Shown here in pieces: positions 1-64,000 of a stretch of DNA of 64,000 nucleotides. Within the stretch, counting starts at the first letter, position 1, and every line of letters starts with the position of its first letter. The notes below the pieces were generated by a model. The model saw only the letters and a list, made by a program, of their open reading frames with translations, ran no database searches and was not told where the DNA came from. Made by a program: the position numbers and the translations under genes. The stretch is from Christensenellaceae bacterium. Its GTDB lineage: Bacteria > Bacillota > Clostridia > Christensenellales > Borkfalkiaceae. The DNA is taken from NCBI GenBank assembly GCA_045534605.1, contig JAZSKA010000018.1, forward strand, positions 1,175 to 65,174, written 5' to 3'.

Positions 1-3000
1 AAAGTTAGTAGAACGAGCGTTTGATGCTGCAACGTAAGCACTTACGATTACGTTTGCAGTAATCGTTTCACTTAACGCACCTTTAGCATAAAGGTCGGTG
101 AAAGTAATAGTACCAGTTACTGCTTGAGCAGTTGTAACGCTACCGTCGAGAATGAGTGAAGAAATATCCCATGCAACGTCAAGTCCAACAGTTGCAGGTT
201 CGCCGTCTTTATCAGAGTAGTTAGCAACTACTTTTGAAGGAAGGTCGATAATTGTTGCGCCTACGAACACGTTAACGTCAGAAACTGGGTTAATTGAAGT
301 CATTTCGTAGTTGTAAACTTCTACAGAAAGTTTAGCAGTAACGTCTTGACCAAGGTCTAAAGTATTTTCGTCGAAAGTTAATTCGCCAGTATATTCGTTA
401 GTACCAACTAAATTCCAGTCAATTTCAGCATTTTCGAAAGAAACTTGAAGTTGAACGGTTGAATCGTCTGCTAAAGTAGCAACGACAACGGTTGGTAACG
501 TTGCAGTTTGACCAAGTTCAACCGAAACGCTTGAAGTAGCAATTTCAGTAATAGCCAATTTTTCTGCTAAGATAATAACTTTGATAGAAATTACCGTATC
601 AACAGAACTTGCGAAGTTGTATTCTACCGTATCAACAACGTTAGAGATAACGCCTTCGAGAGTATAAGTTCCTACTGCGTATTCTACGTCAACTAAAGAT
701 GCGATAGCGTCAGCCCAGTCGATTGCTAGAGTAACGTCGCTACCGTCGCCAAGTTTTGCAGAAACGCTTGCAGGTAAACCGATAATTTCAGAAATGTCTT
801 GAGTTTCAAGAGCTGTATCAAGGTTTTCTTTTACGATAATGAAATTGGTTAAAGAGTTAGTTGCTACAGAAGTGATTAAAGGTTTATAAATTGCGAAAAG
901 TTCTACGCTTTCAGTCATAACGATCGTATCGTTTGCTACGTAAGAAGTGCCTTGACCGTCTGCTTGAGTGTTCCAAGTAACAAATTCGTAACCTGCTTTC
1001 GTAGGTACTACGCTTGATACGGTTGCGTTTGAGTTCTTTTCGTATTCGCTAGATTTTGGTGCGTTTTCACCGCCGTTAGCGTTGTAACTTAATTCAGCAA
1101 GTTCAGGAACGACCGCCTTTACTCTGATTGCAGTTACGTAAATGTTGTTTTCGCTTGATGCTTGAATATAGTAAACACCGCCCGTCGTTCCGTTGTAAGT
1201 AGCAGTTACTACGGTTGGAGTTTGATAAACTTCAGAGTTGTCGTCAGTGTTAGTTGTAGTTTTGCTAATATCTGCAGAACCAATAGAAGTTGTTCCGTTA
1301 GTAATATGGATAGTACCTTCTTTTCCTGTTGAGTAACCTGCTGCATCAACTTCGATAGAAATCATCGTTGCAGTTTCTGGAACAGTGATTGAAATTGCAC
1401 CAGCCGTTCCTTGTTTAAGTTTAATCATAGGTTCAGTTTGGTCGTGACCTGTGTCTGAAGACGTACCGTTTTCTGCCTTAATGATAATACCGTTTTTAGT
1501 GCCTAATACATTATCAGTATAAACCGTAGTCCAGTCAACACCGTATTCAGAACCGTCTGTATACGCTACCCAAGTGATTTCAGTTTGGTCGATAACGTTA
1601 ACAGTTGCAACTATAGGAACGTTTGCACTGTTTGCTACAGATGCGTCTAAAGTTAACGCACCGTTTACGCTGTAAATACCGAGCGCGCTAGTGTCGATTG
1701 CGTTACCTTCGTTCCATAAAACTTCAAGTTCTTTTTCGTAAGTTCCCATCGTTAAGCTGTCTAGAACCGTAACAGTGATAGTTTCAGGAAGATTTACAAT
1801 TGCACCAACGCCTACGCTTTGTGAAACGCTTTCAACGGATACGATTTCGTCTGCGTACACTTCAATAACTAAAGATACGCCTACGCCTTCGCCAAGTTCA
1901 AATTCGCCAACGTCAACAGTACCAGTTAAAGAATATTGACCAACAGTATCTAAAGCGTAATCGCCAGCCCAAGTAACGCCAAGCGTAACTTGTTGACCGT
2001 TTACGGTTGTTTCAACCGTAGTTGGTAATTCTACGCTTTCAGTTAAAGCGAGAACCTTTATAGTTTCAGGTGCAGTAATTGCTGTGATTTGTGGTGCATT
2101 AGCAAGAATCGTTACGTTTACAGAAACTGTATTTTCAACGCCTTCAGCAAGTTTATAACCGTCAGAAACAATGATAGTACCAGTTACAGTTTGTGGTTCT
2201 TCGTTATCCCCATTAATTACAAGTGAAGATGTATCCCAAGCAACTGCCATATCGACGTTTCCGTCAACGGTTACTACTTTAACAGTTTCAGGAAGACCAA
2301 CTGCATCAATATCTTGTGGTTTAACTTTGATAATGTTTTCAGCGTCAACGATTTCAGTAATAAATGTATTGTAAACTGCAACAAATTCAATCGAATCTGC
2401 ATTTACATCAATCACATAATTATCACCAGGCGCATAAACAGCTTCACCGTCTGACCAACCTATAAACTCTCTTCCTTCTGGAGCGGTTGGAGCCTCACCT
2501 ACAGTGTAGTTGTTTACATCGTCACCGATTTCATAACTGTAATCGCTTGGCGCATCTGTACCGTCAACAGCGTCATAAGTAATGCCACAGAAAGAACTAA
2601 CAGTTTCCATTTCAATAGCGTATAAGAAGAATTTTCTTGTGCTACCGCCGTCTAAAGCTGTCATAAATGCAGCGTTAGCCGTTAAAGTAGTCGTACCTGC
2701 ATTAACTTCAAATTCTAAAGTTCTCAATTTCCCTTTAGTTGCTGTATTAGTTGATTTTTGAACAAATGTTGAACCAGCAATCGTGTATTCAGCTGTTACA
2801 GTTTTTTGAGCAACCGATCCAGTAGTTGCACCGGTTAATGTTGCTGAATAAGTTGCAAAGTTACTTGAATCAACACCAAACAAAATACGAACTGCAGACT
2901 TCTTTGATGCAACAATCGTTATAGTAGTATCGTTTGTCGTGCCACTGTTTGATGTTACACCATATAAATCTCCTGAGTTCAAAGTGTCGCCGGATTTATT

Positions 3001-3288
3001 ATACTTAATATATCCACCATCAGTTGCCACATTGTACGTTACATAATCTATAACGCCAGTAGTACTTGTTAGGTAACCATCGCTGTTAAATGAAACACTC
3101 GTTGGCTTTGAAGAAAAAGCACTCGAATTGTTTGCATACCAACTATTAAAATCAACAGAAATAATAGTTTCGGTTGCAGCTTTGGCAACTTTGTCGCTAG
3201 AAAAACTTGCAACGCCGATTGCAAATGACGCTACCATCATAAGCGACATAAGCACGATTGCAAAATTTCTCATTTTTGCCTTAATCAT
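1..3288 (-). CDS. Large secreted cell-surface protein, 3'-truncated by the window edge (signal peptide, InlB-B/Listeria-Bacteroides-type repeats, Ig-like repeats)
   Basis: Absent from the ORF track because there is no stop in the window. My own minus-strand translation starts at ATG 3288 with GGAGG 8 nt upstream. It gives MIKAKMRNFAIVLMSLMMVASFAIGVASF... and stays open to base 1 (1096 codons). Repeat signatures include AGYEFVTWNTQADGQGTSYVANDTI and VTWAGDYALDTVGQYSLTGTV. Confidence 0.8.
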   Translation of the reverse strand, partial: MIKAKMRNFAIVLMSLMMVASFAIGVASFSSDKVAKAATETIISVDFNSWYANNSSAFSSKPTSVSFNSDGYLTSTTGVIDYVTYNVATDGGYIKYNKSGDTLNSGDLYGVTSNSGTTNDTTITIVASKKSAVRILFGVDSSNFATYSATLTGATTGSVAQKTVTAEYTIAGSTFVQKSTNTATKGKLRTLEFEVNAGTTTLTANAAFMTALDGGSTRKFFLYAIEMETVSSFCGITYDAVDGTDAPSDYSYEIGDDVNNYTVGEAPTAPEGREFIGWSDGEAVYAPGDNYVIDVNADSIEFVAVYNTFITEIVDAENIIKVKPQDIDAVGLPETVKVVTVDGNVDMAVAWDTSSLVINGDNEEPQTVTGTIIVSDGYKLAEGVENTVSVNVTILANAPQITAITAPETIKVLALTESVELPTTVETTVNGQQVTLGVTWAGDYALDTVGQYSLTGTVDVGEFELGEGVGVSLVIEVYADEIVSVESVSQSVGVGAIVNLPETITVTVLDSLTMGTYEKELEVLWNEGNAIDTSALGIYSVNGALTLDASVANSANVPIVATVNVIDQTEITWVAYTDGSEYGVDWTTVYTDNVLGTKNGIIIKAENGTSSDTGHDQTEPMIKLKQGTAGAISITVPETATMISIEVDAAGYSTGKEGTIHITNGTTSIGSADISKTTTNTDDNSEVYQTPTVVTATYNGTTGGVYYIQASSENNIYVTAIRVKAVVPELAELSYNANGGENAPKSSEYEKNSNATVSSVVPTKAGYEFVTWNTQADGQGTSYVANDTIVMTESVELFAIYKPLITSVATNSLTNFIIVKENLDTALETQDISEIIGLPASVSAKLGDGSDVTLAIDWADAIASLVDVEYAVGTYTLEGVISNVVDTVEYNFASSVDTVISIKVIILAEKLAITEIATSSVSVELGQTATLPTVVVATLADDSTVQLQVSFENAEIDWNLVGTNEYTGELTFDENTLDLGQDVTAKLSVEVYNYEMTSINPVSDVNVFVGATIIDLPSKVVANYSDKDGEPATVGLDVAWDISSLILDGSVTTAQAVTGTITFTDLYAKGALSETITANVIVSAYVAASNARSTNF

Positions 3289-3363
3289 TTTGTATTCCTC
3301 CATTATGATTTACAAATTATGGCGCGTGGGCGTAGCGCGCACACGCATACAATTATATGATAT

Positions 3364-3392
3364 ATTCTAAAACAAAATTATCGCGTTGTCAA
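3364..3392 (-). promoter_or_regulatory. Sigma-A type promoter for the surface-protein gene
   Basis: Minus strand reads TTGACA-17 nt-TAGAAT. A roughly 70-nt leader follows, containing the GC-rich hairpin ggcgcgtgggcgtagcgcgc. Confidence 0.45.
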
Positions 3393-3459
3393 CGATTTTT
3401 TTTAACTTTTAATACTATATTATATATTTTATAAAATTTTGTACTTTATTAGAATAAAT

Positions 3460-3527
3460 AAAAAAGGGCGATTTATTCGCCCAAAAAACCAAAAATGGCG
3501 CGATAACCGTGCTATCGCGCCATTTTT
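3460..3527. terminator. Two tandem bidirectional intrinsic terminators downstream of yhbY
   Basis: Hairpins are gggcg-atttatt-cgccc (3466-3482) and ggcgcgata-accgtgc-tatcgcgcc (3497-3521). Each is flanked by A-runs and T-runs. Confidence 0.7.
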
Positions 3528-3528
3528 A

Positions 3529-3822
3529 TTAAAATTCAATGTGTTTTATACCCTTTTTATCACTTCTACGGTACAAGACGATTTTGTGACCTATTACGCA
3601 AACGACTTCAGCGTTAAGACTTTGTGCAAGTTCTATCGAAAAACTTTTTGCGTCCATTTCCGCGTTGTTTAAAACCGTGATTTTTATAAGCTCGCGCGCA
3701 TCGAGCATAGTGCTTAGTGACTCGATAAGATTATCACTTATTCCACCCTTTCCGATTTGCGCAATCGGATCGATAGTTTGGGCAAGACTTCTTAAATTAC
3801 TTCTTTGTTTTGTTGTAAACAT
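3529..3822 (-). CDS. yhbY: YhbY-type CRM-domain RNA-binding protein (ribosome assembly)
   Basis: 97 aa with LRSLAQTIDPIAQIGKGGISDNLIESL and VIGHKIVLYR. It sits immediately downstream of obg. Confidence 0.8.
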   Translation of the reverse strand: MFTTKQRSNLRSLAQTIDPIAQIGKGGISDNLIESLSTMLDARELIKITVLNNAEMDAKSFSIELAQSLNAEVVCVIGHKIVLYRRSDKKGIKHIEF

Positions 3823-3875
3823 ATTTTTATTCCTTTTTTCTATTTTTTAAATTTTCCCAAAAAAACGAGCGAGCG

Positions 3876-5138
3876 TTAATCAATAAATTCAAATTCTATC
3901 TCGCCTATAACTACGGTATCGCCGTTTTTAACTCCTGCTTGTTTAAGTGCCTTTATAACGCCTTTATCGCGCAAAGTCTTTTGCATATAACTTAAAGAGT
4001 CCATATCGTCAAGCACGACGTTACGGGCAAGAAGTTCTGTTAAAGGACCTATAACGACGTACGCGCCGTCGTCGTCACGCTCGATTTCAAACAAGTCGTC
4101 ACTCGGTTTTTCGTAAGAGAATTCTTCGTATTCAATCGGTTGAAGCGGTGGTAATTCTTGCAATTTTTCATAGATTTCATTTAATAAATCTTGCAAGTTT
4201 TCGCCACTTATTGCCGAAATTTCAAAAATCTTCTCGCCTTTTAGTTTCTTTTTGAAAACTTTCAAATTTTCTTCCGCCCCAAAAATATCGCACTTATTTG
4301 CTACGATAATTTGTGGGCGCGAACTAAGTTCTTCGCTGTATTCTTTAAGTTCTTTATTAATTTTAACAAAATCGTCGTACGGATCGCGACCTTCAAGCCC
4401 GGATATATCGACCATATGAACGAGCAAGCGCGTTCTTTCGATATGGCGCAAGAAATTATGCCCAAGTCCTGCCCCTTGCGACGCCCCTTCTATAAGACCA
4501 GGGATATCCGCAACCACAAAACTGTCGTCAAAGTGCTTTACAACCCCTAAATTTGGTGAAAGCGTAGTAAAATGATAGTTTGCAATTTTCGGCTTTGCGC
4601 CTGAAATTTTTGAAAGTAGTGTCGACTTTCCTGCATTAGGGAAGCCTATAATTCCGACGTCTGCGATTATCTTAAGTTCAAGAATAATTTTTTTGATATC
4701 GGTAAGTTCGCCTTTTTGCGAAAAATGCGGTGCGTGACGGCGCGACGTACAGAAATGCACGTTACCTTTACCGCCCCTACCACCTTTTAAAACGAGTTTC
4801 TTTTCGCCTTCATAAAAGATATCACAAATAATTTTCCCAGTTTCTTTGTCGCGAACGACAGTGCCAAGCGGAACGCTGATATACAAATCTTCACCGTCTG
4901 CGCCGTGACATTTCTTAGGACCGCCCTTACCGCCGTCTTCTGCCTTAAACTTCTTTTGATATTCGTAATCTATTAGGCTGACTTTGTGCTTGTCCCCAAT
5001 AACGTAGACGTCACCGCCTCGGCCACCGTCACCGCCGTCAGGTCCGCCGTTTGAAACGCCTTTATAGCGAATAAACGACGTTGCACCGTCGCCACCGTTT
5101 CCCGATTTAATTGAAATAATCTCTCTGTCTACAAACAT
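3876..5138 (-). CDS. obg: GTPase Obg/CgtA
   Basis: MFVDREIISIKSGNGGDGATSF, a glycine-rich Obg fold, the G-domain GFPNAGKSTLL, and a C-terminal OCT domain. Confidence 0.95.
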   Translation of the reverse strand: MFVDREIISIKSGNGGDGATSFIRYKGVSNGGPDGGDGGRGGDVYVIGDKHKVSLIDYEYQKKFKAEDGGKGGPKKCHGADGEDLYISVPLGTVVRDKETGKIICDIFYEGEKKLVLKGGRGGKGNVHFCTSRRHAPHFSQKGELTDIKKIILELKIIADVGIIGFPNAGKSTLLSKISGAKPKIANYHFTTLSPNLGVVKHFDDSFVVADIPGLIEGASQGAGLGHNFLRHIERTRLLVHMVDISGLEGRDPYDDFVKINKELKEYSEELSSRPQIIVANKCDIFGAEENLKVFKKKLKGEKIFEISAISGENLQDLLNEIYEKLQELPPLQPIEYEEFSYEKPSDDLFEIERDDDGAYVVIGPLTELLARNVVLDDMDSLSYMQKTLRDKGVIKALKQAGVKNGDTVVIGEIEFEFID

Positions 5139-5183
5139 AATTTTTCTCTCAATATTTTAGTTTATTTCTAATTTTTGCCTATT

Positions 5184-5196
5184 TTATCGACTTATA
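5184..5196 (+). repeat. D-box copy, variant TTATCGACTTATA
   Basis: One mismatch to TAATCGACTTATA. Lies in the intergenic region between the nth end and the obg start. Confidence 0.6.
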
Positions 5197-5219
5197 GACC
5201 GATATTTATAATTCTTCGT

Positions 5220-5855
5220 TTATTTTTTAACACCGACTTTTTTGCAAAGCGATTCAACTTCACACCCATTACAATTTGGGTTTATCGCCTTACAAACTCT
5301 GCGACCGTGGTAGATTAGATAGTGATGCGATTTCGACCAAAGACTTTTTTCAATGACTTTACACAAGTCCTTTTCGACCGCGTCGGGATTTTTGCCTTTT
5401 GAAAGCCCTAATCTTTTTGCCACCCTAAAAACGTGCGTGTCAACGGCTATCGCATCGCCAGAGAACGCTACGCTGTAAACGACGTTTGCAGTTTTTCTTC
5501 CAACGCCGTCTAAGGTAAGCAAACTTTCAAAGTCGGACGGAACTTGTCCTGCAAACTTTTCGATTATATCTTTAGTTGCGCCGAGTATATGTTTTGCCTT
5601 GTTTTTATAAAGACCGCAACTTTTTATATAAACTTCAAGTTCTTCTTGCGAAAGTGTTACAAGTTTTTCGGGCGTGTTATAATTTTCAAAAAGAACGCTT
5701 GTAACCTTGTTCACTCGTTCATCCGTGCACTGGGCAGAAAGAATTACCGCGACCAAAAGTTCGTAAGGCGTAGAAAAATTTAGCATAGGCTTAGCGTCAG
5801 GATAGCACTTTGCAAGTTTTTCTACTATTTTTTTAGCGCGCTCTTTTTGATTCAT
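5220..5855 (-). CDS. nth: Endonuclease III
   Basis: HhH-GPD motif LTLDGVGRKTANVV and a C-terminal 4Fe-4S cysteine cluster CKAINPNCNGCEVESLC. Confidence 0.93.
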   Translation of the reverse strand: MNQKERAKKIVEKLAKCYPDAKPMLNFSTPYELLVAVILSAQCTDERVNKVTSVLFENYNTPEKLVTLSQEELEVYIKSCGLYKNKAKHILGATKDIIEKFAGQVPSDFESLLTLDGVGRKTANVVYSVAFSGDAIAVDTHVFRVAKRLGLSKGKNPDAVEKDLCKVIEKSLWSKSHHYLIYHGRRVCKAINPNCNGCEVESLCKKVGVKK

Positions 5856-5952
5856 TTTCTTTCACCTTAGGTTATTTTAACACATTTTGACGACTTTTAC
5901 AATCGTTTTATAAATAAATAATGCTAAAGTTAGCCTAAATCACCTATTAAAA

Positions 5953-6213
5953 CTAAAAAATTTTACTCATAACTGAGCGAAATCCCACAACCTGCACCTG
6001 GTACATAGCAAAAAAACTGTTAAATCTTACCGAGTTTAAAATTTCTCTCGCAACCGATAAATTATTTTTTAAAAATCTAACCGACAATCCGCATCCTACT
6101 TTGGCTTCTTTTGGCGTTCCAACTGTTTCGCAAAACACGCCGGAGCGCTTAAGATAATTCATAAACAAAAAAACGTCCGTCTTTGAACGGAATACCGCTA
6201 TACAATATATCAT
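5953..6213 (-). CDS. DUF3343 family small protein (putative Se/S carrier-like)
   Basis: 86 aa with the pattern GTPKEAKVGCGLSVRF typical of DUF3343. GGAGATAAT precedes the ATG. Divergent from a class-V aminotransferase gene. Confidence 0.6.
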   Translation of the reverse strand: MIYCIAVFRSKTDVFLFMNYLKRSGVFCETVGTPKEAKVGCGLSVRFLKNNLSVAREILNSVRFNSFFAMYQVQVVGFRSVMSKIF

Positions 6214-6285
6214 ATTATCTCCGCTTTTGGTATAATCTCTTTCCTTTATTAATATATTGTTTTTATAAAATAAAGGTGATAAATT

Positions 6286-7398
6286 ATGATATATTTCGAC
6301 AACGCCGCAACTAGTGGTTTCAAGCCTAGCGCGTCGGTAAATTCTGCAGTAAACGCCATAAAATACTTAAACGCAAACCCAGGTCGCGGTAGCCATAAAC
6401 TGTCAATTTTAGCCGAAGAGTTCGTCTTTAGAACGCGCGTAAAATTATCGAAAACGTTTAATAACGAACATATAGACAGGGTTATCTTTACTAAAAACTG
6501 CACCGAAAGTTTAAATACGGCAATTTTTAGCCTTGCAAAGCCCAACACTGAAGTAGTTACGACGGTGACGGAACATAACAGCGTTTTAAGACCGCTTTAC
6601 GCTATGCAAAGAAAGTTTGGCGTAAAAATTAAATTTGCAAAGCCAAAACTTGACCGAATTACAAAAGACGATATTCTTCCACTTGTTTCAAAAGACACGT
6701 CGCTTGTCGTTATAAACGCCGTTTCTAACGTAACGGGACAGAAAAACGATTTTGAAGATATAGGAAAACACCTATCTTGTCCGCTAGTTATCGACGGCGC
6801 GCAAGCGTGTGGGCATATTGATATTAATCTTAAAGATATAAACGCAAACTGTTTGGCTGTTGCCGGGCATAAGGGATTGTATTCAACACAAGGAATTGGC
6901 GCGCTTATTTTTGACGGCGAAACGGAAATCGAACCGCTAACTTACGGCGGAAGTGGCGCAGACACTTTTTTAGAAGTTCCATCCTTTTACCCGGAAAAAT
7001 TAGAAGCAGGTACTTTAAACTTACCTGCTATCTGTTCTCTTTTTGACGGCACCGACTACGCATTAGAAAACTTAAGTTTTTCAAACAAGCGATTATTAAA
7101 TAATACCGACGTAATTATTTCCTATCTTAAAAAGATTGGCGCAAAAGTTTATTCAGAAAAAAATCCGTTTGGAATAGTTGCTTTTTCGCTTTCAAAAAGT
7201 TCTTTTGAAGTAAGCGATTTGCTTTCGACAAAATTCGACATTTTCGTTCGCGGTGGATTTCACTGCGCCCCAAAAATGCACGAGTTTTTAAAAACGAAAG
7301 AAAGCGGTCTAGTTCGCGTAAGTTTGGCAATGCAAAACTCCGAAAGCGAAATAGAACGCTTTTTAATGGCAATAACCGAGATAAATACCAGCCTATAA
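6286..7398 (+). CDS. Class-V aminotransferase / cysteine desulfurase (or selenocysteine lyase) family
   Basis: 370 aa with FDNAATS at the N-terminus, a PLP-lysine context AGHKGLY, and an active-site Cys context GGFHCAP. Confidence 0.8.
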   Translation: MIYFDNAATSGFKPSASVNSAVNAIKYLNANPGRGSHKLSILAEEFVFRTRVKLSKTFNNEHIDRVIFTKNCTESLNTAIFSLAKPNTEVVTTVTEHNSVLRPLYAMQRKFGVKIKFAKPKLDRITKDDILPLVSKDTSLVVINAVSNVTGQKNDFEDIGKHLSCPLVIDGAQACGHIDINLKDINANCLAVAGHKGLYSTQGIGALIFDGETEIEPLTYGGSGADTFLEVPSFYPEKLEAGTLNLPAICSLFDGTDYALENLSFSNKRLLNNTDVIISYLKKIGAKVYSEKNPFGIVAFSLSKSSFEVSDLLSTKFDIFVRGGFHCAPKMHEFLKTKESGLVRVSLAMQNSESEIERFLMAITEINTSL

Positions 7399-7406
7399 GT
7401 CGATTA
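7394..7406 (-). repeat. D-box copy (TATAAGTCGATTA on plus strand)
   Basis: Exact 13-mer. It contains the TAA stop of the plus-strand gene (7396-7398) and the stop of the minus-strand gene (7404-7406). Confidence 0.8.
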
Positions 7407-7679
7407 ACAGTTGTTTTTTAACATTTTAACAACTTCATCAAGTTTTTTAACTTGCTCGCCCGACAGCATTGGGTAAAGCATTTTATAAAAGTTGTCGATA
7501 TCGCTATCGGAAAGTTTTCCTTCCTTTTTACTTTTAACCGCGGTTTTTATAATTTCGTCAATAAGTTCAGACTCGCTCTTTCCGTTATAGTTTTTTAAAA
7601 AATCGTCAAGGACTTTTTTAGACTCTGGGCTTAAATCGTTTACCGCGCGCTTTGCTTTAGAATAATCAGAAAAATTCAT
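7404..7679 (-). CDS. Hypothetical small acidic/lysine-rich protein
   Basis: The ORF-track start is TTG. I prefer ATG at 7679 (MNFSDYSKAK...), which has TAGGAG 5 nt upstream. Confidence 0.5.
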   Translation of the reverse strand: MNFSDYSKAKRAVNDLSPESKKVLDDFLKNYNGKSESELIDEIIKTAVKSKKEGKLSDSDIDNFYKMLYPMLSGEQVKKLDEVVKMLKNNC

Positions 7680-7749
7680 TTTAACTCCTACCAAAAACCA
7701 TTACTACAATTTATGCATAAGATATAATAAAATGTCAAAGGAATAAAAA

Positions 7750-8109
7750 ATGGACTTATCAAATTTAATAAATATCTTGCCGTCAATACTTGGCAATAAT
7801 TCAAAAGGAAATATATTAGAAACGCTTTTACCACTTTTAACTATGGATAAAGACGCCTTAAACGATATTTTTTCTACCCTTAATTCCGTTTTAGACGGAA
7901 GCGTTAACTTAAAAGATTTACTTATCGCGCTACTTCCCGTTCTTTTAGAGTATTTTGGTAAAACCGAAGCGCCACCAGACATAAAAAACGCTACGGAAGA
8001 AGTCGTAGCGTTTAATAAAGTTTTAGGTATCGAGCCTGTCAAAGATTTAGCCGACGAAAAAACTCTTTCGGACCTTGTCGATTACTTAGAAAGTTCTACC
8101 GCGTCGTAA
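7750..8109 (+). CDS. Hypothetical protein
   Basis: 119 aa, with AAAGGAATAAAAAATG upstream. Its composition is more protein-like than the overlapping antisense ORF 7704-8042. Confidence 0.45.
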   Translation: MDLSNLINILPSILGNNSKGNILETLLPLLTMDKDALNDIFSTLNSVLDGSVNLKDLLIALLPVLLEYFGKTEAPPDIKNATEEVVAFNKVLGIEPVKDLADEKTLSDLVDYLESSTAS

Positions 8110-9446
8110 ACTGCGCCTTTATTGCTTGCGTTATAAATTTTCTGAACGGAATAGTTAAGTTCTTCGTTCAGTGCCGTCGTCACACCCCTATCGTGAATAG
8201 AAATATCGGTTATTGGCCAGAAAATTTTAGCAGTTGTAAGTTTTATCGCTTGCTGAGTTATCGGATTTTCATAAGTCGTTTGCATAATGCCTTTTCCGTA
8301 CGTTCTATACTCGGTTACAATCTCAATTCTATCTTCGTCAAAGTTAGCGAATTTATAACTAAAGCCTTCTATAACAACTTTAACTATGTTTTTATAATCG
8401 TAGTCAAGCATTGCGCCAAGCAAAACTTCTGACGCTGAAGCCGTTCCAGAATTGGCTAAAACGGTAATGCTTTCAAAGCCAAAATCGTGATAATCAACTT
8501 TTGCAGAATTATACTTTTCTTCTTTATCGTTTTTATACTTAGCAACGGAAACAAGGTTTTTGGTATTATTTTCTGCACCGATAAAATGCGCGGATACGTC
8601 TTGCAAAATATCCATAAAACCGCCACCGTTATTTCTTAAATCCAAAATAAGGTCGGTTTTACCGTCTTGTTTAAACTGACTAAGCGCGCGTGCCATTTGC
8701 CCTGCGCTTCCGTATAGACCGTCGTTTAGCGCGGCAAAACCGTTGTAATCAATTACCGCAAGATCAGATCTTCCTTGCAAGTCGTAAGTTTTATTTTCAC
8801 CAACTTCCACAAACTGCATATCGCCGTCAACTTCGCGGAAACCGTATTCTTTTTCGCTTGTATAATACCTTACGAAAGTTTCTGTATAGCCTGCGCGCAT
8901 TACGGTAAATTCTTTAAGTTCGCCGTCGTATTCAATCAAAAACTGAAATTCTTCGTTATCGGGAATAAAGTCGATAATATCACCGAGCGCCAACTCTCCA
9001 CCTTCGCTAGGCGAAACTATTGTAACAAACTCGTCAGTGTTATATTTAAAAGCACGAATTTTACCACCGGGCTTAATTCCTGCTCTATCTGACGGAGAAT
9101 TCCACGAAACGCTCGCAATTTCGTTCGTGCTTGAGTTATAAGAAATTCCCATCCCCTCTCTTCCGCCTTTGTTCGCTGTATGCATAAGTTCTAAGTCTTC
9201 TTTTGAGTAATACGCAGAATACTGGTCGAGCAATGAACTAGCGAAAGTGTCGACGATAACTTCGCTACTTTCTTCTTCGTAGTAATATCTTTTATACATT
9301 GATAAAATGTAATTAATCGTCTCAAGTTCGCTAGGCAACGATTTTGACCGAACGAAAAAGCCTAGAAAAAACGAGCCGACAGCAATCACCACCGCAAGCA
9401 CAACGCTTAACGCTATTTTTTGTTTTTTATTTATTTCTTTATTCAT
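8082..9446 (-). CDS. S41 family C-terminal processing peptidase with N-terminal membrane anchor and PDZ domain
   Basis: Motifs are LRNNGGGFMDILQDV and NSGTASASEVLLGAM (catalytic Ser context). There is one N-terminal TM helix. Confidence 0.85.
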   Translation of the reverse strand: MNKEINKKQKIALSVVLAVVIAVGSFFLGFFVRSKSLPSELETINYILSMYKRYYYEEESSEVIVDTFASSLLDQYSAYYSKEDLELMHTANKGGREGMGISYNSSTNEIASVSWNSPSDRAGIKPGGKIRAFKYNTDEFVTIVSPSEGGELALGDIIDFIPDNEEFQFLIEYDGELKEFTVMRAGYTETFVRYYTSEKEYGFREVDGDMQFVEVGENKTYDLQGRSDLAVIDYNGFAALNDGLYGSAGQMARALSQFKQDGKTDLILDLRNNGGGFMDILQDVSAHFIGAENNTKNLVSVAKYKNDKEEKYNSAKVDYHDFGFESITVLANSGTASASEVLLGAMLDYDYKNIVKVVIEGFSYKFANFDEDRIEIVTEYRTYGKGIMQTTYENPITQQAIKLTTAKIFWPITDISIHDRGVTTALNEELNYSVQKIYNASNKGAVYDAVELSK

Positions 9447-9465
9447 AAAACCCTTAAAACCCCGA

Positions 9466-9478
9466 TATAAGTCGATTA
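9466..9478 (-). repeat. D-box copy
   Basis: Exact TATAAGTCGATTA. The TTA at 9476-9478 is the stop codon of the PucR-like gene. Confidence 0.8.
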
Positions 9479-10531
9479 AATAACAGTAAGTAACTTGTTT
9501 AGTATAGTTATCAGTTTAAAAGTTACTGCATCTGAAAAGTTTTTTATATTAAGCCCAGTCAAATTTTCGACTTTATCAAGTCTGTACATAAGAGTATTTC
9601 TGTGCATAAAAAGTTTTCTTGAAGTTTCGCTAATATTTAGGTTATTATCCAAAAATTCTTCACACGTTGAAAGCATATCCTGATCGGAAAAAAGTTCTTT
9701 TGCTTCTTTGTCGGTTAAAACGTCTAAAAATTCCATCAACTTAAAACGCGGAATTTCTTCAAGCATTTTTATAAGCACGTATTCTTTATAATTCGATACT
9801 TGCGACTTTGAATTAAACGTCTGCGCCATCTTTAGCGCGTTCACCGACTGAAGGTAAGATAGATTTGCCATAAGTAGACTGCTTACCGTCCCCCCTACGC
9901 CAATTCTAACGTTAATTCCCGTCTCTTCATACACAGATTGGGCGACGATTTGAGCAAACTCAGTTGAAGATTGAGCGTCAAAACGCTCAGACGTAAATTT
10001 TACAAGCGCGATATTATATTCGTCTATAATACAAATTCCGTCTTGACCACTTAAAACTAAGTTTTCAAGCGATGAAAGAACTTCTTGCGATTTTTTTACT
10101 GGCGAATTTATAAGCATAACGAAACACTCGCCGTCGTTTATTGAATAATTTCTTATAAATTTTTGAATTTGCGCACGCGTGCAGTCACCAAGTAGAATAT
10201 TCTTAATTAAATCAGTCTTTCCAACGAGCGATTCTCTGTTTAATACGTTTTCAAGGTACGCCAAAATAAAATGGGCGTAATTTTTTTCTATTTCACCCGA
10301 TCCTGAAATTGAACCGTAAAAGTTTGCGTTTCTGAAACGGAATTTAAAATACGTTCTGTTATTTTTCTCGTCAGAAAAGACTTCAAAAAAGTCAGATCTC
10401 GACGGGTGCACTACTCGGATATCTTGTCCGCGCGTAGAAATGCAATATTGCATATTGTCGCTGAAGGCGTCAATGTCAATTTTCGTCTTTTCTTTAATGT
10501 TTTTAAAAACGGCTAGTAATTCGTTAGTCAT
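9476..10531 (-). CDS. PucR/CdaR family transcriptional regulator
   Basis: C-terminal HTH ISETSRKLFMHRNTLMYRLDKVENLTGLN. AAAGGTG RBS. Confidence 0.8.
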   Translation of the reverse strand: MTNELLAVFKNIKEKTKIDIDAFSDNMQYCISTRGQDIRVVHPSRSDFFEVFSDEKNNRTYFKFRFRNANFYGSISGSGEIEKNYAHFILAYLENVLNRESLVGKTDLIKNILLGDCTRAQIQKFIRNYSINDGECFVMLINSPVKKSQEVLSSLENLVLSGQDGICIIDEYNIALVKFTSERFDAQSSTEFAQIVAQSVYEETGINVRIGVGGTVSSLLMANLSYLQSVNALKMAQTFNSKSQVSNYKEYVLIKMLEEIPRFKLMEFLDVLTDKEAKELFSDQDMLSTCEEFLDNNLNISETSRKLFMHRNTLMYRLDKVENLTGLNIKNFSDAVTFKLITILNKLLTVI

Positions 10532-10634
10532 AACAACACCTTTAACCTATCTTTTGTACAAATTGTACAAACGTCGTTTGTGCAACTTGTATAGTTAATT
10601 CTACAACAAACGTTACAGTTTGTAAAGAGATTTT

Positions 10635-10678
10635 ATAAAAAAGTTTGCAAAGAAAAATAATCTTTGCAAACTTTTTTA
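10635..10678. terminator. Bidirectional intrinsic terminator after the ABC-F gene
   Basis: 12-bp stem aagtttgcaaag / ctttgcaaactt, flanked by an A-run and a T-run. Confidence 0.75.
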
Positions 10679-10713
10679 CTCGTTTTTTATAATTTTTCAT
10701 CAAATAATTGGGC

Positions 10714-10726
10714 TATAAGTCGATTA
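10714..10726 (-). repeat. D-box copy
   Basis: Exact TATAAGTCGATTA. The TTA at 10724-10726 is the stop codon of the ABC-F gene. Confidence 0.8.
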
Positions 10727-12268
10727 TTTGCCTTTTGCGTCGAAAATTTCGTTACAAATTTCACTTGCAAAATCTTGCTCGTGACAAACTAAGATTATCG
10801 CACCGGGATAATTTTGCAATGCCGTTTTTAACGCCTTTTTTGCTAGAACGTCTAAGTGATTTGTCGGCTCGTCAAGAATTAAGATATTCGAAGTCTTTTT
10901 CATTAAAACTGATAGTTTTACCTTGACTTGCTCGCCACCTGAAAGGTTTGAAATAGGCTTCGTTGCTAAATCTCCTTTAATACCGACTTGCGCTAAAGTC
11001 GAGCGCTGTTCTTTTTGGCTTGCGCGCGGATAGTTTTCAGCAAAATATAGCGTAGCGTTCAAACTTGGATTATCAAAATTAAGTTCTTGCTCTAGATACA
11101 AAATTTTAGCCTGCGGATGAAAGGAAAAACTTCCACTTCTTGGCGCAATTTTTCTCATAAGCGTCTTAAGGAGCGTGGTTTTTCCTACGCCGTTAGTTCC
11201 GCGAATCCAAAGTTTTGTCGCACTCGTCATCAAAATATTAATCGGCGGAATTAAAGTGCTATCGTACCCTACTTCTAAGTCTTTTATTTTCAAAAATTCT
11301 TTTGCGTTAGTGTCGATATACGGAAATTCAAAACGACTTTCGTAAACGGTAGTCGGTTTTTGCAAAATATCCATTTTATCAAGCATTTTTTGGCGAGAGT
11401 TTGCCATGCCAGCAGTTGCCGCACGCGCCTTGTTTTTATCAATGTAGTCTTGAAGTTTCTTAATTTCCATTTGCTGACGGCGATAGCTGTCTTCGTACTG
11501 CTTTAATTTAATCTCCCTAAGCTTTAAATACTCGTCGTAATTTCCCGAATACTTATCTATATTTCCATTTTCAATCGCAACGATAACCTTACAGACCTTG
11601 TTTAAAAATTCGGTGTCGTGGGAAATAACCATAAAGGTGTTTTTGTAAGAGTTTAAAAACTTTATAAGCCACTCTACGTGTTCAATATCCAAAAAGTTAG
11701 TCGGTTCGTCAAGAAGCATTATATCTTGCTTTTCAAGTAGAAGTTTAGAAAGCATTAATTTTGCGCGCTCACCACCAGAAAGTGTGCCGATAACCGTGTC
11801 ATAGCCGAACTTATTAACACCTAAACCGTTTGCGACTTTTTTAATTTGCGACTCTAAATCAAAGTAGCCGTCGTTTTCAAGTTCTTCCATAATGCGCGAA
11901 GAACGCTTTATCAATAGGTCTAGTTCATCACCGTCGGCGCTTACCATATCTTCGTAGATTTTTTCAAGTCGTTCGTTCTTTTTGTGAAGATGAGAAAAAG
12001 CGTCAGAGAGATATTCCATAACGGTAAGCGACTTATCAATGGTTGCGTGCTGGTCGAGATAACCCCACCTAACGCCTGAAAGCCAATTAACTTCGCCGTC
12101 GTCCTGAGAGATGCGCTTAGATATAATATTGATAAAAGTAGATTTACCCGCACCGTTTAAGCCAACGATTCCTATATGTTCACCATTATTTACGACTAAA
12201 TTTGCATCAAGGAATAAAAATCTGTCGTCGTAGCGGTGTGTAAGATTTTTAATTTCTAAAATACTCAT
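10724..12268 (-). CDS. ABC-F family ATPase (two NBDs, no TM domain; translation-factor type)
   Basis: 514 aa with two Walker A motifs (GLNGAGKST, GTNGVGKTT), two signature motifs (LSGGERAK, LSGGEQVK) and an inter-domain linker. Confidence 0.88.
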   Translation of the reverse strand: MSILEIKNLTHRYDDRFLFLDANLVVNNGEHIGIVGLNGAGKSTFINIISKRISQDDGEVNWLSGVRWGYLDQHATIDKSLTVMEYLSDAFSHLHKKNERLEKIYEDMVSADGDELDLLIKRSSRIMEELENDGYFDLESQIKKVANGLGVNKFGYDTVIGTLSGGERAKLMLSKLLLEKQDIMLLDEPTNFLDIEHVEWLIKFLNSYKNTFMVISHDTEFLNKVCKVIVAIENGNIDKYSGNYDEYLKLREIKLKQYEDSYRRQQMEIKKLQDYIDKNKARAATAGMANSRQKMLDKMDILQKPTTVYESRFEFPYIDTNAKEFLKIKDLEVGYDSTLIPPINILMTSATKLWIRGTNGVGKTTLLKTLMRKIAPRSGSFSFHPQAKILYLEQELNFDNPSLNATLYFAENYPRASQKEQRSTLAQVGIKGDLATKPISNLSGGEQVKVKLSVLMKKTSNILILDEPTNHLDVLAKKALKTALQNYPGAIILVCHEQDFASEICNEIFDAKGK

Positions 12269-12378
12269 AACGATTCACCTGTTTTTCATTATATAATTTT
12301 CTTTAGTTTAAGTCAAGCATTTGCGTTTTTAAGTCGCTTGTGTTATTATATTTTTAAAGTAATAAAAGGACACGAGTT

Positions 12379-12819
12379 ATGAAAAAATTTCCATATAAGT
12401 TTACGACGTTTTTAAAATGTATGTTTGCGCTCGGCATTTTACTTGCCATTTCAGTAATAGTTTTAAATATTTTAAAATTTGCAAAATCTGAAGTTGTCGA
12501 TAGTTACAGTTATATAACGCTGATTTGCACCGTTGTAGTTGCAATCTTTACAATTGTATTAATTCTTTCGATTGTGCTTTATTCGCGTTTTATAATCGAC
12601 GACACTACCCTGACGATAAGATGGGGACTGATAAAGCACCAGTTTAAAATAGTTAGTATTACTAAACTTGTAAAACTTGACGCAAGCAATAAAATTATTT
12701 TGTACTATAATAGCGACAACTTTATGTACCTTTATATAGATAGCAAGTTTTTCGACGACTTTTCTAAAGAATTAGTAAGCAAAAACAAAGATATCATAAT
12801 CGAGTATACGAACGGCTAG
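12379..12819 (+). CDS. Hypothetical membrane protein (two TM helices plus possible bacterial PH-like domain)
   Basis: 146 aa with hydrophobic N-terminal helices. The function is not recognised with confidence. Confidence 0.55.
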   Translation: MKKFPYKFTTFLKCMFALGILLAISVIVLNILKFAKSEVVDSYSYITLICTVVVAIFTIVLILSIVLYSRFIIDDTTLTIRWGLIKHQFKIVSITKLVKLDASNKIILYYNSDNFMYLYIDSKFFDDFSKELVSKNKDIIIEYTNG

Positions 12820-12839
12820 TTTTAACAAAAACAAGGACT

Positions 12840-12852
12840 AATAAGCCGATTA
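12840..12852 (-). repeat. D-box copy, degenerate (AATAAGCCGATTA)
   Basis: Two mismatches to the box. Lies about 20 nt after the stop of the 12379-12819 gene. Confidence 0.4.
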
Positions 12853-12869
12853 TCGACCATTTTTATAAA

Positions 12870-12908
12870 AAATCACACTAAATAGTTTTTGGTGTGATTT
12901 CTTTTTTT
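12870..12908 (+). terminator. Intrinsic terminator
   Basis: Stem aaatcacac / gtgtgattt followed by cttttttt. Confidence 0.7.
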
Positions 12909-12950
12909 GTAAAATTTTTAACCTTATTTTTGAAATTGGCTTTTATTTAA

Positions 12951-12979
12951 TTGACATACTTTTTTCATATTTATATAAT
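12951..12979 (+). promoter_or_regulatory. Consensus sigma-A promoter of the regulator-potABCD operon
   Basis: TTGACA-17 nt-TATAAT. Confidence 0.6.
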
Positions 12980-13042
12980 AAGTCATAAGTTTATTTTTAC
13001 TAAACTTATTGTTTACAATAAATTAAAAAAGGAAAAAGAAAA

Positions 13043-13576
13043 ATGGAGCTTGGGGATAAGATTAAACAACTTAGACTGCAATGCGACTTTACGCAGGAAG
13101 AACTTGCCGATAGGTGCGAACTTTCCAAAGGCTATATTTCTCAACTTGAAAACGATTTAACGAGCCCGTCGATTGCAACGCTTAACGACATACTTACGGC
13201 ACTTGGCTCGTCACTAAAAGATTTCTTTCAAGATGAAGAAGAAGAAAAAGTCGTGTTTTCAGAGCAAGATTTTATTGAAAAAGTCTCTGATGAGGCTATT
13301 TCAAACTGGCTTGTTCCGAGCGCGCAGAAAAACCTTATGGAGCCTATGCACATAGTTTTAAAACCAAAGTGTCAGACTCAAGAAGACCTTCCGCACGAAG
13401 GCGAAGAATTCGGCTACGTTTTATCGGGTGAAATAACTCTCCACTTAGGAAAGCGCAAATACACCGTAAAGCAAAACGAAAGTTTTTATTTTAAAGCGGA
13501 AAAAGTGCACTACATTATAAACACTAAAGAAGAAAACGCAACTTTTATTTGGATTTCTTCTCCGCCAAATTTTTAA
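13043..13576 (+). CDS. XRE-family HTH plus cupin-domain regulator (PuuR-like)
   Basis: N-terminal HTH LRLQCDFTQEELADRCELSKGYISQLEN and a C-terminal cupin. Sits directly upstream of potA. Confidence 0.8.
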   Translation: MELGDKIKQLRLQCDFTQEELADRCELSKGYISQLENDLTSPSIATLNDILTALGSSLKDFFQDEEEEKVVFSEQDFIEKVSDEAISNWLVPSAQKNLMEPMHIVLKPKCQTQEDLPHEGEEFGYVLSGEITLHLGKRKYTVKQNESFYFKAEKVHYIINTKEENATFIWISSPPNF

Positions 13577-13588
13577 GAAGGAGTTACT

Positions 13589-15079
13589 ATGGCTGAAAAA
13601 ATTATCGAATTAAAAAATTTAGTAAAAACCTACGACGGAACGAACGTCGTTGACGGCATTAATTTATATATTAGAAAAGGCGAATTCGTAACGCTACTTG
13701 GTCCGTCCGGTTGCGGTAAGACGACGACGTTACGCATGATTGCAGGTTTTGAAACGCCTGACGGTGGCGAAGTTTTATTGAACGGAAAAAATATAACGGA
13801 CCTTCCACCCTACCTTCGCCCTGTAAACACCGTTTTTCAACGCTATGCACTTTTCCCACACCTTAACGTTTACGACAACGTCGCTTACGGCTTAAAGCTT
13901 AAGACGGTTACCGCAACTTACGAAAACAAAAACGGCGAAACTATAACGAAAAAACAACGTCTTTCAAAAAAGGAAATCGACGAAAGAGTTTCTAAGGCGT
14001 TAAAGATGGTCGACCTTGAAGAGTTTGAAAAGCGTGACGTCACTACTTTATCCGGCGGTCAACAACAACGTATTGCAATCGCGCGCGCTATCGTTAACGA
14101 GCCTGAAATTTTACTACTTGACGAACCACTCGGCGCACTCGATTTAAAAATGAGAAAGGACATGCAGATAGAACTTAAAGAAATGCACCGCAAACTCGGC
14201 ATTACTTTTATCTACGTTACGCACGACCAAGAAGAAGCGCTTACTATGAGCGATACTATCGTCGTTATGAACGACGGCGTTATTCAACAAATCGGCACTC
14301 CGAAAGATATTTATAACGAGCCTAAGAATTCGTTCGTCGCAGACTTTATCGGAGAAAGTAATATTCTAAGCGGAACTATCGTCGGTAAAAACAAAGTCCG
14401 CTTTATAAACAAAGACTTCGATATGGTTGACGACTTCCCTGAAGGTGACAAAGTCGACGTAGTCGTTCGCCCTGAAGATATCTTTATCGTAAACAAGGGC
14501 TTAGGTCAAGCCGACGGTAAGATTATCGACAGCGTGTTTAAAGGCGTTCACTACGAAATGACTTTTAAAATCGGCAAAACGGAAATTCTAATTCAAGATA
14601 CAGCAGAACGCGCTATCGGCGAAGAAGTTTCTATTATTATAAAGCCTGAAGATATCCACGTTATGGAAAAAGCAGTTGCGTCTAACACCTACATCGGAAC
14701 TATTACAAAGCGCAACACCGTAGAATTTGCCGAAGGCGAATTCGAGTGTGACGTAACGACTCTTTATCCAAACTCTCACCTTGACGAAGAAGGCTATTTA
14801 ATTACCGAGCAAGGCGAAAAACTTGATTTAACAGGCACTGACGTTCTAGTTGAAGTTGCGCTTGATAAAATCGAAATTATCGACAACGAAGACGACGGCG
14901 ACGCTAGCGGTGAAATCATTTCTATCATCTACAAAGGCGACCACTATCAAGTTATTATCAGAACGCCTGAAGACGAAGAAGATTTCGTCGTCGACACCGA
15001 TTATCTCTGGAACGAAAACGACAAAGTCAGCGTGAAAATCAAGCCTGAAGATATCAAACTTAAGCTAAAGGAGAAATAG
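13589..15079 (+). CDS. potA: Spermidine/putrescine ABC transporter ATPase, enlarged (insert in NBD, extra C-terminal TOBE-like region)
   Basis: GPSGCGKTT, LSGGQQQRIAIARA and LLLDEPLGALD. 496 aa, against about 350-385 for typical PotA. Confidence 0.88.
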   Translation: MAEKIIELKNLVKTYDGTNVVDGINLYIRKGEFVTLLGPSGCGKTTTLRMIAGFETPDGGEVLLNGKNITDLPPYLRPVNTVFQRYALFPHLNVYDNVAYGLKLKTVTATYENKNGETITKKQRLSKKEIDERVSKALKMVDLEEFEKRDVTTLSGGQQQRIAIARAIVNEPEILLLDEPLGALDLKMRKDMQIELKEMHRKLGITFIYVTHDQEEALTMSDTIVVMNDGVIQQIGTPKDIYNEPKNSFVADFIGESNILSGTIVGKNKVRFINKDFDMVDDFPEGDKVDVVVRPEDIFIVNKGLGQADGKIIDSVFKGVHYEMTFKIGKTEILIQDTAERAIGEEVSIIIKPEDIHVMEKAVASNTYIGTITKRNTVEFAEGEFECDVTTLYPNSHLDEEGYLITEQGEKLDLTGTDVLVEVALDKIEIIDNEDDGDASGEIISIIYKGDHYQVIIRTPEDEEDFVVDTDYLWNENDKVSVKIKPEDIKLKLKEK

Positions 15080-15080
15080 G

Positions 15081-15902
15081 ATGAACGCACTCAGGTTTTC
15101 ACGTAAACACTTGGGAATTCCTTACGTTATTTTCCTTTCAGTGTTTGTAATTTTACCGCTAGTTTTAATCGTTTTATACGCGTTTACCGACTCAGAGTGG
15201 CACTTTACCTTAAATAACTTCGCAGACTTTTTCTTGCGTAGCGGTAATTTAAAGGTGCTTGCAATAAGTTTTGGTTTAGCGCTTTTAACGACTGTAATCT
15301 GCATACTTATCGCCTATCCCGTTGCGTACGTTTTAGCGCAATCGAAGTTAAAAGCAAGCGGAATTTATCTTTTGCTTTTCATACTTCCAATGTGGATTAA
15401 CTTCGTATTAAGAACGGCGGCTGTTAAAGAACTACTTTATATGCTCGACGGATTAGGTATTTACGACGTATCCGAAAACTACTTCTTAAGCACGATAATC
15501 GGTATGGTTTACGACTATCTACCGTTTTCGATACTACCTATTTATACCGTGCTTATAAAAATTGACAAAAGCGCGATTGAAGCGTCAATGGACCTTGGTG
15601 CAAACCCAGTCCAAACCTTCTTCCGCACTACACTTCCACTTTCTATGCCTGGCATTATGAGTGCGGTGACTATGGTATTTTTACCAACCACGACGACTTA
15701 CGTTATCGCAGATACTTTAGGTAACTCTAAGGTAACGATTATCGGTAACCTAATAAAAACTCAGTTTGACGCAGGAACGGCAGAAAGCTGGCACGTAGGC
15801 TCGGCAATATCGCTCGTTTTATTGGTAATTATTTTCGCATCTATGCTTTTTAGCGGAAAACTTAACGAAAACGACCAAAAAGGAGGTGCTTCAAAATGGT
15901 AA
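15081..15902 (+). CDS. potB: Spermidine/putrescine ABC transporter permease
   Basis: 273 aa, multi-TM, with an EAA-type loop IEASMDLGANPVQTFFRTTLPL. Confidence 0.85.
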   Translation: MNALRFSRKHLGIPYVIFLSVFVILPLVLIVLYAFTDSEWHFTLNNFADFFLRSGNLKVLAISFGLALLTTVICILIAYPVAYVLAQSKLKASGIYLLLFILPMWINFVLRTAAVKELLYMLDGLGIYDVSENYFLSTIIGMVYDYLPFSILPIYTVLIKIDKSAIEASMDLGANPVQTFFRTTLPLSMPGIMSAVTMVFLPTTTTYVIADTLGNSKVTIIGNLIKTQFDAGTAESWHVGSAISLVLLVIIFASMLFSGKLNENDQKGGASKW

Positions 15903-16693
15903 AAAAGATTTTATCGGCATCAATTATTTGGATCGTTCTCGCACTTTTGTATATCCCTGTATTACTTTTAGTAGTTTACAGTTTTAACGCATCAAGCGAA
16001 ATCGGTATTTGGTCAAGCGAGTGGAATTTCAGTCTTTACAAAATGCTTTTTTCAGACGAAAAAATTCTTTCTGCAATAAAGACTACCTTGCTTCTTGCAA
16101 TCTCGAGCGCAACCATTTCAACGATCTTAGGAACGGCTGGCGCAATCGGACTTTACTACTCCAAAAAGCGCACTTTCAAAATTTTTAATATCGTAACGCA
16201 AATTCCAGTAGTTAGCGCAGATATAGTAACGGCGGTAGCAATCGCACTCACCTGCTCGATTCTACTTTTCCCAAGAACGTACGCATCACTTTTAATCGGT
16301 CACGTAGTTTTGTGCTTCCCGTTCGTGTTCACGAGCGTCGTTCCAAAACTTAAACAAATGGATCCTAACCTTTACGAAGCAGGCTTAGACCTTGGCGCAT
16401 CGCCACGTAAAGCGTTATTCTCAATCGTTATTCCTGAAATTTTACCAGGTATCGTATCAGGATTTTTACTTGCAATAACGTTATCTCTCGACGACTACGT
16501 AATAACGACTTTCTTAAAACCGTCGACTATCGACACCATTTCAACTTATGCCTACAACGCTTACGCAAAGAACGCAGCGAACACTTCTATCCCAGCACTC
16601 AGAGCGCTATCTGCAATCGTGTTTGCTATCATTATTATTTTAGTAGTCGTAAACTTCCTTCTTTCAAACAAAAAGAAAAAGGAGGGTAACTAA
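15896..16693 (+). CDS. potC: Spermidine/putrescine ABC transporter permease
   Basis: 265 aa with YEAGLDLGASPRKALFSIVIP. Overlaps potB by 7 nt. Confidence 0.85.
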   Translation: MVKKILSASIIWIVLALLYIPVLLLVVYSFNASSEIGIWSSEWNFSLYKMLFSDEKILSAIKTTLLLAISSATISTILGTAGAIGLYYSKKRTFKIFNIVTQIPVVSADIVTAVAIALTCSILLFPRTYASLLIGHVVLCFPFVFTSVVPKLKQMDPNLYEAGLDLGASPRKALFSIVIPEILPGIVSGFLLAITLSLDDYVITTFLKPSTIDTISTYAYNAYAKNAANTSIPALRALSAIVFAIIIILVVVNFLLSNKKKKEGN

Positions 16694-18447
16694 TGAAAAA
16701 AGCGGTCTATATGTTGATTATCGGCATTTTATGTGCGTCTATCGTTCTTTATTTTACTCAAGGAATTGAAAAGGTAAGCGCAGACGACGTCGAGATTTTA
16801 AGAGTTTACAACTGGGAAGAATACATCTCAGAAGGCGACGAAGACGGCGAGTACGCCGACGTTATAAGCGACTTTGAAACTTATTGCCAAAAAGTTCTCG
16901 GTCGCAACGTTATCGTTGAATATTCGACTTTCGGTACTAACGAAAATATGTATAACGAGTTGAATATGTCGAAAAAATCGGTTGGCGGAAAAACGACTTA
17001 CTCTTACGACCTAGTTTGCCCTAGCGAATATATGATTATGAAAATGATTCGCGAAGACATGCTTGAACCTATTGACAAAACTAAACTTGAAAATTATTAT
17101 AACGGAGCGTCGGGCTACCTTCTCGACCGTTTCGAAAACTTAACGGTCGACGGCAAAAAAGTTAGCGATTACGCAGCCTGCTATATGTGGGGAACGATGG
17201 GTTTTGTTTACAACCCAGAATTCGTTGAAGATATCGACGCTTTCGACTGGTCGCTTTGCTGGAACGAAGATTATAAAGGCACAAGCACCATTAAAGACAG
17301 CGTTAGAGATAGTTACGTTCTCGCTATCGGCTACGTTTACCAAGACGAACTTCTCGCTTTAAACGAACAATACTCAAACGGCGAACTTGACGCAGTAACC
17401 TATAACGCTAAAATAACTGAAATATTCGACAGAACTGACTCTGATACTATCGAACTTGTCAAAAGCGCACTACTAGATCTTAAAGATAATATCTTCGGAT
17501 ATGAAGTTGACAGCGGTAAAAAAGATATGGCGCAAGGCAAAATTTTAATTAACTTTGCTTGGAGTGGCGACGGCGTTTATACGCTCGATACCGCAGAAGG
17601 CGCGTACGACGATATCCCTGAAGACGAAATTTTAGAACTTTCTTGGGCTGTTCCTACCGCTGGTAGCAATATCTGGTTTGACGGTTGGGTTATGCCAAAA
17701 GGTGCTAATACGGAACTTAGTCTTGAATTTATCAACTACCTATCACGCCCTGACGTTGCCGTAAGCAATATGTCGTATATCGGCTATACTTCGGCTATTG
17801 CTGGAGACAGTTTGTACGAAAACGCGGTCGATTGGTACGGCTATGCTGGTGACAGTTTCAACCTTGAACAAGACGGCGTTGAAAAAGTCGTATCCGGCAA
17901 TAAAACGACTTACACCTACTTTGAAGATTGCGACTTTGAAACGGCTTTATCTGACGGCGAAACTGAAGTTTATAAGAATTGGTATATAACTGAAGTTGAA
18001 GACGATACTACCACCTATTTCGTTCGCGAACAGTACTATATTTTAAACGAAGATACTAACGAATACGAACTAGACTACGACGAAACTTTTGAAGTTTTCG
18101 AAGTCGATTTAAGTTATTTCTTCGATAATCTTGAAGAGTACGACAGCGCAAGCATCTTTACCGACACTTTAGGTAGACAATTCTCTGCCCAGTACCCAGA
18201 CTTTGACACCGTTACACGTTGCACTATTATGAAAAGTTTCACCGACAGCGAAACTAAAGACCTTAACGATATGTGGCAAACGGCAAAAATCGGCAGAATT
18301 TCTTCTGCAATTATCTGGAGTATAATCGGCGCTTTAGCAGGAATTATCTTAGTAGTAATAACGCTTACAACTCTTTACAAAAAAGGCAAAATTTTTCAAC
18401 CAAAAGCCCCTAACGGCTACACGTTAAAAAATATCGACCTTCACTAA
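16693..18447 (+). CDS. potD: Spermidine/putrescine-binding protein, enlarged, with N- and C-terminal TM helices
   Basis: 584 aa. It has a PotD-like core (LRVYNWEEYI, NFAWSGDG), a large acidic insertion, and a C-terminal helix ISSAIIWSIIGALAGIILVVITLTTLY. Confidence 0.75.
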   Translation: MKKAVYMLIIGILCASIVLYFTQGIEKVSADDVEILRVYNWEEYISEGDEDGEYADVISDFETYCQKVLGRNVIVEYSTFGTNENMYNELNMSKKSVGGKTTYSYDLVCPSEYMIMKMIREDMLEPIDKTKLENYYNGASGYLLDRFENLTVDGKKVSDYAACYMWGTMGFVYNPEFVEDIDAFDWSLCWNEDYKGTSTIKDSVRDSYVLAIGYVYQDELLALNEQYSNGELDAVTYNAKITEIFDRTDSDTIELVKSALLDLKDNIFGYEVDSGKKDMAQGKILINFAWSGDGVYTLDTAEGAYDDIPEDEILELSWAVPTAGSNIWFDGWVMPKGANTELSLEFINYLSRPDVAVSNMSYIGYTSAIAGDSLYENAVDWYGYAGDSFNLEQDGVEKVVSGNKTTYTYFEDCDFETALSDGETEVYKNWYITEVEDDTTTYFVREQYYILNEDTNEYELDYDETFEVFEVDLSYFFDNLEEYDSASIFTDTLGRQFSAQYPDFDTVTRCTIMKSFTDSETKDLNDMWQTAKIGRISSAIIWSIIGALAGIILVVITLTTLYKKGKIFQPKAPNGYTLKNIDLH

Positions 18448-18623
18448 AAAAATAGCGGTAATCGCCTTATAGCGCGATTACCGCTTAAATTTTATATCTT
18501 ATTTTTTATAATAATCATTTTTAACACCGCCCAAAAAGGGCAAAAAAAATGCCCTAATCCTTACGAATAAAGTGCGCACACCGTAAGATTAAAGCCAAAA
18601 AAAACCTTTTTTCTTAGTCTGTA
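18446..18623 (-). ncRNA. Candidate small RNA (orphan promoter, stem-loops, terminator)
   Basis: Lies downstream of the minus-strand promoter at 18629-18657. Contains the stem aatccttacg/cgtaagatt (18556-18590), competing GCCC/GGGC/GCCC pairings (18529-18554), and ends at palindrome C1 followed by a T-run. There is no ORF. Confidence 0.25.
18454..18485. repeat. 32-nt palindromic repeat, copy C1 (T-variant loop)
   Basis: agcggtaatcgc-cttatagc-gcgattaccgct, a 12-bp perfect stem. Confidence 0.9.
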
Positions 18624-18628
18624 CTTGT

Positions 18629-18657
18629 ATAATAACACAATCTTTACTATTTGTCAA
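18629..18657 (-). promoter_or_regulatory. Orphan sigma-A type promoter pointing into non-coding DNA
   Basis: Minus strand reads TTGACA-17 nt-TATTAT. Confidence 0.4.
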
Positions 18658-18690
18658 CTTTTTTCGAACAAATTTAATTATTTGCAATTA

Positions 18691-18719
18691 AAAATAAAGG
18701 GCAAGATAAGTTGCCCTTT
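18691..18719 (-). terminator. Intrinsic terminator of the GNAT-TIR operon
   Basis: Stem aaagggcaa / ttgcccttt, with a T-run on the minus strand. Confidence 0.65.
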
Positions 18720-18811
18720 AGTGTGGATAGACTTAAATGTCTGGTCGGAACACCCCGACGCCACGTTTATTATTATATGTAATACTACCTCAAAGATCAA
18801 CTAATAAATTT

Positions 18812-18843
18812 AGCGGTAATCGCCATATAGCGCGATTACCGCT
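18812..18843. repeat. 32-nt palindromic repeat, copy C2 (A-variant loop)
   Basis: agcggtaatcgc-catatagc-gcgattaccgct, identical to C3. Confidence 0.9.
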
Positions 18844-18895
18844 TCAATTTTAAGCAATTAATGCAAAGCGAGAACACAATTAAATTAATATTCAC

Positions 18896-20212
18896 TTAAA
18901 ATTTTATCGAATAAATTACATACCCTGCCGAAAATATAACTTCACCCGAAAAGAATCTTTCATTTAGATCATCATAATGTTTTTCGCAAAACTCACAAAC
19001 TTCTTTAGCTATTTGTGATTTTGGATTTTCACGAAGCATGCGCGAGAAATCATTAGGAATAAAACTAAACCACGACTCAAAAAGCGCTATTTTATCTTTT
19101 CTTGACATATTTGAAGTATTTATACCATAACGCTCAAGACAAATTTCTTTAGGCTCCATTTTTCTCACATAAGAGTAAACTTGTCTACCCGTATATCTAT
19201 ACCCGCTATAAATATTATGAATATAAAAAGATTGAAATTTAGAAAACAATCCGTCCTTATCCGGATAAACAAAGACTGCGCCATCGTCAACATCACGCAC
19301 AATCATTACAGCATTTTCATTTAAACAGTTTTGAATTGCCTGTAAAATTTTAAACGGCTTTTTAAAATCCATAATTGCCATGCTCAAATAAACGATATCA
19401 ACGCCGTCTACGCCAACTTTTTCAAGACAACTCATAAGTTGTTCTTCAAAATCTTGAGCCTCAAATTTCACTTGGAAAAAATCTATTTCACCATTTTCTG
19501 TATAATTATGTTTATCTGCATTACCTTGTTTTACAATATCTTCGCTATATGTAAGAGCGATAACTCTAGTTATTTGAGGAAATTTTAAGCGCGCATAAGA
19601 ACCTTTCGTGCTTAAAACGTTCACATCGAGACAAACAACGTCTTCTTTTCCTTCTAACAATTTTTCTACGATAGGTTTTTCATATTTAGCAAGAAGTGCA
19701 TCCTCTGTTCTCAACCTATGCTTTTCAGCCTCGTCCTCATCATAGTAATAACGAACATCATCATGTCGGTCGTTTAGATTGGACTTTCTTTCGTCAATTT
19801 TTACACTGCGAAGCATAGAAATAATTTTTTCGACCGTCGCATCAAAATATTCCCTGCTTGACGGAACCCCATTTAAAAGTGGGAGTACCTGTAATGATAC
19901 AGGTAATTTTTCAGGAAAAGAAAATCCCACCATCATAACTGGTATTATGTTCTTTTTTTGTTTTATTGCGTGCTCAATTTCAAGTCTTAGCCAATCGCTT
20001 TCAGATGCGCATCTATCTAACGAGTTTGGTGGCAAAACTAAAACGAAGTTCTCACTTTCGTCAATTGCTTCGTAAAGTTTTTCGTTAAAAGCACCCGATT
20101 GAAGTTCTTCAAGATCTAAAAAGACAGAAAGCCCCGCTTTATTAAAACACTCATATAGAAGTCGTGCCATCGGAAAACCGCCATCTCGTCTATAACTTAT
20201 AAAAATATCCAT
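18896..20212 (-). CDS. TIR-domain protein fused to a degenerate class-I methyltransferase-like domain
   Basis: The N-terminus DIFISYRRDGG...FVLVLPPNS...SDWLRLEIEHA is a bacterial TIR signature with the conserved Glu. The C-terminal half resembles a Rossmann MTase but has VVCLDVNVLSTKGS in place of a GxGxG loop. Confidence 0.75.
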   Translation of the reverse strand: MDIFISYRRDGGFPMARLLYECFNKAGLSVFLDLEELQSGAFNEKLYEAIDESENFVLVLPPNSLDRCASESDWLRLEIEHAIKQKKNIIPVMMVGFSFPEKLPVSLQVLPLLNGVPSSREYFDATVEKIISMLRSVKIDERKSNLNDRHDDVRYYYDEDEAEKHRLRTEDALLAKYEKPIVEKLLEGKEDVVCLDVNVLSTKGSYARLKFPQITRVIALTYSEDIVKQGNADKHNYTENGEIDFFQVKFEAQDFEEQLMSCLEKVGVDGVDIVYLSMAIMDFKKPFKILQAIQNCLNENAVMIVRDVDDGAVFVYPDKDGLFSKFQSFYIHNIYSGYRYTGRQVYSYVRKMEPKEICLERYGINTSNMSRKDKIALFESWFSFIPNDFSRMLRENPKSQIAKEVCEFCEKHYDDLNERFFSGEVIFSAGYVIYSIKF

Positions 20213-20218
20213 AATTAC

Positions 20219-21325
20219 TTATCCTTTATACACCATTTTATAACACGGAACGTCTTTTACCCCAGGGTATTCATACGCTATTTTAAACCCAAGTCTTTGA
20301 TAAAGCCTAACAGATGAGATATTTGCTACTACACACTCAAGCACGCAGTCCTCGTCTTTTTTGAGTAGATAATCGACTAAAGCACCCGCAATTCCACGCT
20401 TGCGATAATTTGAATCCACCGTTACGTTGGCGATATAAAATCCGCCATCGTCTTCTCCCATTTTTTCGTAATACGCTTCAAAAATTTCATGCGTTCGCGA
20501 GTCGCATTTAACCCCCGAAAGACTAAAAGCCGAACGAATATCATCCTCTTTTTCTGTAAAAGGCAACCTCTTTGAAACCATTGCCCCCGCTATAAATCCT
20601 TCGCTAGTTACGGCAACAGTAATATTTTCCTTGTTGTAAAGCGTAGGCAAATTTATCATTTCGCGAATTACTGAAATCCCATCTTCTATATTATCAAACC
20701 AGTACGGATAAATATAAGGATCGGTTAAATAAATTAATTTGGCTACTTGATTTATATCATCTCCGTCTCTAAACTCGCGTATTACGATATCTTTTGACTT
20801 GTTAGGTTGTATTCCTATTTCTCTAGTCATATATTCGTAAAACGAACGATATTCTTCTTTTTCTAACGCTCTCGGAAAAGACAGAATTTTTAATTCAAGA
20901 TCTTCGTCTCCTAGATGATACTTTGCCTGAATATGGTAATACGGATTCATTATAAAACCGTTTCTTTTATAAAAACCGTATCTTCGCTCAGTCATTTCAT
21001 CAATAGGAGGTTCAATTTCTAGCAAAATAATTTTGTTCTTTTTCTTTAACAAATCTAATGCTTTAGCGCCAAACCCCTTACCTCTTACGATTGGCATAGT
21101 TGCAAAATGCTCTAAAAAAACAAAGTCTTTCGTTTCCCAATAAAGCATTATACCAATAAATACACCATCTTTTAGTATAAGGTCAAAATGATATTCCGCC
21201 TTACCCATCACTCTCACTTGTTCTAAATTATCTCGTCTTTCTTCAACTGGAAAAGCCGATTCATATAACTTAAATGCTTGATTAAATAATTGCTCTTCTT
21301 TGCTTGAAAGTCTTTTTAGTTCCAC
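20219..21325 (-). CDS. Tandem GNAT N-acetyltransferase (two GNAT domains)
   Basis: 368 aa with a GTG start after AAGGTGA. There are two acetyl-CoA binding motifs, VRGKGFGAKAL and YRKRGIAGAL. A 6-nt gap separates it from the TIR gene. Confidence 0.8.
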   Translation of the reverse strand: MELKRLSSKEEQLFNQAFKLYESAFPVEERRDNLEQVRVMGKAEYHFDLILKDGVFIGIMLYWETKDFVFLEHFATMPIVRGKGFGAKALDLLKKKNKIILLEIEPPIDEMTERRYGFYKRNGFIMNPYYHIQAKYHLGDEDLELKILSFPRALEKEEYRSFYEYMTREIGIQPNKSKDIVIREFRDGDDINQVAKLIYLTDPYIYPYWFDNIEDGISVIREMINLPTLYNKENITVAVTSEGFIAGAMVSKRLPFTEKEDDIRSAFSLSGVKCDSRTHEIFEAYYEKMGEDDGGFYIANVTVDSNYRKRGIAGALVDYLLKKDEDCVLECVVANISSVRLYQRLGFKIAYEYPGVKDVPCYKMVYKG

Positions 21326-21355
21326 TTTTCACCTTAAATTTTTCTTATTTATTCT

Positions 21356-21383
21356 ATTATATCATATATTTTATTATTTTCAA
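21356..21383 (-). promoter_or_regulatory. Promoter of the GNAT-TIR operon (extended -10)
   Basis: Minus strand reads TTGAAA-16 nt-TATAAT, with TG upstream of the -10 (TGATATAAT). Confidence 0.5.
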
Positions 21384-21402
21384 TATTTTTTTAGAAAATT
21401 TT

Positions 21403-21434
21403 AGCGGTAATCGCCATATAGCGCGATTACCGCT
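21403..21434. repeat. 32-nt palindromic repeat, copy C3 (A-variant loop)
   Basis: Identical to C2. Confidence 0.9.
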
Positions 21435-21450
21435 TTAACTTTTTTTAAAA

Positions 21451-21933
21451 TTAGTCGTCGTTTTCGTCTTTGTGGTGGTGATGTCCGCAATTGCAACCTT
21501 CTTCTTTATCGCAGTCGCAATCGTCGTCACAGTCGCAATCGCCATCGCAGTCGCAATCGCCATCGCAGTCGCAGTCTCCATCGCAGTCGCAGTCGCAACT
21601 AGAATGGCAACCGCAGTCACATTCTTCTTCATAGTCGTCTTCTTCGTCCATTTCAGCAACGAACGCTTGGAAAACTTCGTCAAGTAATGCTTCGTCTTGA
21701 ACAGGAGCGAGTTGTTCGTCGCCGTCGTCGCCAACAATTTCGAAAATTACGACTTCTTCGTCGTTAAGACCGTCTATTTCTTGAGCAGGTTGGAAAAATG
21801 CGAACCATCTTTTGTTGTGTTCGATAGTTCCGATATGGTAAAATTTAAACACGTCACCGTTTTCGTTTTTAAGGTCTACAACGGCAATGTCTTCTTCGTT
21901 TTCGTTAATAACTTCTTTGTAATTGTCTGACAT
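21451..21933 (-). CDS. DUF1292 (YrzB-like) protein with Cys/Asp-repeat and His-run C-terminal tail
   Basis: The N-terminal roughly 100 aa match the DUF1292 pattern (VDLKNENGDVFKFYHIGTIEH..RWFAFFQP...VVIFEI). The tail is ECDCGCHSSCDCDCDGDCDCDGDCDCDGDCDCDDDCDCDKEEGCNCGHHHH. Confidence 0.8.
   Translation of the reverse strand: MSDNYKEVINENEEDIAVVDLKNENGDVFKFYHIGTIEHNKRWFAFFQPAQEIDGLNDEEVVIFEIVGDDGDEQLAPVQDEALLDEVFQAFVAEMDEEDDYEEECDCGCHSSCDCDCDGDCDCDGDCDCDGDCDCDDDCDCDKEEGCNCGHHHHKDENDD
21511..21597 (-). repeat. In-frame 18-bp tandem repeat encoding (CDCDGD)n
   Basis: The gcagtcgcaatcgccatc unit is repeated about 4-5 times with minor variants. Confidence 0.8.
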
Positions 21934-21945
21934 AATATATCTCCT

Positions 21946-22362
21946 TTATTTGTTTATTTTTCTCATATAATCTTCTAAAATATAAGACGCGGCGATTTTA
22001 TCGATAACGTCTTTTCTTTTTTCTCTACGCATATCGGCTTCAATCAAAACCCTACGCGCTTCCATAGTGGTAAACCGCTCGTCTTGAAAAACGATAGGAA
22101 TATCCGTGCGCTTTTTAAGTTCTTCAACAAAACTTTCGGTAAGCGCAGTTTGCTCGCTTTTAGAGCCGTCAAAGTTGAGCGGAAGTCCACAAACGATAGT
22201 ATCCGCCCCTTTTTCTTTAGCAAGATTTGCTAGGTAATTAAGGTCTTTTTCAAAATTTTTACGCCAATAAGTTTCAAGCGGTAAAGCCATTGAATTAAAC
22301 GGATCGCTTATAGCCACGCCTATTCTTTTATTGCCGATATCAAACGCGATTATTCTTCCCAT
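21946..22362 (-). CDS. ruvX: Holliday junction resolvase-like RuvX/YqgF
   Basis: 138 aa with IIAFDIGNKRIGVAISD and TIVCGLPLNFDGS. Followed by DUF1292, as is typical in Firmicutes. Confidence 0.92.
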   Translation of the reverse strand: MGRIIAFDIGNKRIGVAISDPFNSMALPLETYWRKNFEKDLNYLANLAKEKGADTIVCGLPLNFDGSKSEQTALTESFVEELKKRTDIPIVFQDERFTTMEARRVLIEADMRREKRKDVIDKIAASYILEDYMRKINK

Positions 22363-22372
22363 AACAATTTAT

Positions 22373-22401
22373 ATTATACATAATTAAACTGGTTTAGTCA
22401 A
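22373..22401 (-). promoter_or_regulatory. Consensus promoter placed 10 nt upstream of the ruvX ATG
   Basis: Minus strand reads TTGACT-17 nt-TATAAT-ataaattgtt-ATG. There is no Shine-Dalgarno sequence. Confidence 0.5.
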
Positions 22402-22402
22402 C

Positions 22403-23821
22403 TTAAATATCAATTAAAAAGCCTTGTAATCTTTCTGGCTTAAAACTATACGGATTCAAGCGCAAAAAGTCGAATGCGTTGGTGGTTAAAAGTTCCGCCC
22501 CGCCTTCGTTTAGAAAACTTCTTGAAGCAATACTGCTGTTTAGATAAAAGACAATTCTTGACGGGATATTTGCCTTTATTACGCCGTTAATAAAAATTGA
22601 TTCGAACCGAGCGGTAGATATAATTAAATGTATTCCGCTTGCGCGCGATTTTTGCAAAAGCGTGCAGAGTTTTTTCTCGAAATCTTTTTTCATCATAACT
22701 TCAAGCGCAGAAAACTCGTCGATAGCATAGACAATGTATTTTAACGGTTTTTCACTATTAATCGCGTTATAGCCCGATATATTACGAACTTTACTTTCAT
22801 TAAACAGCGAATATCTTCTTTCCATTTCGTCAATCAAGTCACCTAAAACTTCCATCGTTTTTTCGGCTGAAGTGATAACGCCTTCACCTTCGAGATATTC
22901 AGATTTATCAAAAGACTTAAACCCACCGAATATACTCGAACAGTAAAACTTTACGATATTATGCGAGTATCTTAGCGAAATGCTTTTAAGTATTCCTTCC
23001 ATAAAACGCAAAAGTTCGCTTCCGATAACGCCACTTATAAGTAAGTGCGGTTCACTCGTTAAATCAGAATAGACGACGTCGCCGTCTACGTTTATTCCAA
23101 CGGGATAAACCAAATTTCCGCTTGGAGCAACTAAATTTTCAAGCGAATTCAAACTTGGCAAAGTCTTTTCGCCGTTTTCTACTTCAAAATTAATTATTCC
23201 CCTATCGAAAGTTACCCTTACGCTAAATACGTTTAAAGCAATTTTGACATCGCTAATAAGTTTTAAAAAACTTGTAGGTTTTCCGTCGCAAACGAACGAA
23301 TATTTCGTATAGCACCCCGTCTTTACTGGGGTTAAAATTTCAGTAACAGTCGTAACCTTTTCGATAACGTTTAAAATTTTAATTTGCTCACCAGTCAGTT
23401 TGCCTTTTGGTGGGAATATTTCGTTTATTCTATAAAATAAAGTTTCTAAATGCGTAAATACGTCGTCGCCAACCGCTTCAATCCATTGTGAAAGTTGCAA
23501 AAAATAATTAAGTTTTATAGGTAAATTAGGCGTAATTTTAAACGGAATAATAGTTTTTTCTGCGCTGAACGCTAAGCTCATCTCTGCCCTTACGTGCACA
23601 GATTTATCGGCGTTTTCAGAAAAAATCAACACCACAAGCGCGCAATTTTTTATCGCGTCTTCAAGTTCGTCAGGATAACTTTCACCACCTAAAACGTCGC
23701 GCGACGAAATAAAGCAGTCGTAACCGCGTTTTTCCAAAAATTCGACGACAGTTTCAGCAGTTGACAAATCTTTTGATGAAAATGATATAAATATATCTTT
23801 GTTTGCGTTTATTTTATCCAT
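22403..23821 (-). CDS. TIR-domain protein fused to an FtsK/SpoIIIE-like motor domain with degenerate Walker A
   Basis: The N-terminus is DIFISFSSKD...LVVLIFSENADKSVHVRAEMSLA. The C-terminal region parallels the FtsK core: PHLLISGVIGSELLRF (in place of GxxGSGKS), Walker B YIVYAIDEFSAL, RASGIHLIISTARFE and IPSRIVFYLNSSIASRSFL. Confidence 0.75.
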   Translation of the reverse strand: MDKINANKDIFISFSSKDLSTAETVVEFLEKRGYDCFISSRDVLGGESYPDELEDAIKNCALVVLIFSENADKSVHVRAEMSLAFSAEKTIIPFKITPNLPIKLNYFLQLSQWIEAVGDDVFTHLETLFYRINEIFPPKGKLTGEQIKILNVIEKVTTVTEILTPVKTGCYTKYSFVCDGKPTSFLKLISDVKIALNVFSVRVTFDRGIINFEVENGEKTLPSLNSLENLVAPSGNLVYPVGINVDGDVVYSDLTSEPHLLISGVIGSELLRFMEGILKSISLRYSHNIVKFYCSSIFGGFKSFDKSEYLEGEGVITSAEKTMEVLGDLIDEMERRYSLFNESKVRNISGYNAINSEKPLKYIVYAIDEFSALEVMMKKDFEKKLCTLLQKSRASGIHLIISTARFESIFINGVIKANIPSRIVFYLNSSIASRSFLNEGGAELLTTNAFDFLRLNPYSFKPERLQGFLIDI

Positions 23822-23977
23822 TTAAAAATTAAAAACCTTTTCAATTTTACTATCGCTATTTTAACATACTGCTAAATAAAAATCAATAGATTTTCAAAAA
23901 TTGAATTTATCGAATAAATTTTACTTTTTTCGACAAACTAATTTTAGGGTTAATAAATAACTCTAAAAGGAGATAAT

Positions 23978-24145
23978 ATGGAAAAAGGACTTTGCTTAGG
24001 TCTTATTATCGGTGCTGTTTTAGGTTGTATGATTTGTGCTAACTCTAAAAAGGTTAGAAAAACCGTATTAGATGCGCAAGAAAAAATCAACGAAAAAATT
24101 CAATGCAAATGTGACGAATTAAAAAACGAAAACAGCGAAGCGTAA
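23978..24145 (+). CDS. Small membrane protein (55 aa, YtxH-like appearance)
   Basis: Below the ORF-track cutoff. AAAGGAGATAAT precedes the ATG. Translation is MEKGLCLGLIIGAVLGCMICANSKKVRKTVLDAQEKINEKIQCKCDELKNENSEA. A terminator follows. Confidence 0.55.
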   Translation: MEKGLCLGLIIGAVLGCMICANSKKVRKTVLDAQEKINEKIQCKCDELKNENSEA

Positions 24146-24173
24146 AAAAACGGCGTTTATGCGCCGTTTTTTT
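24144..24173. terminator. Bidirectional terminator shared by the small ORF and metK
   Basis: Stem aacggcg / cgccgtt between an A-run and a T-run. Confidence 0.75.
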
Positions 24174-25338
24174 AAATGTATTTCTTTAAATCGCTTACTT
24201 TATCAAGTTGTTCCCAAGGGAAGTTATTTCTTCCAAAGTGGCCGTATGACGCGGTTAAACCGTAAATTGGCGAATCGAGATTAAACTTTTCAATGATAGC
24301 ACGCGGTCTAAAATCAAATTCTTTTTCAACGATTTTTGCCAAAGTTTCGTCGTCAAGTTTACCAGTTTTGTGACTATCAACCAAGATAGAAACAGGACGG
24401 GCAACGCCGATAGCGTACGCAACTTCAACCGTACACTCGTCACAAAGCCCTGCACCTACTAAATTTTTAGCAGTGTATCTAGCCATATACGCAGCACTTC
24501 TATCAACCTTCGTTGGGTCTTTACCGCTGAACGCGCCACCGCCGTGCGGAGCGTATCCACCGTAAGTATCTACGATAATTTTTCTTCCCGTCAAACCACT
24601 ATCGCCTTGCGGACCGCCAATTTCAAATCTACCGGTTGGGTTGATAAAGATTTTAGTATCGCTATCCATAAGACTTTTATCGATAGCAACGTCGATAACT
24701 TCTCTTTTGATATCTTTACGAAGTGTTTCAATATCAACTTTGTCAGAGTGTTGAGTAGAAACGACTATCGTATCAACTTTGACGACCTTATTATCTTCGT
24801 ATAAAACGGTAACTTGACCTTTACCGTCAGGGCGAAGATAATCTAAAATACCTTGCTTTCTGACGTATGCAAGTCTTTGCATAAGTTTATGTGATAACAT
24901 GATAGGAAGTGGCATAAGTTCTTCGGTTTGGTTTGACGCATACCCAAACATCATACCTTGATCGCCTGCGCCCGTCTCGTCAAAAACGTCGCCACCAGAC
25001 TTAAATTCTTGCGAATTATCGACACCGAGCGCGATATCTGCACTTTGCGCGTTAAGTCTTATATCAATTTTGCAAGTGTCGTACGAGAAGCCACACGTTG
25101 GATCAGTATACCCTATTTCTTTAATTTTTTCGCGAGCAATTTTTTCAACGTCAACCTTAGCAGTGGTCGTTATTTCACCCATAATCAATAAATAATCTGT
25201 TGTAACGCTACACTCACACGCAACGCGTGCACGCTTATCTTGCGCCAAAATCGCGTCAAGTACCGCGTCTGAAATTTGGTCGCAAACTTTGTCAGGATGT
25301 CCTTCGGTTACGCTTTCGCTCGTAAATAATTTTTTCAA
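24172..25338 (-). CDS. metK: S-adenosylmethionine synthetase
   Basis: [30 protein letters not shown] and [16 protein letters not shown]. Confidence 0.97.
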
Positions 25339-25486
25339 AACAATTCACCTTTTTTCTTTAGTTATTTAATTATATAATGCAAAAGAAAAATTGTCAATTA
25401 TAAATCAAATACCTTGCAAAAAATATAAACAAATGCTAATATGTTAATGTATTCAAGTGTGTATTAATAAATTTGAGAAAAAGTTT

Positions 25487-26344
25487 ATGAAAAAATGCAA
25501 TCTTTGTCCAAACCAATGCAATATCAACAGAGAAAATGCACTTGGTTTTTGTAAAAGTTTTGAAAATTTAAAAATAGCAAAGTATTCACTTCACCACTTC
25601 GAAGAGCCGGTAATTTCAGGAACGAATGGCTCGGGCACGGTGTTTTTTTGCGGTTGCTCGCTAAAGTGCGTGTTCTGCCAAAACTTTGAAGTATCGCGAA
25701 ATCTTACGGGAAAAGAAATTACCCCAAAAGATCTTAGCGAAATTTTTAAGGAACTTGAAAGCATGGGCGCGCACAATATTAACCTTGTAAATCCGACGCA
25801 CTACTCGACGAAAATTATTGAAGCGCTTGAAATTTATAGACCGAATATTCCTATCGTTTATAATACCCACGGCTATGAAAGTATTTCCGTCTTAGAAAAA
25901 ATTAACGACTACGTCGATATTTATCTTACCGACCTAAAGTATTTTTCGCCAAGCGTTTCAAATCGCTACTCTAAAAAAAGCGACTACTTTGAAAAAGCAA
26001 TTTTAGCCGTCGAATTTATGATAAACAACAAGAAAACCGTGTTATCGGGCGACTTATTAAAGTCTGGCGTTATTGTTCGCCACTTAATTTTACCGCTCAA
26101 TTCGTCAGATAGCGTAGAAATTTTATCTGCGCTTAGACCTATAATAAAAGACGCGTATCTATCACTTATGGCACAGTATACTCCGTTTGGTGAGATTGAA
26201 AACTTCCCAGAACTTAAACGAAAAATTACTAATCGCGAATATCAAAAAGTTTTGGATAAAGTGTACGAATTAAAATATGAAAACGTGTTCATACAAGATA
26301 CTTCTTCGTCGTCAGCCAGATATATTCCTAAGTGGGACTATTAA
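25487..26344 (+). CDS. Radical SAM protein (PflX/activase-like family)
   Basis: CGCSLKCVFCQN (CX3CX2C). The ORF-track start at 25457 is GTG; I prefer ATG at 25487 (MKKCNLCP). Confidence 0.7.
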   Translation: MKKCNLCPNQCNINRENALGFCKSFENLKIAKYSLHHFEEPVISGTNGSGTVFFCGCSLKCVFCQNFEVSRNLTGKEITPKDLSEIFKELESMGAHNINLVNPTHYSTKIIEALEIYRPNIPIVYNTHGYESISVLEKINDYVDIYLTDLKYFSPSVSNRYSKKSDYFEKAILAVEFMINNKKTVLSGDLLKSGVIVRHLILPLNSSDSVEILSALRPIIKDAYLSLMAQYTPFGEIENFPELKRKITNREYQKVLDKVYELKYENVFIQDTSSSSARYIPKWDY

Positions 26345-26544
26345 TAAAATTCAAGTTCGACAAGCATTTTCAATAAAATGGCGCACTCTTTTGGGCTTGC
26401 ATATTCTAATCTTTTTAAAATTTCATATCTATCCATATGTAAATATGTAAAACCGTTCTTTTAAGGGCGGTTTTTATTAGTATTTACAAAATTTCGCAAA
26501 TTATTTAGTAACATTTCAGAAAAAATCGACATACTACTGTCAAT

Positions 26545-27594
26545 ATGAGTTCGATAGTTTTAACTGGCGGTGGAACGGCTGGCCACGCAATACCAAACCT
26601 TGCAATTTTACCTTATATAAACGATAGTTTCGACAATATTTGCTATATTGGTCGCGAAATTGGAATTGAACGCAATTTATTAGAAAAATACACCGATTAC
26701 TTTTCAATTCCGACAATCAAGTTTAAGCGAAAAATCTGCGCTGATAATTTATTAATTCCTTTTAAACTTTATAAAGCGGTAAAAAAGAGTAAAGAAATTT
26801 TGAAAAAAATAAAACCTAGCGTTATATTTTCAAAAGGCGGATACGTTTCGCTTCCCGTGTGTATAGCAGGAAAACAATTAAAAATTCCAGTTATTTGTCA
26901 CGAGTCTGACTTAACGCTTGGTCTAGCAAATAAATTAACCGCAAAATTTTCAGATAAAGTGTTAACGTCTTATTTTGAAACGGCGCAAAATTTACAAAAC
27001 GGTATATACACGGGCGCACCAATTCGCGAAGGTCTTTTTTACGCAGACAAAAATTTAGCGTTAAGAAAATTTGGATTTAGCGGTCGAAAAAAAGTAATTT
27101 TAATATTCGGCGGTTCAATCGGAAGTCGGTCAATTAACGATTTAACGCGAAAAGTTTTAGACAGACTTTTAGAAAAATATGCAGTCCTTCACATATGTGG
27201 AAATGGTAATAAGTTCACTTATAACACGGAAAACGAGTATTTTCAGGCAGAATTTATCGACGATATGGCAAGTTGTTATCGCGCATGCGACGTTGCCGTT
27301 TCGCGCGGTGGGGCTAACGCACTTTTCGAACTTATGTCGCTTAAAATTCCGTCGCTTATTATACCCTTAGCAAAATCTTCTAGAAACGACCAAGTTGAAA
27401 ACGCCGAATATTTTAAAAAGCGCGGTATGTGTAACGTTGCGTTCGAAAAAAACTTAAACGCAAGTTTTTATTTTCAAGAAATTGAAAAACTTGTAAAAAA
27501 TCAAGATAAAATTAAAACTCGCATTATCGACAATAAAATTCCAATCGGAAATGAAAAAATTTCTGAGATTTTACTCTCTTATGCAAAAAAATGA
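26545..27594 (+). CDS. murG: Undecaprenyldiphospho-muramoylpentapeptide beta-N-acetylglucosaminyltransferase
   Basis: LTGGGTAGHAIPNLA and a C-terminal GT28 domain. The TGA stop lies inside the first linker of repeat element A1. Confidence 0.9.
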   Translation: MSSIVLTGGGTAGHAIPNLAILPYINDSFDNICYIGREIGIERNLLEKYTDYFSIPTIKFKRKICADNLLIPFKLYKAVKKSKEILKKIKPSVIFSKGGYVSLPVCIAGKQLKIPVICHESDLTLGLANKLTAKFSDKVLTSYFETAQNLQNGIYTGAPIREGLFYADKNLALRKFGFSGRKKVILIFGGSIGSRSINDLTRKVLDRLLEKYAVLHICGNGNKFTYNTENEYFQAEFIDDMASCYRACDVAVSRGGANALFELMSLKIPSLIIPLAKSSRNDQVENAEYFKKRGMCNVAFEKNLNASFYFQEIEKLVKNQDKIKTRIIDNKIPIGNEKISEILLSYAKK

Positions 27595-27854
27595 TTTGCA
27601 ACCTTTGGTTGCATGATTTGCTAACAATGTTAGCGTGATTTGCAATCCTTGATTGCATGATTTGAAAAAACAAGTTTTTTCATTGTGGTCGCGAACGCTA
27701 CGCGTTCCGTTATTAAATATGTTATGTTGGCAATTTTTTTAAAAAATCTGCTCGACTTCAATGCAAATCATTTGATTTGCAAATCATGAAAGTTCACTTT
27801 CAAATCATGAGCGACGACAGTTGCTCAAATCATGAAGGCTTGCCTTCAAATCAT
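27591..27854 (+). repeat. Hairpin-array element, family A, copy 1
   Basis: The left arm is 4 x [ATGATTT or GTGATTT + G..C-closed hairpin] at 22-bp period (27591, 27613, 27635, 27657). The unique core is 27682-27762. The right arm is the palindrome gcaaatca/tgatttgc followed by 3 x [hairpin + AAATCAT], ending at 27854. Confidence 0.9.
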
Positions 27855-27878
27855 CTAAAAATATTTTTTAGAAAATAT

Positions 27879-27908
27879 TTGACACACATCTGTCATATTT
27901 GATATTAT
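27879..27908 (+). promoter_or_regulatory. Promoter of the WYL regulator gene
   Basis: TTGACA-18 nt-TATTAT, preceded by TGA (extended -10). Confidence 0.45.
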
Positions 27909-27940
27909 ATAATTGGAAAAACTTAGTTTAGGAGATAATT

Positions 27941-28870
27941 ATGAAATATCAAATACTTATTGAAATTTTATTCTTGCTACTGTCAAGAAAGTCCGTTTCG
28001 GCAAAATATATTGCAGAGCGTTTCGACATTTCTCTACGAACTGCGTATAGATATTTACAAGAAATTGAACTTTGCAATATCCCCGTTATCGCAGAACGCG
28101 GTGCAAGCGGTGGTTTTTCTATTGCAGATACGTTTAAACTACCTGCAAGTTTCCTAACCGAAAGCGAATTTTTGAAATTATCATCTGTAATTAACGCAGT
28201 TGGCGAACAGATTGGTGATGCTAGCGAACTTGAACATATAAAAAACAAGTTATATTGCGCATCAAAAACCGAAAAAGAAAGCAATTTATCTTCATCTCAA
28301 CTTATAATTGACGGTAGCGACTGGTCGGTTGGTAGCAGTTATAAAAACAAATTAAGCGTAATAACACGCGCAATTGACAAGCGGGAAATACTTGAAATTT
28401 CATACCACGACAGAGAAGGCGAAGTTTCGACGCGTATTATCGAACCGCACGCGCTTGCCCTAAAACAAGGTTTATGGTATGCGTATGCATACTGCAGACT
28501 TCGCGAAGATTTTAGACTTTTTAAGATTGGTAGAATTGAGTATGCTAAAGTTTGCGGTAAGTTCGAAATGCGCGAATTTGATGCAAATAATCTTCCTTTT
28601 AACGAGTGGTATAACTCAATAAAGCGCGTTGAGTTTGAATTTGAAGTTGAAAAGTCTGTAAAAAGTGAAGTTGAAGAATGGCTTGGAATTGAAAACGTAC
28701 ATGAGTTAAAATCAGGTAAAATTATTGCAAGCGCGCGACTTCCTTACGATAAAGGACTAGTTTATCAGATTATGAGATTTGGTTCTAAAATTAAAGTGGT
28801 TAAACCTGACTACGTTAAGAAAGAAATTTTAAATTCTGCAAAAGAATTAATAAAATTATACCAAAAATAA
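27941..28870 (+). CDS. HTH-WYL domain transcriptional regulator (YafY family)
   Basis: N-terminal wHTH SAKYIAERFDISLRTAYRYLQEI. WYL region ISYHDREGEVSTRIIEPHALALKQGLWYAYAYCRLREDFRLFKIGRI. Confidence 0.85.
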   Translation: MKYQILIEILFLLLSRKSVSAKYIAERFDISLRTAYRYLQEIELCNIPVIAERGASGGFSIADTFKLPASFLTESEFLKLSSVINAVGEQIGDASELEHIKNKLYCASKTEKESNLSSSQLIIDGSDWSVGSSYKNKLSVITRAIDKREILEISYHDREGEVSTRIIEPHALALKQGLWYAYAYCRLREDFRLFKIGRIEYAKVCGKFEMREFDANNLPFNEWYNSIKRVEFEFEVEKSVKSEVEEWLGIENVHELKSGKIIASARLPYDKGLVYQIMRFGSKIKVVKPDYVKKEILNSAKELIKLYQK

Positions 28871-28950
28871 TTGCTCAAATATGCAAATAACCGCCATATA
28901 GGCGGTTGTTTACGATAAATTAATATATGAACATTTGTTATAAACGTATA

Positions 28951-28980
28951 AAAAACGGATTGCGAACGCAATCCGTTTTA
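28951..28980. terminator. Bidirectional terminator between the WYL gene and dut
   Basis: Stem acggattgcg / cgcaatccgt flanked by an A-run and a T-run. A weaker hairpin aaccgcc/ggcggtt lies at about 28886-28905. Confidence 0.75.
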
Positions 28981-28991
28981 TTCTTTATTCT

Positions 28992-29423
28992 TTAATTCGT
29001 TCCAGTCGAACCAAAACCGCCTGCTCCCCTATCAGTTTCCGTTACTTCGTCAATCATAGTAAACTCTACTTGATAAACAGGGAGAATTACGAGTTGCGCT
29101 ATTCTTTCGCCTTGTTCGATTTGTTGAGTGATTTTAGAGTGATTGTGAACGGCAACCATAACTTCGCCACGATAGTCGCTGTCGATTACGCCAACCTTAT
29201 TTGCAGGAGCGAGACCGCGCTTTAACGCCATACCGCTTCTTGCGAAGATAAAGCCCGCAAAGCCAAGCGGAATTTCAACGGCAAAGCCTGTGCCGATAAG
29301 TTTAGTTTCACCCGGTTCAACCGTTGCACTAGTTACTGCGTGAAGGTCGCAACCTGCAGAATACTCAGTTTGATATTTAGGCAAAATACAATTTTCGTTT
29401 AACTTTTTAATTTTTACTTGCAT
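28992..29423 (-). CDS. dut: dUTP diphosphatase
   Basis: 143 aa with SAGCDL, RSGMALK and GVIDSDYRGE. Confidence 0.93.
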   Translation of the reverse strand: MQVKIKKLNENCILPKYQTEYSAGCDLHAVTSATVEPGETKLIGTGFAVEIPLGFAGFIFARSGMALKRGLAPANKVGVIDSDYRGEVMVAVHNHSKITQQIEQGERIAQLVILPVYQVEFTMIDEVTETDRGAGGFGSTGTN

Positions 29424-29476
29424 AGTTTTTCTATCATAAAAACCGAGATTTTATTCTCGGTTTTTATACTCCTAAA

Positions 29477-31495
29477 TTATTCTTCTTCGGTTTCAGTAAT
29501 TAAATCGCTGTAAGTGTTTTTAAAGTAAGTAACCTTATCTTCGTCGTCTTTGTATTCGTTGATAAGTTTTGACGCTACTTTAGAGATTTCACTTGAAACG
29601 ATAGAGTCGAGTTTTACTTGACGGTAGTTGTAAGCAAGCGTATCTTCAACTTTTAAGTCAGCCATAAATTGAGTTTTTGATGCGTCGCTTATATCGTAAG
29701 TCGTTTCAACGAGTTTAGTACAAATAATTACGTGGTAACCATAGTCAGTTAATACCGTTGTGTAAGCGCCAACGCCTTTTTCAACTACTGCCTTAGAAGC
29801 CTTTTCAAACTCTTCAACGTAAGTGTGAGTGTATGGCGAATACAAATATCCGTATTCTTTACCTAAGCAACCAGTGTCGGTGCTAAACGCGTACATAAGT
29901 TCGTTAAACTTATCAAAAATTTCTTCAGAATAAGTAACGCTACCGATAGTCGTTTCGTTGTTTTCTTCGAAATATATTTCAGCAATTCCAGTGTTTGGAG
30001 TGATATAGTCTGCGAATAAGTCAGTCATTAATATTTCGTTTGCGATAACGTTAGCGAACGACCAAGTAGTTTGATCAACGCCGTTTTCGTCTTTTTCAGT
30101 AATGCCGTCTTCGCCACCTTTTCTTACGATAACTTCTCCGATAAAGTCGTTCAAAGTTTCAATTTCAGCGTTTCTGTAATCTTTATCAAAAGTAAAGGTT
30201 TTGCTATCCTTATTATATTTACCGTAACTTGAGTAAACCCAAGATTCTCTTTGGTCCTTAGCAACGATATTAGATGCTAACTGCTCTCTGTATGCTAGAA
30301 CGTCGTTTTCCGTAATACCTGCTTCGGCTTTCTTTTCGTCTAGTGAAGCAGTTTGTTCATCGCTGAACGGAACTAATAAATTGAGAACGTATCCGTAGTT
30401 ATCAAACGGATTGTATAAAACGAAAGACGTATCGCTTGCTGCGTCGAGTGCAGATTCGTAAGATGCGATATTATTTTTGTAAAGTGCTTCTTGGTTTTGG
30501 TATTCTTTAACGTATTCTTCCCAAATACCGTCGTCGGTAAGTTTTGCTTCAGTTTCAGCATTAAGAGATTCTTCGTACTTAGCAACGATAACGTTTTCGA
30601 TAAGTTGCTTAGTCATTTCTTGGAAATAACTGTAATTAAGAACGTTATCAGAGTTTGCGATATCGTGAGATTCGGTGCTTAAAATCAAGCCCGTATCTTT
30701 TAAGAAAGTTAAAAGTTCGCTGAACGCTTTCTTCTTTTTGTTGTTTGAGATATCAATTTTATAAGCATTATAAACTGCCATATCAAGTTCGTAAACGTTT
30801 GCTTTAGAACTTGCGTCGTCACCGATAACGAGCGCGGCAATCTTAATTTCGTCTTCAGTTGGGGCATCCGCTTTTAGTTCGGTTTCATCTCTACCTGAAT
30901 TATCTTCAACAATTGGAGAAACTCTGTCCGCTACGCTTACGTTTTCCTTTTCGACGGCGTCTTCTTCGTCGTCTTCTTCGTAAGACTTGATAAGGTCGTT
31001 TACGTTTTTACGAGTTTCGTACATAACTTGAGCGTATTCGTACTCAGTAAGATAATTCTTAAGGTTTTCGATTTCGCCACTTTGTGGATTGATTGATTTG
31101 CCACCAGCGAGCGCGTTTGCCTTAAAATATTCTTCAAACTCAGTTAATCCCGTGTCCTTAGTTAAAAGACCGTTGTAAGTTTCGCTGAGAGAAACTCTTG
31201 CTTGTTGAACGACTATTCTGTTGGCAACAAGGTTATCTAAAACCACTTGGTAGGCTTGACTCGTTGTATAGCCGTAATATTGAACGTATTGATAACCGTA
31301 AGAAACGAACCCTGCGTTGAGTTCTTTTTTCTTAACCGATTCAGCGTCAACGCTATCGCTAACTTTAACGGAAGCAATAACTTGATCCATATCTCTGTCA
31401 GTATTTACGGTAATCCAATCGCACGATGCGCAAATACTTAGTACCAACGCGAGCGATAAAGCAAGCGAAAGGATTTTTGCAACAATCTTTTTCAT
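29477..31495 (-). CDS. Secreted or lipid-anchored parvulin-type peptidyl-prolyl isomerase (PrsA/SurA-like), long form
   Basis: Signal peptide with Cys (LVLSICASC). C-terminal parvulin signature TVLTDYGYHVIICTK. Positioned downstream of mfd, as in other Firmicutes. Confidence 0.65.
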   Translation of the reverse strand: MKKIVAKILSLALSLALVLSICASCDWITVNTDRDMDQVIASVKVSDSVDAESVKKKELNAGFVSYGYQYVQYYGYTTSQAYQVVLDNLVANRIVVQQARVSLSETYNGLLTKDTGLTEFEEYFKANALAGGKSINPQSGEIENLKNYLTEYEYAQVMYETRKNVNDLIKSYEEDDEEDAVEKENVSVADRVSPIVEDNSGRDETELKADAPTEDEIKIAALVIGDDASSKANVYELDMAVYNAYKIDISNNKKKKAFSELLTFLKDTGLILSTESHDIANSDNVLNYSYFQEMTKQLIENVIVAKYEESLNAETEAKLTDDGIWEEYVKEYQNQEALYKNNIASYESALDAASDTSFVLYNPFDNYGYVLNLLVPFSDEQTASLDEKKAEAGITENDVLAYREQLASNIVAKDQRESWVYSSYGKYNKDSKTFTFDKDYRNAEIETLNDFIGEVIVRKGGEDGITEKDENGVDQTTWSFANVIANEILMTDLFADYITPNTGIAEIYFEENNETTIGSVTYSEEIFDKFNELMYAFSTDTGCLGKEYGYLYSPYTHTYVEEFEKASKAVVEKGVGAYTTVLTDYGYHVIICTKLVETTYDISDASKTQFMADLKVEDTLAYNYRQVKLDSIVSSEISKVASKLINEYKDDEDKVTYFKNTYSDLITETEEE

Positions 31496-31570
31496 ATAAA
31501 TCTCCTAAGTCGTAAAATCATAGAGTAAATTTCAAATGCGTGTGGGCATACTACCCAAACTTTATATATT

Positions 31571-31599
31571 ATTATACTAAACAAGCGAATATATTGCAA
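31571..31599 (-). promoter_or_regulatory. Promoter of the PrsA-like gene
   Basis: Minus strand reads TTGCAA-17 nt-TATAAT. Confidence 0.45.
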
Positions 31600-31628
31600 G
31601 GCTTTTTCACCAGTTTTTTTACGGATTT

Positions 31629-34600
31629 TTAATTTTTAACTGAAAAATGCAAAAATTCCGTCATAAGTGACAGCGTTTTTTCGCTACTTGCTTGTAAAGT
31701 GAAAGAAATTTTCGGCAAATCTTCAAACGAAAGCACTGAAAAAGATGAAAACTGTTCAAGCGCGTCTTGAATTCCGCCACCTATTTTAGATAAATCGGAA
31801 ACCGTCATATACGCTTGATTTTTTGATAGCACTATCTTTACGACGCTTTTTCTCTGCGCATAACTTTTGATAAGCGCGATATCCAAAAGATTTTCCACTT
31901 CTTTCGGAACTTTTCCGTAAACTTCTTCGATATCCGAATAAATCAAGTCGCGTTCAGATTCAGTTTTAATCTCGCTAATTTTCTTGTACCAATCAAGCCT
32001 TTGCGACGAAACTTCGATATAATCTTCAGGAATAAACGCGTCCATTCTGATATCTAGTTCCGTTTCAAAATCTTTTGTAATCTCGCCAAGTTGTTCTTTT
32101 AAAAGTTTCGAATAAAGTTCGTAACCGATTTTATCCATATGCCCGTGCTGTTCGCGACCTAAAACGTTACCAGCCCCGCGAATTTCTAAATCGCGCATAG
32201 CAATCTTATAACCACTTCCTAGTTCAGTGTGTTCCATAAGCGCGCTAAGTCGTTTGTACGCCGTTTCGCTTAACACTTTATCTTGCTTATAGGTAAAGTA
32301 CGCGTGCGCCATTTTGTCAGATCTACCAACTCTACCCTTTAATTGATAGAGAGTGAAAAGCCCCAAGTTATCCGCATCAATAACGATAAGGGTATTAGCC
32401 GTCGGAAGGTCTATTCCGTTCTCGATAATAGTCGTTGAAACGAGCACGTTTTTTTCGCCCGAATAGAAACTCATAATACTGTCTTCAAGTTGCCGTTTTG
32501 GCATTTTACCGTGTCCGACGACGACTTTTGCTTCTTTAATCAAGTCTTGAACGTGACTTGCAAACTGGTAAATTTTGTCGACTCGGTTATAGAGAATAAA
32601 GACTTGTCCACCGCGCGAAAGTTCGCGAGTAACGGCGTCTTTAATAAGAACGTCACTTTCTTCAACCACGTACGCCTGAACTGGAATTCTGTTCGTTGGC
32701 GGAGTGTTGATTAAACTTATATCTCTAATCCCCGAAAGGGACATATGAAGAGTTCTTGGAATAGGCGTTGCCGTCATCGTCAGCGTGTCAACGTTGCTTT
32801 TTAAAACACGCAATTTTTCTTTATGCTCAACGCCAAAGCACTGTTCTTCGTCTAAAACCAAAAGTCCTAAATCTTTGAACTTTACTTCTTCAGAAAAGAG
32901 TTTGTGCGTGCCTATTACGATATCAATATCCCCGTTTTTCAGCCCTTCAATTACCGCCTTTGATTTCTGCGCCGTGCAAAATCTGTTAAGTATCGCAATT
33001 CTAACACCAAATCCGTCAAAGCGTTTCAGCGCCGTTTCATAATGTTGTTGAGTTAAAATGGTGGTAGGTGCGACTATTGCAACCTGCTTTCCGTCCATAA
33101 CCGCTTTAAACGAAGCCCTTAAGGCAACTTCAGTTTTACCAAAACCAACGTCACCGCACAAGAGTCTATCCATAACCTTGTCGCTTTCCATATCTTTTTT
33201 AATTTCAGCAATAGATTGAAGTTGATCTTCGGTCTCGTCAAATTCGAAAGCGTCGTCAAACTCTTTAGATAGTTCGTTGTCGGGCGAAAATCTAAAGCCT
33301 TTTTTAGTTGCGCGGTCGTTGTAGAGTTTTTTAAGATTAATTTTCATTTCCGCGATGGATGCGCGAACTTTTTCTTTTAACTTTTCAAACTCTACCCCAC
33401 CGATTTTCGAAAGTTTAGGCGTTTTATCTCCACCCAAATACTTCGTCAATCTATCCATATTTTCGACGGGAACGTACAGTAAATCGCCACCTAAATACTC
33501 GATAGCAATATAATCTTTCGTTCCTTCGGTCGTGGAAATTCTTTCTGTTCCTAAAACGCGACCGATACCGTGTTTTTCGTGAACGGCAAAGTCACCAACG
33601 TTTGGTGCAGAAAAAGTATCTTTTCTTCTTGACTTAATTTTCTTTTCTCTTACGCCGACGAACAAATCGCACGAGCCGATTACCACCGTCTTAGCGCCGT
33701 GCAAAATAAAACCGTTCGATAAATAGTCGCTAGTTACGTAAATTCCAGGGAAATCACTAGGCTCGCGAGTTCTGACCGCGACAAGCCCTTGTGCGGAAAT
33801 ATCTCTTGCAACTCTGTCTGCTCTATCATCGGTTGCACACATAATAATCGCTCTATAGCCCGCTCTTTGCCAACTTTTCAAGTCGGTAAAGAGTTCGTCA
33901 GGCTTAAGCGCGTATCTTCTTAGCGAGCCTACGTTCAGCCTTGCGGTTTTAAGCGGAGTAAACAGTGGAACGGAAGTTGTCAGCGTTTGTAAACTTACTC
34001 TCTCGCGCTCGTTTATAAGAGAAATAAGTCTTTCTCTGTCGTAAAAATGGCGCATAGAAAAATCGAAAGCCTGCCCTGCTTGCGACAAAGAATTTATTCT
34101 TTCAACGTGTTCACGGATATTTGCGTCTAAATTGTCCGCGCAAAGTTTACACTCGTCGTAAACTACCGCAAAACTTTTATCGACGTAATCAAAAATTCCG
34201 TTTTCTGCATAATCAAGAAGTGGCGCAATAAAGGATAGCGACGGGTTTACCGCGTCAGAATCAATTATCTCTTTTAACTCGTCACAAATTTGTTTTGCCT
34301 TGGTTCTTGCAAGTAGTACACCGTACTTTTTTAAACTTTCGTCAAGTTGTTTTTTTACGCTTTCTTTATTTTCGCAACTGTAAAAATCTGACGCACTAAT
34401 TAATGTAAACGAGCGGACTTCTTCGCCCGATTTTTGCAAATAAGCGTCGTATAGGCGTATTTTTTCAAGTTCGTCACCAAAAAAGTCACATCTAAAAGCC
34501 GTGTCAGAATTGATAGGATAAACGTCTAAAATATCACCGCGAAGTGAAAATTCACCCTTGTTTTCAACAAACTCAACCCTGCTGTAACCAAGTTTAGTCA

Positions 34601-35036
34601 AATCTTTTAACACCGTGCCAAGCGGATATTCGTTGCTTATTTTATAAGTCCTTTCTTCGACTTTTTTTGGAAATAACTGTAAAAGTGACTCAAAAGTACA
34701 AGTTATAAAACTTGCGCCCTTTTCAATTTCGTATAGCGCAGAAAGTCTTTTATAAGTGCTTTCCTTATTGAAAGCGCGTTTAAACAATAAAACGTCGTCT
34801 TTCGGTGGAAGATATACGCAAGCTTTACCGGTAAGCGCCTGCAATTCTTCTTGTGCGCGCTGGGCTTTTACGCTATCTTTACAGATATAAATTGCCTTGT
34901 CGAAAAGGTGCGCCGAAAGCGCAAATTTAAGCGGGTCTGAAACGCCAAATACCGCAGTCGGAATTAAACTGCGGGTATAGGTTTCAAGATTTTTTATCTC
35001 TTGGTCATTATTTAATTTTATATATTCTGTCAACAT
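31629..35036 (-). CDS. mfd: Transcription-repair coupling factor
   Basis: 1135 aa with CGDVGFGKTEVALRA, LLVLDEEQCFGV and a CarD-like domain FAVHEKHGIGRV. Confidence 0.96.
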   Translation of the reverse strand: MLTEYIKLNNDQEIKNLETYTRSLIPTAVFGVSDPLKFALSAHLFDKAIYICKDSVKAQRAQEELQALTGKACVYLPPKDDVLLFKRAFNKESTYKRLSALYEIEKGASFITCTFESLLQLFPKKVEERTYKISNEYPLGTVLKDLTKLGYSRVEFVENKGEFSLRGDILDVYPINSDTAFRCDFFGDELEKIRLYDAYLQKSGEEVRSFTLISASDFYSCENKESVKKQLDESLKKYGVLLARTKAKQICDELKEIIDSDAVNPSLSFIAPLLDYAENGIFDYVDKSFAVVYDECKLCADNLDANIREHVERINSLSQAGQAFDFSMRHFYDRERLISLINERERVSLQTLTTSVPLFTPLKTARLNVGSLRRYALKPDELFTDLKSWQRAGYRAIIMCATDDRADRVARDISAQGLVAVRTREPSDFPGIYVTSDYLSNGFILHGAKTVVIGSCDLFVGVREKKIKSRRKDTFSAPNVGDFAVHEKHGIGRVLGTERISTTEGTKDYIAIEYLGGDLLYVPVENMDRLTKYLGGDKTPKLSKIGGVEFEKLKEKVRASIAEMKINLKKLYNDRATKKGFRFSPDNELSKEFDDAFEFDETEDQLQSIAEIKKDMESDKVMDRLLCGDVGFGKTEVALRASFKAVMDGKQVAIVAPTTILTQQHYETALKRFDGFGVRIAILNRFCTAQKSKAVIEGLKNGDIDIVIGTHKLFSEEVKFKDLGLLVLDEEQCFGVEHKEKLRVLKSNVDTLTMTATPIPRTLHMSLSGIRDISLINTPPTNRIPVQAYVVEESDVLIKDAVTRELSRGGQVFILYNRVDKIYQFASHVQDLIKEAKVVVGHGKMPKRQLEDSIMSFYSGEKNVLVSTTIIENGIDLPTANTLIVIDADNLGLFTLYQLKGRVGRSDKMAHAYFTYKQDKVLSETAYKRLSALMEHTELGSGYKIAMRDLEIRGAGNVLGREQHGHMDKIGYELYSKLLKEQLGEITKDFETELDIRMDAFIPEDYIEVSSQRLDWYKKISEIKTESERDLIYSDIEEVYGKVPKEVENLLDIALIKSYAQRKSVVKIVLSKNQAYMTVSDLSKIGGGIQDALEQFSSFSVLSFEDLPKISFTLQASSEKTLSLMTEFLHFSVKN

Positions 35037-35079
35037 AGTTTCAGTAAAAACCGCCGTATAAAGCGGTTATTTAAACAAA

Positions 35080-35655
35080 TTACTGTTTTTTGGCGTTAAA
35101 TTTACACATAATTTTTTCGCCGTCAAGCCCTTTTATAAAGTCAACCGAAAGGTCGCAACACAACTTGCAAGCATCTAAAATTACTTCTTTTCTATCCCCT
35201 ACGATTTTAGATAGAACGTAGTCTATCGTAGGAATTTGTGGGTTATCTTTTTTGATACCAATCCTAGCGCGAGAAAACTCGCCCGAGCCAATTTCTTGCA
35301 AAATATTTCTCATTCCGTTATGCGTTCCTGCCGAGCCGTTTTTTCTAAATCTTATATTTCCAACGTCTAAGTCTAGGTCGTCGAAAATAACGAGTAAATC
35401 GTCAAGACTTGCTTTATAGAAGTTTAATACCGCCCTTACGCTTTCACCGCTTAAGTTCATATAAGTTTGCGGTTTTACGATGATTACTTTTTCGCCACCC
35501 ATAAAACACTCTGCAATAAGCGCAAGCATTTTTGACTTTAATAAAAATTTTGCGCCGAGTTTGTCAGCGAGCATATCAACCGCAATAAATCCAACGTTAT
35601 GGTACGTATTTTCGTATTTTGCGCCTGGATTTCCGAGTCCTACGATAATTTTCAT
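35080..35655 (-). CDS. pth: Peptidyl-tRNA hydrolase
   Basis: IVGLGNPGAKYENTYHNVGF and GTHNGMRN. Confidence 0.95.
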   Translation of the reverse strand: MKIIVGLGNPGAKYENTYHNVGFIAVDMLADKLGAKFLLKSKMLALIAECFMGGEKVIIVKPQTYMNLSGESVRAVLNFYKASLDDLLVIFDDLDLDVGNIRFRKNGSAGTHNGMRNILQEIGSGEFSRARIGIKKDNPQIPTIDYVLSKIVGDRKEVILDACKLCCDLSVDFIKGLDGEKIMCKFNAKKQ

Positions 35656-35673
35656 AATACACCCTAAAATTTG

Positions 35674-35703
35674 AAAAACTATCCTTTAATTTTAGGATAG
35701 TTT
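35674..35703 (-). terminator. Intrinsic terminator after prs
   Basis: Stem aaactatcct / aggatagttt, with a T-run on the minus strand. Confidence 0.65.
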
Positions 35704-35715
35704 CTCTCAAGTAGA

Positions 35716-36663
35716 TTAATTATAAATATCAGACATCTTTCTGTCGAGATAGATGTTTTCGATAGCCTTTGCTAAAAGTTTAGCAACTGACAAGACTTCG
35801 ATTTTATCAATTTTCTTATCTTCTGGTAATTGAATAGTGTCTAAACAAACGAGTTTTTCGATACAAGAGTTTTGAATTCTTTCAATCGCTGGGCCTGAAA
35901 GTACCGCGTGAGTACAGCAAGCGTAAACGTGAGCTGCGCCGTTTTTCTTGATTGCTTCTGCACCTAAAACGATAGTTCCTGCGGTATCGATCATATCGTC
36001 AACTAATAGACAAGTTTTACCTTTAACGTCACCGATAATATTCATAATTTCAACTTGGTTAGCGCGTGGTCTACGCTTGTCGATAATAGCGATTGGGCAG
36101 TTAAGTTTAGTTGCTGCCGCTCTTGCTCTACCAACGCTACCAAGGTCAGGAGAAACTACTACGAAATCTTCGCTAGCGTAGTTTTTGAAGTGTCTATATA
36201 AACTTGGTCCGCCAACTAAGTGGTCGAGCGGAATATTGAAAAAGCCTTGAATTTGTGATGCGTGAAGATCAACCGTCAAAACACGGTCAGCCCCAGCGGT
36301 AGTAATTAAGTCCGCTACGAGTTTAGCAGTAATCGGATCTCTTGGCTTAGCCTTTCTGTCTTGACGAGCATAGCCAAAGTAAGGAATAACTGCGGTAATT
36401 CTACCCGCACTTGCTCTTCTAGCCGCGTCAATCATAACCAAAAGTTCCATAAGGCTTTCGTTTACCGGACAAGACGTAGATTGAATTAAGAATACGTCTC
36501 TACCACGAACGGTTTCGTTGATATGAACGCTCGTTTCCCCGTCAGAGAAATGTCCAACTTCAATACTTGACAAACTTACGCCTAAGTGTTTGCAAATTGC
36601 TTCTGCGAGCGGTTTGTTAGAATTTCCACTGAAAACCTTAATTTCCGTACTGTGTGTAATCAA
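35716..36663 (-). CDS. prs: Ribose-phosphate pyrophosphokinase
   Basis: 315 aa with [13 protein letters not shown] and the PRPP-binding loop [11 protein letters not shown]. Confidence 0.96.
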
Positions 36664-36771
36664 AACTTCTTCCTCCTAGTAAATCACAAAAGTGTTTAAA
36701 AGCATTTAAGCATATATATAATATATAATTTATTTATTTTAGTCAAATTAAAAACAATCAAAAAATGAAAA

Positions 36772-37230
36772 TTATCGTCTTTTATTTTTGAAAAAATCTT
36801 TTAAAAGGCTAGCGCACTCTTTTTCCATCACACCGCCCTCGTATTCAGTCGACCAATTAAGCCCACTTTCGTCTAAGAGTTTATACTTACTTACAACCGC
36901 TCCGCCTTTAGGCTCGTACGCGCCAAAATACAATTTTTTTATTCGCGCGTTAAGAATTGCGCCTGCGCACATAACGCAAGGCTCTAAGGTAACGAACATC
37001 TCGCAGTCGTCAAGTCGCCAACTTTTTAGTTTTTTACACGCCCTGTTTATTGCGATAATCTCGGCGTGATAGGTCGCCATTTGAGATTTTTCACGGTTAT
37101 TAAAAGCCCGAGAAATAATCTTTCCGTCTTTAACGATAACCGCGCCAACTGGCACTTCGTCGCGCTTTAACCCTGCTATAGCCTGATTAATCGCCTTTTC
37201 CATAAAATATTTTTGGTGTAATTCGTCCAT
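36772..37230 (-). CDS. tadA: tRNA adenosine(34) deaminase
   Basis: HAEIIAI and PCVMCAGA zinc-binding motifs. Confidence 0.92.
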   Translation of the reverse strand: MDELHQKYFMEKAINQAIAGLKRDEVPVGAVIVKDGKIISRAFNNREKSQMATYHAEIIAINRACKKLKSWRLDDCEMFVTLEPCVMCAGAILNARIKKLYFGAYEPKGGAVVSKYKLLDESGLNWSTEYEGGVMEKECASLLKDFFKNKRR

Positions 37231-37231
37231 T

Positions 37232-37705
37232 TTACTTATGATACTCCGTTTTAGCGTTTATCATATACGCGCGATAAATCTGCTCTAGGCACATCACGCG
37301 AAAAAGCGTGTGCGGAAAAGTCATTTCAGAAAAAGAAATTTTTACTTTTGCGATATTTTTAACCTTGTCCGATAAACCGTACGAACCGCCTATAACGAAA
37401 GTCATTTCTTCGCCTGAAGATATCAAGGAATTGAAACTTTCGGCAAGTTTTTCACTTGAAAAAGTTTTCCCTTCGATACAGGTTGCGAAAACGCTACCTT
37501 TTACTTTTTTCAAAATTTCTTCGCCTTCGCGCTCAATAATTTTCAACTTTTCACCACTTGACGGAACGGTTACGAAATTTTCTTCTTTAATTTCAATAAT
37601 TTTTAATTCACAAAATCTTGAAAGCCTTTTTGCGTATTCATTTATTGCATCTTGAAAATATTTTTCTTTAACTTTTCCAACGCAAACTAAATTTACCTTT
37701 ACCAT
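37232..37705 (-). CDS. rlmH: 23S rRNA (pseudouridine1915-N3)-methyltransferase
   Basis: 157 aa SPOUT protein with FVIGGSYGLSD and SFSEMTFPH. Confidence 0.9.
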   Translation of the reverse strand: MVKVNLVCVGKVKEKYFQDAINEYAKRLSRFCELKIIEIKEENFVTVPSSGEKLKIIEREGEEILKKVKGSVFATCIEGKTFSSEKLAESFNSLISSGEEMTFVIGGSYGLSDKVKNIAKVKISFSEMTFPHTLFRVMCLEQIYRAYMINAKTEYHK

Positions 37706-37732
37706 AATTATTCTTTCTTCTTTATTCTTTTA

Positions 37733-38626
37733 TCAAAAGAGTGCAACCACCCACATTATACACGCCCCGAAAATTCCACCGAGCGCGCCGATTAAAAATT
37801 CGTTTACGCCTTTTTTCGTGCCTTTTTCAAACTTTCTAGTAAAACATAAAACTACGACTGAAACAACAAGCGCAATAACGCCAAAAACCGTCAATAATAT
37901 TTTGGTTGAGTTTTCAAAACTTAAATTTAAGAAATAGTAGTTTATAACGACGAAAAAATTATTCAAAAAGTGAATTATAATCGACGGAATTAAACTTTTT
38001 GACTTTATCGCAATAAGCCCGAACAAAACGCCTGCTAAAAATTGATAAACGGTCTTTTCGGGACTCATATGATATATTGAAAAAAGCAGTGCAGAAATTA
38101 ATATAGCAAAAATTTCACCGTGCTTTTTAAGTCCGCCAAGTATTACGCCACGGAAAATTAATTCTTCAAAACACGCTGGCGCTATGCAAACGAAAATAGT
38201 TACCAAAATTACGGATACGGCGCTTTTATTTGGCAAAGTCGCGCTTGACGGCTCGTAGCCGAGTTTTTGTAAAAAACTTATAAAATAATTGTTTGCTTCA
38301 CCAAGCCCGAAATACATACCGAAAAAAATCAGCAAACAAAGTATATAGAAAATTGGCGAAATCTTAAGCGTGCCTATACACGGTCTTAAATCTTCACCCG
38401 TCACTTTTTTGCCTACTATTAAAGTAATAAATAGCATCACACCGGTTGCTATAATAGATAGGTACTGATACCATAAAAATCCGTCGGGATTTTCTCCTTT
38501 AGATAACATTGTAACGATGATTGAAACAAAAATAGACAAAATTATATAGCAAAGAACGGTAGTGGTATAAAACACCCCTGCCGAACTTGTACTAACTTCT
38601 TTTATTTTTTTGTCTTTTTCAACCAT
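37733..38626 (-). CDS. CPBP family intramembrane glutamic endopeptidase
   Basis: Multi-TM protein with FEELIFRGV, FSIYH and IIHFLNN motifs. Confidence 0.85.
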   Translation of the reverse strand: MVEKDKKIKEVSTSSAGVFYTTTVLCYIILSIFVSIIVTMLSKGENPDGFLWYQYLSIIATGVMLFITLIVGKKVTGEDLRPCIGTLKISPIFYILCLLIFFGMYFGLGEANNYFISFLQKLGYEPSSATLPNKSAVSVILVTIFVCIAPACFEELIFRGVILGGLKKHGEIFAILISALLFSIYHMSPEKTVYQFLAGVLFGLIAIKSKSLIPSIIIHFLNNFFVVINYYFLNLSFENSTKILLTVFGVIALVVSVVVLCFTRKFEKGTKKGVNEFLIGALGGIFGACIMWVVALF

Positions 38627-38647
38627 AAACCCACCTAAAACATCAAA

Positions 38648-38660
38648 TAATCGACTTATT
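38648..38660 (+). repeat. D-box copy (TAATCGACTTATT)
   Basis: One mismatch. The TTA at 38656-38658 is the plsY stop codon. Confidence 0.7.
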
Positions 38661-39390
38661 CAGCGATATCTCTCTTTTTTAGCTTGCTTTTAAATTTGAT
38701 ATTTTTTATCATTTGAAGCCAGTTCGTATCGTGTTCTTCACAAGATAAAAGTTGTTTAATATTTCTTCTGTGAGCAAGCCACGTTACTAAAATAAACAAA
38801 AACAAAAGCATGCAAGAAAAGATAAAATAGCCTGAAATATTACTTATTACAAAATAGTCGTAATAAAGTTTTATAAGCGTTGCAATAACGGTCGGAGTCG
38901 TTGCTATAAACGAGCCGACAGCCCCCATTTTCGTTGCGAAAATAAAAACGAGTGCTAAAACCAATGAAATAAGTGAAAACTGCCAGTTGATTACAAGTAG
39001 CGCACCGATAGTTGACGCGATACCTTTCCCACCTTTAAACCCGTAAAATATTGGGAATACGTGACCAAGCACGACGGATAGCCCCGCCAAACTTTCCGCA
39101 CATAACGTAAGTGGCTCGCCGATCATACTTTTTGCGTGAAGATTTAAAAACAAAAGTTTAACCGTAAGCGTCGGAATTACACCTTTTAAAACGTCGAGAA
39201 CGAAAACGAGTATGCCGATTTTTAGTCCAAAATTTCTACTCATATTCATAGTCCCCGGGTTTCCGCTACCCATTTTACGAATATCTTTACTTTTAATTTT
39301 TGATATAGTTATGGCGCTGTTAAAGTTACCTGCTAGATAGCACGCAACAAAAACAATTAAAAACCGCCACCAAAGTTCAGAAAAAGTCAT
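38656..39390 (-). CDS. plsY: Glycerol-3-phosphate acyltransferase PlsY (with C-terminal extension)
   Basis: GSGNPGTMN and GFKGGKGIA motifs. The start overlaps the der stop (TGATG). Confidence 0.88.
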   Translation of the reverse strand: MTFSELWWRFLIVFVACYLAGNFNSAITISKIKSKDIRKMGSGNPGTMNMSRNFGLKIGILVFVLDVLKGVIPTLTVKLLFLNLHAKSMIGEPLTLCAESLAGLSVVLGHVFPIFYGFKGGKGIASTIGALLVINWQFSLISLVLALVFIFATKMGAVGSFIATTPTVIATLIKLYYDYFVISNISGYFIFSCMLLFLFILVTWLAHRRNIKQLLSCEEHDTNWLQMIKNIKFKSKLKKRDIAE

Positions 39391-40703
39391 CAGTCGTCAC
39401 CCTTTTCTCTTACGAAAATTCTAATTGGCGTACCTTCAAACCCGAAAGTTTTTCTTAAAACGTTCTCTAAATAACGCTTGTACGAAAAGTGCATAAGGTC
39501 TTGATTGTTTACAAAAATTACGAAAGTTGGCGGACAAACACCGTCTTGAACGGCGTAATAAATCTTAAGTCGTCTACCGTGTTTGGTTGGTGGTTCAGTC
39601 ATTCTGACAGCGTCGCCGATAACGTCGTTTAGCGTTCCTGTCGTTATGCGCTTTCTAGCACTTTCAAGGCTCTCTAGCGCGATTTTCAGCACTTTATCAA
39701 CCCTTTGACCAGTTAGCGCAGAAATGTAAACTGCCTTATAATAATCCATAAATGCAAGATCACAATCGAGTTTTTTTCGATATTCTTCAATGGTGTGCGT
39801 GTCTTTATCAACCGCGTCCCACTTATTCATAACGATAACTGACGGCTTTCCTTGTTCGTGGATATAACCGCAAATTTTAACGTCTTGCTCGGTAAGCCCT
39901 TCTTTACTGTCGACGACCATCAAGCAAACGTCTGCTCTACGAATAGAGTTAAACGCACGAATAACGCTGTAATACTCAACGTTTTCTTCAACTGCCTTTT
40001 TCTTTCTGATACCTGCAGTATCAATCAATAAATATTTTTGACCGTCAAGTTCAAACGGCGTGTCGATTGCATCGCGAGTAGTTCCCGAAATGTTTGAAAC
40101 GATCGTTCTTTCGTACCCTAAAAGTTTATTGACTAAACTTGACTTTCCAGCGTTAGGCTTACCTACCACCGCAACTTTTATAACGTCGGAGTTTTCGTCT
40201 TCAGAAAGATTTTTAGGAAAATCTTCGCAAACGGCGTCTAAAACGTCGCCAAGCCCTTTCGACTGCTCGGCAGAAATGCCGTAAGGCTCGCCAAGTCCTA
40301 ACTCGTAATACTCAAATAGTTCTTCCTGTCTGTAATTGTCAAGTTTATTAACGACTAAAACGATAGGCTTTTTACTTCTGCGAAGTTTTTCGGCAACGTC
40401 TCTATCTGCTGAAGTTAAACCGCTTTTTGCGTCACAGAAAAACATAATAACGTCAGCGGTATCAATCGCTATTTCCGCTTGCTTTTTAATGTGTCCCCAC
40501 ATTTCGTCGTCACTTTTAAGTTCAATACCGCCAGTATCAATAAGAGTAAACGAGTGACCGCACCACTCCACGTCACAGTAAAGTCTGTCACGCGTAACGC
40601 CAGGTCTATCTTCAACGATAGCCATTTTAGTGCCCGTTACCTTGTTAAAAAACGTCGATTTTCCTACGTTTGGTCTACCGACTATTGCCACTAATGGTTT
40701 CAT
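39390..40703 (-). CDS. der: Ribosome-associated GTPase Der/EngA
   Basis: Two G domains (GRPNVGKST, GKPNAGKSS) and a KH-like C-terminus. I prefer ATG at 40703 (MKPLVAIVG), preceded by GAAGGTGG. Confidence 0.93.
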   Translation of the reverse strand: MKPLVAIVGRPNVGKSTFFNKVTGTKMAIVEDRPGVTRDRLYCDVEWCGHSFTLIDTGGIELKSDDEMWGHIKKQAEIAIDTADVIMFFCDAKSGLTSADRDVAEKLRRSKKPIVLVVNKLDNYRQEELFEYYELGLGEPYGISAEQSKGLGDVLDAVCEDFPKNLSEDENSDVIKVAVVGKPNAGKSSLVNKLLGYERTIVSNISGTTRDAIDTPFELDGQKYLLIDTAGIRKKKAVEENVEYYSVIRAFNSIRRADVCLMVVDSKEGLTEQDVKICGYIHEQGKPSVIVMNKWDAVDKDTHTIEEYRKKLDCDLAFMDYYKAVYISALTGQRVDKVLKIALESLESARKRITTGTLNDVIGDAVRMTEPPTKHGRRLKIYYAVQDGVCPPTFVIFVNNQDLMHFSYKRYLENVLRKTFGFEGTPIRIFVREKGDD

Positions 40704-40704
40704 A

Positions 40705-42009
40705 TTAATCACCACCTTCAACTAATAAATAGTAATTATCGCTCGATAGCGAATTGAAAAAACTTGCGCCGTCACTTTCGATAACTCTTATAGGCTTTTT
40801 AATTTCTTTAGAAAGATCTTCTAGCGTCTTGCCGTCAATAAAGAGTGGCTCGCCGTTTTTAAGCATTACGCTCGATATCAAAAGTTCGTCAAACTCACCT
40901 AAAAAAGAGTTTACTGCATTTAGGATATCTTGCCCCGTCAAAAGTCCAGCACACGTTACGGTTTTTCCGAAAAACAAGTTCTCAGCACCTAAAACGTAAA
41001 CCTTTAAACCGTCGACGAGTTCTTCTGTCTTTTTAGCAAACTTTTCGATAAAATTTTTAGCCGACTTTCCCGTAATTATTAAAAAAGTGCGCCTATAACA
41101 CCGTTTTTCGCAAACTTCGTTAAATTCTTTTTCAAAAAGTCTTATTCCGCCAACCCCGTTTTCAAGTTGACCAAACTCTCCGTAAAAGTCGGCGTTTGGC
41201 ATTTCAATTTTAGCGCGAATATAAAATTCGTCAGCGCAAAACACAAAATTTCTTCCAAGTTTTTTGTTAAAATTATCAATTTGTTCTATAACTTTTTTCG
41301 AATAATCTTCGTCTATATCTTCGATAGGATAAAGCCCGTCTCTATGCTCGGTAATTCCGCACGGAACGACTGCAAGCGACAAAACGCTGTCAAGAGAAGA
41401 TAAATCTTGCATAGTTTTATCTAAAATTTTTCCGTCGTTTAAACCTTTAACTAATACGACTTGGGTATGAATTGAAATTCCGCCGTCGCTAAGTCTTTTT
41501 AGATATTCGTTGATTTTCCACGCAAAGCGATTGTTTAAAAGCGTTTTTCTCGTGTTTTCGTCCGTTGCGTGAACGGATACGTATAAAGGGCTTAAGTTTA
41601 GCCGTATAATTCTTTCGATATCGCTATCCGTTACGTTCGTAAGCGTTACGTAATTTCCGCAAAGAAAACTTTGGCGATAGTCGTCGTCTTTAATATAAAG
41701 CGTATCGCGCATACCTTTTGGCATTTGGTCGATAAAGCAGAAAACGCAATTATTTCGACAAGTTTTAAGATCAAGATTATCACTTATAAATTCAAGTCCT
41801 AAAGTCTCGTCAAAATCTTTTTCAATCTCAAACTCAAATTCTTCGCCGTCGCGCAAAACGGTCATAACGAAAAATTCTTGCGCGTCGTAATATTCATAGT
41901 CTAAAATATCGACTACGCTAAACTCGTCAAACGCGACGATTTTATCTTTAGGGCGCAAGCCAATTTCAAACCCAACCCCGTCTTTTTCTACATTTTTTAT
42001 CTCAAGCAT
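40705..42009 (-). CDS. DUF512 protein (PDZ plus radical-SAM-like plus DUF512), conserved upstream of der in Clostridia
   Basis: CRNNCVFCFIDQMP. I prefer the start at 42009 (MLEIKNVEKDG). The upstream extension of the ORF-track call runs toward the intergenic region that carries repeat element B1. Confidence 0.8.
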   Translation of the reverse strand: MLEIKNVEKDGVGFEIGLRPKDKIVAFDEFSVVDILDYEYYDAQEFFVMTVLRDGEEFEFEIEKDFDETLGLEFISDNLDLKTCRNNCVFCFIDQMPKGMRDTLYIKDDDYRQSFLCGNYVTLTNVTDSDIERIIRLNLSPLYVSVHATDENTRKTLLNNRFAWKINEYLKRLSDGGISIHTQVVLVKGLNDGKILDKTMQDLSSLDSVLSLAVVPCGITEHRDGLYPIEDIDEDYSKKVIEQIDNFNKKLGRNFVFCADEFYIRAKIEMPNADFYGEFGQLENGVGGIRLFEKEFNEVCEKRCYRRTFLIITGKSAKNFIEKFAKKTEELVDGLKVYVLGAENLFFGKTVTCAGLLTGQDILNAVNSFLGEFDELLISSVMLKNGEPLFIDGKTLEDLSKEIKKPIRVIESDGASFFNSLSSDNYYLLVEGGD

Positions 42010-42095
42010 ACCCTTATTATATACAAAATAAGACTTTTTGTAAAGAATAAACGCGCGTATTAGCCGAATCCTATGAGGGATTTCGGCAACTAAAT

Positions 42096-42307
42096 AAATT
42101 TGCAAGCAAATTTGTTATATTCGTCTAACAACGAGTGATATTGCCTAGCGCAGTGATATTTGCCTTACGGCAAATTATAATTTATTTAATATAACTTTGG
42201 CATAGCCAAAATATAACTGCTTGCGCAGTTGGCGTTCGCTACACTCAGTTAAACTGTTTGCTAGCGCAAACAATATAACTTTTAGCCACAAGGCTAAAAA
42301 TATAACT
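42096..42307 (+). repeat. Hairpin-array element, family B, copy 1
   Basis: The left arm has hairpins separated by GTTATATT/GTGATATT (42114, 42135, 42153). The central perfect palindrome is aaattataattt (42172-42183). The right arm has hairpins separated by AATATAAC (42188, 42210, 42272, 42299). Confidence 0.85.
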
Positions 42308-42332
42308 AATAATTATTTAATATTTTATTGTT

Positions 42333-42374
42333 AAAAAAACACACTAAATTTCGCTTTTAGTGAACTTTAGTGTG
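42333..42374 (-). terminator. Intrinsic terminator after queH
   Basis: Stem cacactaaa / tttagtgtg with a 7-nt T-run on the minus strand. Confidence 0.7.
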
Positions 42375-42402
42375 CCGGCGCTTTTAAAATATTTTACGAT
42401 AA

Positions 42403-42990
42403 TTATCTTTTAGAAAACTCGCAACCGCAGTAGTTTTGGCGGTATAAACCAAACTTACTTGACAGTTCTATCGAGCGTTTGTACCCGTCTTGCTTTTTAA
42501 AATCGGTCGGAAGATAAATTGCCGAAGTTTTCAAACTTTCACCGATTTCATTTAGCCACTGAGAATTTTTATGCGGACTTAAGGTTAAAGTCGTTGCAAA
42601 ATAATCGAATTTTTTATCCGCCAAGTTTGCCGTTTTTTCAAGACGAAGTTTATAGCAGTTATAACACCTTTTACCACGCTCAGGCTCGCTTTCTAAATCT
42701 TTAGAAATTTGATAAAATTTATCTTTTTCAAACTCACCTTCAAAAAGCGGAATTTCTGGGTAAAATTTTTCTAAAAACGAACGAATTTCATCAAGTCTAT
42801 AATTATATTCTTTTTCGTCGGTTATGTTTGGATTATAGAAAAACACGGTTACCGAAAAAACGTCTGAAAGTCTTTCGAGTGCCGTCGTCGAGCAAGGCGC
42901 ACAGCACGCGTGAAGAAGCAACTTTTTCTTTTTACCTTCTTCTTTTTCCTTTTTTATAATTTCGTTGAATTTTTCAAAATAATTAATCAT
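42403..42990 (-). CDS. queH: Epoxyqueuosine reductase QueH (DUF208)
   Basis: LLHACCAPCS and a C-terminal YCGCEFS. Confidence 0.88.
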   Translation of the reverse strand: MINYFEKFNEIIKKEKEEGKKKKLLLHACCAPCSTTALERLSDVFSVTVFFYNPNITDEKEYNYRLDEIRSFLEKFYPEIPLFEGEFEKDKFYQISKDLESEPERGKRCYNCYKLRLEKTANLADKKFDYFATTLTLSPHKNSQWLNEIGESLKTSAIYLPTDFKKQDGYKRSIELSSKFGLYRQNYCGCEFSKR

Positions 42991-43009
42991 TTTTTATAAA
43001 AAATCGCGC

Positions 43010-43022
43010 TATAAGTCGATTA
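43010..43022 (-). repeat. D-box copy
   Basis: Exact TATAAGTCGATTA. The TTA at 43020-43022 is the stop of the membrane-protein gene. The extended match to the C-palindrome core is taatcgacttatagcgcgatt. Confidence 0.8.
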
Positions 43023-43649
43023 TTCGGCTTTTTCTTCTGCATTATCTTTTTTTGCGGTCGCAACTTTAACGATAAAGATGATAAGCATAACGATTGCTAT
43101 TAAGAAAAGTATTAAAATTATCGTGTCGACGTAAGAAGCAAAAAAGTAAGTTAAAAGTGTAATGATAGTACCTGCAATTAAGTTTCCAACAGCAAGTGGC
43201 AAAATGCTTTCGCGAAACCTTAGCCCTAAAAATACTGCCATTGCAGTACCCGTCCAAACACCAGTTACAGGGAAAGGAACGGCTACGAAAATAAACAGAC
43301 TTATCATATAAATTTTCTTTACTGCTTTTTCTGCGTCGCCATCTGCTTTTTTAGCAATTTTTAACGCCTTATTCTTTAAAACGAGTTCTACTTTTTCAAT
43401 AAATCCACCGACGAATTTAATCTTCTTTAATAGGTTGAAAATAGGAACTAATAAAAAGAAAATCGGGATACAAATAAGCGTCGAGCCTAAGTATGCTAGC
43501 GGTGCAGTCTGTAAAAGTTCAAGCCCAAGTTTCGTGCCGATAGGAATCGCGCCTTTAAGTTCGATAAGCGGAAAACAAGACGTAAGCAAAACCAAGAGAT
43601 AGTCGTTTTTTATAAAAGACTGCAAAAAGTTCACTATTATATCTGCCAT
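43020..43649 (-). CDS. Small multidrug-export-like membrane protein (COG2426 type)
   Basis: 209 aa, multi-TM, with IELKGAIPIG near the N-terminus. Confidence 0.6.
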   Translation of the reverse strand: MADIIVNFLQSFIKNDYLLVLLTSCFPLIELKGAIPIGTKLGLELLQTAPLAYLGSTLICIPIFFLLVPIFNLLKKIKFVGGFIEKVELVLKNKALKIAKKADGDAEKAVKKIYMISLFIFVAVPFPVTGVWTGTAMAVFLGLRFRESILPLAVGNLIAGTIITLLTYFFASYVDTIILILFLIAIVMLIIFIVKVATAKKDNAEEKAE

Positions 43650-43746
43650 AAAGCCCCCAATAATTTGATTTTTTTCAAGTTTTAATATATGATATATCTA
43701 ACACGATTATATTAACACAAAAATCGAAAAAGAGCAAAGGTTTTTT

Positions 43747-44517
43747 ATGAATTTACAACAACTACTATCCCCTGCAAGAAAAGCGATTGAAGATTACGAG
43801 ATGATATCTGACGGCGACAAGATTGCCGTCGGGCTTTCTGGTGGTAAAGATAGCGTAACGCTACTTTATATTCTAGCAGGACTTAAACGCTTTTACCCTA
43901 AAAAATTCGAACTTGTCGCAATCACTATCGACTTAGGTCTTAACTACGACCAAAAAGAAGTTGAAAGTTTAAAAAATTTATGTAAAGAGTTAGACGTAGA
44001 ATACCATATCGTTCCTACTGATATCTATCAAATTTTGTTCGTTGAAAGAAAAGAAAAAAGCCCGTGCAGTCTTTGCTCGAAAATGCGCCGTGGCGCACTT
44101 AACACTAAAGCGATTGAACTTGGTTGCAATAAACTTGCTTTAGGTCATCACGCAGACGACCTTATCGAAACGCTGTTTTTGTCGTTATTTTACGAAGGTA
44201 GACTTTCAACTTTCGAGCCTATCACCTATTTATCCCGCGCGAACATGACGGTAATTAGACCAATGATTTATATCGAAGAAAAAAATATCCGCGCTTTTTC
44301 TAAAGACAAACCAGTCCTTTACAACCCTTGCCCAGCGGACAAGCACACCCAGCGCGAGTATATTAAAAATTTACTAAATCAAATTAAAAAAGATATTCCG
44401 ATAGCAAAAGACAGAATGTTATCTGCAATAACCCACCCAGAAAGAAACCACCTTTTTGACGACGCTATCGAAAAATACGCCCGCGAAATGAAAGAACTAA
44501 ACAACAAAAAAGACTAA
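43747..44517 (+). CDS. ttcA: PP-loop ATPase, tRNA 2-thiocytidine synthase TtcA-like
   Basis: GLSGGKDS PP-loop and CSLCSKMRRG. Confidence 0.8.
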   Translation: MNLQQLLSPARKAIEDYEMISDGDKIAVGLSGGKDSVTLLYILAGLKRFYPKKFELVAITIDLGLNYDQKEVESLKNLCKELDVEYHIVPTDIYQILFVERKEKSPCSLCSKMRRGALNTKAIELGCNKLALGHHADDLIETLFLSLFYEGRLSTFEPITYLSRANMTVIRPMIYIEEKNIRAFSKDKPVLYNPCPADKHTQREYIKNLLNQIKKDIPIAKDRMLSAITHPERNHLFDDAIEKYAREMKELNNKKD

Positions 44518-44518
44518 A

Positions 44519-44531
44519 TAATCGACTTATA
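44519..44531 (+). repeat. D-box copy
   Basis: Exact TAATCGACTTATA, beginning 2 nt after the ttcA-like stop. Confidence 0.8.
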
Positions 44532-44576
44532 CCGCGATATTATAAAAACCGTTCTATTTTAAGAACGGTTTTTAGT

Positions 44577-45671
44577 TTAATTAAAAATTGTTTCTTCTGA
44601 TTCTCTATCGAACAAGTGCATTTTGTCGAAGTTGAATTTAACTTGAACTTCAACGTTTGAATCGATTTCAGTCTCTGCTGAAATTATCACGTTGAAATCG
44701 TTTAAAGTTTTTTGGTCGAGTTTTAGCGTTGCAACCTTATACGCACCGTAATTATCAACGCCGTCAACCATAGCAGTAATATCGCCGTCGCTAGATACGA
44801 TTTTCATATCTTCAGGGCGGATACCAACGGTTAATTCCATATCCTTAACTTCTTTAATTTTTGAAACGACGCTAGTTGGCAAATCAAAAGTTTTACCAAG
44901 CATTTCTAAACTTGCACCGCTATCAGTCTTTACAAGGTTAGCCGAAATTAGAGCAATATTTGGCGAGCCAATATAACTTGCAACGAAAACGGTTCTTGGG
45001 TTAAGATAGATATCCTTTGGCGTACCGTCTTGCTCGATTTTACCGTTGTTTAAAAGGATAAGTCTTGAAGCCATCGTCATAGCGTCAATTTGGTCGCGAG
45101 TTGCGTAGATAAAAGTTGCGCCAAGTCTATATTGAAGTTTTATAAGTTCCGAGCGAACGCGTTTTGTAAGCGTGTCGTCCAAACTTGCCAAAACGTCGTC
45201 AAAAAGACAAACGTTTGGATCTCTTACAAGCGCCCTTGCAAGCGTAACGCGTTGGCGTTCGAGAGCGGTAAGCGTTTTAGGCTTTCTTTGTAAAATGTTT
45301 TCAATATCTAAAATACGCGCAATTTCACGCACTTTGATATTAATTTCTTCATACGAAAGTTTTCTTAATTTTAGACCAAACGCGATATTTTCGTAAACGT
45401 TCGCAGGTAAAAGTTGTTGGTTTTGGAAAACCATCGCTAAATTTCTGTCTTTTGGCATAAGTTCGTTTGAAAAAGTATCACCGATATAAAGACTTCCTTC
45501 GTCGATAGTGTCAAGACCTGCGATTAAACGAAGCACCGCACTCTTTCCCGAGCCAGTCGGTCCTAAAAGCACCACAAACTCGCCGTCGTTGATTTCAAGG
45601 TTAAAATTTTCTATCGTAGTCTTATCTTCAACGTACGCTTTTTTAACGTCAATAAGTTTAATATTAGCCAT
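44577..45671 (-). CDS. Orphan sugar-type ABC transporter ATPase (MsmX/UgpC/MalK-like)
   Basis: GPTGSGKS and a C-terminal TOBE-like domain. I prefer the start at 45671 (MANIKLIDVKK), preceded by AGGGGA. There are no adjacent permease genes. Confidence 0.8.
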   Translation of the reverse strand: MANIKLIDVKKAYVEDKTTIENFNLEINDGEFVVLLGPTGSGKSAVLRLIAGLDTIDEGSLYIGDTFSNELMPKDRNLAMVFQNQQLLPANVYENIAFGLKLRKLSYEEINIKVREIARILDIENILQRKPKTLTALERQRVTLARALVRDPNVCLFDDVLASLDDTLTKRVRSELIKLQYRLGATFIYATRDQIDAMTMASRLILLNNGKIEQDGTPKDIYLNPRTVFVASYIGSPNIALISANLVKTDSGASLEMLGKTFDLPTSVVSKIKEVKDMELTVGIRPEDMKIVSSDGDITAMVDGVDNYGAYKVATLKLDQKTLNDFNVIISAETEIDSNVEVQVKFNFDKMHLFDRESEETIFN

Positions 45672-45913
45672 AAAAAGTCCCCTAAATATATTACCTAAAT
45701 ATTGTATCATAAAACGCAAAAAAATACAATATGCAAAATATCCTAAATTTTGGTTAATTTTTGTAAATATTGCATAAAAAGCCCTTGTATACGTCAATTA
45801 ATTAACCATTTTTGAAACTGTGAAAAGATATTTCATTTTTATTTTACGGCTAATTACTTGCGAATAAGTTATTAATATGTTATACTTATAAAAACTTTAG
45901 TTTGGTGGTTATT

Positions 45914-46813
45914 ATGGATATAAACGGATACAGCGTAAGAAACTTTTTAGAATCGGATTCGATAATCTATATTCGCGAGTTATCGCAAAACGATTTGTTT
46001 GAAATTTTACATAACGCAAAAATTTTAAAAACGAGAACTAAGTTCGGCGAAAAAATTAACGACCTAGCAGGCAAAAACGCACTACTTTTAACAAAGCACG
46101 ACCTAGCAAAATTTAGAATTTCTTTTGAAGTTGCAACCCGCTCGCTATCGGGTAACCCAATCGTAAGCCCACTTGCGGGAAATAAAATCGAAGAAGTGTT
46201 ATCAAACAACTACTCGTTAAAAGTTATCGCTCGCTACGGCATTTCTTGCTGTGCGGTTGATACTGACGTTATAACGGATGCAGAAGTTATTTCAAAAGCG
46301 CTCGCACTTCCCGTAGTTAACGCAAACGAAACGGCTGGACCTTGCCAAGCACTTTCCGTTGTTATGACGGTTTGGGAACATTTTTCTAAACTTGCAGGCT
46401 TAAAAGCAACCGTTATAGGCGACTTTACAAAGACTTATCCGTCGATTTTATACACTTTTGCTAAATGCGGTATTGATATAAAACTCGTTTGCCCAAAAAA
46501 CCTAGCGCCAAGCGACGATATTATCGACTATGTCAAACAGTTTGCAGAAATTGAAATTTGCGAAGATTTGTCTTTAGCAATAAAGACCAGCGATATCGTC
46601 TTTGCTTACGAAAACGATTTTGGTGACAGTTATAAAGTTACGCTCGACCTACTTGAAAACGCAAAACCAAACGCAATTTATCTTCAAAACGTAACCGAAA
46701 CTATGACTTCTTGCGACAGCGCCGTTATCAACAGCCCAAAAAGCAAAGTTTTCGTTCAAGGCGAAAACGCAATGCACGTTTTGCGCTCTTGTATAAGTTT
46801 AATATCTAAATAA
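45914..46813 (+). CDS. Aspartate/ornithine carbamoyltransferase-fold protein with degenerate catalytic motifs
   Basis: Aligns by eye to the ATCase/OTCase pattern (FRISFEVATRSLSGNPIV, NANETAGPCQALSVVMTVWEH, ATVIGD). It lacks STRTR, has GPCQ in place of HPxQ, and has no HCLP. ATG at 45914 is preferred over the TTG at 45902. Confidence 0.55.
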   Translation: MDINGYSVRNFLESDSIIYIRELSQNDLFEILHNAKILKTRTKFGEKINDLAGKNALLLTKHDLAKFRISFEVATRSLSGNPIVSPLAGNKIEEVLSNNYSLKVIARYGISCCAVDTDVITDAEVISKALALPVVNANETAGPCQALSVVMTVWEHFSKLAGLKATVIGDFTKTYPSILYTFAKCGIDIKLVCPKNLAPSDDIIDYVKQFAEIEICEDLSLAIKTSDIVFAYENDFGDSYKVTLDLLENAKPNAIYLQNVTETMTSCDSAVINSPKSKVFVQGENAMHVLRSCISLISK

Positions 46814-46824
46814 GGAAAAAAATT

Positions 46825-47403
46825 ATGAATTACGACTTTTTTGCATTTCTATCCCGTATGAAATATATTCGTCGTTGGTGCTTGATGCACTCTATAACCG
46901 ACGAGAACATTATGGAACACACCCAGCAAGTTGCGGTAATTGCTCACGCGCTTGCGGTTATTAAAAATACGTACTACGGTGGCTCGGTAAATATCGAGAA
47001 AACCGTGCTATACGCCCTTTATCACGAAAGTGGCGAAGTAATTACTGGCGATTTACCAACACCTATTAAGTACTTTAACGAAGATATTCGCTCGGCGTAT
47101 AAAGACTTAGAAAAGAACGCTTGCGAAAAACTTTTAAAGATGTTACCCGACGAACTTATCCCAGTTTATAGCGAATTAGTCTTGCCAGACAGCGACACTT
47201 ACGAGTGGAAGATTGTCAAGTACGCCGACAGAATTTCAGCGTACATAAAATGCTTAGAAGAAACGAAAGCAGGAAACAGCGAATTTAAAAAAGCAAAAGT
47301 TTCTATCGAAAAAGATATCCTATCTTTCGACAGTCCTGAAGTTAAATATTTTATGGACAAATTTATCCCAGCCTACAAAAAAACCTTAGACGAATTAGAG
47401 TAG
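46825..47403 (+). CDS. yfbR: HD-domain 5'-deoxynucleotidase YfbR-like
   Basis: FFAFLSRMKYIRRWCLMHS..ENIMEHTQQVAVIAHAL and HESGEVITGDLPTP. Confidence 0.85.
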   Translation: MNYDFFAFLSRMKYIRRWCLMHSITDENIMEHTQQVAVIAHALAVIKNTYYGGSVNIEKTVLYALYHESGEVITGDLPTPIKYFNEDIRSAYKDLEKNACEKLLKMLPDELIPVYSELVLPDSDTYEWKIVKYADRISAYIKCLEETKAGNSEFKKAKVSIEKDILSFDSPEVKYFMDKFIPAYKKTLDELE

Positions 47404-47588
47404 TGTGCCACACTACAACTATATTTGCCTGACGGCAAGTTATATTGCTTTCGCAGTTATATTTTTTATAAAAAGTGTTATTTCCCTTTCGGGAAGTTGG
47501 CAAATATAATATAACTTTAACTTTGTTAAAATATAACTTTTAGATTTACTCTAAAAATATAACTGTTTGCTATGCAAACAATATCACT
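47401..47588 (+). repeat. Hairpin-array element, family B, copy 2
   Basis: It starts at the yfbR-like stop codon. The left arm has linkers CTATATT/GTTATATT/GTTATATT/GTGTTATTT. The right arm has AATATAAC x3 plus AATATCAC. Some hairpins are shared with B1 (tgcctgacggca, tgtttgctatgcaaaca). Confidence 0.85.
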
Positions 47589-47621
47589 TGCTTTTAATTT
47601 ACATTTGGCATTAAAAAAACA

Positions 47622-47653
47622 AGCGGTAATCGCCTTATAGCGCGATTACCGCT
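47622..47653. repeat. 32-nt palindromic repeat, copy C4 (T-variant loop)
   Basis: Identical to C1. Confidence 0.9.
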
Positions 47654-47667
47654 TTAAATTTTCCTTT

Positions 47668-48339
47668 TTATTTAGATGTTTTCTTTAATTGTTTCTTTAA
47701 TTTTCTTTGTTCTTTTTTAGATAACGGCTTATCACCTTCGATTAAAAGAAGTTCTTTATTTTTTTCTAGTTCTGGGGTTTTCTTCTTTCTTGAGAAAAAC
47801 GATTTTATTTTACTTTTAACACCGCTTGCGACTTTAAAAGGCTTGACAACCGCATCTCTGACTTTTAAAAACGGCTCGATATCCTTTTGGAAAGCAGAAA
47901 GAAGAATATCTTTTTGTTTTCTTATTATATAAATTAAAATTTCCGTTACGACTTGGAAAAACCAACCTATAACCATAAACGCAACGAGCAGTAACGAAAA
48001 GAAAGAAACGTTTTCATAAGTTGAATAAATTCCATAGATAGCAACAAACAGAGTAAACATTTTTATTACTATTTTCGACCATTTAGTAATCGTTCGTGCT
48101 TTAAGTTTTACTTTGATAGCAATTTTATTTTTATTGTAGTAAGTTGCCAAAAACACGATAAAATAGCCGACGGTAATGACAAGTAGCAGAATATTTACCC
48201 AAAGTATTCCCCTATGCGTAAAGCAAGCGTAAAAGAGATAGAAGATATTAATTAAATTAGTAGCAATCGAAAAAGCAAAGCCAATTCGTTTAATATCCGC
48301 TAGCATTTTGTTTAAAACTAATTTAGTGTTATCAAACAT
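47668..48339 (-). CDS. Hypothetical membrane protein with Lys-rich C-terminal tail
   Basis: 223 aa with about 4 TM helices. No recognisable family. Confidence 0.55.
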   Translation of the reverse strand: MFDNTKLVLNKMLADIKRIGFAFSIATNLINIFYLFYACFTHRGILWVNILLLVITVGYFIVFLATYYNKNKIAIKVKLKARTITKWSKIVIKMFTLFVAIYGIYSTYENVSFFSLLLVAFMVIGWFFQVVTEILIYIIRKQKDILLSAFQKDIEPFLKVRDAVVKPFKVASGVKSKIKSFFSRKKKTPELEKNKELLLIEGDKPLSKKEQRKLKKQLKKTSK

Positions 48340-48537
48340 AGCCTTGCCCCCTTTAGTAATATTTAAATTTTACACTAATTACAAAAATTCGTCAATAATT
48401 TTTGGTTGTAATTATTTGTAATTGTTTTTGTTATTTGTTTTTGTTATTTGTGTGGGTTAAGTTAATTTTTTATAAAGAGCAAAAATAACAGTTTTTAGTT
48501 AAAACAAGGCTTAAAACCGTATAAAGGAGTATAAAAA

Positions 48538-48792
48538 ATGGATTTATTTACAACGTTTTTATTAGAATTTCTTATAAGTGCAGTCTTATATCTGGCGTTT
48601 CCTATAATTTATAGAGTAGTAAAGGGCGAAAGCATTGAAAAAAAGCCTGCAATAAAAATTGGAATAATAAATAGTGTAATTTGCTTTTTTATTGCTTTTA
48701 TTATAAAAGGCATTATTTTTGACGTACCCGATTATAATATGGTAATTGGCGTAACCTACTATTTTATTTCCTATTTTATTCTAACTAAATAG
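48538..48792 (+). CDS. Hypothetical small membrane protein
   Basis: 84 aa with three hydrophobic segments. AAAGGAG lies upstream. Confidence 0.5.
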   Translation: MDLFTTFLLEFLISAVLYLAFPIIYRVVKGESIEKKPAIKIGIINSVICFFIAFIIKGIIFDVPDYNMVIGVTYYFISYFILTK

Positions 48793-49149
48793 TATAGTGA
48801 AAAGTGAATAGTGAAAAGTGAATAGGTTTTACTTCTTCACTATTACTTCTTACCTTTTACCTTGCTCCCCGCACCCCTTAAAACGCCTTTTTTGTCCGTA
48901 AAAGTTTATGCGTTAAAGATAAGAATAAACTTTTTAATTAGTGTGTTACATATCGGTTATGATTAACTCCAACACAATTTTAAAAGCGCTCGTGAAAACG
49001 AACGCTTTTATCTTTTTATAACGAACTTAAAAGACTTAGAAACAAGCAAGAGAAGGCTCGCTAAGGTTTAGCGGTTTGGATAGACCTTTGCGGTCATCCA
49101 AATTGGGAAACCTTAGCAGAAACGCACTATTGCGCCGTTTATAAGGCTT

Positions 49150-50205
49150 TTAGATTTGTGCAAAATACTTAATAGTTCTTACCATCTGAGAAGTGTAAGA
49201 ATTTTCGTTGTCATACCAAGAAACAACTTGAACTTGGTAAGTATCGTCGTCGATTTTAGCAACCATAGTTTGAGTAGCATCGAAGATTGAACCGAACTTA
49301 GAACCGATGATATCGCTTGAAACGATTTCGTCAGTATTGTAACCGAAAGATTCAGTTGCTTGAGCCTTCATAGCAGCATTGATGCTTTCTTTAGTGATAT
49401 CTTTACCCTTAACGACTGCGATTAAGATAGTAGTAGAACCAGTAGCAGTAGGAACGCGTTGAGCAGAACCGATAAGTTTGCCGTTAAGTTCTGGGATAAC
49501 TAAACCGATAGCCTTAGCAGCACCAGTTGAGTTAGGAACGATGTTCATAGCGCCAGCGCGTGATCTTCTTAAATCGCCCTTTCTTTGTGGACCGTCTAAA
49601 ATCATTTGGTCGCCAGTGTAAGCGTGAACCGTAGTCATGATACCGCTTTGGATAGGATAAGCATCGTTTAACGCTTTAGCCATAGGTGCTAAGCAGTTAG
49701 TAGTACAAGATGCAGCAGAAATGATATGATCGTCTTTAGTTAAAGTCTTGTGGTTTACGTTGTAAACGATAGTAGGAAGGTCGTTACCTGCAGGAGCAGA
49801 GATAACAACGTTCTTAGCACCAGCATCGATGTGTGCTTGAGATTTAGCCTTAGAAGTATAGAAACCAGTACATTCCAAAACAACGTCAACGTCGAGAGCC
49901 TTCCAAGGAAGGTCGTTAGCCTTAGGGCAAGCATAGATAGTAATTTCCTTTCCGTCAACAGTGATAGAACCAGGAGTTACAACAGTCTTACCGTCTTCTG
50001 CTAAAACAGAATCTTTGTAACTTACTTCGTGATTTAAAGCGTAGTTTCCTTGAGTAGAGTCGTACTTAAGAAGATGAGCGAGCATTTTAGGGCTAGTTAA
50101 GTCGTTGATAGCAACGATTTCGTAACCTTCTGCACCGAACATTTGTCTGAAAGCCAAACGACCAATTCTACCAAAGCCGTTGATTGCAACTTTTACATTT
50201 GCCAT
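49150..50205 (-). CDS. gap: Type I glyceraldehyde-3-phosphate dehydrogenase
   Basis: [19 protein letters not shown] and WYDNE. Confidence 0.96.
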
Positions 50206-50369
50206 GATAAATTTCTCCTATTTATTCATATAAATTTTTCTATTATTATATATCAATTAAAAATTTTGGTCAATTTTTTTTACGAGCATTTTAGATAGTC
50301 GTCAAACTTTTTTTGCACTTTTTTGCCGTAAAAGTCTAATTTTGTCCAAAAATGCAAATTTATAGTTCA

Positions 50370-51485
50370 TTACTTCAAATTTTCTGGGTTTAAGCACTTG
50401 AGTTCGTCGATAACGAATATACCGTCTTTACGAATTAATCTGTCGTCAAAATAGATTTCGCCACCGCCGTATTCCTTAGTCATAATAAGCACTAAATCCC
50501 AGTGGATTGCCGATTGATTGCCGTTGTCGCAATCGTCGTAGCAACTGCCTGGCGTAAAGTGGATAGAGCCGGAAATTTTTTCGTCGAATAAAATATCCCC
50601 CATAGGGCTTGTTATAAATGGATTTACGCCTAGCGCAAACTCGCCCACGTATCTAGCCCCAGCGTCAGTATCCAAAATCTCGTTGAGTTTTTTAGTGTTA
50701 TTTGCCGTGGCTTCGACAATTTTACCGTCTTTAAACGTAAGTTTTACGTCGGTAAACTTATAGCCTGAATAAGTCGTTGGCGTGTTGTATTTTATAGTTC
50801 CGTTTACGCTTGTTTTAATAGGCGCAGAATACACTTCGCCGTCAGGAATATTCATATGTCCCGAACACTTTTTGCAACCGATATTTTTTATAGAGAAAGA
50901 TATATCCGTTTCAGGCGCAACGATTCGCACCTTGTCCGTCTTTAGCATAAGTTCTTTAAGCGAATCCATAGCCTTATCCATCTTGCCGTAATCAAGGTTA
51001 CAAACGGAAAAATAGAAATCTTCAAAACTTTCCGTACTCATACTGGAAAGTTGTGCCATCGACGGAGTTGGATATCTTAAAACAACCCACTTAGTATTTT
51101 TAACTCTCTTTTCGTGGTGAACTGGGAAGGAATAAATGCTAGAGTAAAGTTTGTTTTTGTCGCTTGGTACGTCGGATAGTTCGTAAGAATTTGCCCCACC
51201 GCGAATACCGATATAGCAGTCCATATCGTCCATTAAATATCCGTCGTACTTTGCCCAAAGTTCCATTTGTTCTTTCGACGTATTCTTTATAAGCGAGCGC
51301 ATAACCTGATGATCGCGAATCCATACGAACGGATACGCCCCAACCTTATAAACTTCATCACAAAGTGCGCCTATAAGCGCGTTATCAACACCAAACGCTT
51401 CAATAAGCACCTTTTCGCCTTTTTGGGCATTTACCGAATAATTAACTAAATTATGCGCCAAAACGCTTATTCTTGGATCTAACAT
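50370..51485 (-). CDS. M29 family aminopeptidase (AmpS/PepS-like)
   Basis: MLDPRISVLAHNLVNYSVNAQKGEKVLIE. ATG at 51485, with AGGAG 7 nt upstream, is preferred over the TTG at 51491. Confidence 0.8.
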   Translation of the reverse strand: MLDPRISVLAHNLVNYSVNAQKGEKVLIEAFGVDNALIGALCDEVYKVGAYPFVWIRDHQVMRSLIKNTSKEQMELWAKYDGYLMDDMDCYIGIRGGANSYELSDVPSDKNKLYSSIYSFPVHHEKRVKNTKWVVLRYPTPSMAQLSSMSTESFEDFYFSVCNLDYGKMDKAMDSLKELMLKTDKVRIVAPETDISFSIKNIGCKKCSGHMNIPDGEVYSAPIKTSVNGTIKYNTPTTYSGYKFTDVKLTFKDGKIVEATANNTKKLNEILDTDAGARYVGEFALGVNPFITSPMGDILFDEKISGSIHFTPGSCYDDCDNGNQSAIHWDLVLIMTKEYGGGEIYFDDRLIRKDGIFVIDELKCLNPENLK

Positions 51486-51587
51486 ACACAAACTCCTATT
51501 TTATTAATTATAAATACATTATACGAATATTATACGAAAAAATCAAACGATAAATAAGTTCAATTTCAAATTTTAACAAAAAAACTC

Positions 51588-51615
51588 TACGCCGTGCAAA
51601 AATTTGCACGGCGTA
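51588..51615 (-). terminator. Intrinsic terminator after the chromate transporter genes
   Basis: 13-bp stem tacgccgtgcaaa / tttgcacggcgta flanked by A/T runs. Confidence 0.7.
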
Positions 51616-51618
51616 ATT

Positions 51619-52191
51619 TTAAAATAATATTATGCCGAAAACGGCAGAGATGATTATTAAAATTATAGGCGAAACGTTTTTCTTTCTTATTTTTTTGAAG
51701 ATAAACGCAAATGCGCCTAAAGCAATCATTAAACCAAGCGATATAAAGTTTATTCCGTCAAGAGAAAAACTCGTCACGTTTGGAATAAAGTTTTGAACTG
51801 CTAAAAATAGTCCCGTCGTGAAAATCAAGCCGACGATTACAGGCTTTATTCCGTCCATAACGCATCTGACCGCTTTATATTCTAAAAACCGTTTAAATAC
51901 GGCAACGATTAAAAGAATAATTATAATTGACGGAGTTATCGCGCCAAGCGTACAAAGTACACCGCCCAAAAAACCGCCTTGACTCGTTCCGATAAAGGTA
52001 GCCATATTGACGGCAATAGGACCTGGTGTAGATTCTGAAATAGCCAAAAAGTTTAAAAACTGTTCTTCTAAGATTCCAAGTTTCGTCGCTTCTTGTTGCA
52101 TAAGCGGTAGCATACCGTACCCACCACCGAACGAGAACAAGCCAATTTTGAAAAAGGTAAAAAACAAATTAAGATAACCAAGAAAAGTCAT
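51619..52191 (-). CDS. chrA: Chromate transporter family protein (short-chain CHR, second half)
   Basis: 190 aa with FSFGGGYGMLP and SESTPGPIAVN. Confidence 0.85.
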   Translation of the reverse strand: MTFLGYLNLFFTFFKIGLFSFGGGYGMLPLMQQEATKLGILEEQFLNFLAISESTPGPIAVNMATFIGTSQGGFLGGVLCTLGAITPSIIIILLIVAVFKRFLEYKAVRCVMDGIKPVIVGLIFTTGLFLAVQNFIPNVTSFSLDGINFISLGLMIALGAFAFIFKKIRKKNVSPIILIIISAVFGIILF

Positions 52192-52193
52192 AA

Positions 52194-52826
52194 CTATTCA
52201 CTCTCCTTTTTATCTTTAATTTCTTCATTTTCAGCGTTAATCGCGCTATTTGCAGGTTTTTCTTTACTTTCTTTACGCATTTTTGGATAATACGCGCAAA
52301 GCCCTAAAACCCCACCGATAAGTATAAAGTAGATAGTCGAAACGTTTTTGCTGAATATATCAAGTAGCAATAAAACGGTTGCAGAAAGTATAATTAACAA
52401 ATAACTAAGCCACGATTTTTTTACGTTTTTGAAAAGCTTAATAGATGCAGAAATTATCAAAACGACAACCGCACACTGAACGCCCTTGAAGGCTTTAGTT
52501 ACAATTTCGTATTCTAAAAATTTAGGAAGCAATACTGATATTAAATATATAATTAGAAAAGACGGCAAAGATACTGCTATGCTTGAAACAATCGAGCCTA
52601 AAACACCGCCTACCCTAAACCCGATATAAGTTGCGCTGTTTATTGCAACTGGACCGGGCGTAGATTCTGCGATTGCAACTATATCAGAAAACTCGTCACT
52701 AGAAACGTAGTTACGCTTTTCGACAAGTTCGGTAGAAATCATTGAAATCATAGCGTAACCACCGCCAAAGGTAAAAAGTCCTATTTTAAAAAAGTCAAAA
52801 AATAGCCGTAAATATTTTTTAAGCAT
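52194..52826 (-). CDS. chrA: Chromate transporter family protein (short-chain CHR, first half)
   Basis: 210 aa with FTFGGGYAMI and AESTPGPVAIN. Confidence 0.85.
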   Translation of the reverse strand: MLKKYLRLFFDFFKIGLFTFGGGYAMISMISTELVEKRNYVSSDEFSDIVAIAESTPGPVAINSATYIGFRVGGVLGSIVSSIAVSLPSFLIIYLISVLLPKFLEYEIVTKAFKGVQCAVVVLIISASIKLFKNVKKSWLSYLLIILSATVLLLLDIFSKNVSTIYFILIGGVLGLCAYYPKMRKESKEKPANSAINAENEEIKDKKESE

Positions 52827-52881
52827 TATTTCATCTCCAACCTTGGTATACTTAGTATATCATAATTTACGGCTAAATGCA

Positions 52882-53163
52882 ATGATTTGAAGATTTTATC
52901 TTCATGATTTGAGCGACTGTCGTCGCTCGTGATTTGAAAGCCTTGCTTTCATGATTTGCAATTTGAAAACAAATTGCATTATGGTCGGGCAGATTTTTCT
53001 TTGAAAAATTGCCAACTTAACATTTTATATGTTATTCACGGAACGCAAAAGCGTTCGCGACCACAATGAAAAAACTTGTTTTTTCAAATCATGCAACTAA
53101 AAGTTGCAAATCATGCTAACTGTCAAGTTAGCAAATCATGCAAGCGCAAAGCTTGCAAATCAT
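52882..53163 (-). repeat. Hairpin-array element, family A, copy 2 (inverted relative to A1)
   Basis: The architecture matches A1. There are 4 x [ATGATTT/GTGATTT + hairpin] at 52882-52977, a homologous core containing gaacgc-aaaa-gcgttc, and 4 x [hairpin + AAATCAT] at 53068-53163. The last base overlaps the TGA stop of the spoIVFB-like gene. Confidence 0.9.
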
Positions 53164-54005
53164 CATCTTTTTATTTCATTTTTTAGCGTAGAGTATAAAT
53201 TTGCAGACGATAAAAGTTTTTGAGTTTTTACAATATCTAGCCGAGTTTTAATTTTGCCGTTATCGTCAATAACTACTATTTCGCAATCTTTCGAGCCAAC
53301 CACTCTATAAACGTCTAAAATTTTTGAATTCTCGTTTATTGCCACCGTTTCCACCCTTACCCCCGTATCAAACCGTTTTAAAGAAAAGTCGTTGTAAATG
53401 CGGATATAACTGTTTGTATTTGACTTTGTAAGCACGCCGAAAATCATAAACAGAGAGAAAAATAAAATACTTAAGTTAAATGCGGTAAAACACGAATAAA
53501 CGAACAGCCCAAACAAGCAAATCCCTAAGAATAAGCCGATTATCCGACAAATTTTTAAAGCAGTCGACCTTTTCAAATACAAAGATAGCGTAGCAAGCAG
53601 CACCCTTCCCCCGTCAAGCGGATAGCAAGGTAAAAGGTTGATAAAAGCAATCGCTAGATTAGTTGAAACGATAACGTCGGTATAGGCGTATATATCTGGT
53701 ATAAGCCACCAAAGCGCGGTAAAAAATATAACGATAAGTAAGTTTGTGACTGGACCTGCGAGTGCTATAAAAATTTCGTCTTTATACCTAAGACTTACCA
53801 TATCCCCGCTTATTACCGCGCCGTAAGGCATAAGAAGAATTTTGTCGAGTTTATAGCCGTAACGCTCGGAAACCAAAAAGTGTCCGAACTCGTGAAGAAG
53901 TGCGGATATGAACATTATTAAAAAAGAAAATACTTTGCCGATTAAAGCAAAGTATATTCCAAAGAGAAAGAATAACGGATGGATAATCGGTTTTAGCTTT
54001 GCCAT
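53163..54005 (-). CDS. spoIVFB: M50 site-2 protease, SpoIVFB-like
   Basis: LLHEFGHFLV, NLLPCYPLDGGR and a C-terminal CBS-like region. Preceded by a SpoIVFA-like gene. Confidence 0.75.
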   Translation of the reverse strand: MAKLKPIIHPLFFLFGIYFALIGKVFSFLIMFISALLHEFGHFLVSERYGYKLDKILLMPYGAVISGDMVSLRYKDEIFIALAGPVTNLLIVIFFTALWWLIPDIYAYTDVIVSTNLAIAFINLLPCYPLDGGRVLLATLSLYLKRSTALKICRIIGLFLGICLFGLFVYSCFTAFNLSILFFSLFMIFGVLTKSNTNSYIRIYNDFSLKRFDTGVRVETVAINENSKILDVYRVVGSKDCEIVVIDDNGKIKTRLDIVKTQKLLSSANLYSTLKNEIKR

Positions 54006-54712
54006 ACGATTGAACCGTCTGCTATAGTGTAATTTGTCAAAAGAGTATTATCGTTATACATTAAAACTTCGCAACTATCCCCCGAAAAACATACGGGAAC
54101 TGCTTCGTATACCGTTTCGCCAATATCAAAGTAAGCGTAGTCTGCATTTCTTATAATAGTCTTAAAGCGGTCGCTGTGAGAAATGGTTACGGTATACTTT
54201 CCGTCACCTTCAACAATTTCTTCGATAACGCCTAAGCACGGTGCGTAAATTGAGCCACCGCTAGAAACAGTCATAACGCCTTTTTCAACTTCTACTTGAC
54301 TAGCCTTAGACGGAGCGAACGCTTGGAACTCGTAGTATTCTCTCGCGTCTTCAGTTTGAGCGTCGTTTGCAAAAACGCCCTTTAAAAGAGTGTTAATACC
54401 ACTGTCTTCCCAGAAAATATTCGTTACCATAATGGTTACGATCAAAACGAAAATTGCAACAACCTGCGCCGATATAATATCAAAAGAAAATTTCTTTTTT
54501 GGCTCGGTTTTTTCTTCTTCTTTTACGTTTTCAGGTTCGATTACTTGCTCTATAAGCGTGTTATCTTCATTTTTTAGACTTTTGTTTACTTTTTGAATTA
54601 CTCTTTTTCTAAGGTTCTTTTTTTTGCGTTTTTTCGGAAGAACAACCATTTCACAAGTAGAAACGGGAATTTCAATCATTTCTGCGTATTCGCCACCTGA
54701 CATATCTTGCAC
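53993..54712 (-). CDS. spoIVFA: SpoIVFA-like membrane protein with degenerate LytM/M23 domain
   Basis: 239 aa with a basic N-terminus, one TM helix, and a C-terminal beta-rich domain lacking catalytic His motifs. Overlaps the M50 gene by 13 nt. Confidence 0.55.
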   Translation of the reverse strand: MQDMSGGEYAEMIEIPVSTCEMVVLPKKRKKKNLRKRVIQKVNKSLKNEDNTLIEQVIEPENVKEEEKTEPKKKFSFDIISAQVVAIFVLIVTIMVTNIFWEDSGINTLLKGVFANDAQTEDAREYYEFQAFAPSKASQVEVEKGVMTVSSGGSIYAPCLGVIEEIVEGDGKYTVTISHSDRFKTIIRNADYAYFDIGETVYEAVPVCFSGDSCEVLMYNDNTLLTNYTIADGSIVWQS

Positions 54713-54768
54713 CTCACTAATTACTTCAATAAATTAATATGCAAAACTTTTACCAAATATTACAAAAA

Positions 54769-54834
54769 AGCCAAGCAAATTTTTGCTTGGCTAAAAATTA
54801 TTAAAATAAGTCGCGCTTAAACTTAGCGCGACTT
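54769..54834 (-). terminator. Two tandem intrinsic terminators after the LRR lipoprotein gene
   Basis: agccaagca/tgcttggct (54769-54792) and aagtcgcgct/agcgcgactt (54808-54834). Each has a T-run on the minus strand. Confidence 0.7.
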
Positions 54835-54842
54835 TGAGTTTT

Positions 54843-55886
54843 TTAGTTATTGTCAGGAATTGCATCGTTGCCAACTTCAACGCCAGCGTTGTACTTAACT
54901 TCAGTAAGTTTATCGCATCCATAGAAACAAGCCGTTGGGATACGAGTGATTTGAGTTCCCGTTAAGTCAATGCTTGTCAAAGTCGTGCAGTTTTTAAACG
55001 CGCCGTCGTAAAGTTTTGCTAAACTTTGCGGTAAAGCCACCGTGTTAGCACCGTAGCCAAGCATCGAGCAACCTGCGAACGCTTCTTGATAAATTGTAGT
55101 AAGAGCAGTTGCTGCGCTAAAATCTACTTTATAAAGAGCAGTTGCGTTTTTGAAAGCGTATTTACCAATTTCTTTTACGGTTGAAGGGATTTTGATTTGA
55201 GTAAGTTTAGTCATACCCATAAACGCGCCTTCGCCGATATATTCGATTGCACCACTAAGTTCAACAGTTTCAATGCTTGTATTATTGAAAGCATAGTCTG
55301 ACAAAGTATCGCCAGTAACCGTTACTTTCTTTAACGCGGTTGGAAGATAATAAGCCGTACTTGAACCACCGCTTACGTAAACCATTGACGAAACCGTACC
55401 GCCAGTGAACGAACTCGTACCAAAAAGGTAACCTAAAGTTCTTTTTTCGTTTACAGCATCCTTTGTTTCACCAACGAAATTTAAAACGAGTTCTTTAAGG
55501 TTTGCACAGCCTGCGAACGCACCAAGGCCAACCTTTTCAACGTTTTCACCGATAGTAACTTTTCTTAAAACAAGTTGGTTAGAAAATGCACCTGCAGAAA
55601 TTTCTTTAACAGGAATCTTTTCGCCGTCAACTTCGTATTCGTTGATAACTACGTCAACCATTAAATCGCTATAATCGCCTTTAGAAACTTTTTCTGAATC
55701 TTCAGTTGATAGTGTGTACTTAGTTGCAACGGCGTATTTTTTGCCGTCTGCATCTTTCTTAACTTCGTAAACAAAGCCGGTCGTAACTTCGCTCGCTTCT
55801 TCTTTGTCCTTGTTGTTGCAAGCAGTCAACGCTAGGCACGCAAAAGCCAAAGTTAGTATTAAAATTGCGCTGATAAGTCTTTTCAT
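54843..55886 (-). CDS. BspA-type leucine-rich-repeat lipoprotein
   Basis: Lipoprotein signal LALTAC. Repeated units of the form I..GAF..C..L..V.LP. Confidence 0.8.
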   Translation of the reverse strand: MKRLISAILILTLAFACLALTACNNKDKEEASEVTTGFVYEVKKDADGKKYAVATKYTLSTEDSEKVSKGDYSDLMVDVVINEYEVDGEKIPVKEISAGAFSNQLVLRKVTIGENVEKVGLGAFAGCANLKELVLNFVGETKDAVNEKRTLGYLFGTSSFTGGTVSSMVYVSGGSSTAYYLPTALKKVTVTGDTLSDYAFNNTSIETVELSGAIEYIGEGAFMGMTKLTQIKIPSTVKEIGKYAFKNATALYKVDFSAATALTTIYQEAFAGCSMLGYGANTVALPQSLAKLYDGAFKNCTTLTSIDLTGTQITRIPTACFYGCDKLTEVKYNAGVEVGNDAIPDNN

Positions 55887-56038
55887 ATAAACTCCTTAAT
55901 CGAATAACGCTTATAGTTTTTATAATATGCTTATATGATTTTATCATTTTGGATGGCTTTTGTCAATAAAATACTCAAATAATGTTAATATATTAAGAAC
56001 AAAATTATAAAATTTAGGAATATTTTTTGAAAAATTAA

Positions 56039-56068
56039 GCGCTTGGCGAAATTTTTTTCGCCAAGCGC
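56039..56068 (-). terminator. Intrinsic terminator after the M1 peptidase gene
   Basis: 11-bp stem gcgcttggcga / tcgccaagcgc. Confidence 0.65.
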
Positions 56069-56073
56069 CCGTT

Positions 56074-57483
56074 TTAGACGACTGCCTTTCCTTCAATATA
56101 AGAATTTAATATACCTTTTGCTAAAGAGAAATTTTCCAAAAGTTTTTCAGTCGTTACAATCTTAAATTTATATTTTTCGTAATACTTTTTCAAAACCGCC
56201 TTTACCTTTTCTCTACCGATAGCGTCTTCTAAACTTTTCATCATCGTTAGCGGTCTGTTGTACGCAGTATTGACGTATTCTAAACTACCCGAAAACTCTT
56301 TTAGGTGCTTAACCATTTTATAGTCGGTTTCCTTTCCAAGCGATTGTAATATTTCACCGTACGTAGACGCACTTTTTCTTGCGTTTTCAAATATTAATTG
56401 ACTGCTGATATTAAATTCTTTATTCTCGTCGAAAAATATCGCGGTCGAGTATTCTGTAAGACCTTCGTCTAGGTATGCTTCGGTAAGCTGGTTATTTCCC
56501 ACCACGCCGTACCACCATTGATGCGCCGTTTCGTGAACTGCAGTGTAAAGCTTATTCGCTAGATTTAGCGTATCGTTTATATACACAAGTCCCGGATATT
56601 CCATACCGCCTTCTGAAAAGTTGCTTTGACAAACACTGAACTCGTCGTAAGAATATTTACCGAAAGTTTCAGAAAAATATTCGAGTGATTTTTTGGTTAC
56701 TTCTAAAGTTTTTTCCGGCTCAGAATCGTCATAATAATAGTAATTAACCGTCACCGAGCCCGACTTTTCAGAAATTACGCTAAACTTTTCACTTAAAACG
56801 AGCGCAAAGTCGCGTGCATTTTTAAGTTCGTAACTATACAGCGTTTTTTCACCGCTAACGTCACAGGAAGTTGCTTTTGCACTGCTAGCCACAACCATTT
56901 TTGACGGCACGAGCATTTCCACTTTAAAGTCGGCAACTTCAGAATAGAACGGATCGCCTTGAGAGTAATATTCGCACTCGTAAAACGCCCCGTTATCGTA
57001 AACGCAAAGCATTGGAAACCAATTCCCTAGGTTCACGGTGCTTTCACCTTTACAGTATCTGAAATCCCCACTTGGCAAAACTAAGCCAAAGTCAATATCA
57101 ACGGTAATTTTTTCGCCGTAGCAAATAATTTTTCCTAATTCGACCTTTAATATATTTTTATCGCTTCCGCAAATCTCATATTTCAAGTCTTCGCCCTTTT
57201 CTTTTACGGATATAATTTCCGTTTCACCGTAGACGGAAATATCATCTTGAATTGGCGTAATCTTAGCGTCTTTTCTGAACGCGTTCGTAAAAAGGTTAAA
57301 CTTTAAAATATCCGTTCCGTCTTTTACGTTACAAACGTAGTCAAACGACAAACGTGCGCCTATAACGCCGTTATCAAGGTATTCTGCGTAAATTTTATAG
57401 CAAGAATTTTCTAAATCCTGCTTGTTGCACCCAAAACAAGGCACGAAACAAACGATAAGTAAAAGCAATAAAAATTTTTTCAA
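56074..57483 (-). CDS. M1 family metallopeptidase (secreted or lipoprotein)
   Basis: HETAHQWWYG ... EGLTEY gluzincin motif. The start is uncertain: TTG at 57483 (MKKFLLLL) has better spacing to AAGAGGG than TTG at 57492. Confidence 0.8.
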   Translation of the reverse strand: MKKFLLLLLIVCFVPCFGCNKQDLENSCYKIYAEYLDNGVIGARLSFDYVCNVKDGTDILKFNLFTNAFRKDAKITPIQDDISVYGETEIISVKEKGEDLKYEICGSDKNILKVELGKIICYGEKITVDIDFGLVLPSGDFRYCKGESTVNLGNWFPMLCVYDNGAFYECEYYSQGDPFYSEVADFKVEMLVPSKMVVASSAKATSCDVSGEKTLYSYELKNARDFALVLSEKFSVISEKSGSVTVNYYYYDDSEPEKTLEVTKKSLEYFSETFGKYSYDEFSVCQSNFSEGGMEYPGLVYINDTLNLANKLYTAVHETAHQWWYGVVGNNQLTEAYLDEGLTEYSTAIFFDENKEFNISSQLIFENARKSASTYGEILQSLGKETDYKMVKHLKEFSGSLEYVNTAYNRPLTMMKSLEDAIGREKVKAVLKKYYEKYKFKIVTTEKLLENFSLAKGILNSYIEGKAVV

Positions 57484-57545
57484 AATGAACAACCCTCTTA
57501 CAAAAATATACTGTAAGAAGGTTATAAAAATGATTAATTTTGAAA

Positions 57546-58247
57546 TTATTTTCCGTCAATGTCAAGATATTTGAACGGATCGATATTTTTTCCGTTTTCT
57601 TTAACTTCAAAGTGAAGGTGCGCGCCGTCTTTATATTCTTGGCGGTTGTTCGTTGAAATTACGCCTATTTCTTGACCTTTTGAAACGGCTTGTCCTTCGC
57701 TAAGTCCGTCAATTGTTTCAATCGAATTATAAACTGACATAAGACCGTCGCCGTGAGAAATCGTAACCGTCGTACCGGTTAAATAACTTGTGGTAATACT
57801 TTCAATTTCGCCGTCGTAAACTGCAAAAACTTTTGCGTTTTCTTCCCCTGCAATATCAATGCCCATGTGTCCTGTGTAAATTCCAAGCGTTTGATTGTAA
57901 ACTACGCTTGCCGCGGTATATTCAGTCAATAGATAACCACCGCTAACTGGGCTAGCAAATACAATCGGTGCATCAGTTGGTTTGGTGTCTTCGCTCGTTC
58001 CCGATGAATTTGGAGCACTCGTTTCTACCTTACTTGAAGAAGGATTAGTAGTAGTCGAGTTTGAAGTTACAGTCGATTTCGTCGTTGAAGTAACAGTGCT
58101 TTTTGAAGAACTTTTACTTGCGTCAACTTGCGAAGACGATGAGTTTGCTATTGCAATCGTAACTGCAATAACTACCGCAACTATTGCTAGTGACAATAGA
58201 ATTAAGTATATGTTCTTCTTTGAAATTCCTTTTGTTTTTTGTTCCAT
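57546..58247 (-). CDS. M23 family peptidase with Ser/Thr-rich linker
   Basis: TM anchor, S/T-rich linker, GHMGIDIA and AHLHFEV. Confidence 0.88.
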   Translation of the reverse strand: MEQKTKGISKKNIYLILLSLAIVAVVIAVTIAIANSSSSQVDASKSSSKSTVTSTTKSTVTSNSTTTNPSSSKVETSAPNSSGTSEDTKPTDAPIVFASPVSGGYLLTEYTAASVVYNQTLGIYTGHMGIDIAGEENAKVFAVYDGEIESITTSYLTGTTVTISHGDGLMSVYNSIETIDGLSEGQAVSKGQEIGVISTNNRQEYKDGAHLHFEVKENGKNIDPFKYLDIDGK

Positions 58248-58550
58248 AATAAAACCTCCGTGTTATGTAGCCGAAAGGATGAAGTCAAACCAGATTTTAA
58301 GTGGCTAATATTGCTTATTTCAGCGTTAAAGCCCTTGTTAATACGGCAAGTATGAACTTCGGACTTTGCCTTGAAATATACAATATTTTCTCGCTTAAAA
58401 TTGCGAGCACCCTTAAGGCATATGTTATATTTAGCAACTTGCTAGCAATGTCTTATATTAGATGATTTTTGCGCCTTAAGGGCTAGTTCGACCTACAACC
58501 TTTCGACTACCCAGATTATTGCCACCTATTTTTTGTTTTATACTTAAAAT

Positions 58551-58967
58551 TTAAAAACTTCCGAAAATTATTGGCGAGCCTATAGTTATAATATCGTCGT
58601 TTATTGCCGTTTGCACGTTGATTTTATGCCCGTTAATCGTCTTATACACCGAGATTTTATCAGAATAGTAATAATTTATAATAATATTATCCACCTTTTC
58701 AGAAAAAACGAGTTCTGCCTTAAGTCTATTAATTTCCTTTTCAATATTTTCTTTAGAAGTAGTCGTAACGCTTTCACCGCATACGTTTTTCAAACTCTTT
58801 TTAATTTCTTTTGCGCTATTAAAATCTACGGTAATTATCTTCGCGTTTGAACTTGAACTTTCTAGATAAAAAGTGTAGTCACCTTCAATATTGAATATTA
58901 AAGATTTTTCACCAACGAGTGAAAACGCTAATATTACTGCCACAACGAGCGCCAACCTTTTAAGCAT
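58551..58967 (-). CDS. Hypothetical secreted protein
   Basis: 138 aa with an N-terminal signal-like helix. No family recognised. Confidence 0.5.
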   Translation of the reverse strand: MLKRLALVVAVILAFSLVGEKSLIFNIEGDYTFYLESSSSNAKIITVDFNSAKEIKKSLKNVCGESVTTTSKENIEKEINRLKAELVFSEKVDNIIINYYYSDKISVYKTINGHKINVQTAINDDIITIGSPIIFGSF

Positions 58968-59036
58968 AAAAAAATTCCCCTGAAAATCACTTTCAAGGGA
59001 ATTATTGACTGTTGTTTTATTTTTTATACTTATTTT

Positions 59037-60206
59037 TTAAAGACACTCTAACATACCGCTGTCATTTAAAAGTTTTAAAAGTCCACCGTCGTAAATATAA
59101 GAAGATAATTTTAAAACTGTTTTAAGTTCTGCTATGCTAAAACCAGCGCGCTTTTGTCTGCCTTTATATACGTATTTATAGTTATCTTCGAGTTTTTCGT
59201 TAAGTTTATAAACCTTTCTTATAAGCGATAAAAAACCGCTGTCGATTAAGGCTTGTCTTTTAGAAATAAGGTCGTCAAATTCTAGCGGTTTATACTTTTT
59301 AATAATCTCAAGTTCTGACGAATTTAATAAGTTTGCAAGTTCGCTAACGTGTTCGTTATAGTCGGGCGACACCCTAGTTTTTATCGTATCCACACGCAAA
59401 AAGAGTTCGTATAACTTGATTAACGGCTTATTTACAAAAAATGCGTTCTCGCACTGGGAGTTTTCTTTTTGGGTAGATAATATGTACGCTAGCGATTTTT
59501 CATTTGCCGAAAACTCGCCAAAAGTTTTTAAAAACAAGCCCATTGAGAGTTGTGCATTGATAATACTTATTTTGCAAGCGTTACCTTCAGAATCAATTTT
59601 TGTAAGCCTTGTTAATATATTAAAAACTTCGTCAATCTCTTTAGAGTCGCGATTATTTAGAATGCAATCAACCTTATAATCTAAAAATGCAATCGATTTA
59701 GAAGCAACTTCGCAATACGCGTCTGCAAAGGCTTGTTTTTTAAGCCCTGCTAAAAAAGGAAGGTCGATAACACAAAGATCGGGGACTTGAACGGAGAAAA
59801 GTTCTGGTAGTTTTTCATTTATTAGATAGCACGATTTTGAAAAGATAGTCATAAAAGCAATTTCTGTCGGAACTGCAATTAGTTGTATTTTAAACATCGT
59901 CGCGAAAAATCTTGCCAGATTAATAAGTTCTGCGTTTCCTACCGCAATAATTAAACTTACGTCTTCAGAAAAACAAAAAAGTTTCAAGTAGGTGTTCGGT
60001 TCAGGTGAAAAACTGTCGTCTAAAACGATGTTTTTTAAAGTTACGCCCCTATCTTCAAAATCGTCTTTAATTTCTTTTGCAAGCGCAAAATAGTCGCTAT
60101 CTCTTGAGATAAGCGCAACACTTCCACCTAAATCTTTTTGAAATTCTTTACAAACTTTTACGGCGTTTGAAAAACAAACGCCGTTTAAATTATTTTTATC
60201 TGACAT
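59037..60206 (-). CDS. Dehydroquinate-synthase/Fe-ADH-fold protein (glycerol-1-phosphate dehydrogenase-like), degenerate
   Basis: Resembles the fold pattern by eye (LIIAVGNAELINLARFFA ... LIAVPT). The glycine-rich NAD loop is not canonical. Confidence 0.35.
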   Translation of the reverse strand: MSDKNNLNGVCFSNAVKVCKEFQKDLGGSVALISRDSDYFALAKEIKDDFEDRGVTLKNIVLDDSFSPEPNTYLKLFCFSEDVSLIIAVGNAELINLARFFATMFKIQLIAVPTEIAFMTIFSKSCYLINEKLPELFSVQVPDLCVIDLPFLAGLKKQAFADAYCEVASKSIAFLDYKVDCILNNRDSKEIDEVFNILTRLTKIDSEGNACKISIINAQLSMGLFLKTFGEFSANEKSLAYILSTQKENSQCENAFFVNKPLIKLYELFLRVDTIKTRVSPDYNEHVSELANLLNSSELEIIKKYKPLEFDDLISKRQALIDSGFLSLIRKVYKLNEKLEDNYKYVYKGRQKRAGFSIAELKTVLKLSSYIYDGGLLKLLNDSGMLECL

Positions 60207-61402
60207 TACTCGCCCCTACCGATTTTCGCAAAAAGTCTAACCTTATCTTCAAAATTAACGTTTAGAGAAGATAAAACGTATCCTTCTGCGGTTTGGTTTT
60301 GACTCATTTCGCTACCGACGACTACAAAGCAAGACTGCTTCATTAAATTTTCGCTTCTCTCATCAGGGAAACGGAATTTAAAGTCTTGGCGCGGAAATTC
60401 TATGCTCGAAAGTAAAAACGGCAACATTTCAAGATCTTTAAGTTTATCAAATACTGCATTTCTTAAACTTTCGTCCATTTTTGACGGGTCAAAAGAAAAA
60501 CCGTCAAAGCCGAGTTTTTTCAAGTTTTCAATAAGCGAAGAAAGTTTTTGCCTATTTTCGTCGTTATCTTCAAGTTTTTCAAGGGTTTCATACTCAAACG
60601 AACAGATTGCGCCAACGTCTTTGCTTAAAGAAACGGCACTTTCTGCGCTTTGGTAATTTTTCTTTGCAGAAAACTTTGACTTTTGTAAAAACAGCGCGCT
60701 TGCAAGGTCGTATTCGTAGTAGACGTTATTTTCAACAGTCAAAAGTTTTATTTCTTCGTTAGATAAATTAAGCCCTAACTCGTTTAAAATATCGACAACT
60801 TTTTCTTTAGAAAATTTTTCTTTAAGTTTTTTAGATAACGAAAAGTAAGCGTATTTACTTAAATAAACCTTAGACTTACTCTTTTTAACCTGACTTAAAA
60901 CGTCTTTCTTAAAGTCAACTCTAACGCCGTATTTTTCAAAACGCGCGTTAATCTCTTCGGTCGTTTTTAGTACGTTTGAATATTGGTTTTGCTGAAACGG
61001 GAGAAGTCTTTTTTCGACGTCTTTGAAAAAGCGGGAAGCAATACCCATAACGGAAACGTTATAAAAAGCACCGCCCAAAAAATCGAACTTTGCGCGGATT
61101 TGAACGCCCGTTGAATATGTTACGCCCAAAATTTTACTCGCTTTAATAAATTCGTCAGCCCCAGATAGAGTATAATTATCCATAACACCAGCAAGTCTTA
61201 ACCCGAATTTATCTGCCATAAAGCACGCAAGACTTGGTGAATACGGAGAAAATGAATAATCGGTATGAATAGACAAAAGCGTGTCGTCAGAATACTCTTT
61301 TTCACCGCGAATTTTTGCGAGTTTTTTCAAAGCCTTAAGACGCGCGCCTTTACGCTTTGAACTGAGCGCGTCTACGAACTGATTTGTTAGCATTTCTTCC
61401 AC
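60206..61402 (-). CDS. PHP-like domain protein, degenerate metal motif
   Basis: LSIHTDYSFSPYSP resembles PHP motif 1 but has a single His. The stop overlaps the downstream gene start. Confidence 0.35.
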   Translation of the reverse strand: MEEMLTNQFVDALSSKRKGARLKALKKLAKIRGEKEYSDDTLLSIHTDYSFSPYSPSLACFMADKFGLRLAGVMDNYTLSGADEFIKASKILGVTYSTGVQIRAKFDFLGGAFYNVSVMGIASRFFKDVEKRLLPFQQNQYSNVLKTTEEINARFEKYGVRVDFKKDVLSQVKKSKSKVYLSKYAYFSLSKKLKEKFSKEKVVDILNELGLNLSNEEIKLLTVENNVYYEYDLASALFLQKSKFSAKKNYQSAESAVSLSKDVGAICSFEYETLEKLEDNDENRQKLSSLIENLKKLGFDGFSFDPSKMDESLRNAVFDKLKDLEMLPFLLSSIEFPRQDFKFRFPDERSENLMKQSCFVVVGSEMSQNQTAEGYVLSSLNVNFEDKVRLFAKIGRGE

Positions 61403-61546
61403 CCTTTAATGCTTTTTATTTAAAATAATAATAGTATATTTTATTGAAAAAGTCAAATAATAAACTGTAAAGAAGACTTTTTGTGTAAATATCACCAAAC
61501 TTTCACAAAAAATGTTGTTTTTTGAAGAATTTTTTCAAAAAACATA

Positions 61547-61575
61547 TTGAAATGTCACTTTTTTTGTGATATAAT
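61547..61575 (+). promoter_or_regulatory. Promoter of hup (extended -10)
   Basis: TTGAAA-17 nt-TATAAT, preceded by TGA. Confidence 0.55.
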
Positions 61576-61626
61576 ACACTTAATCAAGGTTTGATACAAA
61601 AGTCAAACGAATTTTGGAGGATTAAA

Positions 61627-61899
61627 ATGAATAAGAACGAATTTATCAGAAAATACGCTGACAAACAAGGCGTTACCATTAAAGATGCTGAACAAAGCTT
61701 CTCTGCTTTTGTTGAAACTTTAACCGATTGCTTAAAGGCTGGCGAATACGTACACATCTCTGGCTTTGCTACTTTCGAAATCAAAGAAAAGGCTGAAAGA
61801 GAAGGCGTTAACCCTAAGAACAAAGAAAAAATCGTTATCCCTGCTTGCAAATCACCTTCAGTTAAGTTCAGCAAAACTTATAAAGATTTATTCAACTAA
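61627..61899 (+). CDS. hup: HU family DNA-binding protein
   Basis: MNKNEFIRKYADKQGVT...GFATFEIKEKAEREGVNPKNKEKIVIPA. ATG at 61627 after TTGGAGG. Confidence 0.93.
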   Translation: MNKNEFIRKYADKQGVTIKDAEQSFSAFVETLTDCLKAGEYVHISGFATFEIKEKAEREGVNPKNKEKIVIPACKSPSVKFSKTYKDLFN

Positions 61900-61910
61900 T
61901 AAAAATTCAA

Positions 61911-61978
61911 AAACCCGCTTGCAACAAAAATTGCAAGCGGGTTTAATTTTAAAAGCGGACAAAATTTTGTCCGCTTTT
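61911..61978. terminator. Two tandem bidirectional terminators between hup and mreB
   Basis: aaacccgcttgca/tgcaagcgggttt (61911-61944) and aaaagcggac/gtccgctttt (61951-61978). Confidence 0.8.
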
Positions 61979-61979
61979 A

Positions 61980-62987
61980 TTATCTTTTATTAATTCTTAA
62001 TTTCTTTAAAAGTTCTTTGTTTGATGCGACGGTTCCGCCACCTACGATAACGGAAAGTTCTGGGTTTTCTGCAATGTTAGCCCTAATCCCCATTTTTAGC
62101 CTAAAATATTCTTCTAGACCTACGGTTTTAGCAACGCCACCTGAAAAATACACACCGTTTTTTCTGATATCTGCTGAAACTTCGGCAGGTAGTTTAGCCA
62201 TAACCATACCCATAATTTGAAAGATTTTATCAAAGAAAATGTAGATTGGCTCGCTAATTTCGCCAGCAGAGACTTTGAGCGCACGAGGCCTACCCGTTTC
62301 CACGTCGCGACCGTTAATTACCATTTGAGTATTTTCACCTTCAACCAAACTTCCGATAGAAATTTTAAGTCTTTCGGCAGTTAGCGCACCTATTAAAAGC
62401 CCAAACCTTTCTTCAATGAAGGTTTGTAACATAGCATCAATGCTTATACCGCCCATATTGACGTTAACGCCACAGATAACCCCGTCTAAAGAAACGGCTG
62501 CAATATCCGTCGATCCGCCACCGATATCAACGACGAAACAAGGCGTTGCATCCGCCATAGGAATTTGCATACCGATAGCAGAAAGAATTGGTGCTTCAAC
62601 AAACGAATAGTTAGAAACGTCGCACGCAATAAGCATTTTTTCAAACTTTCTAATTGCAGGAAGTTCAATACCGCAAGGCACGCTGAACACGACTTGTGGG
62701 CGCGCGCTAAGTTTTTTAAGCGTAATTTTATTCAAAAATCTTTCGCACATAGCAGTTGCAGCCGACTCGTCTTCAATCTCCGACTCAAATATAGGGCTTA
62801 AAACAACGGTGCTATCGCTCGTTCTGCCGATTAAACTTTTTGCAGATTTACCGACTTCTTTAACCTTTCTTTTAGAGTCGGTTGAAAGTGCCACGACACT
62901 CGGCTCGTACAAAACTACGCCCGTACCAACCTGGTAAATAGCCGTAGACGACGAGCCCATATCAACTGCAATTACGTTTGATTTCAT
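61980..62987 (-). CDS. mreB: MreB/Mbl-type actin-like rod-shape protein (divergent)
   Basis: VDMGSSSTAIY, EPSVVA and VVDIGGGSTDIAAVS. Sits downstream of maf. Confidence 0.8.
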   Translation of the reverse strand: MKSNVIAVDMGSSSTAIYQVGTGVVLYEPSVVALSTDSKRKVKEVGKSAKSLIGRTSDSTVVLSPIFESEIEDESAATAMCERFLNKITLKKLSARPQVVFSVPCGIELPAIRKFEKMLIACDVSNYSFVEAPILSAIGMQIPMADATPCFVVDIGGGSTDIAAVSLDGVICGVNVNMGGISIDAMLQTFIEERFGLLIGALTAERLKISIGSLVEGENTQMVINGRDVETGRPRALKVSAGEISEPIYIFFDKIFQIMGMVMAKLPAEVSADIRKNGVYFSGGVAKTVGLEEYFRLKMGIRANIAENPELSVIVGGGTVASNKELLKKLRINKR

Positions 62988-63010
62988 TTTAGTATATCCC
63001 CTTTATTATA

Positions 63011-63568
63011 TTAAGGTTTAAACCCGTGATTTTTTAATATAACGTCAATTTTTTCAATAGGAAGTCCAACGACGTTGTAATAACTTCCGTCAACACTTTT
63101 AACGAGATTAAATTGGTCTTGTATACCATATCCGCCAGCCTTGTCAAGCCCTAGCCCAAGCGCCACGTATTCGTCGATTATTTCCTTCGATAAATTGTTA
63201 AATATTACGTTCGATACGTCGTATCCTGAAATCTCTTTACCGCCTACGATAAAGCAAAACCCAGTAATGACTTGATGCGCTCTACTGCTTAACCTTTCAA
63301 GCATCTCTTTAGCGTGCTTATTGTTTTTCGGTTTCCCTAAAATTTCACCGTCTAAAACGACGATAGTATCTGCGCCTAAAGTCGGTCTTTTATGTATTTT
63401 ATAAACGGAACGCGCCTTCTGAGTCCCTAAAGAAGTCGCTATATAGCACGGTAAAACGCCCTTTTCGACTATTTCATCTTCAAGTGACGGAATTATATCA
63501 AAACTATATCCGTATTTTTCTAATATCTCTTTACGCCTTGGCGATGCGCTTGCGAGTATAAATTTCAT
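63011..63568 (-). CDS. maf: Maf nucleoside triphosphate pyrophosphatase
   Basis: ILASASPRRKEIL and GKAGGYGIQ-like GGYGIQD. Confidence 0.92.
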   Translation of the reverse strand: MKFILASASPRRKEILEKYGYSFDIIPSLEDEIVEKGVLPCYIATSLGTQKARSVYKIHKRPTLGADTIVVLDGEILGKPKNNKHAKEMLERLSSRAHQVITGFCFIVGGKEISGYDVSNVIFNNLSKEIIDEYVALGLGLDKAGGYGIQDQFNLVKSVDGSYYNVVGLPIEKIDVILKNHGFKP

Positions 63569-63570
63569 AA

Positions 63571-64000
63571 TTATTTTATTTCGGTTAAAGACGCAGCGGC
63601 AATACTTTGACCGACGCGCTTATTCTTCTCGTCAGGCATTTCAATATTGATATTAAGATGCGGGAATTCTTCTTTTAAAACTTTATTAGCATTTTCCATA
63701 ATAATACTACCGCCCTTACCGCTCGTTACTCTACCCAAAAGTAAAAGGTGCTTAATATCGTAGAATTCAGCGTAAAAAGGAATAGCGTAGCCAAGATATA
63801 TTCCGATATCCGCGTAAATAGTTTTTGCCATTTCGTCGCCGTCTTTCATAAGGTCTTGAACAACGTTAAGTTTTTCCGCAGGAGTAAGCCCTTCTTCGAA
63901 TTTAAATCCCGAGTTTTGGGCAAGTTTTATAACTGCGTCTTGAGAGAAATACTTAACGCCACAACCGATATCACCACTCCACTCGTCTTGCATAGCATTA
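63571..64000 (-). CDS. ASKHA/ROK-like sugar kinase family protein, C-terminal part (5' end probably outside window)
   Basis: The frame stays open upstream of the listed Met to the window edge. LLLGRVTSGKGGSIIMENA resembles the ROK C-terminal pattern. Confidence 0.35.
   Translation of the reverse strand, partial: NAMQDEWSGDIGCGVKYFSQDAVIKLAQNSGFKFEEGLTPAEKLNVVQDLMKDGDEMAKTIYADIGIYLGYAIPFYAEFYDIKHLLLLGRVTSGKGGSIIMENANKVLKEEFPHLNINIEMPDEKNKRVGQSIAAASLTEIK

What the first reader, a model, noticed from the sequence alone, without database searches (positions are those of the whole stretch)
18812..21434. Two-gene cassette: tandem-GNAT plus TIR fused to a degenerate methyltransferase-like domain, bracketed by identical 32-nt palindromes
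Two minus-strand genes are separated by only 6 nt and share one promoter (TTGAAA-16-TGATATAAT).

- The first gene encodes a double GNAT. Both acetyl-CoA motifs are intact (VRGKGFGAKAL, YRKRGIAGAL).
- The second has a clear TIR N-terminus (DIFISYRRDGG ... SDWLRLEIEHA, conserved Glu about residue 78 retained).
- Its C-terminal half reads like a Rossmann SAM-methyltransferase. The glycine-rich loop is replaced (VVCLDVNVLSTKGS), which suggests a ligand-sensing or pseudo-enzyme module.
- The 2.56-kb cassette is flanked by two identical copies of the palindrome (C2, C3), both with the A-variant loop. C1 and C4 elsewhere carry the T variant.
- It is wedged between potD and the conserved ruvX-DUF1292 pair.
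- By eye (not computed) it is more AT-rich and CpG-poor than its flanks.

TIR NADases act as signal generators or effectors in Thoeris, CBASS and related defences. GNATs are toxins in TacT/AtaT-type modules. I do not know of a described TIR + pseudo-MTase + double-GNAT system. No ThsA-like SIR2/SLOG/Macro partner is present.
Basis: partly seen in the sequence, partly recalled or inferred. Interest (0 to 1): 0.75.

Follow-up and report, generated by a model that had tools for sequence, protein, structure and literature searches.

The report
GNAT plus SARM1-like TIR/pseudo-methyltransferase cassette
One strain of an uncultured gut Clostridia species carries a two-gene cassette, an acetyltransferase plus a SARM1-like NAD-cleaving TIR domain fused to a dead methyltransferase, that recurs as a linked set in many gut bacteria, matches no described system, and sits in a palindrome-bounded slot where sister strains hold a different gene.

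Summary

**The proteins**
- Two co-oriented genes lie 6 nt apart behind one strong promoter.
- One encodes a tandem GNAT. The other encodes a TIR fused to a class I methyltransferase fold that has lost its SAM-binding motifs.
- The TIR is SARM1-type (profile E = 1.6e-35, 42-44% identity). The catalytic Glu is retained as E78.

**The partnership**
- It is real and old. At least 35 cluster pairs share contigs, and every one of 10 distinct contexts has a GNAT next to the TIR gene.
- Relatives only 28-36% identical keep the same GNAT families as separate flanking genes or in other fusions.
- Sister proteins with an intact methyltransferase have no GNAT homologue in the 6-7 kb flanks read, at two of four loci; the other two lie 1-5 kb from a GNAT pair.

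**The cassette**
- It is unique to this genome. Both proteins are singletons at 90% identity, while flanking proteins have 15-17 cluster mates.
- All eight conspecific loci listed carry an HTH/Zn-ribbon gene between the same palindromes.
- The palindromes score as bidirectional terminators. They also bound cassettes at a second locus.

**Function**
Function is unproven. My best guess is an NAD+-consuming conflict module gated by the pseudo-methyltransferase and the GNAT. Defence-island context is weak.

The parts
21356..21383 (-). Promoter of the two-gene operon (TTGAAA, 16 nt, TG-extended TATAAT)
   Evidence: Consensus scan, 11 of 12 matches with TG. It lies between palindrome C3 and the GNAT start codon.
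20219..21325 (-). Tandem GNAT acetyltransferase, 368 aa. The N-type domain is about residues 1-165 (20831-21325). The C-type domain is about residues 178-368 (20222-20794).
   Evidence: Pfam finds two GNAT stretches. AlphaFold pLDDT is 89. The N domain matches PDB 3ey5 at E = 3e-30 and TMt 0.87. The C domain matches 4m85, 1u6m and RimI-like structures. Motif A loops and the Tyr general acids are conserved.
19793..20212 (-). SARM1-type TIR domain (residues 1 to about 140) of the 438-aa protein. The catalytic Glu E78 codon is 19979-19981.
   Evidence: Family profile against SARM1 TIR gives E = 1.6e-35. Foldseek gives 42-44% identity and TMt 0.83-0.87. E78 aligns with SARM1 E642. F4-R9, D33, E35, G40, W74 and E78 are invariant or nearly invariant.
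18899..19750 (-). Pseudo-methyltransferase domain (residues about 155-438). It has a class I Rossmann fold without SAM motifs I and II, but keeps the conserved family-specific lid motifs.
   Evidence: Foldseek hits 3mgg, LahSb, RebM and SpnF. Pfam matches Methyltransf_31 positions 52-113 only. Motif comparison with intact relatives: 'CLDVNVLSTKG' against 'LDIGSNNG', and 'ALTYS' against 'GIEYD'.
18812..18843 (.). Palindrome C2 (12-8-12, A variant), downstream of the TIR gene
21403..21434 (.). Palindrome C3 (A variant). It is the terminator-like hairpin after DUF1292 and the right boundary of the variable slot.
   Evidence: DNA hairpin energy is -14.4 kcal/mol, z = -5.7.
18454..18485 (.). Palindrome C1 (T variant), 6 nt after the potD stop codon. 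It is the left boundary of the variable slot.
18486..18811 (-). Non-coding spacer between C1 and C2. Its first 178 nt are shared (97.8%) with some relatives. It carries a strong promoter-like site (18657-18629) and hairpins, so it may encode a small RNA.
   Evidence: The fold z-score is only -1.65.
47622..47653 (.). Palindrome C4 (T variant). It is a single copy at a second slot that holds two palindrome-bounded cassettes in MAG RGIG2223.

Best explanation
**What it is (high confidence).** This is a strain-specific accessory cassette carrying a conserved, co-evolving module. One gene encodes a dedicated GNAT: a C-type domain, here fused to a second, N-type GNAT. The other encodes a latent NAD+-cleaving TIR of the SARM1 type, fused to a methyltransferase-fold domain that can no longer bind SAM in the canonical way.

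**How it most likely works (inferred).**
1. The TIR is the effector. When it oligomerises it cleaves NAD+, as SARM1 and bacterial TIR effectors do.
2. The pseudo-methyltransferase keeps the family's substrate-binding lid. It acts as the ligand- or partner-binding and assembly domain that gates the TIR.
3. The translationally coupled GNAT uses acetyl-CoA to acetylate the same ligand, or the TIR protein itself. This sets the off state or the activation threshold, much as an antitoxin would.
4. The outcome is an abortive-infection or addiction-type NAD+ depletion switch.

**How it got here.** The cassette sits in a variable slot whose boundaries are copies of one species-specific bidirectional terminator palindrome. 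Cargo there is exchanged between strains without any mobility gene.
For: **Shown**
- The TIR is SARM1-like with its catalytic residues conserved.
- The methyltransferase fold lacks motif I glycines and the motif II acidic residue. It is nevertheless under strong purifying selection: mean column identity is 78%, and the lid motifs DVDDG..YPD, SGYRYTGRQ and WFSFIPNDF are invariant.
- Both GNAT acetyl-CoA loops are intact.
- The two genes are 6 nt apart behind a single promoter.
- Co-occurrence is broad. The genes are adjacent in every context examined.
- Deep relatives keep the partnership in other architectures:
  - L029 has GNAT(C-type), then TIR-pMT, then GNAT(N-type), as three genes.
  - L030 has X-GNAT(C-type), then TIR-pMT, then TIR-GNAT.
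  - L026 has only the C-type GNAT.
- Intact-methyltransferase paralogues have no GNAT homologue in the flanks read at L022 and L024.
- The same methyltransferase family also occurs fused to GNAT domains.
- Accessory status is clear. Both proteins are singletons at 90% identity, against 15-17 cluster mates for PotD and TIR-FtsK. The best foreign homologues are 81% and 70% identical, while the flanks are 91-96% identical in DNA to relatives. All eight conspecific loci listed carry an HTH_3/Zn_ribbon_2 gene instead. GC3 is low.

**From established knowledge**
- Most characterised prokaryotic TIR enzymes act in conflict systems.
- TIR NADases need oligomerisation.
Against: - No experiment supports any activity.
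- Only 2 of about 10 contexts have recognisable defence or MGE neighbours: MmeI in L001, and DMP19 with unknown small genes in L026. The rest are housekeeping.
- The family is unusually well conserved for a defence gene (60-81% identity across many lineages).
- PADLOC has no model for the GNAT.
- The pair is absent from the phage and plasmid collections.
- MTase-GNAT fusions with intact SAM motifs show that GNAT does not simply replace methylation.
- The link between SAM-motif loss and GNAT partnership rests on few loci.
- The roles assigned to the pseudo-methyltransferase and the GNAT are inference only.
Confidence: 0.45

Rival explanations
1. This is a small-molecule pathway and has nothing to do with defence. 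The TIR acts as an NAD+ glycohydrolase, base-exchange enzyme or ADP-ribosyl transferase on a metabolite held by the methyltransferase-like domain. The GNAT(s) acetylate that metabolite or its ADPR conjugate. In the sister family the intact methyltransferase methylates it instead.
For: - The methyltransferase family resembles small-molecule methyltransferases such as 3mgg, RebM, TleD and UbiG-like enzymes.
- It exists stand-alone, fused to GNAT and fused to TIR.
- Contexts are mostly housekeeping.
- Sequence conservation is high.
- A paralogue lies next to a PnuC NMN transporter in L004.
- SARM1-type TIRs are known to catalyse base exchange (established knowledge).
Against: - The cassette is strain-specific in this species and relocates between genomes.
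- No other pathway genes are conserved around it.
- In L030 the module sits in a five-gene operon with a second TIR and large unknown proteins, which looks like a conflict system.
Confidence: 0.3
2. The GNAT is the toxin, as in TacT/AtaT-type acetylation of aminoacyl-tRNA, and the TIR-pMT protein is its regulator or antitoxin.
For: - GNAT toxins exist (established knowledge).
- The layout is a two-gene operon.
Against: - The GNAT is a tandem, 368-aa protein. Its nearest structures are 3ey5, 4m85, 1u6m and RimI/Naa-like, and the listed top matches name no tRNA-acetylating toxin.
- No RHH or DUF1778 antitoxin is present.
- The catalytic TIR is conserved.
Confidence: 0.05
3. On the brackets: the 32-nt palindromes are core sites of a trans-acting site-specific recombinase. 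Their geometry is lox/FRT/dif-like, with 12-bp inverted arms and an 8-bp asymmetric spacer. Cassettes would move as circles, as integron or pdif modules do.
For: - The geometry fits, and all copies in every genome are in direct orientation.
- Homology with relatives breaks exactly at the palindrome edges.
- Each inserted cassette at the second locus adds exactly one copy.
- The two copies flanking this cassette share the A spacer variant. All other copies are T.
Against: - No recombinase was found in the annotated 3.8-50 kb. The first 3.8 kb and the genes at 50.4-64 kb were not scanned.
- The copies sit exactly at gene 3' ends with A- and T-runs and score as bidirectional terminators.
- The repeated unit is about 50 nt, long enough for RecA-dependent short-homology recombination.
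- The 381-nt segment next to C1 in L007 entered without duplicating a palindrome.
- Only about 5 copies exist per genome.
Confidence: 0.25
4. The two genes are unrelated neighbours that happen to be adjacent.
For: None beyond the lack of experiments.
Against: Adjacency holds in all 10 contexts, across 28-81% identity, and through gene fission and fusion.
Confidence: 0.02

Closest known systems
SARM1 TIR domain (animal NAD+ hydrolase) and its bacterial sister clade
   Same: - The TIR shares 42-44% identity with SARM1 TIR.
- It has the same catalytic Glu, the FISYRR motif and the BB-loop Gly.
- The SARM1 TIR is reported to branch inside a bacterial lineage (PMC13142454).
- The logic is the same: an autoinhibited NADase fused to a regulatory domain.
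   Different: - The regulator here is a C-terminal pseudo-methyltransferase, where SARM1 has N-terminal ARM and SAM domains.
- A dedicated GNAT partner is present.
- Activity is untested.
Thoeris (ThsB TIR plus ThsA effector) and other TIR defence systems (CBASS/Pycsar TIR effectors, SpbK, retron-TIR)
   Same: - All are TIR-based and presumably process NAD+.
- All are small operons.
- This one is accessory and strain-variable.
   Different: - No SIR2/SLOG, Macro, CARF or SAVED partner is present.
- ThsB models hit only weakly: Pfam ThsB_TIR scores 18 bits against a cut-off of 21.2, and NCBIfam ThcB4 scores 40 against 220.
- The partners here are a GNAT and a pseudo-methyltransferase.
Class I SAM methyltransferases of the 3mgg / Methyltransf_23/31 type
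   Same: - The fold matches.
- The family-specific lid motifs (D-x-DD...PD, G-x-R-x-GR) are shared.
   Different: - Motif I glycines and the motif II acidic residue are lost.
- It is therefore a pseudo-enzyme, or uses another cofactor. SpnF is a precedent for a non-methylating member of the fold.
Tandem GNAT proteins (MshD, MAB_4324, clavulanate tandem GNAT, glucosamine N-acetyltransferase)
   Same: The protein has two GNAT folds in one chain.
   Different: - Structural overlap of the whole protein is low (TMt about 0.3).
- The domain families differ.
- Both acetyl-CoA loops look intact here.
Minimal mobile elements of Neisseria (Saunders & Snyder 2002, cited in PMC1538595)
   Same: - Different cargo sits between the same conserved genes in different strains.
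- The cassette has no mobility genes.
   Different: - The breakpoints here coincide with copies of one 32-nt (about 50-nt) palindromic terminator.
- That palindrome also multiplies with each inserted cassette.

Membership tests
TIR-domain NADase (SARM1-type clade) | TIR fold | tested here: met
   Pfam TIR_2 at 2.3e-13. Foldseek to SARM1 TIR gives TMt 0.83-0.87.
TIR-domain NADase (SARM1-type clade) | Catalytic glutamate equivalent to SARM1 E642, plus the FISYRR and BB-loop residues | tested here: met
   E78 aligns with the E of 'VHKEIV' in SARM1. It is invariant in 30 homologues.
TIR-domain NADase (SARM1-type clade) | NAD+ cleavage activity | not testable with these tools
   Needs an enzyme assay.
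Thoeris | ThsA-type effector (SIR2/SLOG or Macro/TM) encoded next to the TIR gene | tested here: not met
   The cassette holds only the GNAT and the TIR-pMT. PADLOC and NCBIfam hits are to the TIR domain only and fall below cut-offs.
Class I SAM-dependent methyltransferase | Rossmann-like seven-strand fold | tested here: met
   Foldseek to 3mgg gives TMt 0.66, with LahSb and RebM also hit.
Class I SAM-dependent methyltransferase | Motif I (E/D-x-G-x-G-x-G) and the acidic residue at the end of strand 2 | tested here: not met
   'CLDVNVLSTKG' and 'ALTYS' stand where intact relatives have 'LDIGSNNG' and 'GIEYD'.
GNAT acetyltransferase | GNAT fold with the motif A acetyl-CoA loop (R/Q-x-x-G-x-G/A) | tested here: met
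   Two domains are found. VRGKGFG and YRKRGIA are conserved.
GNAT toxin-antitoxin (TacT/AtaT/KacT type) | Single-domain GNAT of about 170 aa paired with an RHH/DUF1778 antitoxin | tested here: not met
   The protein is a 368-aa tandem GNAT with a TIR fusion as partner. None of the listed top matches in the sequence or fold searches against solved structures is named as a tRNA-acetylating toxin.
Integron gene cassette | Promoterless ORF plus an imperfect attC, with intI nearby | tested here: not met
   The cassette has its own promoter. The palindrome has perfect 12-bp arms. No integrase was found in the annotated 3.8-50 kb; the remaining genes (50.4-64 kb) were not scanned.
Intrinsic (bidirectional) terminator | GC-rich hairpin followed by a T-run on the transcribed strand, at a gene 3' end | tested here: met
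   All three local copies score on both strands. They lie 6-52 nt after stop codons.
Tyrosine-recombinase core site (lox/FRT/dif-like) | Two inverted 11-13-bp arms around a 6-8-bp asymmetric spacer, plus a cognate recombinase | tested here: inconclusive
   The 12-8-12 geometry and direct orientation are met. No recombinase was identified.
Minimal mobile element | Alternative cargo between the same conserved genes in conspecific strains, with no mobility genes | tested here: met

The most novel reading that the evidence does not exclude
**First claim.** This is an undescribed family of TIR systems. A SARM1-type NADase is controlled by a pseudo-methyltransferase sensor and one or two dedicated acetyl-CoA-dependent GNATs. 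That would be a new regulatory logic, acetylation-gated NAD+ destruction or signalling, in the bacterial clade from which the animal SARM1 TIR is reported to derive.

**Second claim.** Cassettes in this species are shuffled at a terminator palindrome that doubles as a recombination site. That would be a cassette system with no mobility genes.
Probability: 0.3. Interest if true: 0.8.

Novelty: new variant of a known kind. Interest (0 to 1): 0.62.

Why it matters
[quoted passage not shown] A bacterial SARM1-type TIR (about 43% identical) has two obligate partners not seen in described systems: a pseudo-methyltransferase and a GNAT. It could show a new way of gating NAD+ destruction, or a new NAD-derived acetylated signal.
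- **Ready-made experiments.** The fission and fusion series gives natural constructs: a fused tandem GNAT, two separate GNATs, X-GNAT, TIR-GNAT and MTase-GNAT.
- **A compact case of gene flow.** The palindrome-bounded slots show accessory cargo being swapped in uncultured gut Clostridia with no recognisable mobility genes.

Tried and rejected
- **Public scans for the palindrome.** The genome scan found it only in one species representative, MAG RGIG2223, with 5 copies at two loci. The single JGI metagenome hit (L016) is a chance match inside a 66% GC coding region.
- **Repeats around homologous pairs.** None were found in seven other loci. The palindromes therefore do not travel with the pair.
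- **Transfer boundaries.** DNA homology to other loci covers the coding sequence only, at 64-70%. No close donor is in the collections.
- **Recombination tract in the flanks.** Sliding identity to relatives shows no tract of raised divergence, apart from the repeat-bearing DUF1292 gene.
- **Phage and plasmid collections.** There is no phage hit, and only two TIR-only hits on Paraburkholderia megaplasmids.
- **IMG/VR.** One locus was found, at the end of a 55-kb contig beyond a serine recombinase. It is probably host flank.
- **BFVD fold search.** Only generic viral methyltransferases were returned.
- **Rfam.** Nothing reached gathering score in the window, and only sub-threshold hits fall in the C1-C2 spacer.
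- **Substrate of the methyltransferase family.** The closest solved structure, 3mgg, is itself uncharacterised. NCBIfam hits are all far below cut-off.
- **MTase-GNAT fusions.** Their GNAT domains show no detectable similarity to the window GNAT.
- **Literature.** Searches on TIR with GNAT or methyltransferase found nothing relevant. Zhang et al. 2011 (PMC3085110) is not held in the library.
- **The window's own record.** An exact look-up of the TIR protein (P0001) found no gene with that product on record, so the record's name was not recovered.
Full report
**1.

- Two minus-strand ORFs, 20219..21325 (368 aa) and 18896..20212 (438 aa), are separated by 6 nt.
- A TTGAAA-16-TATAAT site with a TG extension lies upstream at 21383-21356. 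It is the best promoter-like match in the region.
- Pfam finds two GNAT stretches in the first protein. In the second it finds TIR_2 (2.3e-13) and a partial Methyltransf_31 match that starts only at profile position 52, after the SAM-binding loop.
- The 32-nt palindrome AGCGGTAATCGC-N8-GCGATTACCGCT occurs four times: 18454, 18812, 21403 and 47622. None is expected by chance. The two copies flanking the cassette carry the A spacer variant and the other two carry T.
- The composition claim is only modestly true:
  - GC is 33.9% against 37.2% for the window.
  - GC3 is 25.7% for the TIR gene, the lowest of 51 genes, and 29.3% for the GNAT gene.
  - CpG o/e is about one sd below the mean.

**2. 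What the proteins are**

*TIR domain*
- A profile of 30 homologues matches the SARM1 TIR domain at E = 1.6e-35. That is far better than any other solved TIR; the next best is 3e-4.
- The AlphaFold model (pLDDT 79) superposes on SARM1 TIR at 42-44% identity and TMt 0.83-0.87.
- E78 aligns with the catalytic E642. The FISYRR motif, D33/E35, G40 and W74 are invariant or nearly invariant in the family.
- A recent preprint reports that the SARM1 TIR branches inside a bacterial clade (PMC13142454). This protein appears to belong to that clade.

*C-terminal half*
- It has a class I methyltransferase fold: 3mgg at TMt 0.66, with LahSb, RebM and the non-methylating SpnF also hit.
- Intact relatives have LD[IV]G[SCA]N[ND]G and G[IVL][ED][YF]. 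This family has the invariant CLDVNVL..KG and ALTY.
- The rest of the domain is highly conserved, including the lid motifs shared with 3mgg (D-x-DD...YPD, G-x-R-x-GR, WFSFIPNDF).
- It is therefore a conserved pseudo-methyltransferase and shows no sign of decay.

*GNAT protein*
- It is a confident tandem GNAT (pLDDT 89).
- The N-type domain matches the uncharacterised B. thetaiotaomicron protein 3ey5 (E = 3e-30, TMt 0.87).
- The C-type domain resembles 4m85, 1u6m and RimI/Naa-like enzymes.
- Both acetyl-CoA loops and the Tyr general acids are conserved.
- It does not resemble TacT/AtaT toxins.

**3. The partnership is real and old**

- Both proteins have more than 120 full-length homologue clusters in gut MAGs labelled Clostridia, Candidatus Coproplasma and Oscillospiraceae. 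Identity to the TIR protein is 59-81% and to the GNAT protein 52-70%.
- At least 35 pairs of clusters have identical longest-contig lengths, which means they share contigs.
- In every context examined, a GNAT gene lies 1-10 nt upstream of the TIR gene. The surrounding genes are all different:
  - BacA/TMEM164 with an MmeI enzyme nearby
  - Gly_kinase/DAO
  - QueA/PDH
  - MatE/DZR
  - DUF3267/rubrerythrin
  - arginase
  - the end of one IMG/VR contig

- More distant relatives are decisive:
  - In L029 the TIR-pMT is 28-33% identical. The gene is flanked by two separate single-domain GNAT genes. One is homologous to the window's C-type domain (32% identity, E = 7e-31) and the other to its N-type domain (25%, E = 1e-9).
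  - In L030 the pMT domain is 35% identical. The gene is preceded by a 435-aa protein ending in a C-type GNAT (E = 1e-19) and followed by a TIR-GNAT fusion. All lie in a tight five-gene operon with two large unknown proteins.
  - In L026 only the C-type GNAT is present.
- The conserved core is therefore the C-type GNAT plus the TIR-pseudo-methyltransferase.
- A sister family of TIR fusions with an intact methyltransferase (37% identical, about 440 aa) has no GNAT homologue in the 6-7 kb flanks read at L022 and L024. The other two paralogue loci, in L004 and L026, lie 1-5 kb from a GNAT pair.
- The wider methyltransferase family has 399 representatives. It also occurs alone (about 285 aa) and as MTase-GNAT fusions.
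- The TIR type attached to the domain varies between SARM1-like and a 'CWYAPR' type. The GNAT association appears to follow the pseudo-methyltransferase and not the TIR type, but that rests on one confirmed locus, L029.

**4. The cassette is accessory in this species**

- The flanks are 91-96% identical in DNA to eight loci listed from conspecific contigs that encode an identical RuvX. Similar places not shown raise this to 17 of the 23 contigs read.
- All eight loci listed carry a 219-240-aa HTH_3/Zn_ribbon_2 gene between DUF1292 and potD instead of the cassette.
- That gene is absent from the window.
- Homology breaks exactly at the outer palindromes.
- In the 15-billion-protein collection both cassette proteins are singletons at 90% identity. 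The neighbouring PotD and TIR-FtsK proteins have 15-17 cluster mates spread over many contigs.

**5. The palindromes**

- They belong to the host's variable slots and not to the cassette. Homologous pairs elsewhere have no flanking repeats.
- The palindrome is found in only one GTDB species representative.
- Each copy sits 6-52 nt after a stop codon, between A- and T-runs. Each of the three copies in the scanned stretch (C1-C3) scores as a terminator on both strands. Hairpin energy is -14.4 kcal/mol, z = -5.7.
- The second site gives a natural empty-versus-occupied comparison:
  - The window has a single copy (C4).
  - MAG RGIG2223 has three copies there. They bracket two AT-rich cassettes: a YpsA-SLOG protein with two XRE genes, and an XRE gene with DUF6273 and a 153-aa protein.
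  - About 50 nt is repeated at each junction.
- All copies in all genomes share one orientation.
- I read them as bidirectional terminators that also serve as the junction or short homology for cargo exchange. This is a minimal-mobile-element-like situation (PMC1538595).
- A lox-like site for an unidentified recombinase is not excluded. The 12-8-12 geometry, the direct orientation and the matching A spacers of C2 and C3 all fit. However, no recombinase was found in the annotated 3.8-50 kb; the genes at 50.4-64 kb were not scanned.

**6. Mechanism**

*Shown*
- A SARM1-type catalytic TIR.
- A selected-for pseudo-methyltransferase.
- Acetyl-CoA-competent GNAT(s).
- Tight operonic coupling.
- Deep co-inheritance.

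*Inferred*
- The TIR is a latent NADase.
- The pseudo-methyltransferase binds the family's ancestral substrate or a protein partner and controls assembly.
- The GNAT acetylates that ligand or the TIR protein to set the off state.
- The module acts as an abortive-infection or addiction switch. I put this at about 0.45.

*Main rival (about 0.3)*
- A non-defence small-molecule pathway that acts on an NAD-derived or ADPR-linked metabolite.
- It is favoured by the housekeeping contexts, the high conservation and the small-molecule-like methyltransferase family.

Evidence for a defence role specifically is weak. There are few defence neighbours, no PADLOC model for the GNAT, and no presence in the phage or plasmid collections.

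**7. Novelty**

- No family library or paper that I could search describes a TIR plus pseudo-methyltransferase plus GNAT system.
- I file it as a new variant of the known kind 'TIR-based NAD+ systems'.
- It is not a Thoeris member, because no ThsA is present.
- It is not a GNAT toxin-antitoxin pair.
- It is not an integron cassette.

Noticed in passing
window 22403-23821 (-): A second TIR fusion lies 1 kb from the cassette: an N-terminal TIR (TIR_2 at 2e-19) joined to an FtsK/HerA-type ATPase, 472 aa. It has partial PADLOC hits to the SspH C-terminus and to mad8. Unlike the cassette, it is present in all conspecific relatives.
   Followed up: partly
window 21451-21933 (-): The DUF1292 protein ends in a Cys/Asp-rich repeat, (CDCDGD)n, followed by HHHH. 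Its length varies among conspecifics (136-160 aa). This accounts for the 84% identity dip next to the cassette.
   Followed up: no
window 18486-18811; L007 11703-12125: The spacer between palindromes C1 and C2 is non-coding. Its first 178 nt are 97.8% identical to a segment present in only some relatives (L007, L008, L012). It carries a near-consensus promoter (TTGACA-17-TATTAT with TG, minus strand) followed by hairpins and a T-run, so it may encode a small RNA of about 100 nt. The fold z-score is only -1.65 and there is no Rfam match.
   Followed up: partly
L015 3663-6436 (MAG RGIG2223), equivalent to window 47622-47653: Two palindrome-bounded, AT-rich cassettes are absent from the window. 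One holds a YpsA-SLOG-like protein with two XRE regulators. The other holds an XRE regulator, a DUF6273 lipoprotein-like protein and a 153-aa protein.
   Followed up: partly
window 47400-47620: The intergenic stretch upstream of palindrome C4 has several short hairpins. Each is followed by a TATATT or ATATAAC motif, and ATATAAC recurs at least 3 times. The stretch lies inside the 91.8% identical block shared with L015. Its function is unknown and there is no Rfam match.
   Followed up: no
L007 1687-3478, L008 1687-3478, L011 3016-3477 (between dUTPase and the WYL regulator); window 28871-28991: This is another strain-variable slot in the same neighbourhood. Some relatives carry one to three unknown genes there (442 or 374+56 aa, plus 153 aa), while the window has only about 120 nt. 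No palindrome copies are involved.
   Followed up: no
L004 14150-15487 and L026 10192-11472: A paralogous TIR fusion with an intact methyltransferase lies within 1-5 kb of the GNAT/TIR-pMT pair in two unrelated genomes. In L004 it is next to a PnuC NMN transporter.
   Followed up: partly
L030 1-9253: A five-gene operon reads: a coiled-coil protein of more than 1,100 aa, a 464-aa protein, a 435-aa X-GNAT, a TIR-pMT and a 512-aa TIR-GNAT. There are no PADLOC hits beyond the TIR domains. It may be a larger relative of the system.
   Followed up: partly

Follow-up and report, generated by a model that had tools for sequence, protein, structure and literature searches.

A TIR domain fused to an FtsK-type motor that lacks the ATP-binding P-loop in a narrow clade of Christensenellaceae-like gut bacteria

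TIR NADases need the proximity of TIR domains for the formation of composite active sites, and TIR enzymes fire when they are forced together. In Sir2-HerA (Nezha), an NAD+-cleaving effector is combined with an oligomeric ATPase scaffold of the FtsK/HerA superfamily; the Sir2 is allosterically activated by HerA binding within a 12:6 complex, and assembly activates the NADase (PMC11514289). FtsK-family P-loop domains without catalysis, having regulatory or assembly roles, are also found in type VII secretion (EccC/EssC) and in conflict systems, where predicted-inactive FtsK domains have already been noted (PMC7159879; Kaur et al. 2020). However, EccC/EssC is a multi-ATPase membrane secretion motor and the conflict-system domains belong to STAND-type ternary systems, neither of which has been described with an N-terminal TIR domain. 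The chromosomal FtsK proteins of E. coli and P. aeruginosa (2IUS, 2IUU/6T8B) carry a 4TM anchor, a long linker and a gamma wHTH domain, whereas SftA of B. subtilis is a soluble FtsK-family protein with a non-membrane N-terminal module that exists as a second protein beside the canonical FtsK (PMC9320952). SftA is described as an active translocase, and it has no TIR domain. The terms 'TIR-FtsK' and 'FtsK-TIR' did not occur in the literature searched.

The gene analysed here was located in a stretch of 64,000 nucleotides from a Christensenellaceae bacterium, referred to as the window. An ORF with an ATG start encoded a protein in which a helical linker stands between a TIR domain and an FtsK alpha-beta motor (Table 1). 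The combination of TIR and FtsK had been proposed in a sequence-only reading, and it was borne out by Pfam, PDB sequence and structure matches well above chance level. Every peptide quoted in that reading was found in the translation: DIFISFSSKD, KSVHVRAEMSLA (its Glu being residue 80), PHLLISG, VIGSELLRF, YIVYAIDEFSAL, RASGIHLIISTARFE and IPSRIVFYLNSSIASRSFL. Two features had been missed, an alpha domain at about residues 159-235 and the absence of the gamma and membrane domains.

Table 1. Coordinates of the TIR-FtsK gene, its domains and motifs, and its neighbours in the window
Feature	Position	Strand	Basis or remark
ruvX (YqgF-family nuclease), downstream neighbour	21946..22362	-	Pfam RuvX E 7e-45; synteny conserved
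Promoter-like site of ruvX, TTGACT-17-TATAAT	22373..22401	-	11/12 consensus matches; 1 nt past TIR-FtsK stop codon
TIR-FtsK(alpha-beta) gene	22403..23821	-	472 aa + stop codon; ORF, Pfam TIR_2 + FtsK_SpoIIIE
FtsK beta (RecA-like) domain, catalytically degenerate, residues 236-472	22406..23116	-	Pfam FtsK_SpoIIIE, motif table
Walker B strand IVYAIDEF, residues 363-370, acidic pair kept	22712..22735	-	Motif table
Degenerate Walker A GVIGSELL, residues 264-271, replacing GATGSGKS	23009..23032	-	Alignments
FtsK alpha-like domain, residues 159-235	23117..23347	-	Alignment and Foldseek superposition
Helical family-specific linker, residues 119-158	23348..23467	-	Conserved HL..LF.R and PPK motifs
TIR domain, residues 10-118	23468..23794	-	Pfam TIR_2 E 2.3e-19
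Codon for Glu80, putative catalytic glutamate of TIR domain, HVRAEMSLAF	23582..23584	-	Invariant in family
Promoter-like site 5' of TIR-FtsK, TTGATT-17-TAAAAT with extended-10 TG	23858..23886	-	9/12, weak consensus match only
Small single-pass membrane-protein gene, 55 aa, divergent upstream neighbour	23978..24145	+	Ancestral left border of insertion

No Pfam match was obtained for FtsK_4TM or FtsK_gamma, hence the protein was without a membrane domain and without a gamma domain. The Pfam PF17854 threshold was not reached for the window protein; the alpha-like domain was aligned with the FtsK alpha domain of SpoIIIE/FtsK and fell within the region that Foldseek superposed on 2IUS and 6T8B. The AF2 model was built from a 95-sequence alignment and had a pLDDT of 89.4, while an earlier model from only 9 sequences reached 58 and was discarded. 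In the retained model the linker formed helices at residues 121-135 and 144-153, and both of its conserved motifs were common to the window clade and its sister clade. The protein ended about 3 residues past the RLQG motif in the alignment with FtsK.

The TIR domain was recognised by Pfam TIR_2 with 70.5 bits (cut-off 28) and by Pfam TIR with 34.5 bits (cut-off 21.3; E 2.3e-8), and CAP12-PCTIR_TIR matched with 27.8 bits. Its core was modelled with a pLDDT of 90-96. The family profile matched TIR-STING 6wt6 (E 3e-12) and SARM1/TIR-1, and Glu80 was aligned to the Glu of WVHKEL in TIR-1/SARM1 and to the equivalent Glu of TIR-STING, that is, to the position of SARM1 E642. This catalytic Glu was at least 90% conserved over 14 TIR-FtsK fusions, and the dN/dS of the TIR domain was 0.10. 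Judged by these features, the N-terminal domain looks enzymatically competent, with an intact catalytic Glu, and is likely NAD-cleaving.

The motor was assigned to the chromosomal FtsK/SpoIIIE clade and not to HerA. Residues 236-406 matched Pfam FtsK_SpoIIIE (PF01580) with 69.7 bits against a cut-off of 24 (E 3.2e-19), the NCBIfam FtsK match had an E of 3.6e-28, and phmmer searches against PDB returned FtsK 2ius/2iuu at E 2e-27, residues 296-404 of 2ius being aligned to the beta domain at E 1e-17. The AF2 model was superposed by Foldseek on E. coli FtsK 2IUS at E 8e-28, with a TM of 0.76 and an rmsd of 2.6 A over 353 columns, and the alpha-beta fold was common to the window protein and all three FtsK structures named above. 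Identity to Firmicute FtsK/SpoIIIE motors was 34-38%, and EccC/EssC matched the motor at E 1e-9 to 1e-14. The case that the C-terminal region might not be FtsK/HerA-like at all was not borne out, as Pfam, PDB sequences and Foldseek all returned FtsK. The proposed TIR analogue of the SIR2-HerA arrangement was supported in part: the logic would be similar, but the motor belonged to the FtsK clade, and the HerA chain of Sir2-HerA (8woc) matched the window model only at E 5e-8 and TM 0.38 (Foldseek). Moreover, Sir2-HerA consists of two genes, a Sir2 NADase and a HerA-clade scaffold, whereas the window protein combined a TIR domain and an FtsK-clade scaffold in one chain, in which no Sir2 domain was found by Pfam. 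Sir2-HerA is not known to be devoid of a P-loop.

The ATP-binding loop of the motor was lost. Where the consensus of 81 FtsK sequences read GATGSGKS, the window protein had GVIGSELL, both the Walker A Lys and the Ser/Thr being missing. Furthermore, the DPK motif of FtsK was replaced by SSIFGGF, and TQRP by TARF with the loss of the sensor Gln. The PHLL..G and EMERRY motifs and the Walker B [DE]E were retained, the latter as IDEF in the window group and as IEEF in two orthologues (P0003 and P0270), compared with IDEL in FtsK. The alignments with FtsK hence confirmed the earlier claim that the Gly-Lys-Ser of the P-loop had gone while Walker B had been kept. The Arg-finger Arg was kept as R393 (PaFtsK R620) in the SRASGIH motif, a Lys being present in P0270. 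In the AF2 model the helix after the former P-loop began already at residue 267, and Glu269, invariant in the clade, occupied the place where FtsK has the Gly before the Lys. Given the missing P-loop, ATP-driven translocation can be ruled out by inference. Compared with SftA, which the window protein resembled in being soluble and in having a non-membrane N-terminal module, both canonical ATP binding and the gamma domain were absent.

The positions contacting DNA were compared with those of PaFtsK (R632, K643, K657, R661, K377 and R380; residue numbering per PMC7321959). R405 (equal to R632, loop II), K416, R434 and K181 were present in the window protein, whereas K657 was changed to Ser430, S634 to the invariant Glu407 and R380 to Ser184. 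The equivalent of K643 was not conserved in P0003 or P0270, and R405 was the only contact invariant within the clade. The idea that the dead ATPase serves as a DNA-sensing platform found no support in the sequence, the FtsK contacts being only partly kept and poorly conserved within the clade.

Orthologues were found at 93% (P0001), 88% (P0002), 44% (P0003) and 37% (P0270/L009) identity, and the loss of the P-loop was common to all of them, i.e., to three further lineages at 37-93% identity. The former P-loop had the consensus G-V-[IV]-G-x-E-x-x in four lineages, and the same substitutions were fixed across them (G-V-[IV]-G-x-E, SSI[FY]GGF and TAR.ES). The full-length ORF was intact in the four lineages down to 37% identity, and dN/dS was 0.13 for the whole protein and 0.10 for the beta domain. 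The Walker A degeneracy was therefore conserved, under purifying selection, throughout the four lineages that make up the immediate family. Intact P-loops in homologues had been considered a sign of local decay or of a pseudogene. Such P-loops did occur in distant TIR-FtsK proteins, but the pseudogene reading was rejected on the dN/dS of 0.10-0.13 and on the identical substitutions in four lineages. The loss of the P-loop is a stable neofunctionalisation kept by selection, not decay.

The gene was flanked by ruvX, a DUF1292 gene, the small membrane-protein gene and metK. The 40-nt gap between TIR-FtsK and ruvX was occupied by the near-consensus promoter-like site of ruvX, and equivalent -35/-10 boxes were found just before the ruvX ATG in three relatives (L001, L008 and L009); the proposal that ruvX has its own consensus promoter was thus upheld. 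No terminator-like site was found between the two genes, so read-through from TIR-FtsK into ruvX is possible. The 55-aa membrane-protein gene, whose product had no Pfam match, was conserved in the same three relatives. In outgroups without TIR-FtsK it lay directly and divergently upstream of ruvX, and only in the window clade was TIR-FtsK placed between the two. Synteny persisted at 37-44% protein identity and the position was fixed in three lineages. The gene had been regarded as an independent insertion, which agreed with its absence from this place in the outgroups, but the insertion was ancient and fixed rather than recent or mobile. It dates back to the common ancestor of a narrow gut clade of Christensenellaceae-like bacteria, and inheritance has been vertical since; the immediate family was confined to a narrow clade and absent from the nearest outgroups.

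No defence island surrounded TIR-FtsK in the lineages compared, the context being one of stable housekeeping genes; the single reservation is a variable slot 1-3 kb downstream, which contained another TIR gene in the window only. Inspection of the surroundings for an integrase, a tRNA or a GC anomaly revealed none, and no canonical ftsK was present within the window. A phage or mobile-element origin was not supported, as viral contigs gave FtsK-domain matches only and no TIR-FtsK. Functional coupling to ruvX likewise lacked support other than co-location: the sister and outer TIR-FtsK clades were at other loci, and the ruvX promoter was separate. The small membrane protein was not accepted as a specific partner or anchor, because the same gene stood upstream of ruvX in many outgroups without TIR-FtsK.

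TIR-FtsK evolved about 4 times faster than the neighbouring core genes, its dN to L001/L009 being 0.54-0.66, compared with 0.13-0.15 for RuvX. Such a rate would suit a gene involved in conflict; the rapid evolution could also stem from constraint that was relaxed once the motor had died.

The TIR-FtsK architecture was rare, with roughly 20 clusters among 5.8 billion proteins, and the literature searched contained no account of it. Besides the sister clade (P0146, P0148, P0155, P0269, L010 and L011), other fusions were P0134, P0172, P0193, P0206, P0271-P0274 and P0142. Like the window protein, they began with a TIR_2 domain that carries the catalytic Glu, continued into a soluble FtsK alpha-beta motor and lay in housekeeping contexts, but Walker A was intact in most of them and a gamma domain was present in many. 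The sister clade kept GSGKR and lost the TQRP region, and in P0273 the Walker A Lys and the Walker B Asp were lost independently. One TIR-FtsK(alpha-beta-gamma) gene (L036/L037) lay two genes away from a canonical ftsK of 1,388 aa and is taken as a local duplicate, since its motor was 58.6% identical to that of the canonical gene. P0142 was a single-chain TIR-FtsZ-FtsK protein. The window TIR was 38-45% identical to TIRs having other C-terminal partners and 22-36% identical to the TIRs of the outer TIR-FtsK groups; some fusions are probably independent, because their TIRs were not the nearest relatives of the window TIR. The recurrent decay of the ATPase suggests that ATP turnover may be dispensable once a TIR domain is attached, and the repeated fusion of TIR and FtsK points to a functional synergy.

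We tentatively proposed, with a probability of about 0.45, that the protein is a nucleotide-independent FtsK scaffold which gates TIR clustering and NAD+ cleavage, following a logic like that of Sir2-HerA without being a member of that system. The protein would be a soluble FtsK paralogue in which an N-terminal TIR took the place of the membrane anchor, the KOPS-reading gamma domain was dropped and the alpha-beta motor presumably turned into a pseudo-ATPase. The dead motor could then act as an ATP-independent oligomerisation or sensing scaffold. Its assembly, most simply into an FtsK-like ring, might be triggered by DNA or a protein partner and would bring the N-terminal TIR domains together, and the resulting NAD+ cleavage may lead to growth arrest or abortive infection, or possibly yield a signal. 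FtsK alpha-beta retains the ability to form symmetric hexamers on dsDNA when no nucleotide is bound (PMC7321959). DNA-templated assembly is nevertheless doubtful here because the canonical DNA contacts are eroded, and a specific trigger or autoinhibition must be assumed, since assembly on any dsDNA would mean constant activation by the chromosome. The scaffold model was weakened by the stable housekeeping context, by the eroded DNA contacts, and by the PADLOC search, in which no whole known defence system was matched and the matches were at domain level only (SspH, mads8 and ThsB).

A wider version of the scaffold model is possible, though unlikely. According to it, the chromosome-segregation motor of the cell would have given rise, in the TIR-FtsK proteins, to a class of surveillance effectors made of one chain and not described before. 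Their ring, with or without ATP turnover, would assemble on a particular DNA state or on a divisome or invader partner, and its assembly would be converted directly into TIR clustering and NAD+ cleavage. For the window clade, the conserved Glu269, facing the Arg finger of the neighbouring subunit, might mimic the ATP-bound interface and permit nucleotide-independent ring closure. Division and DNA segregation would thereby be tied to TIR-mediated decisions on cell fate in bacteria.

Here the TIR domain is joined to a domesticated FtsK chromosome pump, of which selection in this clade preserved the fold and removed the ATP binding. Should the dead motor prove to be an assembly switch, the protein would be a clean natural example of a pseudo-ATPase scaffold and a single-chain counterpart of Sir2-HerA, and it would possibly bridge the division and segregation machinery and NAD+-based cell-fate control. 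Among the related fusions, some combine an active P-loop with the gamma domain, some have a P-loop but lack the sensor motif, others are devoid of a P-loop, and one contains an embedded FtsZ; this series is suited to dissecting the motor features needed for TIR activation. The members of this small family are known from uncultured gut MAGs alone, which limits the immediate impact.

Among the other explanations, an SftA-like accessory of the divisome or of chromosome segregation survived best, although we considered it unlikely. The TIR would then be an adaptor or localisation module replacing the anchor, and the dead motor would regulate or cap the canonical FtsK/SpoIIIE ring or bind partners, in a housekeeping or checkpoint role rather than in immunity. 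Stable vertical inheritance among housekeeping genes agrees with this, as do the L036/L037 gene near its canonical ftsK, the TIR-FtsZ-FtsK chain of P0142, and B. subtilis SftA, a soluble FtsK paralogue that reaches the Z-ring via its N-terminal part (PMC9320952). However, a catalytic Glu conserved in nearly all fusions is unexpected for a pure adaptor, a narrow clade absent from the nearest outgroups implies that the function is not a core one in division, the gene evolved far faster than the adjacent core genes, and the gamma domain and most DNA-contact residues were lost. A lineage-specific division accessory would show a bacterial TIR domain at work outside immunity.

It appeared improbable that the protein is a poison subunit or decoy for the FtsK-family motors of invaders. 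Such a protein would co-assemble with or mimic phage or conjugative translocases and stall them, the encounter clustering and firing the TIR, which would make it the TIR counterpart of the HerA/FtsK capture systems that have been proposed. FtsK-like translocases with 27-35% identity to the window motor are encoded by phage contigs and BFVD entries, the FtsK-like modules of PADLOC SspH and mads8 matched at E 3e-21 and 7e-14, and a dead subunit could donate or withhold the retained R393; the idea that FtsK/HerA domains capture invader DNA in defence systems has been put forward (PMC10853773). Nevertheless, the motor was closest to chromosomal Firmicute FtsK/SpoIIIE rather than to TcpA, TraB or phage homologues, the analysis brought out no feature specific to invaders, and the formation of mixed rings is purely conjectural.

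A Thoeris-like signal generator, in which the TIR makes a nucleotide second messenger instead of depleting NAD+, the effector is encoded elsewhere and the FtsK module senses infection, was regarded as very doubtful. The TIR weakly resembled ThsB-type TIRs (E 3e-5 to 8e-3 with the ThsB models of PADLOC) and Thoeris type III ThcB4 (NCBIfam E 3.5e-7), but the scores were far under the family cut-offs (29 bits against 220 for ThcB4 and 14.1 against 21.2 for ThsB_TIR), and a ThsA-like SLOG, Macro or SIR2 effector was adjacent in no lineage. A second TIR protein, encoded by a TIR-methyltransferase gene 2.2 kb from TIR-FtsK, might be counted in favour; its gene, however, occupied the variable slot mentioned above, which L001 and L002 lack. 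The two TIR proteins are unlikely to be linked, as their TIR domains were only 28% identical and the second gene lay in a slot missing from relatives.

That TIR-FtsK is merely the decaying remnant of an FtsK paralogue, without a function of its own, was hardly credible: key catalytic motifs were lost and the P-loop was intact in more distant homologues, but the low dN/dS, both overall and in the degenerate domain, the full-length ORF with identical substitutions fixed in four lineages down to 37% identity, and the confident AF2 model all spoke against it. The ORF was intact on at least 10 contigs.

The 472-aa ORF of the window was confirmed as real, and all peptides quoted in the sequence-only reading were found in its translation. 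A profile search of the protein gave a TIR_2 match at residues 10-118 (E 2.3e-19) and an FtsK_SpoIIIE match at residues 236-406 (E 3.2e-19), and the NCBIfam FtsK model matched with an E of 3.6e-28. The top solved-structure sequences were the FtsK motors 2ius and 2iuu (E 2e-27). Residues ~159-235 corresponded to the FtsK alpha domain, while both the membrane domain and the KOPS-reading gamma domain were absent. The catalytic glutamates of oyster TIR-STING and TIR-1/SARM1 (WVHKEL) fell opposite Glu80 (HVRAEMSLAF) in the alignment, and the TIR domain looks enzymatically competent.

Whereas 9 sequences yielded a poor AF2 model (pLDDT 58), a 95-sequence alignment gave a confident one (pLDDT 89.4, pTM 0.77). 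The latter was superposed on E. coli FtsK 2IUS with an E of 8e-28, a TM of 0.76 and an rmsd of 2.6 Å over 353 columns, followed in the ranking by P. aeruginosa FtsK-DNA complexes and then TcpA and EccC/EssC. Hence, profiles, FtsK structure sequences and the model superposition bore out the earlier proposal of a TIR domain fused to an FtsK/SpoIIIE-like motor. However, HerA of the Sir2-HerA system, to which the protein had been likened, was a distant structural match (E 5e-8, TM 0.38).

The motor motifs were compared with the consensus of 81 FtsK sequences, using the P. aeruginosa FtsK residue numbering (PMC7321959).

Motor motifs of FtsK and of the window protein
Motif	FtsK	Window protein
Walker A	GATGSGKS	GVIGSELL
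DPK motif	DPKxVEL	SSIFGGF
Sensor region	TQRPS	TARFE
Walker B	IDEL	IDEF, retained
Arg finger	R620	R393, retained
Loop II DNA contact	R632	R405, retained
Loop II	S634	Glu407
Loop II	K643	K416
Loop I DNA contact	K657	Ser430
Loop I	R661	R434
Alpha-ring	K377	K181
Alpha-ring	R380	Ser184

On sequence grounds, the module with the FtsK fold is unable to bind ATP canonically. The helix past the P-loop strand started as early as residue 267 in the model, pointing to a collapsed phosphate-binding loop. With the canonical DNA contacts eroded, a simple DNA-templated assembly is less probable.

The first search, of 5.8 billion proteins, found the same architecture only in clusters P0001 (93%), P0002 (88%) and P0003 (44%), and a genome scan added the Christensenellaceae MAG locus L009, a member of cluster P0270 (37% identity). 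The Walker A Lys was missing in all of them (GVVGVEVQ in P0003, GVVGWETQ in L009), so the degeneracy noticed in the window proved to be conserved. The clade consensus at the former P-loop was G-V-[IV]-G-x-E with an invariant Glu269, and SSI[FY]GGF and TAR.ES were common to all members. The Nei-Gojobori dN/dS of the window gene against its orthologue at locus L008 was 0.13, with regional values of 0.10 for both the TIR and the beta (RecA-like motor) domain; metK and the DUF1292 gene gave 0.07 and 0.08, and ruvX had zero non-synonymous changes. Therefore, the dead motor is maintained by selection, and the TIR and FtsK modules are both under purifying selection. A decaying pseudogene was effectively excluded. 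At deeper divergence, TIR-FtsK evolved ~4-fold faster than its neighbours (dN 0.54-0.66 versus 0.13-0.15 for RuvX).

We proposed that the FtsK module would serve, independently of ATP, as a scaffold for assembly or sensing, and that its oligomerisation would bring the TIR domains together and switch on NAD+ cleavage. Speculatively, Glu269 might pair with Arg393 of the neighbouring subunit and mimic an ATP-bound interface. Published work offers precedents for this scaffold: FtsK alpha-beta without nucleotide assembles into symmetric hexamers on dsDNA (PMC7321959), the Sir2 NADase is switched on by HerA binding in a 12:6 complex (PMC11514289), and TIR-STING is reported to be activated by filament assembly (PMC9402430). 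Predicted-inactive FtsK domains have already been noted in conflict systems (PMC7159879). Conceptually, TIR-FtsK extends two known themes, TIR effectors controlled by a module that oligomerises and NADases with FtsK/HerA-superfamily scaffolds, and is not categorically new. The existing annotation was 'TIR domain-containing protein' only, and the strings 'TIR-FtsK' and 'FtsK-TIR' were absent from the searchable literature.

Further fusions were obtained by an exhaustive profile search and a second, word-indexed search. A sister clade (P0146, P0148, P0155, P0269, L010 and L011) had the distinctive TIR and linker motifs in common with the window clade at 47-50% identity, carried GSGKR and had lost TQRP and the loop region. 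The outer groups (P0134, P0172, P0193, P0206, P0271-P0274) had a complete alpha-beta motor, most of them with gamma and an intact Walker A. Loss of the P-loop thus held for the immediate family and did not extend to the sister clade or most outer groups. P0273, a TIR-FtsK-gamma protein, read GAVNSGMV at Walker A and VNEL at Walker B, having lost the Lys of the former and the Asp of the latter independently, with TQRPS and gamma retained. Predicted ATPase erosion was shown to be recurrent in the architecture. TIR-FtsK was rare and confined to uncultured gut Clostridia, and the range of motor states found in nature makes it attractive for study.

The window TIR was 38-45% identical to TIRs with unrelated C-terminal domains versus 22-36% to those of outer TIR-FtsK groups; therefore, TIR and a soluble FtsK motor were probably joined more than once. 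At locus L036 the TIR-FtsK motor was 58.6% identical to the canonical FtsK beside it, compared with 45-52% to most other FtsKs, which indicates a local tandem ftsK duplication at L036/L037 with the N-terminus then swapped for TIR. P0142, on a 3.4-kb Logan contig, was a single-chain TIR-FtsZ-FtsK(alpha-beta) with an intact Walker A, a 'Rosetta stone' fusion that links TIR-FtsK to the divisome. A divisome-linked, non-immune role is a rival to the scaffold-gated NADase. Alternatively, the protein may be a poison subunit or decoy against FtsK-like motors of invaders; phages encode FtsK-like translocases, and a TIR-FtsK fusion was not found on any viral contig searched. Among tandem TIR-domain genes, L023 (Bacteroidota MAG) carried four of ~600 aa each, and pairs occurred at L013 and L020 (Methanobrevibacter and Oscillospiraceae MAGs).

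Coordinates of the features in the window and in related loci
Feature	Position	Strand	Details
TIR-FtsK ORF	22403..23821	minus	472 aa
Small membrane-protein gene	23978-24145	+	L055 5615-5800 (-) and many others
ruvX 5' region	22363-22402; L001 1865-1924; L009 9402-9450		-10 box
Hairpin	24143-24174		14 pairs
DUF1292 protein gene	21451-21933	minus	Cys/Asp-rich C-terminal run
Double-GNAT protein gene	20219-21325	minus	adjoins second TIR gene
Second TIR protein	18896-20212	minus	438 aa, TIR_2 + SAM-methyltransferase-like C-terminal half
HTH_11-WYL-WCX regulator gene	27941-28870	+	~4 kb from TIR-FtsK, conserved in L002-L007
P0142 domains	TIR 5-115; FtsZ GTPase + C-terminal domain 162-460; FtsK alpha 481-581; FtsK beta 589-782		862 aa
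P0273	L038 837-2717		626 aa
ftsK/TIR-FtsK loci	L036 3215-10061; L037 488-7298		canonical 4TM-FtsK (1,388 aa), DJ-1/PfpI gene, TIR-FtsK(alpha-beta-gamma), consecutive
TIR-domain gene array	L023 1-7295
TIR-domain gene pairs	L013 7998-9772; L020 2423-4111

Gene context was compared across relatives, and the order divergent small membrane-protein gene, TIR-FtsK, ruvX and DUF1292 gene was conserved in the window and at loci L001, L002-L008 and L009, with metK upstream wherever the contig extended that far. Metagenomic outgroups with RuvX 74-75% or 55-60% identical had nothing TIR- or FtsK-like within 6 kb upstream of ruvX and carried the small membrane-protein gene directly and divergently upstream of it. 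Therefore, the ancestor of a narrow clade acquired TIR-FtsK at this intergenic site, and the gene was inherited vertically thereafter; the insertion suggested earlier holds as history, and a recent or mobile origin does not. The sister clade occupied another fixed locus beside ecfA/ecfT/truA, and outer groups lay near ftsK/tilS or rpoD/lepA. No defence island was found at the window-clade, sister-clade or outer-group loci examined, and PADLOC gave no system match beyond single domains. A Thoeris-like signal generator, a further rival to the scaffold reading, would have its effector unlinked.

The near-consensus ruvX promoter began directly past the TIR-FtsK stop codon, with no terminator between the genes. 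Equivalent -35/-10 boxes lay immediately 5' of the ruvX ATG in all three lineages, which supports the separate promoter read from the window. Because the -10 box ended 6-11 nt from the ATG and a Shine-Dalgarno sequence was absent (window, L001, L009), a leaderless ruvX mRNA is suggested for the window clade; outgroup L055 had GGAG upstream of ruvX. The small single-pass membrane protein (52-60 aa) had no Pfam family and was conserved, divergent upstream of ruvX, on many Clostridia metagenome contigs. A strong, terminator-like bidirectional hairpin lay between its gene and the convergent metK.

The second TIR and double-GNAT genes lay in a slot of variable content, flanked by the DUF1292 gene and a potD-like binding-protein gene; the slot contained an HTH_3 + Zn-ribbon gene in L002-L007 and was empty in L001. 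It could represent a small, variable islet of defence genes. The two TIR domains of the window were 28% identical, and the Methyltransf_31 match of the second protein sat at the cut-off. Defence or DNA-damage genes are often under WYL regulators, one of which is encoded nearby. The DUF1292 protein ends in a run unusually rich in Cys and Asp, CDCDGDCDCDGD..., and then HHHH. This tail looks like a metal-binding segment, and its repeat yielded spurious overlapping ORFs on both strands.

Follow-up and report, generated by a model that had tools for sequence, protein, structure and literature searches.

The DNA analysed here (‘the window’) is a stretch of 64,000 nt from a Christensenellaceae bacterium (GCA_045534605.1, contig JAZSKA010000018.1, positions 1,175–65,174, forward strand), in which the spacer between murG and the gene for a WYL regulator is occupied by an array of short hairpins (Table 1). 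Working from the murG end, we see four RTGATTT heptamers, each followed by a hairpin (arm P), then a core of ~80 nt, and finally mirror-image units in which a hairpin precedes AAATCAT (arm Q). The linkers of arm P, in order ATGATTT/ATGATTT/GTGATTT/ATGATTT, start at 27591, 27613, 27635 and 27657, an exact 22-nt period, and carry four perfect hairpins: gcaacc-ttt-ggttgc, gctaac-aat-gttagc, gcaatc-ctt-gattgc and gaaaaaac-aa-gttttttc. The core includes GTCGCG with the hairpin GAACGC-tac-GCGTTC (27693–27707), and an imperfect hairpin, GCAATTTTTTT/AAAAAATCTGC, followed by CGAC. Arm Q opens with an inner hairpin (27763–27780) that itself contains AAATCAT; the linkers proper lie at 27781, 27802, 27827 and 27848 and are separated by gaaagt-tc-actttc, gagcgac-gaca-gttgctc and gaaggc-tt-gccttc, the stem gagcgac/gttgctc including one G-T pair. 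Every hairpin of the element is closed by G..C. The strict grammar claimed by the original prediction—its linkers, 22-bp period, hairpins, G..C closure and provision of the murG TGA—is thus as described.

Table 1. Coordinates of the element, its second copy and the neighbouring features of the window
Feature	Position	Strand	Remarks
murG	26545..27594	+	frame ends at TGA of linker 1 (27592-27594); MurG confirmed by Pfam
Hairpin-array element	27591-27854	+	264 bp, spacer between murG and WYL regulator gene
Arm P (sense)	27591..27685	+	four RTGATTT linkers, each followed by a G..C-closed hairpin; CATTG end at 27681-27685
Core	27686..27758 (start about 27682)	+	between arm P and arm Q
Arm Q (antisense on + strand)	27759..27854	+	CAATG 27759-27763, inner hairpin, four AAATCAT linkers
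WYL regulator promoter-like site	27879..27908	+	TTGACA-18-TATTAT, 11/12 matches
WYL regulator gene	27941-28870		downstream of the promoter-like site
Second copy of element	52882..53163	-	86% identical, inverted relative to first copy
Second-copy parts	arm Q 52882-52982, core about 52983-53062, arm P 53063-53163
Peptidase_M50 gene	53163-54005	-	stop codon = start of second-copy arm P

The promoter-like site of the WYL regulator lies outside the element. A relative, 95% identical, has a TAA of its own 4 nt upstream of the linker (gcaTAAaaATGA; window gcaAAAaaATGA), and the window copy is probably a passenger in the murG–WYL spacer that supplies the murG stop codon by chance.

A second copy and the maintenance of the stems

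The window holds a second copy of the element (Table 1), absent from the entry on this element in the original prediction; both copies begin at the stop codon of the upstream gene. The stem differences between the two are compensated and an alignment of four copies has eight hairpin pairs changed on both sides with none broken; the hairpins are maintained by compensated changes, as the original prediction requires. The window contains 22 RTGATTTG motifs where 4.4 would be expected (0/100 shuffles reach 22), 17 of them falling in two clusters; fold z-scores are -6.2 for the murG–WYL element and -8.3 for the second copy.

In the minimum-free-energy fold, the left linkers are paired with the right. 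A ‘ladder’ model, with such linker–linker pairing as a required feature, was rejected, as linker pairs never vary and arms also occur singly; it is further contradicted by a relative (L077:5420-5840) with GTGAAAT arms joined to AAATCAT arms, where pairing is impossible. As MAFFT aligned the linkers of family-A arms but could not align their hairpins, which vary in length, we used direct hairpin statistics: complete hairpins are present in 138 of 166 distinct inter-linker segments of relatives (shuffles 12.3, maximum 21), and G..C closure in 151 of the 166.

Relatives of the element and their association with PF05635 genes

Exact-protein look-ups for the WYL regulator, MurG and a dUTPase gave no match, after which relatives of the window loci were reached via homologues. 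A search with the linker pattern, of the kind advocated in the original prediction, matched 113 loci, of which about 37 are true relatives: all are Clostridia genomes assembled from metagenomes (gut, rumen), with the elements in intergenic spacers. The other ~76 matches (H. pylori, Nostoc, Acinetobacter, Bacteroidota and others) are unrelated tandem repeats with 0% hairpins, save for three hairpin-less Bacteroidota loci found to flank PF05635 genes; a ‘CACTGAA array’ at L077:1-260 is a coding tandem repeat, likewise outside the family. The spacers that hold elements are co-directional in 31 cases, convergent in 12 and divergent in 5, and at least one gene 3' end adjoins 43 of 48 elements. In all four P/Q-type copies arm P adjoins the end of the upstream gene, which hints, with n = 4, at a link with transcription.

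The building block of the family is the arm: usually four RYGAWWT heptamer linkers (ATGATTT in the window), each with a short G..C-closed hairpin, and a CATTR end. The number of linkers per arm peaks at four (83/113 and 147/208) and their spacing across relatives is 14–25 nt. Arms are combined in convergent, divergent and tandem fashion, or stand singly, with different and non-complementary linkers, such that the mirrored arms of the original description are not a defining feature.

Orthologous sites differ in what they hold. L247 has an empty spacer of 66 nt at the site of the second window copy; L088 is empty where L027 has elements; and the murG–WYL spacer in a sister species still has the core's right half, but its linkers read ATATCGA and the left arm is missing, an arm swap like that between L040 and L077. 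No target-site duplication flanks the four P/Q copies, nor seven copies of the RGIG4012 subfamily, which have unrelated flanks. ORF clustering over 38 loci returned no recurrent transposase, only ABC-type ATPases and syntenic housekeeping genes, and searches of plasmid and phage records gave no match to the element; a phage/plasmid origin was rejected, the 11 pattern matches on viral contigs being plain tandem repeats without hairpins.

Our chief new result is that arms flank PF05635 genes, which links an RNA motif, Gut-1, with a protein family, both of them orphans. PF05635 is the S23p (‘23S rRNA intervening-sequence protein’) family; its members are four-helix bundles, are homologous to Avd and have no known catalytic activity. 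The original prediction had suggested a search for a co-varying protein gene; the one that emerged is PF05635 and not a transposase. Among 80 metagenome loci collected using the PF05635 protein alone (one clostridial clade, 56–85% identity to the query), a regular expression places arms next to the gene in about 70; four of the five loci then remaining have arms with other linkers. Arms flank 79 of the 80 clostridial genes, against a background of 5 arms in 108 kb of far flank. The last linker ends 15–19 nt before the PF05635 ATG in 45 of 58 loci, a tight spacing to the ribosome-binding site that would fit RNA-level autoregulation also.

Gene-bearing units include the window-type order (sense arm, PF05635 gene, antisense arm with CAATG), as well as genes between divergent arms (L021, P0125, P0146, P0205); matches to the Gut-1 model lie on opposite strands either side of the gene in L227, L242 and L243, and similar inner hairpins lie on both sides of the gene in gene-bearing relatives. 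In Bacteroidota, the arrays either side of PF05635 genes are hairpin-less (RTGATTTR)n. Many PF05635 genes are found on contigs of 0.5–1.5 kb. Protein similarity is 68.7% within a linker type vs 64.6% between types (0/2000 permutations reach that); this correlation is real, yet it would be predicted by co-inheritance alone, and recognition is not implied. The window itself has no PF05635 gene, the core of its copies measuring ~80 nt, and no such gene turned up beside the P/Q hairpin sequences particular to the window; it is therefore architecture, rather than sequence identity, from which we infer that the copies descend from a gene-bearing unit. The association could also have the opposite direction, PF05635 genes having homed into arrays that were already there. 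In the literature searched for PF05635, ‘four helix bundle protein’ or S23p in combination with repeats, the association is not described, although the presence of PF05635 genes within cas loci is on record (PMC3936711). S23p forms a homopentameric ring (PMC4990558; five chains in PDB 2RLD), and the agreement of four to five linkers with five subunits is, for now, no more than a coincidence of numbers.

Loop polarity and competing explanations

Loops of 3–4 nt read T..C on the linker-sense strand, i.e. G..A on the hairpin-AAWTCAT strand, in 84/145 and 118/190 cases, the reverse being seen in only 3 and 1 (202 vs 4 in total). The bias is equal whether an arm lies upstream or downstream of the gene, and whether it runs sense or antisense to the gene (75, 78, 67 and 74%); loop polarity belongs to each arm, irrespective of gene direction. 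Mismatches on the linker-sense strand are A.C in 24 cases vs G.T in 13. The G-T pair of arm Q had been taken as the mark of a plus-strand transcript, a reading that does not survive family-wide comparison, where the functional strand follows arm polarity and not transcription. Literal GCGAAGC, GCGCAGC and GCGGAGC are present in arms; as DNA, the mini-hairpins d(GCGNAGC) and d(GCGNNAGC) have extraordinary stability, their RNA versions being much weaker (PMC13037366). Loop polarity favours DNA, and the strand complementary to the one that Rfam annotates for Gut-1. Against a DNA-only reading, G..A loops are favoured in RNA too, as GNRA tetraloops.

This bears directly on the view that the element is a Gut-1-like structured RNA, either non-coding or part of a 3'-UTR, co-transcribed with murG, in which the hairpins serve as 3'-exonuclease barriers or the AUGAUUU linkers as a sponge/operator for an RNA-binding protein, possibly PF05635. 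We judge it unlikely. In its favour, Rfam treats the same grammar as an RNA gene owing to covariation; the fold is strong (z = -6 to -8); gene 3' ends lie beside 43/48 elements, both window copies start at stop codons and arm P follows the upstream gene in 4/4 P/Q copies; and a last linker 15–19 nt before the ATG, by the ribosome-binding site, suits translational autoregulation. But the G..A polarity tracks the arm and not the mRNA, the transcribed strand being the U..C version in half of arms, and C-G-closed GNA triloops are a DNA-specific stabiliser with weak RNA counterparts. Other subfamilies occur in both orientations relative to flanking genes, the element has no promoter or terminator of its own, and orthologous sites have other arms or none, which is not how a conserved regulatory RNA behaves. 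The original suggestion of weak intrinsic terminators arrayed in both directions is barely credible: location at gene ends and an AUGAUUU after each hairpin, in transcripts that read into the window copies from either flank, would suit it, but scans find no terminator in the arms in the direction of transcription, T-runs are lacking (the sole U-run is 3 bases), divergent-arm relatives present hairpin+AAAUCAU to incoming transcripts, and some copies sit directly after a genuine terminator.

Among DNA-level alternatives, REP/BIME-type hairpin repeats, which an HUH tyrosine transposase (RAYT), encoded in single copy elsewhere in the genome, moves in trans, share the life style of these arrays—extragenic, numerous, in mosaic clusters of alternating orientation with specific connectors, beside gene ends—together with a short constant motif 5' of the hairpin and the absence of target-site duplications; a hairpin-specific single-strand chemistry would also fit the strand polarity. 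Their defining tetranucleotide is GTAG or GTGG, 0–2 nt 5' of the hairpin (PMC6006769). Here the linkers are RTGATTT, with neither tetranucleotide beside any hairpin; the 40 window ORFs scanned, among them those adjoining the two copies, include no Y1 transposase, none recurs among the ORFs of the 38 loci, and the gene between arms is PF05635 in 79/80 cases, which leaves this explanation improbable. More improbable still is a classical MITE, with arms that serve a Tn7/Mu/IS21-like DDE transposase as ends with several binding sites. The inverted ends reading TG...CA, several sub-terminal repeats at each end and the 22-bp period of the left arm invite that comparison, but it is largely refuted: a linker spacing of 14–25 nt across relatives means that helical phasing is not kept, target-site duplications are absent, arms may be single, divergent or tandem, no DDE gene is seen in any of the loci (PF05635, not a transposase, lies between such ends), and a palindromic, compensated spacer would be pointless for double-stranded binding. 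Of the three roles first suggested, ‘non-autonomous element’ comes closest, once shorn of its Tn7/Mu-type transposase ends.

CRISPR arrays have 23–50 nt direct repeats, unique non-palindromic spacers, a leader and cas genes. Here only 7 nt are constant, the variable stretches are palindromes and the arms inverted, and no cas genes occur among the window ORFs scanned; as originally stated, the element is neither CRISPR nor REP/BIME in the strict sense.

Proposed reading and comparison with known systems

With considerable confidence, we read the 264-bp stretch as a gene-less member of a PF05635-associated heptamer–hairpin family. The fuller explanation, that it is a MITE-like copy of a modular repeat family of gut/rumen Clostridia operating by the mechanism below, we hold to be somewhat favoured overall; the mechanism taken alone, protein-binding arms of single-stranded DNA, is tentative. 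What has been established is the anatomy, the compensated stems, dispersal, empty or swapped orthologous sites, the absence of target-site duplications, the PF05635 association and the arm-bound polarity of the loops. The window copies would have arisen from a gene-bearing unit through gene loss, the linkers being putative cis sites of the pentameric PF05635 protein. Folding-out of the hairpins would make four or five heptamers contiguous, a state we liken to the hairpin-less heptamer/octamer arrays by PF05635 genes in Coxiella and Bacteroidota; it may take place on single-stranded DNA, on the strand 5'-hairpin-AAATCAT-3', and spread and reshuffling may proceed by recombination at the arms without a classical transposase.

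It is conceivable, if speculative, that arms and pentameric PF05635 protein together make up a previously unrecognised selfish element, with folded single-stranded DNA ends and a sole gene lacking a known recombinase fold, of which the window copies are gene-less satellites. If true, this would account together for the Gut-1 motif, for the 23S rRNA intervening sequences that carry S23p, and for the scatter of ‘four helix bundle protein’ genes within cas loci and between housekeeping genes. Both partners are long-standing orphans, Gut-1 as an Rfam ‘RNA gene’ (since 2010) and PF05635/S23p as a protein family (since the 1990s) with a solved structure. The PF05635 homologue Avd is essential for diversity-generating retroelements, and there is an old, unproven suggestion that rRNA intervening sequences need PF05635 in order to move. 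Gut-1-type arms and PF05635 are parts of one unit in one clostridial clade, which turns both orphans into a testable system. Hundreds of gene-less arms are scattered through the spacers of gut Clostridia; such arrays break metagenome assemblies, are open to confusion with CRISPR-like repeats and supply stop codons to adjoining genes, murG being an example.

The original prediction could name no repeat class for the element. Its grammar is that of Gut-1 (Rfam RF01706; Weinberg 2010), a heptamer plus hairpin three times over, described as a stand-alone small RNA of gut metagenomes with the linker GUGAAAU and of unknown function (PMC2864571); the model consensus reads CAaUGAAAU-hp-GUGAAAU-hp-GUGAAAU-hp-UGAAAU. 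A constant heptamer with a variable hairpin, repeated three to four times, and the gut habitat are common to both, and one element (L077:5420-5840) combines arms of the Gut-1 type with arms of family A. The linkers differ (ATGATTT in family A), and the published description is without inverted arms, mobility or PF05635. Family A scores nothing: the Gut-1 covariance model has no match in the whole window at its gathering score (50 bits), and none on 27400–28000 even at E<=10; family B of the window scores 37.3 and 31.8 bits.

The S23p intervening sequences of Coxiella and Leptospira are similarly small, selfish-looking PF05635 units bounded by inverted repeats, with tandem heptamers directly upstream of the start codon (GACAGAT, two to four copies, before the S23p gene of Coxiella; PMC4990558). 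The clostridial elements differ in lying outside rRNA and in having heptamers interleaved with hairpins, and the window copies in being gene-less and lying in protein-gene spacers; no rRNA was found in the window, and RNase III excision is not implied. With REP/BIME/REPIN-RAYT systems the family shares a partner gene flanked by repeats, extragenic mosaic clusters and a constant 5' motif; its unit is four mini-hairpins rather than one long imperfect palindrome, and its partner a four-helix bundle rather than an HUH transposase. Avd of diversity-generating retroelements is of the same fold and family (PF05635/cd16375), pentameric and nucleic-acid binding (PMC10053308), but the PF05635 genes examined have no reverse transcriptase, template repeat or variable repeat as neighbours. 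Closest in loop chemistry are the mini-hairpins d(GCGNAGC)/d(GCGNNAGC), which have the same strand-specific C-GNA-G and C-GNNA-G loops (PMC13037366); those known are single and belong to phage/plasmid single-stranded DNA (single-strand origins, the phage N4 promoter), whereas here they form chromosomal arrays of four with constant heptamer spacers.

Anatomy and neighbourhood of the window element

The element between murG and the WYL regulator gene ('family A') carries no gene and belongs to a dispersed, recombining family whose gene-bearing members encode a protein of the PF05635 (S23p) family. Re-reading the window, we recover exactly the grammar of the original prediction: mirrored arms of linkers and hairpins about a core (see table). 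We count 22 instances of the octamer RTGATTTG in the window, where 4.4 are expected and 0 of 100 shuffles attain that number; 17 of them fall in two clusters, the second being a further copy of the element. The two copies are 86% identical, core and linkers remaining almost unchanged and the differences falling mainly in loops and in stem positions near them. Aligned with two copies from the metagenome-assembled Christensenellaceae genome L077, they yield eight hairpin pairs with both sides changed and none broken (RNAalifold); the hairpin potential on which the prediction had staked itself is kept across copies. Both window elements fold much more stably than shuffled sequence (z = -6.2 and -8.3).

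Linkers 1–3 of the left arm together carry TGA in all three frames. In L114, a relative with the same element and a 95% identical MurG, murG's own TAA is kept 4 nt 5' of linker 1; in the window this position reads AAA and the frame extends to the TGA of the linker. Locally, this copy looks like a passenger that provides murG's present stop codon. Two defence-like genes for TIR-domain proteins also lie beside housekeeping genes in the window, the one with an FtsK/SpoIIIE-type ATPase being conserved in relatives L114–L121.

Coordinates of features (window positions; L-numbers are compared genome or metagenome loci)
Feature	Position	Description
Family A, copy 1	27591-27854	murG-WYL spacer
Left-arm linkers		ATGATTT, ATGATTT, GTGATTT, ATGATTT; exact 22-nt period; perfect G..C-closed hairpin after each
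Core between arms		~80 nt
Right arm, mirrored		CAATG, inner hairpin, four AAATCAT linkers with three hairpins between
Family A, copy 2	52882-53163	opposite strand
MurG	26545-27594	stop is TGA within linker 1; flanking gene confirmed
HTH_11-WYL-WCX regulator	start 27941	flanking gene confirmed
Promoter-like site	27879-27908	regulator's own
Family B (same grammar)	~42112-42300; 47416-47585	left GTGATAT/GTTATAT + hairpin; right hairpin + ATATAAC
TIR_2 + methyltransferase-like	18896-20212 (-)	
TIR + FtsK/SpoIIIE-type ATPase	22403-23821 (-)	
Bacteroidota PF05635 loci	L066:690-1107; L026:3878-4591; L087:1831-2513	recovered by heptamer pattern alone
Mixed-arm element	L077:5420-5840	GTGAAAT arm + AAATCAT arm
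Gut-1 model matches	L005:7482-7560; L077:5469-5564	62.6 bits; 50.2 bits
Gut-1-like arrays with gaggctatatcg... unit	L054:975-1640; L020:2005-2230	GTGATAT/GCGATAT linkers
~70-nt unit	L085:3740-4300; L016:1180-1460	agacagaggc..cctcggtg..attgaggtaWtaaaa
Bordering repeat	L077:3120-3190, 5420-5470; L040:1850-1888	cttcaccttgaggggaaggtg..gacggatgaggtgt
67-aa ORF	L154:1566-1769; L161:448-651	also in relatives
Paired PF05635 genes	L134:1-113 with 1201-1572; L136	1.1 kb apart
GGAGCnnnGCGAG unit	L144:1092-1184; L175:1850-2050; L006:1914-1990	examples from many arms; hairpin-AAWTCAT reading

A modular family and its mosaic arms

A linker scan of one genome per species (three linkers, 12–18 nt spacing) returned 113 loci, which split cleanly when true relatives are taken as those with full hairpins in at least half of their inter-linker segments: ~37 pass and the remainder have a hairpin fraction of zero. 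All ~37 come from gut or rumen Clostridia (labelled 'Clostridia bacterium RGIG...', Acutalibacteraceae, Christensenellaceae or Eubacteriales). Among their 166 distinct segments, 138 are full hairpins (shuffles 12.3, maximum 21) and 151 show G..C closure, with 758 Watson-Crick stem pairs against 17 other. The elements occupy almost the whole of their intergenic spacers (31 co-directional, 12 convergent, 5 divergent); no similar element turned up in the plasmid, phage and viral collections searched.

The building block is the arm—linker plus hairpin, mostly four times, then CATTR—with linker number peaking sharply at four (83/113 arms at genome loci, 147/208 at metagenome loci). Arms may stand alone, follow one another in tandem, diverge or, as the window's do, converge; the window-type inner junction reads CATTG-NN-GTCG(C/A)G on either side, then a hairpin. 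Linkers take the general form RYGAWWT (ATGATTT, ATGAATT, GTGATAT/GCGATAT, TCGATAT, GTGAAAT). Family-B copies, with other linkers, lie between a DUF512 radical-SAM gene and queH, and 3' of a YfbR-like gene. The mixed-arm element of L077 rules out the predicted linker-to-linker 'ladder' as a required feature of the fold. A further stretch of that genome (L077:1-260), which entered through a generic array detector, was rejected as a tandem 21-nt coding repeat (cctgaaGaaccagg CACTGAA...).

The original prediction could name no repeat class, but the heptamer–hairpin grammar is that of Rfam Gut-1 (RF01706; consensus CAaUGAAAU-hp-GUGAAAU-hp-GUGAAAU-hp-UGAAAU), although family A itself has no match to the model, and the two family-B copies of the window, at 37.3 and 31.8 bits, fall short of its gathering score (50). 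Weinberg et al. 2010 found Gut-1 in human gut metagenomes and called it a probable non-coding RNA, saying nothing further; their supplements make no mention of S23 or PF05635.

Other units accompany the arrays. The gaggctatatcg... unit alternates with Gut-1-like arrays, the combination being amplified 3–4-fold in one species relative to syntenic relatives (L005, L020). The ~70-nt unit adjoins single family-A arms, in tandem ×3 in L085 and ×1 in L016, and serves as core in elements whose arms diverge (L002, L027), whilst the bordering repeat flanks hairpin arrays in two related genomes.

Elements come, go and exchange arms. In a sister species (MurG 89%; RGIG2223 and several metagenomes) the murG–WYL spacer is missing the left arm and retains the right half of the core and the inner hairpin, followed by four ATATCGA linkers with other hairpins. 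The element is present at the site of copy 2 in L244, a relative at 97% identity; in L247, at 72%, the spacer there measures 66 nt and the M50 gene is longer by four codons. Two elements are likewise present or absent between two Acutalibacteraceae species (L027, L088). In seven copies of the compact RGIG4012 subfamily the flanks are unrelated, the ends asymmetric and target-site duplications absent; two of these copies lie directly 3' of a terminator. Comparing L134 with L143, breakpoints coincide exactly with arm ends. Taken together, the lack of duplications, these breakpoints and the arm swaps point to recombination at the arms as a possible mode of spread.

The PF05635 gene between arms

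A co-varying protein gene had been suggested as something to look for, and one is located between arms: in L021, divergent family-A arms enclose an ORF of 121 aa that belongs to PF05635 / TIGR02436 ('four helix bundle protein') and has 2RLD (five chains) as its nearest solved structure. At genome loci only one of ~60 elements contains the gene. In a gene-first test, 80 metagenome loci were found by PF05635 alignment with the repeat unused: arms adjoin the gene in ~70/80 (by regular expression), compared with 5 arms in 108 kb of far flank, and linkers number 20 per kb over the 150 nt upstream but ~1 per kb further out. Of the five 'armless' loci, four do carry arms, built on other linkers (ATTTCAT, ATTTCAAG, GAAGATTCATTG). 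The last upstream linker ends 15–19 nt 5' of the ATG in 45/58 loci, with the ribosome-binding site between.

The gene sits inside both arm arrangements, the window type ([sense arm ×4]-gene-[CAATG, antisense arm ×4]) being that of L186, L193, L212, L227 and L242. Near-identical inner hairpins stand on both sides of the gene in L193, and deletion between such a pair would be an obvious route to the gene-less core. Gut-1 matches lie on opposite strands around the gene in L227, L242 and L243 (35–47 bits, E 5e-7 to 6e-4). The homologues P0125, P0146 and P0205 are solitary genes between housekeeping genes, flanked 5' by (hairpin-AAWTCAT)×3–4 and 3' mostly by (RTGAWTT-hairpin)×2–4. The PF05635 genes of the three Bacteroidota loci are flanked by (RTGATTTR)n-type arrays without hairpins—(ATGATTTG)×7; (GTGATTTR)×21 with inverted (AAATCACt)×4–5; AAATCAT-rich repeats—so the heptamer itself accompanies PF05635 across phyla.

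Directly 3' of the P0205 subgroup, in the place of the downstream arm, stands a conserved 67-aa ORF without a Pfam match; this pair occurs in at least two 3' contexts (NMN transporter; TraX). Elsewhere two PF05635 genes have an ABC-3 permease gene between them. Many homologues are on 0.5–1.5 kb contigs, which suggests that arms interrupt assemblies. Earlier work recorded PF05635 genes within cas loci but offered no explanation (PMC3936711).

Loop polarity, rival readings and known systems

Loops of 3–4 nt read T..C on the linker-sense strand in 84/145 cases at genome loci and 118/190 at metagenome loci, equivalent to G..A on the hairpin-AAWTCAT strand; the reverse polarity occurs 3 times and once. 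Arms upstream and downstream of PF05635, whether sense or antisense to the gene, show the same bias (75, 78, 67, 74%), which is therefore a property of the arm, not of a transcript. Mismatches on the linker-sense strand are A.C 24 times against 13 for G.T. The commonest loops (C-GAA-G, C-GCA-G, C-GTA-G, C-GNNA-G; literal GCGAAGC, GCGCAGC and GCGGAGC among them) are those of d(GCGNAGC) and d(GCGNNAGC), the 'mini-hairpin DNA' sequences, which melt at 70–76 C, resist exonuclease and bind SSB poorly, their RNA counterparts being much less stable (PMC13037366). The non-palindromic unit GGAGCnnnGCGAG is frequent, often one per arm; judged by its sequence, it could close as a GC-GNA-GC mini-hairpin, with tandem G.A pairs lengthening the stem, on the hairpin-AAWTCAT strand only.

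These loops bear on a possible RNA-level role, whether as a Gut-1 small RNA, a barrier in the 3' UTR or an operator for autoregulation: the tight distance from last linker to ribosome-binding site and the position of the sense arm after the upstream gene in 4/4 copies speak for it, but it explains neither the arm-bound polarity nor the DNA-type loops. Of the readings first proposed, the weak-terminator array and the multi-site DDE-type (Tn7/Mu-like) MITE both fail on the defining features tested; no recurrent transposase-like ORF was found near elements, and no transposase among 40 window ORFs scanned. The tested hallmarks of CRISPR are likewise absent, as predicted. The best functional analogy is the REP/BIME-RAYT system, although its defining GTAG/GTGG motif is absent and no HUH gene was seen among the ORFs scanned.

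We favour instead a PF05635-based element, in which the heptamers would be putative cis sites of the element's protein. PF05635 is homologous to Avd (PMC10053308), and in Xanthomonas the protein forms a homopentameric ring (PMC4990558). On single-stranded DNA the hairpins may fold out, leaving four to five heptamers contiguous. Already known are the Gut-1 grammar and S23p-bearing intervening sequences with heptamers; new here are the ATGATTT family, the mosaic built from its modules, the association between arms of the Gut-1 type and PF05635 genes, and a loop polarity of DNA type, no description being found in the literature searched. In the Coxiella 23S intervening sequence, plain tandem heptamers (GACAGAT ×2–4) precede the S23p gene (PMC4990558); the heptamers of a folded-out arm would recreate both this arrangement and the octamer arrays of Bacteroidota.
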